Positions 1 through 16,239 of a stretch of 16,239 bases of DNA are shown piece after piece. Origin of the DNA: a virus. The stretch lies in the UHGV virus genome UHGV-1947574; one strand, written 5' to 3'. Positions within the stretch are counted from its first letter, which is position 1; each line of letters opens with the position of its first letter. The notes below the pieces were generated by a model. The model did no database searches. It was not told where the DNA came from and saw only the letters and a list, made by a program, of their open reading frames with translations. The position numbers and the translations under genes were made by a program.

Positions 1-907
1 CCAGCCTGCTGGCGGTGTGGCGGTGGGCCACGGAACCGGTACACCAACAGGCAATGCAGAGCCTTCCCCCAAACCAAGGTAATTGAGGACATCTTTTATA
101 CTGCCCTTAGCGATAATAGCGCGACCAATAGCTGTAAGGGTTGCCAGCGCTGCGCGGTCTGCTCCGGTAAAATAAGGCAACCGATCTGCTGCAGTGGCAA
201 GTCCTGCCAGAGCAGTGAGCGTGGCATCTGCCGGTTGTTTTCCGTTTGCCAGATCGTATGCAGCCTTGACCGCTTTCGGTGTGGCGGCCAGTATTTCAGA
301 CGTGCTGTTGATGGCACTGCTCAGTTGTACGGTGCCTTTTGCCGTCAGCGAGGCAGCAGGCACTCCCGTTATCTGACTCCACGGGTGAGTGTGGCTGGCG
401 GGNNNNNNNNNNNNNNNNNNNNNNNNNNNNNNNNNNNNNNNNNNNNNNNNNNNNNNNNNNGGCGGCCTCAGTTTCTGATTGACTGTCCGTGGCGCTGCTC
501 AGTTGTACGGTGCCTTTTGCCGTCAGCGAGGCAGCAGGCACTCCCGTTATCTGACTCCACGGGTGAGTGTGGCTGACGGGCGCCTTGCCGGCTGCAAGGT
601 CGTATGCAGCCTTGACGGCTTTTGGTGTGGCGGCCAGCGTTTCAGAGGTGCTGTTGGTGGCACTGCTCAGTTGGGTGAACCCCTTAGCTGTCAGTGTCGC
701 GTCCGGGTGGTTACGGGAACGTACGTGTTCAGCCAGTGACTGTGCGGCTTCCTCCGTTTTTTTCTTCAGCCATTTCGTCCTGTTTGCCAGTTGCCGGGGG
801 GCTCGATTTGATATCCCGTCTGCACCACCCAGAACCGGATCTGATGTCTCCAGTTGATAGATATTTTCTTCCCACTTTTCTGTTTCATTCAGGTTTCCCA
901 TAATCAA
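1..907 (-). CDS. Tail fiber protein (P2 gpH / Mu S-like), 3'-partial, interrupted by assembly gap
   Basis: N-terminus '...LGGADGISNRAPRQLANRTKWLK' is typical of P2 H/Mu S-type fibers. Repeated 'TAKGxVQLSSAxxSTSExLAATPKAVKAAYDLA' units (phage tail-fiber repeat type). Start is TTG at 907 or ATG at 901 (GGGAG 9 nt upstream). The listed ORF 296..907 stops at 296 only because the gap of arbitrary length breaks the frame. After the gap, the frame with codon starts at coordinates divisible by 3 is open from 396 to position 1 with no stop and encodes '...SHTHPWSQITGVPAASLTAKGTVQLSSAINSTSEILAATPKAVKAAYDLANGKQPADATLTALAGLATAADRLPYFTGADRAALATLTAIGRAII...'. Confidence 0.8.
64..89. promoter_or_regulatory. 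Candidate serine-invertase (Hin/Gin/Cin/Pin-type) crossover-like site inside tail fiber coding sequence
   Basis: 26-mer TTCCCCCAAACCAAGGTAATTGAGGA; the central AAACCAAGGT matches the centre of hixL as I recall it (TTCTTGAAAACCAAGGTTTTTGATAA), about 17/26 overall, and about 16/26 to gixL. It lies where the tail-fiber constant part would meet a variable C-terminal part. Comparison sequences are from memory. Confidence 0.35.
256..740. repeat. Tandem coding repeats within tail fiber gene (at least 3 units)
   Basis: 81-nt exact identity between 317..397 and 495..575; a more diverged copy around 601..700 shares the 'gtatgcagccttgac...ggtgtggcggccag...gctgttg.tggcactgctcagttg' core with 257..330. 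Confidence 0.8.
403..460. other. Assembly gap (58 N) inside tail fiber gene
   Basis: Run of N flanked on both sides by the same 81-nt sequence (317..397 and 495..575), i.e. the gap sits between near-identical tandem repeat units. Confidence 0.95.
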
Positions 908-1482
908 CTGCTCCCGTGGTTATAACTGCCATCATGGATGGCTGTATTGTTATAGCGAATGGCCACAGACTGATACTCCAGGCTGGCCAGATGGCAGCGG
1001 GCCGGTGCAAATGCAGCCAGCGTCTGACGCAGCATCGCGGCCTGATCGTTAGTAATGGGCTGTTTCAGAATAACGCGATAAACTGCCCAGGCGGCTGCAT
1101 CTCCATGAACAAACAGTCCGTTATAGCTGCGATTGCCGTCGTAACTGAGACGACCTGTGCCTTCAATCAGATCCACTTCACCAAAGCCAAAACGGCGGAT
1201 AACTTCCCGGATTGACCACGGCGTCCCTTTATACCGGTGCAGTTCGATGGCTGCTTTTATAAGCATGCGGCGAACATCGTCCGATTCCGCCAGCTCCCAG
1301 CCATCGCCAGACAGTGAGAACTGCTCGCCCAGCCATGGCAGCGCGGAACTGTCGACGATATCGACGAGAAAGACCATCAGTACGCTCAGGTCGATGTTAT
1401 CCAGCCGTCCTGCCAGTCTTCCCAGCGTCCTGAGACTGATATCACCCTCAAGCGGTGGCGGGAGTTGTAATGGCTCAGTCAT
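904..1482 (-). CDS. Phage tail protein I-like (P2 gpI / Mu gp48-like)
   Basis: 192 aa; ATG at 1482..1480; 8-nt overlap with upstream gene; position immediately upstream of the tail fiber and after the J-like gene matches the P2 V-W-J-I-H order. Confidence 0.8.
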   Translation of the reverse strand: MTEPLQLPPPLEGDISLRTLGRLAGRLDNIDLSVLMVFLVDIVDSSALPWLGEQFSLSGDGWELAESDDVRRMLIKAAIELHRYKGTPWSIREVIRRFGFGEVDLIEGTGRLSYDGNRSYNGLFVHGDAAAWAVYRVILKQPITNDQAAMLRQTLAAFAPARCHLASLEYQSVAIRYNNTAIHDGSYNHGSS

Positions 1483-2578
1483 CAGACACTCCAGTCATGT
1501 TAAGAGTGATTGCCGTACAGTTTGCCCATTCGTTTTCTGCCACCACCCGCAGTGCCGGTGTCACCAGTTCAACCGGGTACACCCCGGAAACGGACAATGC
1601 ACTGATAATCTGGCTGGGGACAATATCGCGCCCCAGCGTGGCGGCACGTGATGCCACCCAGTTCTGTATGGCGCTGTTAGCGGCATCTTTTACAGACCTG
1701 GCATCCTGATCACGATAGATCGTAATCCTGGCTTCAATGGTGTAATCCACCTTCACTGGTGTTTTAGCCCGCACTGTATCAGTGAGTGGCCTGACTTTCT
1801 CATCAGAGCAGAAACTCTCTACCAGCGTGAGAACACCGCCGTCCGGCAGACCGGTACTGAGCAGCGGATACAGATCTACGGTCCCGGGAACCGGGGAAAG
1901 CACAGCAACATCGACAATGTTGGGATGGGCCTGCATGGCATGAAAGCGGTATGCGCCACGGCTTCCGGCATTGGTGAATGACTCCGGGGCCAGCCTGATA
2001 CGCTCCCGGAGCCTGTCATCGTCTTCCTGTTCTGAACCGCCGGAACTGGCCGTCAGATTGCTCACCAGCAGGTCGACGTTATCAATCTCATCGAGTAACT
2101 GACTGACCTGCGCAGGTTGCCAGCCGTTACCAGCGGTACCGGGTTCGGTACAGGTGGACGTGACATTGACCAGCAGCAATCCGGCCTTCAGTACCACATC
2201 TGTATCGGTGGCAAAAATAACGCTGTCGGAAGCGCTGACGCGGGTGCCTGCCGGGATCAGCACATCAATGGCCAGTGCCTCATCTACGGAGAACTGGAGC
2301 GTGGTGGTGGCAGGCTGCGCGGCAAGACGGTATACACCAACCAGTTCACCGAGGTAATCAATCATCGGCTCACGGGCAAAGGCGACCAGATTCTGCTTTG
2401 CTGCCTCCTGTACCGCAACCCTGACCAGCATTTCGCGATAGGCCCACAGATCAATCAGCAGACGTTCTGCCTGTGCCGGGTACAGCGTTTTGCCGGTATC
2501 CGCTTCATACTTCGCAATCATTTCTGCCGTGATTTTGTCGGCATCGCGTTCAATAAAATCGGGTTCTGTCAGCGCCAT
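1475..2578 (-). CDS. Baseplate J-like protein (P2 gpJ / Mu gp47-like)
   Basis: 367 aa; ATG at 2578..2576; overlaps the W-like gene by 10 nt; size and position typical of the Baseplate_J family. Confidence 0.85.
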   Translation of the reverse strand: MALTEPDFIERDADKITAEMIAKYEADTGKTLYPAQAERLLIDLWAYREMLVRVAVQEAAKQNLVAFAREPMIDYLGELVGVYRLAAQPATTTLQFSVDEALAIDVLIPAGTRVSASDSVIFATDTDVVLKAGLLLVNVTSTCTEPGTAGNGWQPAQVSQLLDEIDNVDLLVSNLTASSGGSEQEDDDRLRERIRLAPESFTNAGSRGAYRFHAMQAHPNIVDVAVLSPVPGTVDLYPLLSTGLPDGGVLTLVESFCSDEKVRPLTDTVRAKTPVKVDYTIEARITIYRDQDARSVKDAANSAIQNWVASRAATLGRDIVPSQIISALSVSGVYPVELVTPALRVVAENEWANCTAITLNMTGVSDD

Positions 2579-2916
2579 AGCAGCTCCTGAGTCCGGGTCT
2601 GTCCGTCTGAGCCTTTCCAGCTCACCCGGAGCGTAAGATGTTCGCCGTCGACGGCGGGTTTAACTGACATAAGCTGGCAGCGGGGCTCCCAGCGCCGGAT
2701 GGCATCGACGGATTCGCGCACCACATGCGGAATGGCCCGGTCTACAGGCCAGTCGATATAAAGATGCAGATTGCTGCCGAACTCCGGGCGATGCGGGTCG
2801 CTGCCGCGGGGAGTCCGCAGGATAATTTGAATCGCCTGCCGGATATCATCCAGCCCCCGGACAATTTCGCCGGGAGCCTGCAGGGCTGGTTGCCAGAATA
2901 CTGAGGTTGTTTTCAT
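2569..2916 (-). CDS. Baseplate wedge protein, gpW/gp25 lysozyme-like family
   Basis: 115 aa; ATG at 2916..2914; size and position between V-like and J-like genes characteristic of GPW/gp25. Confidence 0.8.
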   Translation of the reverse strand: MKTTSVFWQPALQAPGEIVRGLDDIRQAIQIILRTPRGSDPHRPEFGSNLHLYIDWPVDRAIPHVVRESVDAIRRWEPRCQLMSVKPAVDGEHLTLRVSWKGSDGQTRTQELLWR

Positions 2917-2970
2917 GGGGGCAGTATTGCCCCCGTGCGGGAACGCTGATATTAAAGGCGTTTAAAAAGC

Positions 2971-3567
2971 TCAGTGGGAGTGGTGGCTGGAGTTTTCGCC
3001 ATCAGACAACATACTGCCCGTGGCATGGGCATTCCCTTTAATCTCGATATTGCCATGGATGGTCGCGGTAACACCTTCACCACCAGAACCCGCCATGCCT
3101 CCTTCGTAAATCAGTTTACCCCTGACACGCAGATCTCCGGTAAGTTCGGTTTCCGGTGCGTCAATCGTGGCTTTCTGTGTTTTCAATACCACATCAGCAC
3201 CACACTCAATGACAATATGCTCAATGCCGCCCCGGATGATCAGAGTGTGCGTCTTCCGGTTGTAGCTGTACTCTGCACCATCAGCAAACCGGGTTCCCCG
3301 GATATTTTTGTCACTGAACGGTGGTTTATCGACGTCTGAATACACCGCGCCCAGAATAACACCATCCTCGCCGTTGGCATCGAGCAGCACCTCAACCTGC
3401 TCCCCCACGTCAGGGAGCCAGTAATCTTTGTTATCCTGGATATTGCGCTGCAGCACGTTAAGCCAGTTTGTGCGCAGGTTATCGCATTCAGGCAGACGAA
3501 CGCGGGCCTGAACCCTGTCGGCATCAACGGCACTGACCGTACCGACCTGACGAGTGACACCAGTCAT
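2971..3567 (-). CDS. Baseplate assembly protein V-like central spike (P2 gpV / Mu gp45-like)
   Basis: 198 aa; ATG at 3567..3565 overlapping the D-like stop (ATGA); C-terminus ends GENSSHHSH; position after the D-like hub. Confidence 0.8.
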   Translation of the reverse strand: MTGVTRQVGTVSAVDADRVQARVRLPECDNLRTNWLNVLQRNIQDNKDYWLPDVGEQVEVLLDANGEDGVILGAVYSDVDKPPFSDKNIRGTRFADGAEYSYNRKTHTLIIRGGIEHIVIECGADVVLKTQKATIDAPETELTGDLRVRGKLIYEGGMAGSGGEGVTATIHGNIEIKGNAHATGSMLSDGENSSHHSH

Positions 3568-4718
3568 TTTTTCTTCTCCTTAATCACCGTCGATGTACTG
3601 CCATCCGGGTGATAAACCGTGAGTTTCTGAGTTTTTTGTTTTTTCCCTCTTGTGACTGGCCCCCGTGCCACTTCCAGCTCTGTGGTGTAGCCGCTGTTAC
3701 GGTCAAACGCATGGCGGGCAGTGGTTATGAGCCATGGCCCGGATAACTGCCCAAAACCCACCAGTTCAATTTTGTTGCCTGCTGTCAGTTGAGGTGTTCC
3801 CGTCAGCGTCAGGGAGCCGTTCTGCTGGTATTCGTTATGTCTGGCCAGTGCTGAATCCGCTTTAATCCGGGCACTGTCCGGGTCGCTGACGCGGCTGTTA
3901 ACTTTAAGTGAGTCAGCGCTGGTAACCTTACCACCTTTGAGCTTTTTGTCGCTTTCACGGGTACCACCATCAGCTTCGTAGACGATCAGTTTTTTACTGC
4001 TGCTTTTCTGGTGTTTTACCTTTGCAGATTTATAGACCCGGTTGATGGTGTCACGCAGGGAAAAGCGGGCCACATCCTGCGGTTTTAACTGCCTGACCGG
4101 CTCCTGACTGCGCAGTGTGGCCAGATGAGAAAAAATCAGCTGGTCACTGACCACTTTCACTGCATAACCATACTCGCTGGCCAGCCGGCGCAGAAAACCC
4201 ACGTCGGTTTCAGCATACTGGGTCACCCGGTCGATTCTGATGGACTCAATGCTGCCCACCAGTTTCAGCCGGTGCTTTCTGGCAATCCGCCCCGCAACAG
4301 CTGCCAGCGTGGTGTTCTCAAAACCACGGCTGGATTTAGTCCGCAGAGCACTGTTAACCGAGGTGGCCACCCCACGGATAGCGACAACGGACGCGGGCGA
4401 ACTCACTTCGATCTCGTCTATTGAGAATGTACCGCAGGACAGCAGTTTCTCGCCCTGATAACCCATTTTCAGCGTCAGCGTGTCACCCTTGCCCGGATAC
4501 CACTTATCCAGCCAGCGGCCATCGGTGTCGTCCAGCTCCACCTCAATGGTATCGGACTCATTTTTGATGTTATCGCTCCAGACCACACGGGTGACATAAG
4601 GCGCGATATCAGAGGTGATGTTTTTCTGCAGATACCACAGAGTGAATACCGGCGTCAGCACATCGCTGACGCCGGTTAACGCTGATGTGGCTTGCGCAGT
4701 ACTGTTTATCTCAGCCAT
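3564..4718 (-). CDS. Late control gene D-like tail/baseplate hub protein (P2 gpD / Mu gp44-like)
   Basis: 384 aa; ATG at 4718..4716; size and position (after U/X, before V) fit the GPD family. Confidence 0.85.
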   Translation of the reverse strand: MAEINSTAQATSALTGVSDVLTPVFTLWYLQKNITSDIAPYVTRVVWSDNIKNESDTIEVELDDTDGRWLDKWYPGKGDTLTLKMGYQGEKLLSCGTFSIDEIEVSSPASVVAIRGVATSVNSALRTKSSRGFENTTLAAVAGRIARKHRLKLVGSIESIRIDRVTQYAETDVGFLRRLASEYGYAVKVVSDQLIFSHLATLRSQEPVRQLKPQDVARFSLRDTINRVYKSAKVKHQKSSSKKLIVYEADGGTRESDKKLKGGKVTSADSLKVNSRVSDPDSARIKADSALARHNEYQQNGSLTLTGTPQLTAGNKIELVGFGQLSGPWLITTARHAFDRNSGYTTELEVARGPVTRGKKQKTQKLTVYHPDGSTSTVIKEKKK

Positions 4719-4918
4719 GGGGCAATATCCTCTTCTGTACGGGCATCTTCAGCCTCAATAACCGGGATCAGTAACAACAACCCGGAGGGCAGCACCGGCG
4801 TGATGGCCACGTGCGGATTGGCTGCAATAATCCGGGGATAGCCCAGCGGGTCACCGTAGTACTGCCATGCCAGCGAATCCCAGCGCTCTCCGTCACGGGT
4901 AATATGTTCAAGAAACAT
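4706..4918 (-). CDS. Tail protein X-like (P2 gpX, LysM-like)
   Basis: About 70 aa; 'GERWDSLAWQYYGDPLGYPRIIAANPHV...LPSG' parallels the P2 gpX 'GDTLDAICVRYYG...VLAANPGLA...LPHG' pattern as I recall it. ATG at 4918..4916 overlaps the upstream TGA; the track's start at 4921 is a GTG one codon earlier. Confidence 0.75.
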   Translation of the reverse strand: MFLEHITRDGERWDSLAWQYYGDPLGYPRIIAANPHVAITPVLPSGLLLLIPVIEAEDARTEEDIAPWLR

Positions 4919-5802
4919 CACACACTCCTCGTCAGTATTCTGGTGGCCATTGCACTTAATCCCGGAGACATGCGGTTGAATGCTGTGCCGGCGGCGTTAA
5001 GCTGCCCGGAAACGGTATCCAGAGCACCTGCAATATTTCTTTTGTCCACACCACTCAGCGCAGACTGTGCCTGCTGTACATACGTGGCTGCTTCGCTGGC
5101 TGTTCTGGCCAGACTGATGGCATCGGGCATGGATTCAGAGAGTGCGTTAAACGCCGGAACACTTTTCCCCAGAGCCCCGGAGATATTACCCAGTCCGCTC
5201 ATCAGCCCCGGCACACGGGTCAGTGCGACAACGGGGTTATCCTTCATTTTCTGTGTCACCCGAACGGCGCTGATAGTGGTCTGGAGTACAGACTGCGCCT
5301 GTTTCGCATAGTTGACGCCGTTGCGGATGAACTGCGCCACCCCTGAAGGCGAAGGAATGGCACCGGAGACCGCCCCGACACCCGGGAGCTTCGTGCGTAT
5401 TGCCGGTGGTTGCAGAGGATTTTTCGGGTCACCGGTGTATTCCCGGAGAGACACGGTGGCACTGACAGCCAGCACGTTGCCGGTACTGTCAGTCTGCTCG
5501 CTGGTTGCAGTCACATCGGTAATCACGAACCAGCCGCGATAGTCACCGTTGCCGAAGACCAGCGCCAGTGCCTGATGGGCTTTCATGGCTGTTCGCAGTC
5601 TCGCCAGCTCCACATCGGGTACACAATAATGCTGATGGAAAACCAGAGTTATCTGGATTTCGTCCAGCCTGTCGCCGACGAACTGCAGGCCAGGCTTACC
5701 CCCGATGCGGGCATGCTCCGCATAATCGACGCCGAACGTGGCCTCGAAGCCGTCCCAGTAGGTAATCAGCTCAAACTCAATATCACCCAGTACGGCAAAC
5801 AT
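4918..5802 (-). CDS. P2 gpU-like tail protein with about 150-aa Ala/Ser/Gly-rich C-terminal extension
   Basis: 294 aa; the N-terminal 140 aa ('LGDIEFEL...DYAEHARIGGKPGLQFVGDRLDEIQITLVF...DGNGDYRGWFVITDV...') align by eye with P2 gpU as I recall it; ATG at 5802..5800 overlaps the tape measure stop (TGATG). Confidence 0.7.
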   Translation of the reverse strand: MFAVLGDIEFELITYWDGFEATFGVDYAEHARIGGKPGLQFVGDRLDEIQITLVFHQHYCVPDVELARLRTAMKAHQALALVFGNGDYRGWFVITDVTATSEQTDSTGNVLAVSATVSLREYTGDPKNPLQPPAIRTKLPGVGAVSGAIPSPSGVAQFIRNGVNYAKQAQSVLQTTISAVRVTQKMKDNPVVALTRVPGLMSGLGNISGALGKSVPAFNALSESMPDAISLARTASEAATYVQQAQSALSGVDKRNIAGALDTVSGQLNAAGTAFNRMSPGLSAMATRILTRSV

Positions 5803-8753
5803 CAGCGGTACTCCTTACGTTGTTTCTGAGCCAGCAGACGCTCCAGCATTTTTTCCAGCTCATGCAGACTCATATTCAGGGCACCAGTCAGTCCTGCAGG
5901 CGCTGTGGTTTCCCTGCCATTGAGGAAAAACTGAGGATTAAAGCTGACCTGGATACCACCAGACGTTCCACCGCCGGTTGCAGCTGCACCACGGCCTGAA
6001 TATCCGGCAGCCATGATTTCAGGCGAGGGGATACGGGGAACATCCGGTGTCATCTCATTTGCCAGACGTTGCCCTGGTAAAATCGATGCCCGGGTGGAGA
6101 GCGGGATAGCGGGCATGGAAGACAAACTATTGATTACGGCTCCGATCGCATTTTTAGCAGACGACATAAACCCATTGATATCGGGCAACGGCATACTGAA
6201 GCGAACACCTGAAGTGTTATCCCGTATTTCTGGCCCCTGAATGCTCACGGGCATTTTGGGGAGCAGTTCACTGGCCATTCGCTGCCCGGCCAGAGCTGCA
6301 AGCGGAGTGGTCCGCTGCAGGCCAATGGCGGCCCCCTGCGCGATATTGTCACCAAAGCCCATAAACACGCGGCTCGGCGAATGAATGCCCAGCTTTTCGC
6401 TGAACCAGCCACTGATGCTGTCACCCATTCCGGTTACACTGGATTTGAGCGACTCCCATTTGTTTTTGATACCGTTAATCAGACCGTCGACAAGATGGCC
6501 ACCGAAGTCGGTGAACTTTGCCGGCAGATCAACACCAAGATATTTCAGCGCAGCTGCAAAGGCTTTATAGAGCAGACCTGCCGGCGACCAGTTAATCAGC
6601 AGCTTACCAGTTCCCGCGATACCGCCGTTAAAGGCTTCCTGAATGTCAGCCCAGCACTGTTTAAACCAGCTACTGATGCTGTCACCCATTCCGGTTACAC
6701 TGGATTTGAGCGACCCCCATTTGTTTTTGATACCGTTAATCAGACCGTCGATAAGATGGCCACCGAAGTCGGTGAACTTTGCCGGCAGAGCAACGCCGAA
6801 ATATTTCAGCGCAGCCGCAAAGGCTTTATAGAGCAGGCCTGCCGGCGACCAGTTAATCAGTAACTTACCAATTCCCACAATGCCGCCGTTAAAGGCTTCC
6901 TGAATGTCTGCCCAGCGCTGTTTAAACCAGCCACTGACTGCCCCCCAGTTGCGGTAGATAAGGTAAGCTGCTGCCGCGACAGCGGTGATAACGAGACCGA
7001 TGGGATTCATCATCAGCGCACGTCCAATCCAGAGAACAGCACGTCCGGCGAGCATAATTCCGCGAACCAGCCCCCCGGAGAGCACGCCACTCAGTGTTCT
7101 GGCTCCTCTGGCGACGGCGCTAAATCCGGTCACCAGCCAGCGGAGCTTACCGCCTTGCCCCAGTGCGAGCGACAGACGAAGCCAGTTGGCCCGAAGTAAA
7201 ACAGCATTTTTCCAGACACTTACAAAGGGGGAAATAAGGAGATTCAGCCCCAGTTTGAGACCAACAGTCGCTATCTTAATCGCAAGGAGCGCACTGATGA
7301 GCTTAAAAGCCCCACTGACAAATTGCGGGTGAGTCGCTACCCAGTGTTTTGCCCCCTGAATGAGTGGAAGCAGTTCCTGAGTCAAAGAAATAAAAGATGG
7401 AGCTAATTGATCGCCCAGCGTAATTGCCAGATCGCGACTGCTGACCATAAGTGTTTTAGTGGCTTCAAGGGGAGATTTCAGCCGCTGATCATAAGCACTG
7501 GCAAGCAAATCGTTATCCGCAGCCCTGAGAGCACCGGCACGGATCTCTCGATATCTGTCCATGTTGGCCAGCATCGGGCGGATAAATGCCATGACCTGCA
7601 TATCCGCGAACATATCGCCCAGACCAAAGTTTTTCGCCAGAGCCTGAAGTGCCTCATCTCTTGCCGTATCATTCTTTATTTTCATGGCTGATTTGAAGCC
7701 GGCCAGCGCTTCGGGGCTTTTGGCATTGAGGTAACGTTCTATAACACTCAACATCCCTTCAATCGGAGAGATCCCCGCAGCTTTATAACTCGCAATAGAT
7801 CCCTGCAAATCAATACCCAGATCAGCAAACTGTTTCTGAGTATCGCGGGCAAAAATTTTGGTAAGAAAGTTTTTAAAATTATTAGCTGCTTCGTCGGTGG
7901 AACCTGCACCGATTTTTGCTATCTGGAGACTGGCCCCGATTTCAGCAACAGCCTCTTTTCCACTGGCAATACCCGCCATCATTGGGGCCAGGGACTGCAT
8001 CCACTTGACCTGATCCGGGATTTCAAATGACCCCTGGTCACCGGCATAAGCCATAATATTCTGAACGGCACCAAAATCTCTGGCCGCACCTTTCAGGGAG
8101 TTTTGCCAGACTGCGGCCACTTTTGCCCAGTCCTGAGCAGACGTGCGTGTTGCCGTTGCCGCGCGGGCAATATCCGGCATCAGAAAACCGATATCTGACA
8201 CATTATCAATATTGTCGCTGATGAGTGAACCCACCGCCTCCTGCAGCTCATCCTGATACTGATTGTATTTAAGCGCCCAGCCTTTTATCTGTCCGGCAAG
8301 TGCATCCCGCGTTTTATTGTCATATTTTGCGGTGATCGACATATCAATCATTTTGTCCTGAAAAGACATGGACTGCTGAACGGCAGGGGAAACCGTATGA
8401 TAAACAGTCTGTGCCATGCCATACGCTTCAATCCCCTGACCATACAGCGCCATGCGGTTAGCTTTCAGCGCATCACTGGTAGCGGATGCCGCTGACAGAC
8501 GGCGCTGCTGGCGCTCAATTTGCTCCATGGTGCGGCTTACCCGCAGCAGCTCGCTGTTGAGATGCTGCATCCGGGAAGAACCCAGTTGACCATAACGTTC
8601 TGTTGCACGGGTTAAAGCGTTCTGACGTTCCTGCAGGCGGCGTGAGGTATCGCTCAGGGAATCAAGCGCACGGCGGGTACCGCTCATTGCAGAACGGAAT
8701 GTGCTGCCAATCATCCCGCCGATAACAACGCCGACTGAAAACTGTCCCGACAT
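5802..8753 (-). CDS. Tail tape measure protein
   Basis: 983 aa; ATG at 8753 with GGAGG 9 nt upstream; largest gene, immediately after the chaperone; hydrophobic segments plus long helical Ala/Gln/Arg-rich regions; contains an 87-aa tandem duplication. Confidence 0.9.
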   Translation of the reverse strand: MSGQFSVGVVIGGMIGSTFRSAMSGTRRALDSLSDTSRRLQERQNALTRATERYGQLGSSRMQHLNSELLRVSRTMEQIERQQRRLSAASATSDALKANRMALYGQGIEAYGMAQTVYHTVSPAVQQSMSFQDKMIDMSITAKYDNKTRDALAGQIKGWALKYNQYQDELQEAVGSLISDNIDNVSDIGFLMPDIARAATATRTSAQDWAKVAAVWQNSLKGAARDFGAVQNIMAYAGDQGSFEIPDQVKWMQSLAPMMAGIASGKEAVAEIGASLQIAKIGAGSTDEAANNFKNFLTKIFARDTQKQFADLGIDLQGSIASYKAAGISPIEGMLSVIERYLNAKSPEALAGFKSAMKIKNDTARDEALQALAKNFGLGDMFADMQVMAFIRPMLANMDRYREIRAGALRAADNDLLASAYDQRLKSPLEATKTLMVSSRDLAITLGDQLAPSFISLTQELLPLIQGAKHWVATHPQFVSGAFKLISALLAIKIATVGLKLGLNLLISPFVSVWKNAVLLRANWLRLSLALGQGGKLRWLVTGFSAVARGARTLSGVLSGGLVRGIMLAGRAVLWIGRALMMNPIGLVITAVAAAAYLIYRNWGAVSGWFKQRWADIQEAFNGGIVGIGKLLINWSPAGLLYKAFAAALKYFGVALPAKFTDFGGHLIDGLINGIKNKWGSLKSSVTGMGDSISSWFKQCWADIQEAFNGGIAGTGKLLINWSPAGLLYKAFAAALKYLGVDLPAKFTDFGGHLVDGLINGIKNKWESLKSSVTGMGDSISGWFSEKLGIHSPSRVFMGFGDNIAQGAAIGLQRTTPLAALAGQRMASELLPKMPVSIQGPEIRDNTSGVRFSMPLPDINGFMSSAKNAIGAVINSLSSMPAIPLSTRASILPGQRLANEMTPDVPRIPSPEIMAAGYSGRGAAATGGGTSGGIQVSFNPQFFLNGRETTAPAGLTGALNMSLHELEKMLERLLAQKQRKEYR
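6403..6924. repeat. In-frame tandem duplication inside tape measure gene (2 x 261 bp, about 93% identical)
   Basis: 'aaccagccactgatgctgtcaccc...' at 6403, recurring at 6664 and, truncated, at 6925; period 261 nt. Encodes 'WFKQ(R/C)WADIQEAFNGGI(V/A)G(I/T)GKLLINWSPAGLLYKAFAAALKY(F/L)GV(A/D)LPAKFTDFGGHL(I/V)DGLINGIKNKW(G/E)SLKSSVTGMGDSIS' twice. Confidence 0.95.
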
Positions 8754-8903
8754 AGTGGTTAACCTCCGGGGAAGGTGAAAAGACGTGAGGGAATAACGCA
8801 GAACAGCCGCTACTGGCGGGGGGCTGGAATTTTAGTTTTTTCCCGGCGGGACGAACCGTGGGGGGAAAAACCGCACCCCAGCCGCTACTGGCGGCTGTCT
8901 GTA

Positions 8904-9321
8904 CTATGATTTGTCGCCGTACTCGCTTTTTATTTGCTCTTCAGCCTGCTCCAGCCACATCTCCAGATCGTCAGTATCGAGGGCATCAATCTCCCCCGGC
9001 TGAAACCGGAACCATCTCGCCAGCAGCCCCTGCGCCTGCGTCAGCGCCCTGGTTGCTCTCACCCATCCCCGTGATGAGCTGAAATCGTTTCTGTAACTGC
9101 AGGTAATCAGCCAGATCCATATTGTCGAGATCTTCCGGGAGAAGACCAGTACTGCGGGCAATCAGCGGTTCGTCCCAGTCTGCCGGGTTTTTGCTGATTT
9201 TGCGCACCTGCTTCAGGTCTTTTACCGTCAGGCGTTTCAGTTCAACCAGCTCAATTCTGGTGCCTGCAGCAGTGGTGAAGGGATAAGACAATTTAAAAGT
9301 ATCGGATGGGGTCTGTGACAT
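8904..9321 (-). CDS. Putative frameshift-extended chaperone (E+E' / G-T-like fusion); shift geometry +1 (or -2)
   Basis: A second frame stays open across the 3' part of the chaperone gene and continues 82 nt past its stop to a TAG at 8906..8904, ending '...GEIDALDTDDLEMWLEQAEEQIKSEYGDKS'. It has no ATG of its own upstream of the overlap. Candidate shift site: the G5 run (minus strand) at 8993..8997, just before the chaperone stop. Confidence 0.5.
8986..9321 (-). CDS. Tail assembly chaperone (P2 gpE / lambda G-like)
   Basis: 111 aa; ATG at 9321 with AGGAG 7 nt upstream; sits directly upstream of the tape measure gene, the conserved chaperone position. Confidence 0.7.
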   Translation of the reverse strand: MSQTPSDTFKLSYPFTTAAGTRIELVELKRLTVKDLKQVRKISKNPADWDEPLIARSTGLLPEDLDNMDLADYLQLQKRFQLITGMGESNQGADAGAGAAGEMVPVSAGGD

Positions 9322-9377
9322 GATTGTGCTCCTGTGTAAGTTCAGGGCAGTATGTCGGGAGAAGCGCGTGACGGATA

Positions 9378-9412
9378 TTAAAGGAGATTAAGAAGAAGGG
9401 GCCGGAGCCCCT
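9378..9412 (-). terminator. Candidate rho-independent terminator/attenuator
   Basis: On the minus strand, hairpin AGGGGC-UCCG-GCCCCU (6-bp GC stem, 4-nt loop; plus coordinates 9397..9412) followed directly by UCUUCUUAAUCUCCUUU; located 7 nt after the 93-aa ORF stop. Confidence 0.5.
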
Positions 9413-9418
9413 GTGATG

Positions 9419-9700
9419 TCAGCAAGTGCGAAACCCCTTGCAGTTACGCAGGAAAGCGATGAGAAGCGTCTTTCCCTCAGATTTGCCGATGCCGGAGAAC
9501 CAGTGGTCGGGAGGCTCCCATGCTTCAATCAAATCCGCCAGTTTGCGGGCCTTTGAACGTGTGCAGTCAATCGGGTCATTGGTTTTACGGGTATTAAAAA
9601 GGGTTTCCACCCCCGGAATATCAAGGAGGGTAAACCACGTACCATTTGACATGCCCAGTGCCGCACATCGTCCTCCTTTATCCGTCAGTTCAACACTCAC
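9419..9700 (-). CDS. Hypothetical small protein between tail tube and chaperone
   Basis: 93-aa ORF with GTG start at 9700, 2 nt after the tube stop, GGGGG about 10 nt upstream; no family recognised; followed by a terminator-like hairpin. Coding status uncertain. Confidence 0.35.
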   Translation of the reverse strand: MSVELTDKGGRCAALGMSNGTWFTLLDIPGVETLFNTRKTNDPIDCTRSKARKLADLIEAWEPPDHWFSGIGKSEGKTLLIAFLRNCKGFRTC

Positions 9701-9702
9701 CG

Positions 9703-10224
9703 TCAGCCCCCGATATTGATACGGTAGTCAGTCAGTTGATCAACACCGCCGACCCGGAAGATGTTGGCCAGATAGTCCAGTTGCAGCAGCTCTTCACCAT
9801 CCAGTACCTGTCTGATATACGTGCAGGTGAAGCTACTGGAGAACTCGGCGTTCTCGTGCTGTTTGAACGTCCCCAGCGGGTTCTTCTTGAACATAATCGT
9901 CAGGAAGGTGACCAGCGGGATTTCGTCAATCAGCCCCTGCGAGCTGTAGCGCTGGACGCTGGAACGACACTGCAGTGCCAGCGACCTGTACGGGTTCGCG
10001 GCAGACAGCATCGCATCGCGGTAAAAGCTGTTCCATTTGATTTCGCCTTCCAGTTTGTCAAAACCAGCCGGGAGTTCCACCTTACCCACCATCCCCAGCG
10101 CCTTGTGTTCCTGCATAATCATGGAGACATCGGGGAGTTTAACTTCCTCAGCCCGTCCCAGCAGGTTAGTACCATCCAGATAGATGTTGGCATTCGTGAT
10201 GCGGTTTATCTCAATCTTTGACAT
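9703..10224 (-). CDS. Tail tube protein (P2 FII / Mu M-like)
   Basis: 173 aa; ATG at 10224..10222 overlaps the sheath stop (ATGA); size and position right after the sheath gene. Confidence 0.85.
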   Translation of the reverse strand: MSKIEINRITNANIYLDGTNLLGRAEEVKLPDVSMIMQEHKALGMVGKVELPAGFDKLEGEIKWNSFYRDAMLSAANPYRSLALQCRSSVQRYSSQGLIDEIPLVTFLTIMFKKNPLGTFKQHENAEFSSSFTCTYIRQVLDGEELLQLDYLANIFRVGGVDQLTDYRINIGG

Positions 10225-11651
10225 CAGTTGCCCCCTTTCAGGGTTAACAGGTATTCCGAGGTGATCTCAGTCTCAAACGTCAGTCGCTCCAGCGGCGGTG
10301 GTGGCGTATATTTGTAGCTCAGCAACAGGTGCCCGGCGGCCAGCTCCGTCTCCGGATTGCGGGCCGGATCAAACCAGCAACGGAAGCCCAGTACCGCACC
10401 ATCACCAGTCATTTTGCGACCGTAGGCGTTGACCGACTCCGTCAGTGCATCAATCAGCGCCTGAGTAATCGGCATGTCGATGTACTGCTGGCTGAAATAA
10501 CGAATGGACTCGTTGATCACATCACCGGTGCGGCGAACGTTCTCAAAGTTACGCATATGGGTGACCGTTGGCCATGCTGCCGTCCGGTTACCCCACAGAC
10601 GAAGGCCGCTGCCGTAACTGCTGAATACCGTGGTGATCCCCTGTTCGTTAAGCAGGTTCACCTCACTCTGCGGGTCATCAATCATCGCGGACAGCTGGCG
10701 CTCCACGCCAGTGATCCCCAGAATCTCCTGATTGGAGGATGACCACCAGTAGCCCTTGTCCAGATCGACTCTGGCACGCAGACCTGCTGCACGCTGGCTG
10801 AGCGGCTCCAGACGCTCTGTGTTTGTCACCGGGTCATATACCTTCACATGCGGATAGCACAGACGGACGCGGTCGGAGCTGGTATTGAAGTTGATGGTGC
10901 CTTCCGGGCCACGACCTGCCAGAGCCTGTGCAAAGGTGGTACCGACAGGCGCATCAATGTAGGTTACCGCGCCCAGCTTCTCTGCCATGGCGATAAGCTC
11001 AACTGCGACACTCTTCTGGGTGCAGAACACCGGCGCAATCAGAATTTTGGCGAAATAGCCGTACAGGTTGAAGCTGTCGTTAAGCAGCTTCATGCCGGTT
11101 CGGTTTCCGGCGCTGTTCACCCCGCCGATGATGTCCGCCGCAGTCACCTTCGACGGGTCCGCGTACTCATAGCTCACCTTCACGCTGCCACCGGCCTCAA
11201 TAGCCTTGCCCAGGTTCGTGAGCACACCCGCCTGCGCATCAACACGGTAGTCCGTGTTCGCCGTGTGGGAGGTGCTGCCTTCACTGTTTTTCACCACCAC
11301 ATTAGCGACAACCGGATGCGCCAGTCTGGCCTGCCCTGTCGATTTGTCAAAGGTAACCACCTCATCCTCGATCGCCGTTTTATGTTTCGCCGGGTCGAGG
11401 ACGTTAATGACCAGAACGATACCTGCACCATGGTCATAAATCGCATCCAGCGCCTGCGGAATGGTAAAGCCGGTGAACTGGCTGCCAAATGCCGCTGCGT
11501 CTTTCTCAGACAGGCACTGTACCAGCGTATTGACATCCCCCATCGGGGCGGTACCAATCAGGCCAATAACGGCAGATTTCACCGTTTTAACCGGGCGGGC
11601 ACCGTTTTCCACCTCAATGGTTTCGGGACCATGCAGATAGTTAGCTGCCAT
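10224..11651 (-). CDS. Tail sheath protein (P2 FI / Mu L-like)
   Basis: 475 aa; ATG at 11651..11649; size and position typical of contractile sheath proteins. Confidence 0.9.
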   Translation of the reverse strand: MAANYLHGPETIEVENGARPVKTVKSAVIGLIGTAPMGDVNTLVQCLSEKDAAAFGSQFTGFTIPQALDAIYDHGAGIVLVINVLDPAKHKTAIEDEVVTFDKSTGQARLAHPVVANVVVKNSEGSTSHTANTDYRVDAQAGVLTNLGKAIEAGGSVKVSYEYADPSKVTAADIIGGVNSAGNRTGMKLLNDSFNLYGYFAKILIAPVFCTQKSVAVELIAMAEKLGAVTYIDAPVGTTFAQALAGRGPEGTINFNTSSDRVRLCYPHVKVYDPVTNTERLEPLSQRAAGLRARVDLDKGYWWSSSNQEILGITGVERQLSAMIDDPQSEVNLLNEQGITTVFSSYGSGLRLWGNRTAAWPTVTHMRNFENVRRTGDVINESIRYFSQQYIDMPITQALIDALTESVNAYGRKMTGDGAVLGFRCWFDPARNPETELAAGHLLLSYKYTPPPPLERLTFETEITSEYLLTLKGGN

Positions 11652-11892
11652 GGGTGTCCTCCGTTTTCACTTCGCTGTCACTGCTGCTTCTGCGCTTTGG
11701 TGACTGCACAGCCGGTGTGCCGGCGGGTTTAGTCTCTTCAGGTACCGGCGTCAGATGTTTCAGCGCCACCAGTACCTTCACGTAGTCATGCTCCTCCGGC
11801 AGGGAAACCGTCTTCCCCGGCCAGAGCAGGATTTCGGTTCCGTCCGACAGCGTGACGCCGCTGGCCGGGCCGGAATAGCGGTATTCTTTCAT
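11641..11892 (-). CDS. Mu gp38-like small protein (DUF2635-type)
   Basis: About 83 aa; ATG at 11892..11890 overlapping the upstream TGA (the track's start at 11895 is a GTG); position between the gp37-like gene and the sheath as in Mu. Confidence 0.55.
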   Translation of the reverse strand: MKEYRYSGPASGVTLSDGTEILLWPGKTVSLPEEHDYVKVLVALKHLTPVPEETKPAGTPAVQSPKRRSSSDSEVKTEDTHGS

Positions 11893-12356
11893 CACTCGCT
11901 TTCCTCATAGTTCACTTCGGTTAACAGCGGGCCGGACGGTAAATCGCTGTCTTCGATAAAGACGCTTTCAGTCGCGAAGTCGAGGGCGTACTGCCACAGC
12001 CCCCTGACTTCACCGATAAACACCTCGCGGGTCAGCCAGATACGGCGGCGGCAGCCGGGCGGGGTGTGGCCACCGAGAATGCGGCGGACAGCATCCAGGA
12101 CATTAATCGCCCCTTTTTTACCGTTGAGCTGGCGGAAGACCACCGTGACGCAGAGCTGGATAGTCTGAGACTGGATCACTGCACCGGTATCATCCGGCCT
12201 GTCAAAGCGCGAACCGGCATAGCTCAACAGCAACGCGCCAACCGGATGGTTCAGGCGATATTCAGCCGGTTTCTCCGGGAAGTACTCCACCTGCAGTTGC
12301 GGCAGCTTCTCGCGTAACCGGGCCAGTACCGCATCAAGGACGGGCAGAACGTTCAT
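11892..12356 (-). CDS. Mu gp37-like (DUF1834-type) putative head-tail joining protein
   Basis: 154 aa; ATG at 12356..12354 overlapping the upstream stop (ATGA); synteny with Mu J-K region. Confidence 0.65.
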   Translation of the reverse strand: MNVLPVLDAVLARLREKLPQLQVEYFPEKPAEYRLNHPVGALLLSYAGSRFDRPDDTGAVIQSQTIQLCVTVVFRQLNGKKGAINVLDAVRRILGGHTPPGCRRRIWLTREVFIGEVRGLWQYALDFATESVFIEDSDLPSGPLLTEVNYEESE

Positions 12357-12802
12357 CAGTATTTCTCCAGTAAACCGTCACGACCGCCGAAAGTAGCCGG
12401 GCGACTGCGTACACGAAACTCGCCAGGCTCAGGCACATCTTTCTGAGTGGACGGCAGCCCCAGCGTGAGCCTGTTATCACGTAACTCCCTGAGTTGCCGC
12501 AGCGCTTCTTTGTGGTCATCCTTCACCGTATCCGGGAGGTCACCTTCCGGGCGGCGGGCGTAGAGCCGGTAACGGACCAGCGTGATGGCAATGTCCCGCA
12601 GAACAGTCGGTATCTCTGCCAGTGGCAGGATATAGCGTCCGCGCAGATGGGCATCAATCAGCTCGTCGGCATAGCGGATACAGCTGTCCACCACACGGGT
12701 ATTCACTGTTGCAGGTGAGTCGAAGTCCATCTCTTCACTGGTGAGCTCGATAAGCGTCCGCTCCGGCACCTGCGCAAGCAAATCCTCCAGGGTGCAGTAC
12801 AT
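12356..12802 (-). CDS. Mu gp36-like (DUF1320-type) putative head-tail connector protein
   Basis: Start reassigned to ATG at 12802..12800 ('MYCTLEDLLAQVPERTLIEL...', the usual N-terminus of this family as I recall it), 1 nt after the preceding gene's TGA. The track's 12964 start would overlap the preceding gene by about 160 nt. Confidence 0.7.
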   Translation of the reverse strand: MYCTLEDLLAQVPERTLIELTSEEMDFDSPATVNTRVVDSCIRYADELIDAHLRGRYILPLAEIPTVLRDIAITLVRYRLYARRPEGDLPDTVKDDHKEALRQLRELRDNRLTLGLPSTQKDVPEPGEFRVRSRPATFGGRDGLLEKY

Positions 12803-12803
12803 G

Positions 12804-13142
12804 TCACACCCCGCGCAGGATACGAATGACGTCGCCTTCACCCCCGGCTTCATCAAGTGCAATACCACAGGATTTACCGTCGCCGGACTGCGGCACGGCT
12901 CTGGCCTGAGCATCTGACTGAACAGCCACACCACGGCTGACAGCGGCCCCGGCCTCGACAGCAATAATGCCCAGAACGCTCACCGGCGTGCTGTCGCCGG
13001 TAACAGCATCCACTTCGGCAACCCCGAGCGCTGCGGCACCGGCTTTACAGGGGGTATTATCTGCCCCGACAAAACGCTGCTGTGCCAGTGCTGCCCCTGC
13101 CGTTACGGTTGTGATCAGAATGACCTGCTGAGTGGTTCCCAT
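12804..13142 (-). CDS. Gly/Ala/Val-rich small head protein, candidate decoration/cement-like (DUF2190-like)
   Basis: 112 aa; ATG at 13142 preceded by AAGGAGG, the best Shine-Dalgarno in the window; directly follows the major head gene; composition resembles DUF2190-type proteins (assignment from memory, uncertain). Confidence 0.55.
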   Translation of the reverse strand: MGTTQQVILITTVTAGAALAQQRFVGADNTPCKAGAAALGVAEVDAVTGDSTPVSVLGIIAVEAGAAVSRGVAVQSDAQARAVPQSGDGKSCGIALDEAGGEGDVIRILRGV

Positions 13143-13151
13143 AACGCCTCC

Positions 13152-14105
13152 TTATTTACTGATACCGGTAATGAGATACCCGGCATCGCCACCAACCACG
13201 GCGACTTTGTAGATATCGGTATAACGGCAGTACTTCACCTTGCCACCGGCTCCGTCGTATTTGTCGGCAACAGGCATCCCCTTACGACGCAGGGTGTAGC
13301 CGAAGGACGGCTCGTTCTCGTCCGCGCTGTCCGCCCCCGGCTGCGGTTTGCCGACATAGTGCAGCATCAGATTGTCTCCCCAGATATCCGCCGGCACGCT
13401 GTTCTTATCCATTGCCGCTTTCATGGACGGCAGGGAGACTGGGGCACCGATGACGATCTCTTCGATCTGAAAGAGGTCCTGCAGGATTTCTGTGGTGATG
13501 CGCTTGCGTTCGTTGGCTCCGATGGCGGCCTGAATCGCCGGGTGGAACTTCAGCAGCGCCATCACGCCGGCCCCCATGGTCATCAGGTTAGGACGCAGCC
13601 CCGTGGCCGTACGGACCGCTTCCATACCGGCTTCAATCACCCCGATGGGGGCCCCCTTACCACCGGCCCAGCGATCACTGGCTGTCAGTTTTTTGACGTG
13701 CCCGGTACGGTAGACCTTTTCATCCTGAGCCAGACGGGCAGCGATAAGTTCACGGCGCAGGTTCACGCCATTCGTGGCGCGACGGATGGCCTTGCTCTCT
13801 TCGTTAAACATGGACTCCGCCTGCTCGCGATAGTCCACCGGCGCAGCCAGATCGTGTTCACCCAGCACCAGGTCCAGCGTGCCTGTTTTTTCACGGACCA
13901 GAACATTGCTGTCCGCCCCGACGGCACGCTCGGTGTCATATTCCACAAAGGCGGTTTTCCCGAAGGTCGGTACACGCACGCCTTCCTTGTCCGTCAGCAC
14001 GACGGGGAAAATACGTTCGCCGATGAATGCGGCATTTTTATAGCCACGGGCGATACTGGTCAGTACCGGATCAACGACACGTTTACCTTTTAAGTAATCA
14101 GACAT
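13152..14105 (-). CDS. Major head subunit (Mu T / gpT-like)
   Basis: 317 aa; ATG at 14105 with AAGGAG upstream; position after the protease/scaffold; size and N-terminus consistent with the Mu-like gpT family. Confidence 0.85.
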   Translation of the reverse strand: MSDYLKGKRVVDPVLTSIARGYKNAAFIGERIFPVVLTDKEGVRVPTFGKTAFVEYDTERAVGADSNVLVREKTGTLDLVLGEHDLAAPVDYREQAESMFNEESKAIRRATNGVNLRRELIAARLAQDEKVYRTGHVKKLTASDRWAGGKGAPIGVIEAGMEAVRTATGLRPNLMTMGAGVMALLKFHPAIQAAIGANERKRITTEILQDLFQIEEIVIGAPVSLPSMKAAMDKNSVPADIWGDNLMLHYVGKPQPGADSADENEPSFGYTLRRKGMPVADKYDGAGGKVKYCRYTDIYKVAVVGGDAGYLITGISK

Positions 14106-14119
14106 GCTCTCTCCTTAAA

Positions 14120-14587
14120 TTACAGGCAGCGTGCGACAGCAGCCTCATAGCTGATGCCTTCTTTTTTGGACAGGGCCACTGCTTTCTGATGCAGGGCCAG
14201 ACGCTCAGGATCGGCTTCCGCAAACTCTGCCACATCCACCTTCACCGTGTCGCCGACACGCTCTTTTGTGGCCTGTTCGGCGAAATTCATCACCGGCTCC
14301 CCGTCGGAGAGCAATGAACGAAAGGCGGTGGCCAGCGGTGTGCGGCTTTCCCCCTCAGCAAACTCCACCGGCTTGTCGCCACCGGCGACGGCATCCAGCA
14401 GGGCAACCACCACGGAGGAGGCGCGGGGAGCCAGACGGCCCTCTGCGACCAGTTTTTCTGCAAAGGCCACATTGTCCTTATGCAGTTGCTCCTGTCTGAC
14501 CTGTGCATCACGCGCATCGCGATCAGCAGCCTGCTGCTTCAGGCGGCGGTTCTCCTCCTGAAGGGCTTCAATCTCTTCTTTTGTCAT
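14120..14587 (-). CDS. Nested in-frame scaffold ORF (Mu Z-like) inside protease gene
   Basis: Internal ATG at 14587..14585 (Met217) preceded by GAGGA with 7-nt spacing; downstream product is the coiled-coil C-terminal domain. Confidence 0.45.
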   Translation of the reverse strand: MTKEEIEALQEENRRLKQQAADRDARDAQVRQEQLHKDNVAFAEKLVAEGRLAPRASSVVVALLDAVAGGDKPVEFAEGESRTPLATAFRSLLSDGEPVMNFAEQATKERVGDTVKVDVAEFAEADPERLALHQKAVALSKKEGISYEAAVARCL

Positions 14588-15235
14588 CGATGATTCCTCG
14601 TTACTTGCGGAAGACGGCCCCGGGCCTGTCTCACTGAATTGTGCACCTGCTGCATCCTGCGACAGTGTGTCGCGGTACGCCTCTTCGCGCAGACTGTTGA
14701 GCTGCCATTCCGGCAGGACTTTTTCTGCCTCGTCCAGACTGAAGCGGGCGATCAGAAAATCGCGCAGCTTTCCCCACAGGGAGGCATTCGTGATGGCCTG
14801 CCAGTCGGCGAACTCCACCACACCTTCTTCCTGCTCACTGAAGGACACCTGTTTCAGCCCCTTGACGGAAGGTGGCTGTGCCCCGAGAAAGCCCACATGG
14901 CGAAGGTAGAGCACGCCGGGCTTCGGATTGGACGGTGAATCCGGGAGGTAGAAAGAGGCGGACACTTTTTTGAATCGTCCGTCGGTGACCATCTCAGCAA
15001 ACTGCGGGTCCAGCTGGGCAGGCTCTGCCATCAGATCGACGCCGCTGAGCGACAGGGCTTTCACCCAGCCCCACGCCGGGTCTTCCGTTCTGGGATGACC
15101 AATCACGAGTGGTGCTTCATGGACGGACGGGTCATAGGCTTTCACGCAGGCGGCAAGATCGTCTGGCGTGAACGGCAGTTTTTTGCCGTGCATATCGGTA
15201 TGAGTACCGGCTTTAAAAATGTGAATGGCTGACAT
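14120..15235 (-). CDS. Head maturation protease / scaffold (Mu I-like)
   Basis: 371 aa; ATG at 15235; N-terminal half resembles the Mu I protease family; C-terminal 155 aa is charged and coiled-coil-like ('EEIEALQEENRRLKQQAADRDARDAQVRQEQL...'), typical of a scaffold. Confidence 0.8.
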   Translation of the reverse strand: MSAIHIFKAGTHTDMHGKKLPFTPDDLAACVKAYDPSVHEAPLVIGHPRTEDPAWGWVKALSLSGVDLMAEPAQLDPQFAEMVTDGRFKKVSASFYLPDSPSNPKPGVLYLRHVGFLGAQPPSVKGLKQVSFSEQEEGVVEFADWQAITNASLWGKLRDFLIARFSLDEAEKVLPEWQLNSLREEAYRDTLSQDAAGAQFSETGPGPSSASNEESSMTKEEIEALQEENRRLKQQAADRDARDAQVRQEQLHKDNVAFAEKLVAEGRLAPRASSVVVALLDAVAGGDKPVEFAEGESRTPLATAFRSLLSDGEPVMNFAEQATKERVGDTVKVDVAEFAEADPERLALHQKAVALSKKEGISYEAAVARCL

Positions 15236-15360
15236 TTTGCTGTCCCGCGTTATGTTGTCGGAGACAGTTTGTGAGAAATGCAGGCCCGGCGATTTTAATC
15301 TGCTTTAGAAAACATCAGGGGAGAAGGACAGGGAAAGCAATGCGGTGAACCGGAGGCGGT

Positions 15361-15403
15361 TATAAAACAGAGGCTGTAAAGCCTTTATAAAGGTAATACA
15401 GCC
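15361..15403 (-). terminator. Hairpin with embedded perfect 12-bp palindrome plus T-tract (terminator and/or operator) in the G-I spacer
   Basis: Plus-strand GGCTGTA(15372..15378)...TACAGCC(15397..15403) forms a 7-bp stem enclosing the perfect palindrome CCTTTATAAAGG (15382..15393); on the minus-strand transcript the hairpin is followed by UCUGUUUUAU. Confidence 0.4.
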
Positions 15404-15449
15404 CCTCATTCGCTGGCAATGATAAATCACCCGCCTGAAGAGAGAAAAC

Positions 15450-15908
15450 TCAGCGACGGGCCGCTGATTCAAGATGGCGGACAATGGTATCGAGGATGGG
15501 GATTACCACTTCAGGCTGTAGTTCTCCATCCCCCGTCACCGGCAGGAACGGGCGGGCCGGAAGTTCAACAGACTCATTACGCCCCGTTTTACCCCCGAAC
15601 TGGTGAATGGCACCGTAAACAACGTTGGTCCCCACAACAGCCTGCCGGTCGTCATGGTCGGTTGATACTGACCCCATCAGACGCCCGGTATCCTGCAGTG
15701 TCTGCCCGTCACGTTCTTCCGCTGCCAGCGAGGGGATCCACCCCGGACGCCCCTCATCAAGAAAGTTAAACTGTGTTTCCGCCAGCAGGGTTCCGGCGAT
15801 TTTGCGCATCGCGGGCTCCAGGTCTGTGGCAGCAAGATCCAGCGCACGGAGGCTCCGGCGCAGGGATTTATCGTTAATGGTGATACTGACCAGGTTATCG
15901 GAAGCCAT
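15450..15908 (-). CDS. Virion morphogenesis protein (Mu G-like)
   Basis: 152 aa; ATG at 15908 with GAGAGGA upstream; position before the protease as in Mu F-G-I-T. Confidence 0.75.
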   Translation of the reverse strand: MASDNLVSITINDKSLRRSLRALDLAATDLEPAMRKIAGTLLAETQFNFLDEGRPGWIPSLAAEERDGQTLQDTGRLMGSVSTDHDDRQAVVGTNVVYGAIHQFGGKTGRNESVELPARPFLPVTGDGELQPEVVIPILDTIVRHLESAARR

Positions 15909-15910
15909 TG

Positions 15911-16168
15911 TTATCCTCTCAGTTCCTGTTGTGCCAGTGGCTGAAGCGTACCCTGATAGCGGGCCAGGTCGGGACGGTATGCTGCCCCCGGTGCATAAGA
16001 CCAGCCGACGTCGGTGGTCACCTTCGTGGTGCCGGTATTAAAGGTGGCCACGTTCCGCATTTCGCCGGTTTTCTCTGAGACCAGTTTCAGTTCCTGGCCC
16101 ATGGCAGAGCCGGAGCTGATAACCTTCAGGCCACGGGCACGTACATCCGCCGCACTCAGGGCAATCAC
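15911..16168 (-). CDS. Hypothetical small protein
   Basis: 85-aa ORF with GTG start at 16168..16166 overlapping the TGA (16167..16165) of an upstream frame (GTGA), the same coupling pattern as elsewhere in the operon; no family recognised. Confidence 0.4.
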   Translation of the reverse strand: MIALSAADVRARGLKVISSGSAMGQELKLVSEKTGEMRNVATFNTGTTKVTTDVGWSYAPGAAYRPDLARYQGTLQPLAQQELRG

Positions 16169-16239
16169 ACTACAGCGGCAGCGCCAGCCGTTCGGCGGGG
16201 AAAAAGGCCTGCAGGACCGGGGCCTCCCACGTAAGGGAT
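16165..16239 (-). CDS. 3' end of upstream head-region gene (5'-partial, runs off window)
   Basis: Frame ending TGA at 16167..16165 encodes '...IPYVGGPGPAGLFPRRTAGAAAVV' with ordinary codons; the alternative frame is rich in rare AGG/CGG/GGG codons. Confidence 0.3.
   Translation of the reverse strand: MPYVGGPGPAGLFPRRTAGAAAVV

Follow-up and report, generated by a model that had tools for sequence, protein, structure and literature searches.

A Gin/Pin-type crossover site at the shaft-tip junction of the tail-fiber gene of a BcepMu/Mu-like Escherichia coli prophage, very probably one border of an invertible segment

The 26-bp sequence at positions 64 to 89 of the window (i.e., the whole 16,239-nt stretch of the virus genome UHGV-1947574 analyzed here) is very probably the fiber-proximal site of an invertible tail-fiber segment, driven by a serine invertase of the Gin/Pin type and carried by a BcepMu/Mu-like prophage of Escherichia coli, an element known from strain EC958 as prophage Phi2. 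Our observations confirm the site and support its interpretation as a bona fide Gin/Pin-type crossover site. The switch itself is already known, having been published in 2014 for the same prophage family (PMC4134206).

The window derives from a transposable E. coli prophage of the BcepMu/Mu-like kind and represents its late/tail region, with all genes in the window on the - strand. It displays 98.6% identity to phage PhiKM (PQ738613), whose record gives its class as Bcepmuvirus. Prophages integrated in complete E. coli chromosomes match the window at up to 99.9% identity along 15.7 kb, and at least 80% of its length is covered in 275 genomes. The insertion points of the related prophages differ (in dgcQ, in rstB, or next to aroA), which is the pattern that a transposable phage would give. 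The window gave no match in Rfam or tRNA scans. The tail-fiber gene starts with an ATG at positions 901-899 on the - strand and runs past window position 1. Its constant part (Sc, 90..901, - strand) was delimited from translations, Pfam and the annotation of relatives, and is made of Phage_fiber_2 repeats, with PF03406 recognized in 6 stretches of a complete fiber homologue (E 3.6e-108). This part is broken by a scaffold gap of 58 N at positions 403..460, within a tandem repeat of a 168-nt unit that is present in 5.5 copies in the fiber gene of a complete relative (L007); at an equal copy number, approximately 550 nt would be missing at the gap. The gap was considered as a possible product of inversion and rejected, given that it falls in the tandem repeat. 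PhiKM was likewise discarded as a guide to the region past the site: its match ends at window position 247, and its fiber gene is followed by early genes, probably as the result of a mis-join.

On the + strand, window positions 64 to 89 read TTCCCCCAAACCAAGGTAATTGAGGA, which is split at the core as TTCCCCCAAACC-AA-GGTAATTGAGGA; on the coding (-) strand, the fiber-proximal or "left" site reads TCCTCAATTACC-TT-GGTTTGGGGGAA and is translated as V-L-N-Y-L-G-L-G-E. The sequence is exactly the one that had been proposed as a crossover site, and it is unique in the window. A search on both strands with the degenerate Gin/Pin-type pattern TTCNCNNAAACCNNSGTWW, allowing at most one mismatch, gave a single match, at 64-89, where 0.01 matches are expected by chance according to 200 shuffles of the window. 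The central 10-mer AAACCAAGGT likewise occurs once in the window (0.04 expected) and is also present, on the complementary strand, in the pix site of e14; the hix site has this same center. The two 12-bp half-sites of the 26-mer agree at 6/12 positions by manual count. The central dinucleotide at 76..77 (AA on the + strand, TT on the coding - strand) corresponds to bases 2-3 of the Leu440 codon and, judging from the chemistry of the Gin/Hin family, would be where the strands are cut in a staggered manner and exchanged. The site spans codons 436-444 of the complete 611-codon homologue, with the 2-nt core within Leu440, and it coincides exactly with the boundary that Pfam places between the part made of Phage_fiber_2 repeats and the Collar-domain tip. 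The site is therefore located in the 3' part of the fiber gene and at its constant/variable junction, both as originally proposed.

The 26-mer can be aligned with the sites of two well-known systems, taken from their records: Mu gix (TTATCCAAAACC-TC-GGTTTACAGGAA) and the two pix sites of e14, on the fiber side (CTCTCGAAAACC-TT-GGTTTGGGAGAA) and on the invertase side (TTCTCCCAAACC-AA-CGTTTATGAAAA). The fiber-side sites share the reading frame, encoding IQNLGLQE in Mu, ENLGLGE in e14 and NYLGLGE in the window, so that an N-(Y)-LGL-(G/Q)-E motif is common to Mu gix, e14 pix and the window site. The conservation of this motif at the protein level in the three fibers would also be expected if the 26-mer were merely a conserved LGLGE-coding sequence of tail fibers devoid of any role in recombination; in the same direction, fiber genes that are not invertible reportedly keep a similar sequence, according to the 1994 work of Sandmeier and to work on the P2 H gene. 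However, in every complete relative examined, an inverted segment is bounded exactly by the 26-mer and its partner, and we regard this explanation as exceedingly unlikely. An exact-match scan for the 26-mer in genome_contigs, a collection with one genome per species, gave no match, a result that is uninformative as to distribution outside E. coli.

The window holds one site, and the features lying past its position 1 are extrapolated from relatives that are 99.5-99.9% identical. One of them, isolate AF14 (L001), displays 99.8% identity to window positions 1-402. In this genome, the fiber gene (6008-7843, + strand) contains the 26-mer at 7314-7339 (+ strand), and is followed by the tail-fiber assembly gene tfa (7843-8457, + strand), an alternative fiber 3' end or Sv' (8464-8907, - strand), the partner site TTCCCCCAAACC-AA-CGTTTATCTCTC (8917-8942, + strand, inverted relative to the 26-mer) and a 190-aa recombinase (8997-9569, + strand), with a truncated host gene directly after the latter. 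The order Sv, tfa, inverted Sv', partner site and recombinase is common to L001, L007 and L008. Hence, an alternative fiber C-terminus, a tfa gene and an invertase, all predicted to lie past position 1, are present in the complete genomes of the same prophage, and the predicted inverted second site was found as the partner, 1603 bp downstream (core to core), inverted and immediately upstream of the invertase gene. Read on the opposite strand, the partner site is GAGAGATAAACG-TT-GGTTTGGGGGAA in L001, L003, L004, L007 and L008, in all of which the inverted segment is bordered by an identical 26-mer.

The two sites stand at the heads of the arms of an inverted repeat, which in L001 extends for 229 nt with 90% complementarity, and which in L001, L007 and L008 is perfect over the first 79-80 nt from the core. 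In the relatives the repeat starts at the core dinucleotide itself, which recurs, inverted, as the core of the partner site. Pfam recognized Phage_fiber_2 and Collar domains in the fiber, Collar in Sv' and Caudo_TAP in tfa, and the Collar domain begins just past the site in both tips. Both fusions are intact ORFs, of 611 aa with Sv and 594 aa with Sv', in which shaft residues 1-440 are constant and the tips measure 171 aa (Sv, with tfa after it) and 154 aa (Sv'). Sv and Sv' share their first 26 residues, since in both tips the inverted repeat encodes them; the part of the arm contained in the window (1..77, - strand) accounts for the first 25 residues after the crossover (GLGEGSALPVGVPVPWPTATPPAGW), common to both tips. 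The stop codon of Sv' lies 6 nt from that of tfa, on the opposite strand. The segment has only one Caudo_TAP gene, downstream of Sv, as do the variants found in IMG/VR; an assembly gene for each tip, which is not a defining requirement of a recombination system of this kind, was thus not found.

The recombinase of the relatives (L001 8997-9569) belongs to the expected family. It contains the Pfam domains Resolvase (E 6e-51) and HTH_7, matches the structures of Mu Gin (4M6F/3UJ3) over residues 1-181 with E 1e-92, and is approximately 76% identical to Mu Gin by manual count on the printed alignment; Ser9 lies within the catalytic-serine motif RVSTNDQ, and the protein also matches the DNA-binding domain of Hin (E 1e-10). 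The invertase of EC958 Phi2 (WP_000904922.1) is identical to the protein of strain 83972. The distance from the site core to the start codon of the invertase gene is 67.5 nt here, in Mu and in e14. In the Gin/Hin systems, the invertase ORF contains the enhancer within its first 90 nt, and over this stretch the present ORF is 78-79% identical to gin and pin. A G-N13-C scan for Fis sites found two 15-mers, at ORF nt 22-36 and 71-85, that are conserved in all three genes, a non-diagnostic result.

Evidence for inversion comes from pairs of genomes that differ by the orientation of the segment. Two independent complete assemblies of strain 83972 (NC_017631 and NZ_CP058220) share one prophage insertion, in rstB beside tus, without any difference in the flanks, and the 1603 bp between the site cores in one are the exact reverse complement of those in the other. 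Similarly, SCU-172 (fused to Sv') and AF3 (fused to Sv), both of which are among the closest relatives of the window, carry the prophage in dgcQ with identical flanks, and their segments are inverted with respect to each other with 1 mismatch in 1603 nt. At a larger scale, the two junctions were looked for in 5,426 complete E. coli genomes. Sc-Sv was found in 327 of these, and Sc-Sv', built in silico, was found full-length in 167, the 80% coverage threshold being enough to separate the two junctions given the design of the queries; the Sv' state thus corresponds to about a third of the complete genomes carrying the element. Together with the published PacBio isomers of EC958 Phi2, these isomers bear out the prediction that both orientations exist. 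Furthermore, the exact 26-mer is present in 14 contigs of IMG/VR, most of which have inverted tips, one tfa and partner sites, and with the invertase present wherever the contig extends far enough; versions with 2, 3 and 4 cassettes occur among them, with diverse tips and always a single tfa.

The length of the repeat arms (229 nt at 90%, perfect for 79-80 nt) raises the alternative that inversion takes place mainly through RecA-dependent homologous recombination between the repeats, instead of site-specific exchange at the 26-mer. One locus, L017, can be read in this sense: its arm is chimeric, switching type at approximately 100-160 nt from the core, which suggests either some homologous exchange or assembly chimerism within the repeat. 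Conversely, this contig, of metagenomic origin, is short and its end falls in the partner arm, and an assembly chimera is likely. Moreover, in strain 83972 a SNP at nucleotide 46 of the repeat follows the segment when it is inverted, and the exchange therefore maps to the 46-nt interval beside and including the core. In 10 of the 11 loci, isolated single positions excepted, the type of the arm adjacent to the shaft is that of the joined tip, which is consistent with exchange at the outer repeat end. The repeat also starts exactly at the core of a site homologous to gix/pix, with a Gin homologue adjacent to it, and at the similar locus of EC958 Phi1 about half of the reads were in the alternative orientation, a frequency typical of an invertase (PMC4134206). 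Taken together, these data make a mainly RecA-dependent inversion very improbable, and favor site-specific inversion at the 26-mer.

The point at which the window stops is consistent with such inversion. It ends 63 nt past the site and 76 nt after the core, and the arms of the nearest relatives are perfect for 79 nt; the window thus falls 3 nt short of the first difference between the arms, so that neither the joined tip nor the orientation can be read from it. Likewise, among the 14 IMG/VR contigs with the 26-mer, 5 terminate within a repeat arm or at its edge: L016 at the partner core, L022 at 1 nt beyond the partner site, L019 at 78 nt after the site, and L017 and L021 at approximately 100-120 nt from the partner core. 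The suggestion that inversion isomers caused the contig break fits these positions. A genome with a single state would also break at the 79-nt perfect repeat when assembled with a short k-mer. The site could also be a relic whose invertase or partner has been lost or inactivated in this particular genome, leaving the fiber fixed, with the contig end resulting from the 79-nt perfect repeat or from coverage. Nothing past position 1 is visible in the window, the perfect inverted repeat alone is able to break a short-read assembly, and a related prophage, EC958 Phi4, has a truncated invertase (PMC4134206). Nevertheless, an intact 190-aa recombinase and the partner site are present in all of the closest relatives (99.9% identity along 15.7 kb), among which both orientations occur; besides, the invertases of other prophages can act in trans (PMC4134206; PMC12529663). 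A relic is accordingly quite improbable, and an active switch is the reading that we retain.

The identity with the element of EC958 is supported by direct comparison with its published description. Forde et al. (2014; PLoS One, PMC4134206) described alternative PacBio contigs for the fiber regions of prophages Phi1, Phi2 and Phi4 of E. coli EC958, with Phi2 found in both orientations. The sites tabulated for Phi2 are TCCTCAATTACCTT|GGTTTAGGAGAA (5') and GAGAGATAAACGTT|GGTTTGGGGGAA (3'), and they stand at the heads of a 227-bp imperfect repeat bordering an invertible segment of 2067 bp (PMC4134206); the site coordinates were confirmed in the EC958 record. Along 5 kb of tail genes, Phi2 and the window display 99.1% identity, and the recombinase is one of several Phi2 proteins that have identical counterparts in the relatives of the window. 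The fiber is in both cases composed of a Phage_fiber_2 shaft and a Collar tip. Identity also extends to the whole 3' site and, at the 5' site, to the outer half, whereas the inner half of the 5' site, GGTTTAGGAGAA, differs at 2 positions. The 26-mer of the window combines the outer half of one Phi2 site (5') with the inner half of the other (3'), and is thus exactly the hybrid that inversion of Phi2 would create. The two arrangements differ in size, Phi2 having three sites, three tips and 2067 bp, and the closest relatives of the window two sites, two tips and 1603 bp. Literature searches on Mu-like prophages and BcepMu returned only reports that a G region is absent from BcepMu and KS10; the description of the switch is found in the EC958 genome paper.

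Compared with the G segment and Gin of Mu, the element shares a transposable host phage, the position of the site at the Sc/Sv junction and an invertase with the identity given above. It differs in that Mu has a segment of about 3 kb, S-U and S'-U' gene pairs, 34-bp inverted repeats and a TC/GA core, whereas the family of the window has 1.6 kb, one tfa, 229-nt arms and a TT/AA core; its tail module is also unlike that of Mu, being BcepMu/P2-like. The likeness to the P segment and Pin of e14 from E. coli K-12 is found in the sites themselves: the inner half is TTCTCCCAAACC in e14 and TTCCCCCAAACC here, the invertase-side site starts with AACGTTTAT in both, and LGLGE is encoded in the same frame. 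Conversely, e14 is a defective lambdoid element with an assembly gene for each tip (tfaP, tfaE) instead of a single tfa, and the outer half of its fiber-side site is CTCTCGAAAACC, in contrast to TCCTCAATTACC here. The latter fits the outer halves of Mu and e14 less well, as it has TT for AA beside ACC. Hin and hix of Salmonella share with this element the invertase family and the design of the 26-bp site, but Hin flips a promoter and exchanges no coding 3' end. The Min system of plasmid p15B is a multiple-inversion system, and both Min and shufflon-like arrays resemble the relatives in EC958 and IMG/VR that have 3-4 tip cassettes with a site before each of them, an arrangement that makes several alternative fusions possible; the nearest relatives of the window differ from these in having two sites only. 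Finally, BcepMu and KS10, which are the type relatives for the tail module, were reported to lack an invertible region (PMC2628397), and the E. coli element is thus a mosaic in this respect.

By analogy with the Gin/Hin family, dimers of the invertase would bind both sites, and a synapse would be formed, presumably with the assistance of Fis and the enhancer; staggered cuts at the central TT/AA, rotation of the subunits with their half-sites and religation would then leave the segment inverted. In this manner, the 440-residue shaft would be joined either to Sv (171 aa, then tfa) or to Sv' (154 aa), and the prophages, as well as the virions released by induction, would be expected to form mixed populations in which two receptor-binding tips coexist. 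By the same analogy, receptor specificity may change between the two orientations.

The single tfa is co-oriented with Sv only, and a flip to Sv' therefore uncouples the fiber from its chaperone, with tfa being antisense to the late operon in the Sv'-ON state. This layout admits another reading, in which the switch is not a symmetric host-range toggle and Sv' is a chaperone-independent tip, a fiber-OFF state, or a chimeric fragment with a host-side function; we consider it unlikely. A host-side function could be, for instance, blocking the adsorption of other phages, by analogy with PinQ and StfE2 of e14 (PMC12529663). A scan for sigma-70 promoters in the invertible region of L001, a crude approach whose scope did not include late promoters of the Mu type, gave no candidate from which tfa would be transcribed in the Sv'-ON state. 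When both tips were compared with PDB sequences, they matched only the shared collar region of fibers of the T4 gp37/gp12 type, a result that is uninformative on whether Sv' needs a chaperone.

For the annotation of this and related prophages, the inversion of the fiber tip would explain why the contig stops inside the fiber gene, as well as the fiber 3' fragments, the stray "phage tail protein" and the "recombinase family protein" found at the end of this common E. coli prophage. As for assembly, the fiber tip present in any one assembly is one of at least two interchangeable states, and not a fixed genotype. Fiber switching of the Gin/Pin type has been known since about 1980. With regard to the biology of these phages, the element brings nothing new in kind and its mechanism is a textbook one.

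In the prophage of isolate AF14 (L001), the invertible segment that lies past window position 1 contains only one tail-fibre assembly gene, tfa (L001 7843-8457), which is located 3' of fibre tip Sv, and the alternative tip Sv' (L001 8464-8907), encoded on the strand opposite to tfa, has no tfa of its own. The stop codons of Sv' and tfa, on opposite strands, are separated by 6 nt, and tfa is antisense when the fibre shaft is joined to Sv', a state found in 167 complete genomes. A single tfa was also found in the IMG/VR variants with three or four tips. Since the baseplate J gene of the AF14 prophage (L001 4332-5434) is annotated as a frameshifted pseudogene, this copy may be defective despite its intact invertible segment.

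Comparison of the invertase 5' regions of this prophage (L001 8997-9090), Mu (L005 4593-4690) and e14 (L006 4686-4780) revealed the same spacing of 67.5 nt between the crossover core and the invertase ATG. Further, the three invertase genes share two 15-mers of the form G-N13-C (ORF nt 22-36 and 71-85), which are candidate Fis sites of the enhancer. Host sequence begins directly after the invertase gene in near-identical prophages of different strains, and the host gene truncated at the prophage end varies: dgcQ in AF14 (L001 9650) and rstB in both assemblies of strain 83972 (L003/L004), while in EC958 Phi2 (L009) the end lies next to aroA. Such variation among near-identical prophages is the pattern expected of a Mu-like transposable phage.

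Regarding assembly, the fibre shaft (Phage_fiber_2) is tandemly repeated in units of 168 nt (56 aa), and the window's scaffold gap of 58 N (403-460) falls within these repeats, which flank it at 296-402 and 461-640. Because complete relatives have 5.5 copies of this unit, approximately 550 nt are probably absent at the gap if the window's genome has as many. In the 'partial genome' record of phage PhiKM (PQ738613), the fibre gene spans just 960 nt, with early genes on the opposite strand immediately after it, and the label 'Fe2+ ABC transporter permease protein 2' is given to an ORF antisense to the fibre-gene end. The stretch concerned (L002 9100-10357) likely contains both a mis-join and a mis-annotation, in the same repeat-rich part of the prophage. 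The inverted repeat is a recurrent assembly breakpoint: among 14 viral contigs in which the 26-mer crossover site is matched exactly, 5 (IMG/VR L016, L017, L019, L021 and L022) stop at most ~120 nt from such a site; the repeat arm of L017, which changes from Sv type to Sv' type, is probably an assembly chimera.

The nearest relatives of the window appear to be two-site systems, whereas part of the prophage family, namely EC958 Phi2 (L009 2541-2566, 2980-3005 and 4583-4608) and IMG/VR contigs L012, L018, L020 and L024, displays at least three crossover sites together with three to four tip cassettes, of which some are arranged in tandem; these multi-site members therefore form a small shufflon-like multiple-inversion system.

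Follow-up and report, generated by a model that had tools for sequence, protein, structure and literature searches.

The length of the tape measure protein (TMP) sets the length of the tail. To our knowledge, nearly all direct evidence for this ruler function comes from engineered siphovirus mutants. For phage TP901-1 it was reported that in-frame deletions and duplications in the TMP change the tail length proportionally (Pedersen et al., 2000, as described in Mahony et al., 2016, PMC5099701), and deletions in gpH of phage lambda act likewise (Katsura and Hendrix, 1984, as cited in PMC3271669). The TP901-1 authors proposed repeats as 'natural facilitators of domain duplication/deletion' (PMC5099701). 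TMPs were shown to carry variable numbers of tandem repeats of 11 aa (or 11/18 aa) that are marked by W/F (Belcaid, Bergeron and Poisson, 2011, PMC3271669), and in an example from Clostridium the units resemble their orthologs more than their paralogs, reflecting a shared old history (PMC3271669). In contractile tails the TMP fills the lumen of the tube and determines its length (PMC11915804). In E. coli ST131 the element s2-ST131 was described as a conserved 'intact prophage with tailocin-like tail' (Tantoso et al., 2022, PMC9205054).

The locus described here lies in a stretch of 16,239 nucleotides of the virus genome UHGV-1947574 (the window). Like the TP901-1 and lambda mutants, the prophage TMP gains or loses a segment in frame while the genes stay intact; unlike these laboratory constructs in siphoviruses, the prophage series is natural, contractile-tailed and carries footprints of recombination. 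As in the arrays of Belcaid and colleagues the units evolve by duplication and loss and have W/F at their boundaries, whereas the unit comprises 87 aa and not 11 aa and an internal 11/18-aa aromatic periodicity is not evident, the W/F autocorrelation over aa 560-700 giving weak, equal peaks at lags 7, 11, 18, 34 and 42 (3 counts each) and no dominant period. In contrast to the Clostridium example, the prophage additionally shows very recent gains and losses of units between otherwise identical genes. The TMP occupies the same gene position as P2 gpT and Mu gp42 (chaperone E/E' – T – U – X – D), but it is longer (983 aa compared with ~690 aa in Mu) and has a duplicated module. With s2-ST131 the prophage shares P2/pyocin-R2-like tail genes including tape measure and GpE, as well as DUF935, DUF3486 and SLT genes; this likeness is one of gene content, RefSeq protein accessions sought in the supplements of that paper were not found there, and its text does not discuss a tape measure repeat (PMC9205054). 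In the literature searched no prior description of a TMP polymorphism of one, two and three units was found, an absence that is no proof. The locus is a natural example of a known principle. Our main reading, to which we assign a probability of about 0.8, is that an old tandem module of the TMP is varied by unequal recombination to one to three units, each of which would account for ~13 nm of tail.

The tape measure gene and its prophage

The first-pass annotation of the window had described a tandem duplication of 87 codons, in frame, within a tape measure gene, and gene identity, gene position and repeat all bear this out. The gene product matches Pfam PF10145 (PhageMin_Tail) with 74 bits (cut-off 33.2) and phrog_28, 'tail length tape measure protein', with an E-value of 8.5e-135; many further TMP phrogs match, and an identical gene in RefSeq is annotated as 'phage tail tape measure protein'. 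On the minus strand the order of genes is sheath, tube, chaperone, TMP, gpU, gpX, gpD, V, W, J, I and then Mu-type head genes (Table 1), by which the TMP is located between the tail chaperone and gpU/X/D and downstream of sheath and tube. From profile matches and gene order the product is assigned as a TMP of the PF10145/TP901 type, P2 gpT-like, and the element carrying it as an E. coli prophage that combines Mu-like head genes with P2-like tail genes; its tail is classified as contractile because tube and sheath genes are present according to Pfam. The phage PhiKM, classified in Bcepmuvirus, shows 96.7% identity.

The TMP is predicted to be a long, predominantly alpha-helical protein with hydrophobic segments, the latter defined as Kyte-Doolittle windows of 19 aa with values of at least 1.6. 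An AF2 model of aa 543-834 (292 of the 983 residues) is ~90% helical with a mean pLDDT of 72.7; it is of moderate confidence (pTM 0.33) and represents a monomer, whereas the TMP is a trimer confined in the tube. Among all PDB chains none matched the TMP sequence at E ≤0.01, and hence there is no structural template for the module; a scan of the whole window against Rfam gave no family at the gathering score, so that an RNA does not explain the repeat or the region around it. A 75-bp insertion at 8804..8878, upstream of the TMP gene, had no match in complete E. coli genomes (near and distant modes) or in species-representative genomes.

Table 1. Features of the TMP gene, its repeat and the neighboring tail genes; positions refer to the window, and a slash marks the unit boundary.
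Feature	Position	Strand	Basis and remarks
Tail tape measure protein (TMP) gene, 983 aa	5802..8753	minus	ORF, translation, Pfam, phrog
gpU-like tail protein	4918..5802	minus	Pfam PF06995 Phage_P2_GpU, E 7.4e-39; directly downstream of TMP
gpX	4706-4921	minus	Tail gene order
gpD	3564-4718	minus	Tail gene order
gpE-like tail assembly chaperone	8986..9321	minus	PF10109 Phage_TAC_7, E 5.5e-21; directly upstream of TMP
Tail tube and tail sheath	9703..10224 (tube), 10224..11651 (sheath)	minus	Pfam PF04985, PF04984, PF17482
Predicted hydrophobic segments, aa 478-508 and 579-600	6954..7322	minus	Just N-terminal of the repeat
Unit A, N-proximal, aa 609-695	6669..6929	minus	Starts WFKQRWADIQEAF; TRF register (+ strand) 6664..6924
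Unit B, C-proximal, aa 696-782	6408..6668	minus	Starts WFKQCWADIQEAF; TRF register (+ strand) 6403..6663
13-nt junction homology (…TCAGTGGC/TGGTT, S-G-W-F), N-terminal array edge	6925..6937	minus	Homology stops after 6937
Matching junction motif (…SISG/WFSE…), C-terminal array edge	6403..6416	minus	

Structure of the repeat

Tandem Repeats Finder (TRF) reports a single array at 6403..6937 with a period of 261, 2.0 copies, 93% matches, 0% indels and a score of 951. Direct comparison of 6403..6663 with 6664..6924 yielded 17 mismatches in 261 positions without indels; this identity of 93.5% agrees with the ~93% given before, and chance cannot yield a repeat of such length and identity. In the protein the repeat spans aa ~606-784 in the C-terminal third of the TMP. 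Of the 17 nt that distinguish units A and B, 9 underlie 8 amino-acid changes and 8 fall in 7 synonymous codons; in the minus-strand frame, 8 of the 17 occupy third codon positions. ORFs that cross the repeat on the plus strand, such as 6381..6863, were set aside as mechanical; it is the minus-strand frame that the substitution pattern fits.

Past the second unit the homology continues for 13 nt and stops abruptly on both sides. The sequence previously read as the beginning of a third unit represents no decayed copy but a short motif at the junction: this motif, TCAGTRGC-TGGTT (S-x-W-F), is also found on both sides of the single unit in the one-unit relatives L007-L009. Each unit begins with WF, W and F thereby marking the unit boundaries.

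Copy-number alleles in related prophages

That the assembler could have collapsed or expanded the repeat was a reasonable worry in general, and a 261-bp repeat can indeed break short-read assemblies: in the PhiKM record a 'sequencing gap' splits the TMP exactly at the repeat. For the window, a true copy number differing from two is nevertheless very unlikely, because the 2952-bp TMP gene is present with 100% identity in at least five complete genomes (two more match at 100.0% with a slightly lower score). Furthermore, the finished genomes IAI39 and CE10 carry the gene with 99.6% identity, the 17 differences let an assembler tell the units apart, and the 983-aa class dominates the protein collection, in which one cluster has 1,995 member sequences.

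Compared with related prophages, the TMP differs in length by whole units. Syntenic prophages in complete genomes have TMP coding sequences of 2691, 2952 or 3213 bp, all intact, corresponding to 896, 983 and 1070 aa and to one, two and three units at 87-aa spacing. The prophage family is found in ~12% of complete E. coli genomes, ST131 included, and the ST131 strain JJ1886 carries a two-unit allele. In a sample of 60 evenly spaced genomes out of 634 E. coli genomes with the prophage, 42 had two units, 11 three units, 6 one unit and 1 a remnant (3/3 fetched three-unit calls were verified), so that the two-unit state is estimated from this sample at ~70%. The best 120 protein clusters, built at 90% identity, comprise 26 of 896 aa, 37 of 983 aa with two units and 13 of 1070 aa with three units. 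A four-unit allele was found neither in these best 120 clusters nor in the 60-genome sample; the longest protein among the clusters has 1084 aa with three WF-delimited intervals of 101, 87 and 87 aa.

Footprints of unequal recombination

The A and B states were read at the 17 diagnostic sites, with a slash marking a switch. The single unit of allele L002 reads AAAAAAAAA/BBBBBBBB and that of L003 A/B…; the three units of L005 read A, BBBBBB/A… and B, while L006 and L011 carry A, A and B. The L003 unit is an exact chimera (0 mismatches) of the first and second units of JJ1886 (u1/u2); the crossover falls within a block of 79 nt in which these two units are identical. Across the remaining 2,430 bp of the TMP gene 0 differences separate the one-unit allele L003 from the two-unit allele of JJ1886. 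The TMP genes of IPCEC48 (NZ_AP026794) and JJ1886 (NC_022648) are otherwise identical. In L005 the middle unit is an exact chimera of the third and first units of the same allele (u3/u1). The flanks of the window allele differ from those of the one-unit allele L002 at 8 of 2430 sites and from those of the three-unit allele L005 at 11 of 2430 sites. At least six different A-to-B switch patterns occur among one-unit alleles and several different arrangements among three-unit alleles.

Because whole-unit alleles, single switch points and two exact chimeras are found, it is strongly supported by allele comparison that the array evolves by unequal homologous recombination, with products of both deletion and expansion present. 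The first-pass idea of an unstable tract that expands and contracts gains strong support from these alleles of one, two and three units with their chimeric units, and as judged from the allele patterns several of the copy-number events are shown to be independent and recent. Some chimeric patterns, for example that of the first unit of JJ1886 (A/BBBBBBB/AAAAAAAAA), need more than one exchange or gene conversion. In the JJ1886-type group the copy number changed in only 1 of ~35 sampled genomes, and therefore switching is occasional and not of high frequency.

Simple-sequence contingency loci have short units of 1-9 nt, in which slippage switches the reading frame on and off. A phase-variable contingency locus was considered for the array and rejected, the unit being 261 nt long and the alleles all in frame and intact.

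Age and origin of the unit pair

The first-pass annotation had called the duplication recent, to which the relatives provide an answer in two parts: complete E. coli genomes with the same diverged A-B pair number in the hundreds, which speaks against a recent origin, but the structure is not fixed, as alleles of one and three units exist. The synonymous divergence between the units, dS(A,B), is 0.168 and thereby 20-50x the divergence of 0.003-0.01 that alleles show elsewhere in the gene, and dS to outgroups is 0.12-0.18. The units of one-unit outgroups show mixed A and B states, and therefore both copies would have changed after the duplication. The second unit of L010 and the third units of L005 and L006 are identical to unit B of the window, and the first unit of L005 is 1 nt from unit A. 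Judged by divergence and shared units, the duplication is old when compared with the time over which the prophage family spread. A recent duplication, private or nearly so to the window genome, would be in line with 93.5% identity without indels; it is rendered highly improbable by the recurrence of identical units in L010, L005 and L006, by the two-unit majority among the sampled genomes, by a dS(A,B) far above the allele divergence and by the mixed states of the outgroup units. An ancient two-unit structure that is fixed and has no ongoing dynamics would account for the majority state and for the divergence of the copies, but one- and three-unit alleles in otherwise (near-)identical genes with exact chimeric units leave it hardly any credibility.

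The A-B pair might also have been formed by unequal or illegitimate recombination between diverged one-unit alleles of related phages, such that the divergence predates the duplication. Mosaic exchange of diverged alleles is demonstrable right beside the repeat, where TMP nt 1501-1800 of window-type and JJ1886-type genes are only 78-82% identical (dS ~0.55) against 99% or more over the remainder of the gene, and dS(A,B) resembles the dS to outgroups in the conserved N-terminal part. However, no extant one-unit allele of pure A or pure B type was found in an otherwise diverged background, and the one-unit alleles near the window lineage are A/B chimeras. We consider this route conceivable, with the odds against it; the two-unit arrangement predates the spread either way, and therefore this alternative concerns the origin only.

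For the old module varied by unequal recombination the following sequence of steps is proposed. The duplication was probably seeded by the direct repeat of ~13 nt (codons for S-x-W-F) that flanks the single unit in one-unit relatives. As A and B share identity blocks of 20-80 nt, unequal homologous recombination would occasionally take place between them, and this would lead to loss or gain of exactly one in-frame unit, yielding the proteins of 896, 983 and 1070 aa.

Predicted effect on tail length

The duplicated module of 87, mostly alpha-helical residues would be part of the molecular ruler inside the tail tube. In TP901-1, 118 nm correspond to ~810 length-determining residues, i.e., ~0.146 nm/aa (PMC5099701), and Mu has 30 rings for a TMP of ~690 aa (PMC11915804). 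Since tail length scales with tape measure length in the published calibrations, we infer ~13 nm of tail per unit and regard this as sound; it would amount to ~3-4 rings of tube and sheath hexamers. Prophages with one, two and three units should have tails of three lengths. The module is close to the hydrophobic segments and its form in the tube is perhaps not a fully extended helix, by which the nm-per-residue figure may differ.

The copy number could instead act mainly after ejection of the TMP, in spanning the periplasm or as a DNA conduit, with tail length being secondary. The module directly follows the hydrophobic, membrane-like segments, and TMPs are ejected and thought to help DNA transit (PMC5099701, PMC11915804). 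We regard such a main role as unlikely: in TP901-1, deletions outside the aromatic repeats, those in a hydrophobic region included, shorten the tail proportionally (PMC5099701), and a role after ejection is compatible with the ruler effect. A further and slightly more doubtful possibility is that tail length is a recombination-tunable polymorphic trait, with three morphs of one, two and three units kept by selection. If so, the reach of the contracted tube could match the thickness of capsule, O-antigen or envelope of different hosts, and the diverged but recombinogenic repeat would be a built-in length switch and not a neutral accident.

The locus constitutes a ready-made natural allelic series (896, 983 and 1070 aa), in which one pair of genes shows no difference beyond the repeat. 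With it the ruler model could be tested cleanly, as could the way in which a non-integer length increment is rounded to whole tube and sheath rings, and likewise the effect of tail length on host range or fitness. In practice, the repeat is a known pitfall when short reads are assembled or the prophage is typed from its annotation, and the prophage is common in clinically important E. coli lineages.

Distribution of the module

A module search matched the unit in 604 representative proteins. Judged from these matches, the module of 87 aa is widely distributed among TMPs and occurs in one to four copies: among 91 near-full-length matches it is present once in 67, twice in 22, three times in 1 and four times in 1. 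The module period varies among TMPs, 76 aa being the commonest.

Gene identity and genomic neighbourhood

The protein carrying the repeat scores 74 bits against Pfam PF10145, where the cut-off is 33.2, and it matches phrog_28 ('tail length tape measure protein') with an E-value of 8.5e-135. On the minus strand the genes follow the order sheath, tube, small ORF, gpE-like chaperone, tape measure protein (TMP), gpU, gpX, gpD, V, W, J, I and tail fibre, and Mu-type head and connector genes lie upstream of the tail genes. The gene order with sheath, tube, chaperone, gpU, gpX and gpD identifies the repeat-bearing gene, as judged from sequence, as the tape measure gene of a prophage with a contractile tail; together with the two family matches it bears out the identification made in the first-pass annotation. 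The nearest cultured relative is Escherichia phage PhiKM, classified in Bcepmuvirus, with 96.7% identity across the TMP gene, and the gene is present in about 636 of 5,426 complete E. coli genomes.

Coordinates of features in the window and in the TMP
Feature	Window	TMP residues	Strand	Remark
TMP ORF	5802..8753	983 aa	minus
Tandem array	6403..6937	~606-784	minus	period 261, 2.0 copies
Unit A	6669..6929	609-695	minus	protein register
Unit B	6408..6668	696-782	minus	protein register
Mosaic patch	6954..7256	~500-600		hydrophobic region, directly N-terminal of the repeat
22-aa deletion	~7071..7136	540-561		LVTGFSAVARGARTLSGVLSGG, deleted in NZ_CP145671
71-aa difference	6057..6269	829-899		missing from the distant relatives
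75-bp insertion	8804..8878			between E' frame stop and TMP start codon
E' ORF (GpE family)	8904..9161		minus	overlaps end of chaperone
Chaperone	8986..9321		minus
8-nt repeat	10..25			TGGCGGTG, perfect, two copies

The repeat array and the assembly question

Tandem Repeats Finder reports the array as the only long tandem array in the window (93% matches, 0 indels, score 951), and in a base-by-base comparison 6403..6663 and 6664..6924 differ at 17 positions (93.5% identity). As both methods agree, the repeat coordinates and identity figures first proposed are correct. The homology extends for a further 13 nt (6925..6937), after which similarity drops abruptly on both sides. Both units open with the N-terminal sequence WFKQ(R/C)WADIQEAF, and the 17 differences, 8 of which fall in third codon positions of the minus-strand frame, alter 8 amino acids and leave a further 7 codons synonymous.

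That the two units might have been created by the assembler was rejected, as the 2952-bp gene occurs with 100% identity in at least five complete genomes, which makes an artefact very unlikely for the window allele on sequence grounds. Two more genomes are printed at 100.0% identity with a slightly lower bit score, and the finished genomes IAI39 and CE10 carry the gene at 99.6% identity. As a general caution the concern about assembly holds: in the PhiKM record (PQ738613, 6001..8866) the TMP appears as two separate CDS, marked 'disrupted by sequencing gap', with the break precisely at the repeat.

Copy-number alleles

The stretch 6100..7240, from flank to flank, was queried against complete E. 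coli genomes and the unit number was taken as implied by the record spans. A three-unit target is recognizable because its alignment breaks off at position 856 of the query, the point at which the target runs into another unit; all three fetched three-unit calls were verified. Among 60 evenly spaced rows of the 634 genomes, two units are present in 42, three in 11 and one in six, and the remaining row is a remnant. The fetched representatives have intact TMP genes in otherwise syntenic prophages, and the WF motifs are exactly 87 aa apart in all fetched alleles. Of the best 120 protein clusters, 26 contain proteins of 896 aa, 37 two-unit proteins of 983 aa and 13 three-unit proteins of 1070 aa, and no four-unit allele was found among them. 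Comparison of TMP length across related prophages, which had been suggested as a check, gives a two-unit state that is common but not universal.

TMP alleles and unit composition (each unit scored A or B at the 17 sites separating the window's two units; successive units separated by semicolons, slash at a switch)
Gene (bp)	Protein (aa)	Units	Alleles	A/B pattern
2691	896	1	E30	AAAAAAAAA/BBBBBBBB
2691	896	1	IPCEC48	A/BBBBBBBBBBBBBBBB
2952	983	2	window, JJ1886
3213	1070	3	C 237-04	A; BBBBBB/A(B)AAAAAAAAA; B
3213	1070	3	G749, elppa9	A; A; B
2886	961	2, with upstream 22-aa deletion	S1-ZIM-01-A
2466-2478	821-825	1	more distant relatives (L007-L009)

Recombination between misaligned units

Judged by their sequences, the A/B patterns of E30, IPCEC48, C 237-04 and G749/elppa9 are those expected of reciprocal products of unequal crossing-over between misaligned A-B arrays. 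The single unit of IPCEC48 equals the first and second units of JJ1886 joined with 0 mismatches, the crossover falling within a 79-nt block of identity between them, and across the other 2,430 bp the two TMP genes show 0 differences. Likewise, joining the third unit of C 237-04 to its first reproduces its middle unit with 0 mismatches. The window allele differs at 8 of 2,430 flank sites from one-unit E30 and at 11 of 2,430 from three-unit C 237-04, and the copy-number changes are recent relative to point substitution. Among the proteins, the one-unit alleles fall into at least six distinct A-to-B switch patterns and the three-unit alleles into several distinct arrangements, which indicates that contractions and expansions each occurred several times, in no fewer than two flank backgrounds. 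The 1-, 2- and 3-unit alleles with their chimeric units strongly support the unstable tract that the first-pass annotation had offered as an alternative.

Phase variation was considered and rejected, as copy-number changes are too infrequent: in about 35 sampled JJ1886-type genomes, copy number had changed in one.

Age and origin of the duplication

Units A and B differ by a dS of 0.168 and a dN of 0.041 (NG86), compared with a dS of just 0.003-0.01 among 1-, 2- and 3-unit alleles in TMP nt 1-1350. Relative to the one-unit outgroups, the window has a dS of 0.12-0.18 in the same stretch and of 0.28-0.55 inside the unit. The outgroup units mix A-state and B-state bases, which suggests that both copies diverged after duplication. 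By these comparisons the two-unit arrangement predates the spread of this prophage family, and the earlier proposal of a recent duplication is unsupported. Alternatively, units A and B may have been joined from two one-unit alleles that had already diverged; in JJ1886-type alleles the mosaic patch, at 78-82% identity, adjoins the repeat N-terminally. In one-unit relatives the unit is flanked on both sides by an imperfect direct repeat of ~13 nt, TCAGTxxCTGGTT (S-x-W-F), which could plausibly have seeded the original event. What had been taken as the start of a third unit is real as ~13 nt of homology, and corresponds to this direct repeat already bracketing the unit in one-unit relatives.

Occurrence of the module in other TMPs

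With one unit as query, a search of 1.84 billion representative proteins gave 604 matches at E ≤ 1e-3, of which 323 reach E ≤ 1e-10. The best 150 of the 604 include 91 near-full-length matches, with one copy in 67, two in 22, and three and four in one each. Copies in other TMPs are most commonly spaced by 76 aa, and also by 87 aa, 113-114 aa and others; these differing spacings indicate, at the sequence level, repeated duplications of the module that differ in their boundaries. No solved structure matching the TMP by sequence was found. An AlphaFold2 model of aa 543-834 (30-sequence alignment; mean pLDDT 72.7, pTM 0.33) is ~90% helical, with breaks at equivalent places in each unit.

Expected effect on tail length

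In TP901-1, in-frame TMP deletions, including one in a hydrophobic region, and a duplication shift tail length proportionally; there, ~810 length-determining residues account for 118 nm, which works out at about 0.146 nm for each residue (PMC5099701). In Mu, a tape measure of ~690 residues goes with 30 rings of tube and sheath, or about 23 residues to the ring (PMC11915804). By analogy with either calibration, each 87-residue unit would lengthen the tail by about 13 nm (3-4 rings), so that the 1-, 2- and 3-unit alleles should specify three tail lengths. Evolution of tandem TMP units by duplication and loss is established (PMC3271669), as is the tolerance of in-frame length changes, which repeats were proposed to facilitate (PMC5099701), and a 2026 survey regards tandem repeats as contributing to TMP length variation (PMC13585406). 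To this the locus contributes a well-resolved natural allelic series with exact recombination footprints in a contractile-tailed E. coli prophage, of which literature searches found no earlier description.

Other differences in the locus

In the mosaic patch, JJ1886-type and G749-type alleles share just 78-82% identity with the window (dS ~0.55, dN ~0.14); outside it, TMP identity is at least 99%. The 71-aa gap of the distant relatives has similar motifs at its edges (AGQRMAS… / PGQRLANE…) and the halves of the region are weakly similar (local score 56 over 29 aa); this second in-frame length difference is possibly an old duplication or a deletion between short repeats. The in-frame deletion in NZ_CP145671 yields a two-unit TMP of 961 aa, a length class that recurs in the protein collection, e.g., in one cluster with 51 members.

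The coordinates put the E' ORF in frame +1 (or, equally, -2) with respect to the chaperone, and the overlap has no X XXY YYZ slippery heptamer. This differs from E/E' of P2, which is a -1 frameshift. The annotation of E30 lists its chaperone as a pseudogene that has an internal stop. NZ_CM128601 (strain E300010) carries a degraded prophage copy, in which pieces of the TMP and truncated gpU, portal and head genes are annotated as partial pseudogenes.

The 75-bp insertion is missing from PhiKM, from four E. coli relatives and from all 637 complete E. coli genomes holding the region (best spans 626 = 701-75), and has neither an exact match in species-representative genomes nor an Rfam family. It is bounded by a 16-nt direct repeat, CAGCCGCTACTGGCGG, at 8804 and 8879, itself a hairpin, and its minus-strand RNA has a predicted fold of -45.2 kcal/mol (z = -3.8). 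The 8-nt repeat in the tail-fibre region at the window edge (TRF score 32) is probably trivial.

What the first reader, a model, noticed from the sequence alone, without database searches (positions are those of the whole stretch)
8904..9321. Tail chaperone programmed frameshift with +1/-2 geometry instead of canonical -1
The conserved chaperone position upstream of the tape measure gene carries an overlapping ORF with no start codon of its own, the hallmark of G/GT or E/E' frameshift pairs. Chaperone codons start at coordinates 0 mod 3, while extension codons start at coordinates 2 mod 3, one nucleotide downstream on the minus strand. That is a +1 (equivalently -2) shift, whereas most characterised tail-chaperone shifts are -1. 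The only homopolymer slippery candidate is a G5 run (minus strand, 8993..8997; CC-GGG-GGA-G) three codons before the chaperone stop. Shifting there would append about 29 acidic residues ('EIDALDTDDLEMWLEQAEEQIKSEYGDKS').
Basis: partly seen in the sequence, partly recalled or inferred. Interest (0 to 1): 0.65.

Follow-up and report, generated by a model that had tools for sequence, protein, structure and literature searches.

The report
Tail chaperone +1 frameshift at UUU_C

Summary
On the minus strand a 111-aa chaperone (8986-9321, Pfam Phage_TAC_7) is overlapped by an ORF in the +1 frame (to 8904), between the tail tube and tape-measure genes of a BcepMu-like myophage.

The proposed shift site, the G5 run at 8997-8993, is not supported. 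Many relatives have their 0-frame stop upstream of that run. The run also varies by changes that are synonymous in the +1 frame.

- **Geometry:** the extension is in the +1 frame in 246 of 252 related loci.
- **Site:** all 158 distinct sequences (37 clusters below 80% identity) have TTT followed by C at Phe80 (9084-9081). Other conserved Phe codons mix TTT and TTC.
- **Preceding codon:** when it is Arg, it is CGA in 14 of 14 clusters.
- **Bounds:** +1-frame stops upstream and 0-frame stops downstream confine the site to about six codons around TTT_C.
- **Codon phase:** wobble-position variation switches frame just after it.

The best reading is +1 slippage of P-site tRNA-Phe from UUU to UUC. 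This gives a 138-aa fusion whose 58-aa tail is a P2 E'-like domain. A +1/-2 geometry is already known for phage Mu (verified -2). This looks like a new variant of a known kind, currently unannotated, with no experimental confirmation.

The parts
8986..9321 (-). Short (0-frame) tail assembly chaperone, 111 aa, P2 gpE / Mu gp41-like. The domain covers residues 8-81. Residues 82-111 are a Gly/Ala-rich tail with no detectable constraint.
   Evidence: ORF list. Pfam PF10109 Phage_TAC_7 at E 5.5e-21. In the overlap region the 0-frame wobble pattern is absent.
9081..9087 (-). Proposed +1 shift signal CGA_TTT_C: Arg79 codon CGA 9087-9085, Phe80 codon TTT 9084-9082, C 9081. tRNA-Phe would re-pair from UUU to UUC (9083-9081).
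   Evidence: TTTC is invariant in 158/158 distinct relatives and 37/37 clusters. Arg at -1 is CGA in 14/14 clusters against 12.9% CGA elsewhere. The site is bounded by +1 stops 4 codons upstream and 0-frame stops 2-12 codons downstream.
8904..9080 (-). +1-frame E'-like extension: 58 codons (AGC 9080-9078 to TCA 8909-8907) plus stop TAG 8906-8904. Predicted fusion product is 80 + 58 = 138 aa.
   Evidence: Translation. 0/158 relatives have a +1 stop between TTT_C and the E' stop. The +1 wobble pattern runs throughout. PHROG 8286 matches fusion residues 87-138 at E 3e-33.
8925..9023 (-). Core of the extension resembling the Pfam Phage_P2_GpE (E') domain, fusion residues 100-132: RWFRFQPGEIDALDTDDLEMWLEQAEEQIKSEY.
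   Evidence: PF06528 at 18.4 bits, E 0.0015, below the 23-bit cutoff. The homologous Pasteurella phage extension hits it at E 3.7e-14. Alignment with P2 E+E'.
8993..8997 (-). It is best explained as a by-product of the +1-frame codons CCG GGG GAG (Pro-Gly-Glu), not the conserved shift site.
   Evidence: The run is variable, and lies downstream of the 0-frame stop in many relatives. Mu's verified -2 site is a similar G5 run, so a minor shift here cannot be excluded.
5802..8753 (-). Tape measure protein gene, 983 aa, downstream of the chaperone pair.
   Evidence: Pfam PF10145. PhiKM annotation.
9703..10224 (-). Tail tube gene (P2 FII-like), upstream of the chaperone pair.
   Evidence: Pfam PF04985 at E 2.9e-53.

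Best explanation
The window carries the tail module of a BcepMu-like (Bcepmuvirus) prophage with a P2-type tail. The chaperone gene gives two products.

Most ribosomes read the 0 frame to TGA 8988-8986 and make the 111-aa chaperone. A minority shift +1 at CGA_UUU_C (9087-9081). With tRNA-Phe (anticodon GAA) in the P site on UUU, it re-pairs one base downstream on UUC, exchanging a G.U wobble for a G-C pair. [quoted passage not shown]

The result is a 138-aa fusion: chaperone domain (residues 1-80), a short variable linker (SSSRG), and a conserved P2 E'-like domain (WVRATRALTQAQGLLARWFRFQPGEIDALDTDDLEMWLEQAEEQIKSEYGDKS).

By analogy with lambda G/GT and P2 E/E+E', the shared N-terminal part would bind the tape measure protein and the E' part would recruit the tube protein, with the two products needed in a fixed ratio.

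Shown here:
- the geometry;
- the conservation of TTT_C and CGA;
- the bounds on the site;
- the frame switch in selective constraint;
- the homology of the extension to E'.

Inferred:
- that the shift is ribosomal +1 slippage of tRNA-Phe;
- its efficiency;
- the role of the rare CGA codon (I.A wobble) in the E site as a stimulator;
- the function of the two products.
For: - **Geometry.** tblastn with chaperone-domain and extension queries puts the extension in the +1 frame in 246 of 252 loci. These come from enterobacteria, Pectobacterium, Brenneria, Burkholderia, Ralstonia, Pseudomonas and other beta-proteobacteria.
- **Invariant site.** The codon aligned to Phe80 is TTT followed by C in 158/158 distinct sequences and 37/37 clusters below 80% identity. 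The next codon varies (CAG, CGC, CAA, CGG, CTG, CGT, CAT, giving Q/R/L/H) but always starts with C.
- **Controls.** Two invariant Phe residues in the extension use TTT:TTC at 13:17 and 17:13 among cluster representatives, and F15 at 2:9. In loci with GC of 0.58 or more, Phe elsewhere is 244 TTT to 927 TTC.
- **Preceding codon.** Arg at -1 is CGA in 14/14 clusters, against 12.9% CGA among Arg codons elsewhere in the same loci.
- **Bounds.** The nearest upstream +1 stop is the fourth codon before TTC in 13 sequences. The nearest 0-frame stop is 2 codons after TTT (L237), and 6-12 codons after in at least 12 clusters. No +1 stop lies between TTT_C and the extension stop in any of 158. In L243 both bounds leave an 11-codon window in which TTT_C is the only codon allowing +1 re-pairing.
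- **Codon phase.** The most variable position is 0-frame position 3 upstream of TTT. From about codon +5 it is +1-frame position 3. The overlap region (1.56, 0.69, 0.62) looks like the pure extension region (1.67, 0.67, 0.67).
- **Homology.** The fusion hits PF10109 plus, weakly, PF06528 (P2 GpE) at residues 100-132. The Pasteurella homologue's extension hits PF06528 at 3.7e-14. P2's verified -1 site sits at a similar place, before about 20 residues that precede the FHWPPSEL motif.
- **Precedent.** +1 slippage on UCC_UUU_CGU was shown by mass spectrometry for influenza PA-X (PMC3498833). BcepMu has TCC TTT CGC.
- **From memory, not checked here.** UUU-pyrimidine sites are +1-prone in E. coli (Schwartz and Curran 1997; its existence as a citation was seen).
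Against: - There is no experimental evidence for the fusion protein in this phage or any close relative.
- No universal stimulator was found. The 0-frame A-site codon (CAG in the window) is not rare.
- No conserved RNA structure lies 3' of the site (consensus energy -0.21 kcal/mol).
- An SD-like element 3-4 nt upstream occurs in only about 7 of 37 clusters and not in the window.
- The residues between Phe80 and the conserved Trp are poorly conserved in the +1 frame. Conservation alone therefore cannot separate a shift at TTT_C from one a few codons downstream; that rests on the stop-codon bounds in other genomes and on assuming the site is positionally conserved.
- The related sequences are not phylogenetically independent, so the simple probabilities overstate significance.
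Confidence: 0.78

Rival explanations
1. Ribosomes shift at the G5 run (8997-8993), either +1 on GGG_G or Mu-like -2 from GGA back to GGG, three codons before the stop. This appends only the last 29 residues.
For: The G5 run exists at the stated place. Phage Mu's verified -2 site is a G5 run (CGG GGG CGA) seven codons before its stop. Database proteins of 138 aa (P0007, P0009) and some prophage copies (L231, L080) carry a one-base deletion in this run that fuses the frames there.
Against: In many relatives the 0-frame stop TAG lies upstream of the run, so it cannot be used there. The run is not conserved: CCT GGGG, CCA GGGG, CCG AGT G, and CCG TCC G in BcepMu. These changes are synonymous or conservative in the +1 frame. 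The +1 frame is under purifying selection for about 22 codons upstream of the run. A shift here would cut off the first third of the E'-like domain. The one-base deletions look like homopolymer errors or decay; in L080 the deletion sits behind an upstream stop and achieves nothing.
Confidence: 0.06
2. The shift is +1 (or a short hop) but occurs a few codons downstream of TTT_C, just before the conserved Trp codon. An example would be GGG_A in ACG GGG ATG G (9071-9062). TTT_C would then be conserved for another reason.
For: The +1-frame residues between Phe80 and Trp are variable, while the 0-frame ITG(L/M)G is conserved in enterobacterial relatives. Firm +1 constraint starts at the Trp codon.
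Against: GGG_N is not conserved. L078 has GGC C, Salmonella L083 and BcepMu have AGC A, and Komp has GAA C. In L237 the 0-frame stop is only two codons after TTT, and several clusters stop before the equivalent position. This model does not explain why TTT, the fourth-base C and CGA are invariant against local codon usage.
Confidence: 0.08
3. There is no frameshift. The +1 ORF is translated on its own as a small separate protein (for example from GTG 9062 or TTG 9161), or it is a non-functional relic.
For: Gene callers have called it as a separate small protein. PHROG 8286 'unknown function' matches it, as do BcepMu gp42 and phiE255 gp16.
Against: No start codon is conserved in the +1 frame. 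GTG 9062 is GCA, GTA or CTG in relatives, and the ATG seen in some relatives is ACG in the window. A relic is excluded by the strong +1 wobble pattern and by protein-level conservation across classes of bacteria. In homologues with established or evident shifts (P2 at -1; Pasteurella phage with G_GGA_AAG) the same domain is made as a fusion.
Confidence: 0.05

Closest known systems
Phage P2 E / E+E' tail chaperone pair (-1 frameshift at T_TTT_TTG)
   Same: Same gene position (tube, chaperone, tape measure, U, X, D) and same tail module type. Pfam's own description of PF10109 names P2 protein E, although P2 E itself was not scanned here. The extension is related to P2 E' (PF06528-like; alignment). 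The shift site is at a similar place at the end of the chaperone domain, on a Phe codon.
   Different: P2 shifts -1 on a U6 heptamer. Here the extension is in the +1 frame and the conserved motif is CGA_UUU_C. The 0-frame product continues for 31 more codons instead of 6.
Phage Mu gp41 / gp41-frameshift product (verified -2 shift at CGG_GGG_CGA)
   Same: Pfam names Mu gp41 in the PF10109 description, although Mu gp41 was not scanned here. The extension is one base downstream of the chaperone frame (+1/-2 geometry). It is annotated as experimentally verified (PMC5009743).
   Different: Mu slips back two bases on a G5 run close to its stop, with the rare CGA codon in the A site. Here the conserved site is UUU_C with CGA one codon upstream. 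No re-pairing is possible at -2, so the direction is most likely +1. By eye, the Mu extension does not resemble this one.
Lambda G / GT (-1 at G_GGA_AAG)
   Same: The general logic is two products in a fixed ratio from one start, positioned before the tape measure gene. A distant homologue of the window's pair, in Pasteurella phage AFS-2018a, uses exactly G_GGA_AAG in the -1 frame.
   Different: Different protein family, different direction and different slippery motif.
Influenza A PA-X +1 frameshift at UCC_UUU_CGU
   Same: The same core event is proposed: P-site tRNA-Phe moving from UUU to UUC (PMC3498833). The BcepMu branch of this family has TCC TTT CGC.
   Different: It is a eukaryotic virus, where the A-site CGU is rare in the host. 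Here the A-site codon varies and in the window is the common CAG. This is only a mechanistic analogy.
E. coli prfB (RF2) +1 frameshift at CUU_UGA with upstream Shine-Dalgarno
   Same: A bacterial +1 P-site slip. About 7 of 37 clusters have an SD-like GGAG/AGGA 3-4 nt upstream of TTT, the RF2-like spacing.
   Different: There is no stop codon in the A site, and the window itself has no SD-like element upstream.

Membership tests
Tail assembly chaperone frameshift pairs (lambda G/GT, P2 E/E+E', Mu gp41 class) | Located between the major tail/tube gene and the tape measure gene. | tested here: met
   Tube 9703-10224, chaperone 8986-9321, tape measure 5802-8753. One extra small ORF (9419-9700) lies between tube and chaperone.
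Tail assembly chaperone frameshift pairs (lambda G/GT, P2 E/E+E', Mu gp41 class) | Two overlapping ORFs that share a start, with the second lacking a conserved start of its own. | tested here: met
   +1 ORF to 8904. No conserved initiation codon in relatives.
Tail assembly chaperone frameshift pairs (lambda G/GT, P2 E/E+E', Mu gp41 class) | A conserved slippery site in the overlap. | tested here: met
   TTT_C is invariant in 158/158 sequences and bounded by stop codons in both frames.
Tail assembly chaperone frameshift pairs (lambda G/GT, P2 E/E+E', Mu gp41 class) | Both the short and the frameshifted long protein are actually made, and both are needed for tail assembly. | not testable with these tools
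   This needs protein detection and genetics. None was found in the literature searched.
Pfam PF10109 Phage_TAC_7 (E / gp41 / gp14 chaperones) | Score above the curated cutoff. | tested here: met
   74.8 bits against a cutoff of 25.
Pfam PF06528 Phage_P2_GpE (E' extension) | Score above the curated cutoff. | tested here: not met
   The window fusion scores 18.4 bits against a cutoff of 23 (E 0.0015), over profile positions 4-36 of 37. The Pasteurella homologue, which tblastn links to the window's extension, scores 52.4 bits. The extension is a distant relative by linkage, not a formal member.
Mu-type -2 frameshift | A P-site tRNA can re-pair two bases upstream on a G-run, and that site is conserved. 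| tested here: not met
   At the conserved site no -2 re-pairing is possible (GAU, CCU or UGU two bases upstream). The G5 run that could allow it is not conserved and lies beyond the stop in many relatives.
Canonical -1 X_XXY_YYZ tail chaperone frameshift | The extension is in the -1 frame with a heptamer slippery site. | tested here: not met
   The extension is in the +1 frame in 246/252 loci. Only the Pasteurella phage homologue is -1.

The most novel reading that the evidence does not exclude
CGA_UUU_C is a minimal, structure-independent +1 programmed frameshift signal, maintained across a large family of P2-tail/BcepMu-like prophages of beta- and gamma-proteobacteria and present in about 12% of complete E. 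coli genomes. The rare I.A-wobble CGA codon in the E site would act as the stimulator. If so, it would be among the most widespread bacterial +1 recoding sites described alongside prfB, and a bacterial counterpart of the PA-X-type UUU_C motif. Within one protein family the direction of the shift has also changed between -1 (P2, Pasteurella phage) and +1.
Probability: 0.45. Interest if true: 0.65.

Novelty: new variant of a known kind. Interest (0 to 1): 0.5.

Why it matters
- **Annotation.** Tail chaperone frameshifts set the ratio of two proteins needed to build a tail of correct length, and annotation pipelines mostly look for -1 heptamers near the stop. In this family the long product is missed altogether. 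RefSeq and GenBank records list only the 111-aa protein or an orphan 'hypothetical', and PHROG 8286 is labelled unknown function. A simple rule would correct the annotation of hundreds of prophages: TTT_C at the conserved Phe after the DLxDY motif, often preceded by CGA.
- **Recoding.** This would be a natural, deeply conserved bacterial +1 site without a stop codon or an obvious hungry codon. The synonymous-codon conservation points to the E-site CGA as a candidate stimulator that can be tested directly.
- **Method.** Picking the homopolymer nearest the stop gives the wrong site and the wrong protein here.

Tried and rejected
- **G4 run CAG GGG CTG (about 9038) as the site.** Rejected: the third base of that +1 Gly codon is G, C, T or A in relatives.
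- **Independent initiation of the +1 ORF.** Rejected: no start codon is conserved.
- **RF2-like shift at the TAG stop of the relatives (GTT TAG A).** Rejected: the +1 frame is constrained well upstream of it, and the window has no stop there.
- **Conserved 3' RNA stimulator.** RNAalifold on 11 diverse sequences gives essentially no structure (-0.21 kcal/mol). The window alone folds with z = -3.1, but those helices are not conserved.
- **Upstream SD-like stimulator.** Present in only about 7 of 37 clusters and absent in the window.
- **The five loci with the extension 'in frame'.** All are one-base indels: G5 to G4, a C deletion, or a deletion upstream of codon 80. I judged them sequencing errors or prophage decay.
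- **Searches that gave nothing.** NCBIfam and PDB sequence searches found nothing. Literature searches found no description of a +1 UUU_C shift in BcepMu-like chaperones. Absence from the held library does not prove it is unpublished, and Summer et al. 2004 and Xu et al. 2004 could not be read.
- **Not attempted.** Structure prediction of the fusion, because the fusion is not a contiguous translation of the window.

Full report
**What the window is.** The region lies in the tail module of a BcepMu-like myophage or prophage. It is 99.7% identical to Escherichia phage PhiKM, genus Bcepmuvirus. The same stretch occurs in 641 of 5426 complete E. coli genomes. On the minus strand the gene order is:
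- sheath, 10224-11651;
- tube, 9703-10224;
- a small ORF, 9419-9700;
- chaperone, 8986-9321;
- tape measure, 5802-8753;
- gpU, gpX and gpD homologues.

The chaperone hits Pfam PF10109 (Phage_TAC_7, 'E, or 41 or 14') at E 5.5e-21.

**Checking the observation.** Reading the sequence confirms four points.
- Chaperone codons start at 0 mod 3.
- The overlapping ORF ends at TAG 8906-8904 and has codons at 2 mod 3, which is +1 or equivalently -2.
- A G5 run sits at 8997-8993 within GCC GGG GGA GAT TGA.

So the anatomy is as described.

**The geometry is real and conserved, but not new in kind.** I collected relatives from IMG/VR, GTDB genomes and GenBank phages. I then located the chaperone domain and the extension separately by tblastn. 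The extension is in the +1 frame in 246 of 252 loci.
- One distant homologue, Pasteurella phage AFS-2018a, has the homologous extension in the -1 frame. It has a lambda-type G_GGA_AAG just before its stop.
- The five 'in-frame' loci are one-base indels.

Phage Mu carries an annotated, experimentally verified -2 shift at CGG_GGG_CGA, and Pfam's description of PF10109 names its gp41. The Atkins et al. 2016 review states that -1, -2 or +1 are used in different tailed phages (PMC5009743).

**The G5 run is not the conserved shift site.** In an indel-free alignment of 46 distinct enterobacterial relatives, many have their 0-frame stop (GTG GTT TAG) upstream of the G-run. The run itself changes to CCT GGGG, CCA GGGG or CCG AGT G. 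These changes are synonymous or conservative in the +1 frame (Pro-Gly/Ser-Glu).

Upstream of the run, substitutions are again synonymous in the +1 frame and non-synonymous in the 0 frame. Examples are TTC CGG versus TTT AGA (both Phe-Arg) and GGG, GGC, GGT, GGA for one Gly.

A count of substitution types by codon position shows where the phase changes.
- Upstream of Phe80, 0-frame position 3 is the most variable (0.85, 0.47, 1.65).
- From about five codons after Phe80, +1-frame position 3 is the most variable.
- The overlap region (1.56, 0.69, 0.62) is indistinguishable from the pure extension (1.67, 0.67, 0.67).

The +1-frame peptide from about the Trp at 9065-9063 is also recognisable at protein level in Salmonella, Ralstonia, Pseudomonas and Burkholderia phages.

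**Where the shift must be.** Aligning the 0-frame proteins of 159 distinct sequences, one was set aside as an alignment artefact. In all remaining 158, the codon aligned to the window's Phe80 is TTT and the next base is C. The following codon varies (CAG 108, CGC 21, CAA 14, CGG 8, CTG 3, CGT 2, CAT 2), encoding Q, R, L or H, but always starts with C. The same holds for all 37 clusters that differ by more than 20% around the site.

Three controls argue against ordinary codon usage.
- Two invariant Phe residues inside the extension use TTT:TTC at 13:17 and 17:13 among cluster representatives, and F15 at 2:9.
- In the GC-rich loci, Phe elsewhere is 244 TTT to 927 TTC.
- When the preceding residue is Arg, its codon is CGA in 14 of 14 clusters. 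CGA is only 12.9% of Arg codons elsewhere in the same loci.

Stop codons bound the site.
- No +1 stop lies between TTT_C and the extension stop in any of the 158.
- The nearest upstream +1 stop is the fourth codon before TTC in 13 sequences, in several independent clusters.
- The nearest 0-frame stop is two codons after TTT (L237: TTT TTT CGC TGA), and 6-12 codons after in at least 12 clusters.
- In one genome (L243, Brachymonas) both bounds leave an 11-codon window. There, TTT_C is the only codon at which a P-site tRNA could re-pair in the +1 frame.

**Mechanism proposed.** tRNA-Phe (anticodon GAA) in the P site on UUU (9084-9082) slips one base to UUC (9083-9081), turning a G.U wobble into a G-C pair. 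Decoding then continues at AGC 9080-9078. No re-pairing is possible two bases upstream, so +1 is much more likely than -2.

The product is 80 + 58 = 138 aa: ...LQKRF-SSSRG-WVRATRALTQAQGLLARWFRFQPGEIDALDTDDLEMWLEQAEEQIKSEYGDKS.

Precedents:
- The same UUU-to-UUC event was mapped by mass spectrometry at UCC_UUU_CGU in influenza PA-X (PMC3498833). The BcepMu branch has TCC TTT CGC.
- From memory, not verified here, UUU-pyrimidine sites are intrinsically +1-prone in E. coli (Schwartz and Curran 1997, seen only as a citation).

The conserved rare CGA in the E-site position is a candidate stimulator, through weak I.A wobble pairing. The Atkins review notes that weak E-site pairing favours +1 shifting in RF2. 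This step is inference.

I found no conserved 3' RNA structure. An SD-like element at RF2-like spacing occurs in only a minority of clusters and not in the window. The efficiency is unknown.

**What the extension is.**
- The fusion hits PF10109 (residues 8-82).
- It also hits PF06528, Phage_P2_GpE, below threshold (residues 100-132, 18.4 bits against a cutoff of 23).
- The Pasteurella homologue's extension hits PF06528 at 3.7e-14.
- PHROG 8286, 'unknown function', matches residues 87-138 (E 3e-33). It is evidently this extension called as an orphan gene.

P2's verified -1 site (T_TTT_TTG, at Gly-Phe-Leu) sits at a comparable place at the end of the chaperone domain. P2 E' likewise has about 20 residues before its FHWPPSEL motif, the counterpart of WFRFQPGEI. 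A shift at the G5 run would delete that part.

**Comparison and novelty.** In function this is a member of the tail chaperone frameshift class, and in protein family a relative of P2 E/E+E'. It differs from P2 (-1), lambda (-1) and Mu (-2 on a G-run) in the inferred direction and motif.

None of the deposited records I saw annotates the long product.
- PhiKM lists only 'tail protein E'.
- RefSeq lists only 'phage tail assembly protein'.
- BcepMu gp42 and gp43 and phiE255 gp16 are separate ORFs.

I found no paper describing it, though the library is incomplete and the BcepMu and Xu 2004 papers could not be read. I therefore rate it a new variant of a known kind. It is of moderate interest to recoding and phage-assembly specialists, and directly useful for annotation.

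**Limits.** Everything rests on comparative sequence analysis. No protein evidence exists, the related sequences share ancestry, and the stimulatory role of CGA is a hypothesis. A minor additional shift at the G5 run in this particular phage cannot be excluded.

Noticed in passing
window 8804-8892 (minus strand, between the E' stop and the tape measure start): The window has a roughly 75-nt insertion relative to PhiKM and most IMG/VR relatives. It is flanked by 14-nt direct repeats GCCAGTAGCGGCTG (8892-8879 and 8817-8804). The repeat is part of a GC-rich hairpin (GCCGCCAGTAGCGGC). This explains the two-piece megablast matches.
   Followed up: partly
window 9419-9700 (minus strand): A 93-aa ORF sits between the tube and chaperone genes. 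It matches phrog_1239 (unknown function, E 5e-48) and weakly DUF7739. BcepMu and P2 have no gene at this position.
   Followed up: no
P0007, P0009, P0023, P0060, P0113; loci L231, L080, L124/L075, L203: Public databases hold 138-aa 'fused' versions of this chaperone, and some prophage copies have one-base indels: G5 to G4, a C deletion before the run, or a deletion upstream of codon 80. These put the extension in frame. Most come from Logan assemblies or polished long-read genomes and look like homopolymer errors or decay, but genuine locked-fusion variants were not excluded.
   Followed up: partly
L086 (Pasteurella phage AFS-2018a) 1193-1640: A homologous chaperone has its E'-like extension in the -1 frame, with the lambda slippery heptamer G_GGA_AAG immediately before the stop. 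The direction of the shift has therefore changed within one protein family. The long product is not annotated in the record.
   Followed up: partly
L082 (BcepMu AY539836) 4603-5364: The GenBank annotation gives gp42 as the 'G-like' protein and gp43 as its slippage product. By homology, gp42 is the +1-frame E' extension of gp41 (site TCC TTT CGC) and gp43 looks unrelated to the pair.
   Followed up: partly
cluster representatives L118, L242, L243, L246, L247, L251 and others, 3-4 nt upstream of TTT: SD-like GGAG/AGGA tetramers occur 3-4 nt upstream of the TTT codon in about 7 of 37 clusters and almost nowhere else in the 36 nt upstream. This is the spacing of the RF2 +1 stimulator. It may instead reflect a Gln-Glu amino-acid preference. 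It is absent in the window.
   Followed up: partly
window 8985-9090 (minus strand): The RNA from the shift site to the chaperone stop folds better than shuffles (-43 kcal/mol, z = -3.1). One helix pairs CGAUUUC with the region just after the G-run. None of this is conserved in relatives.
   Followed up: partly
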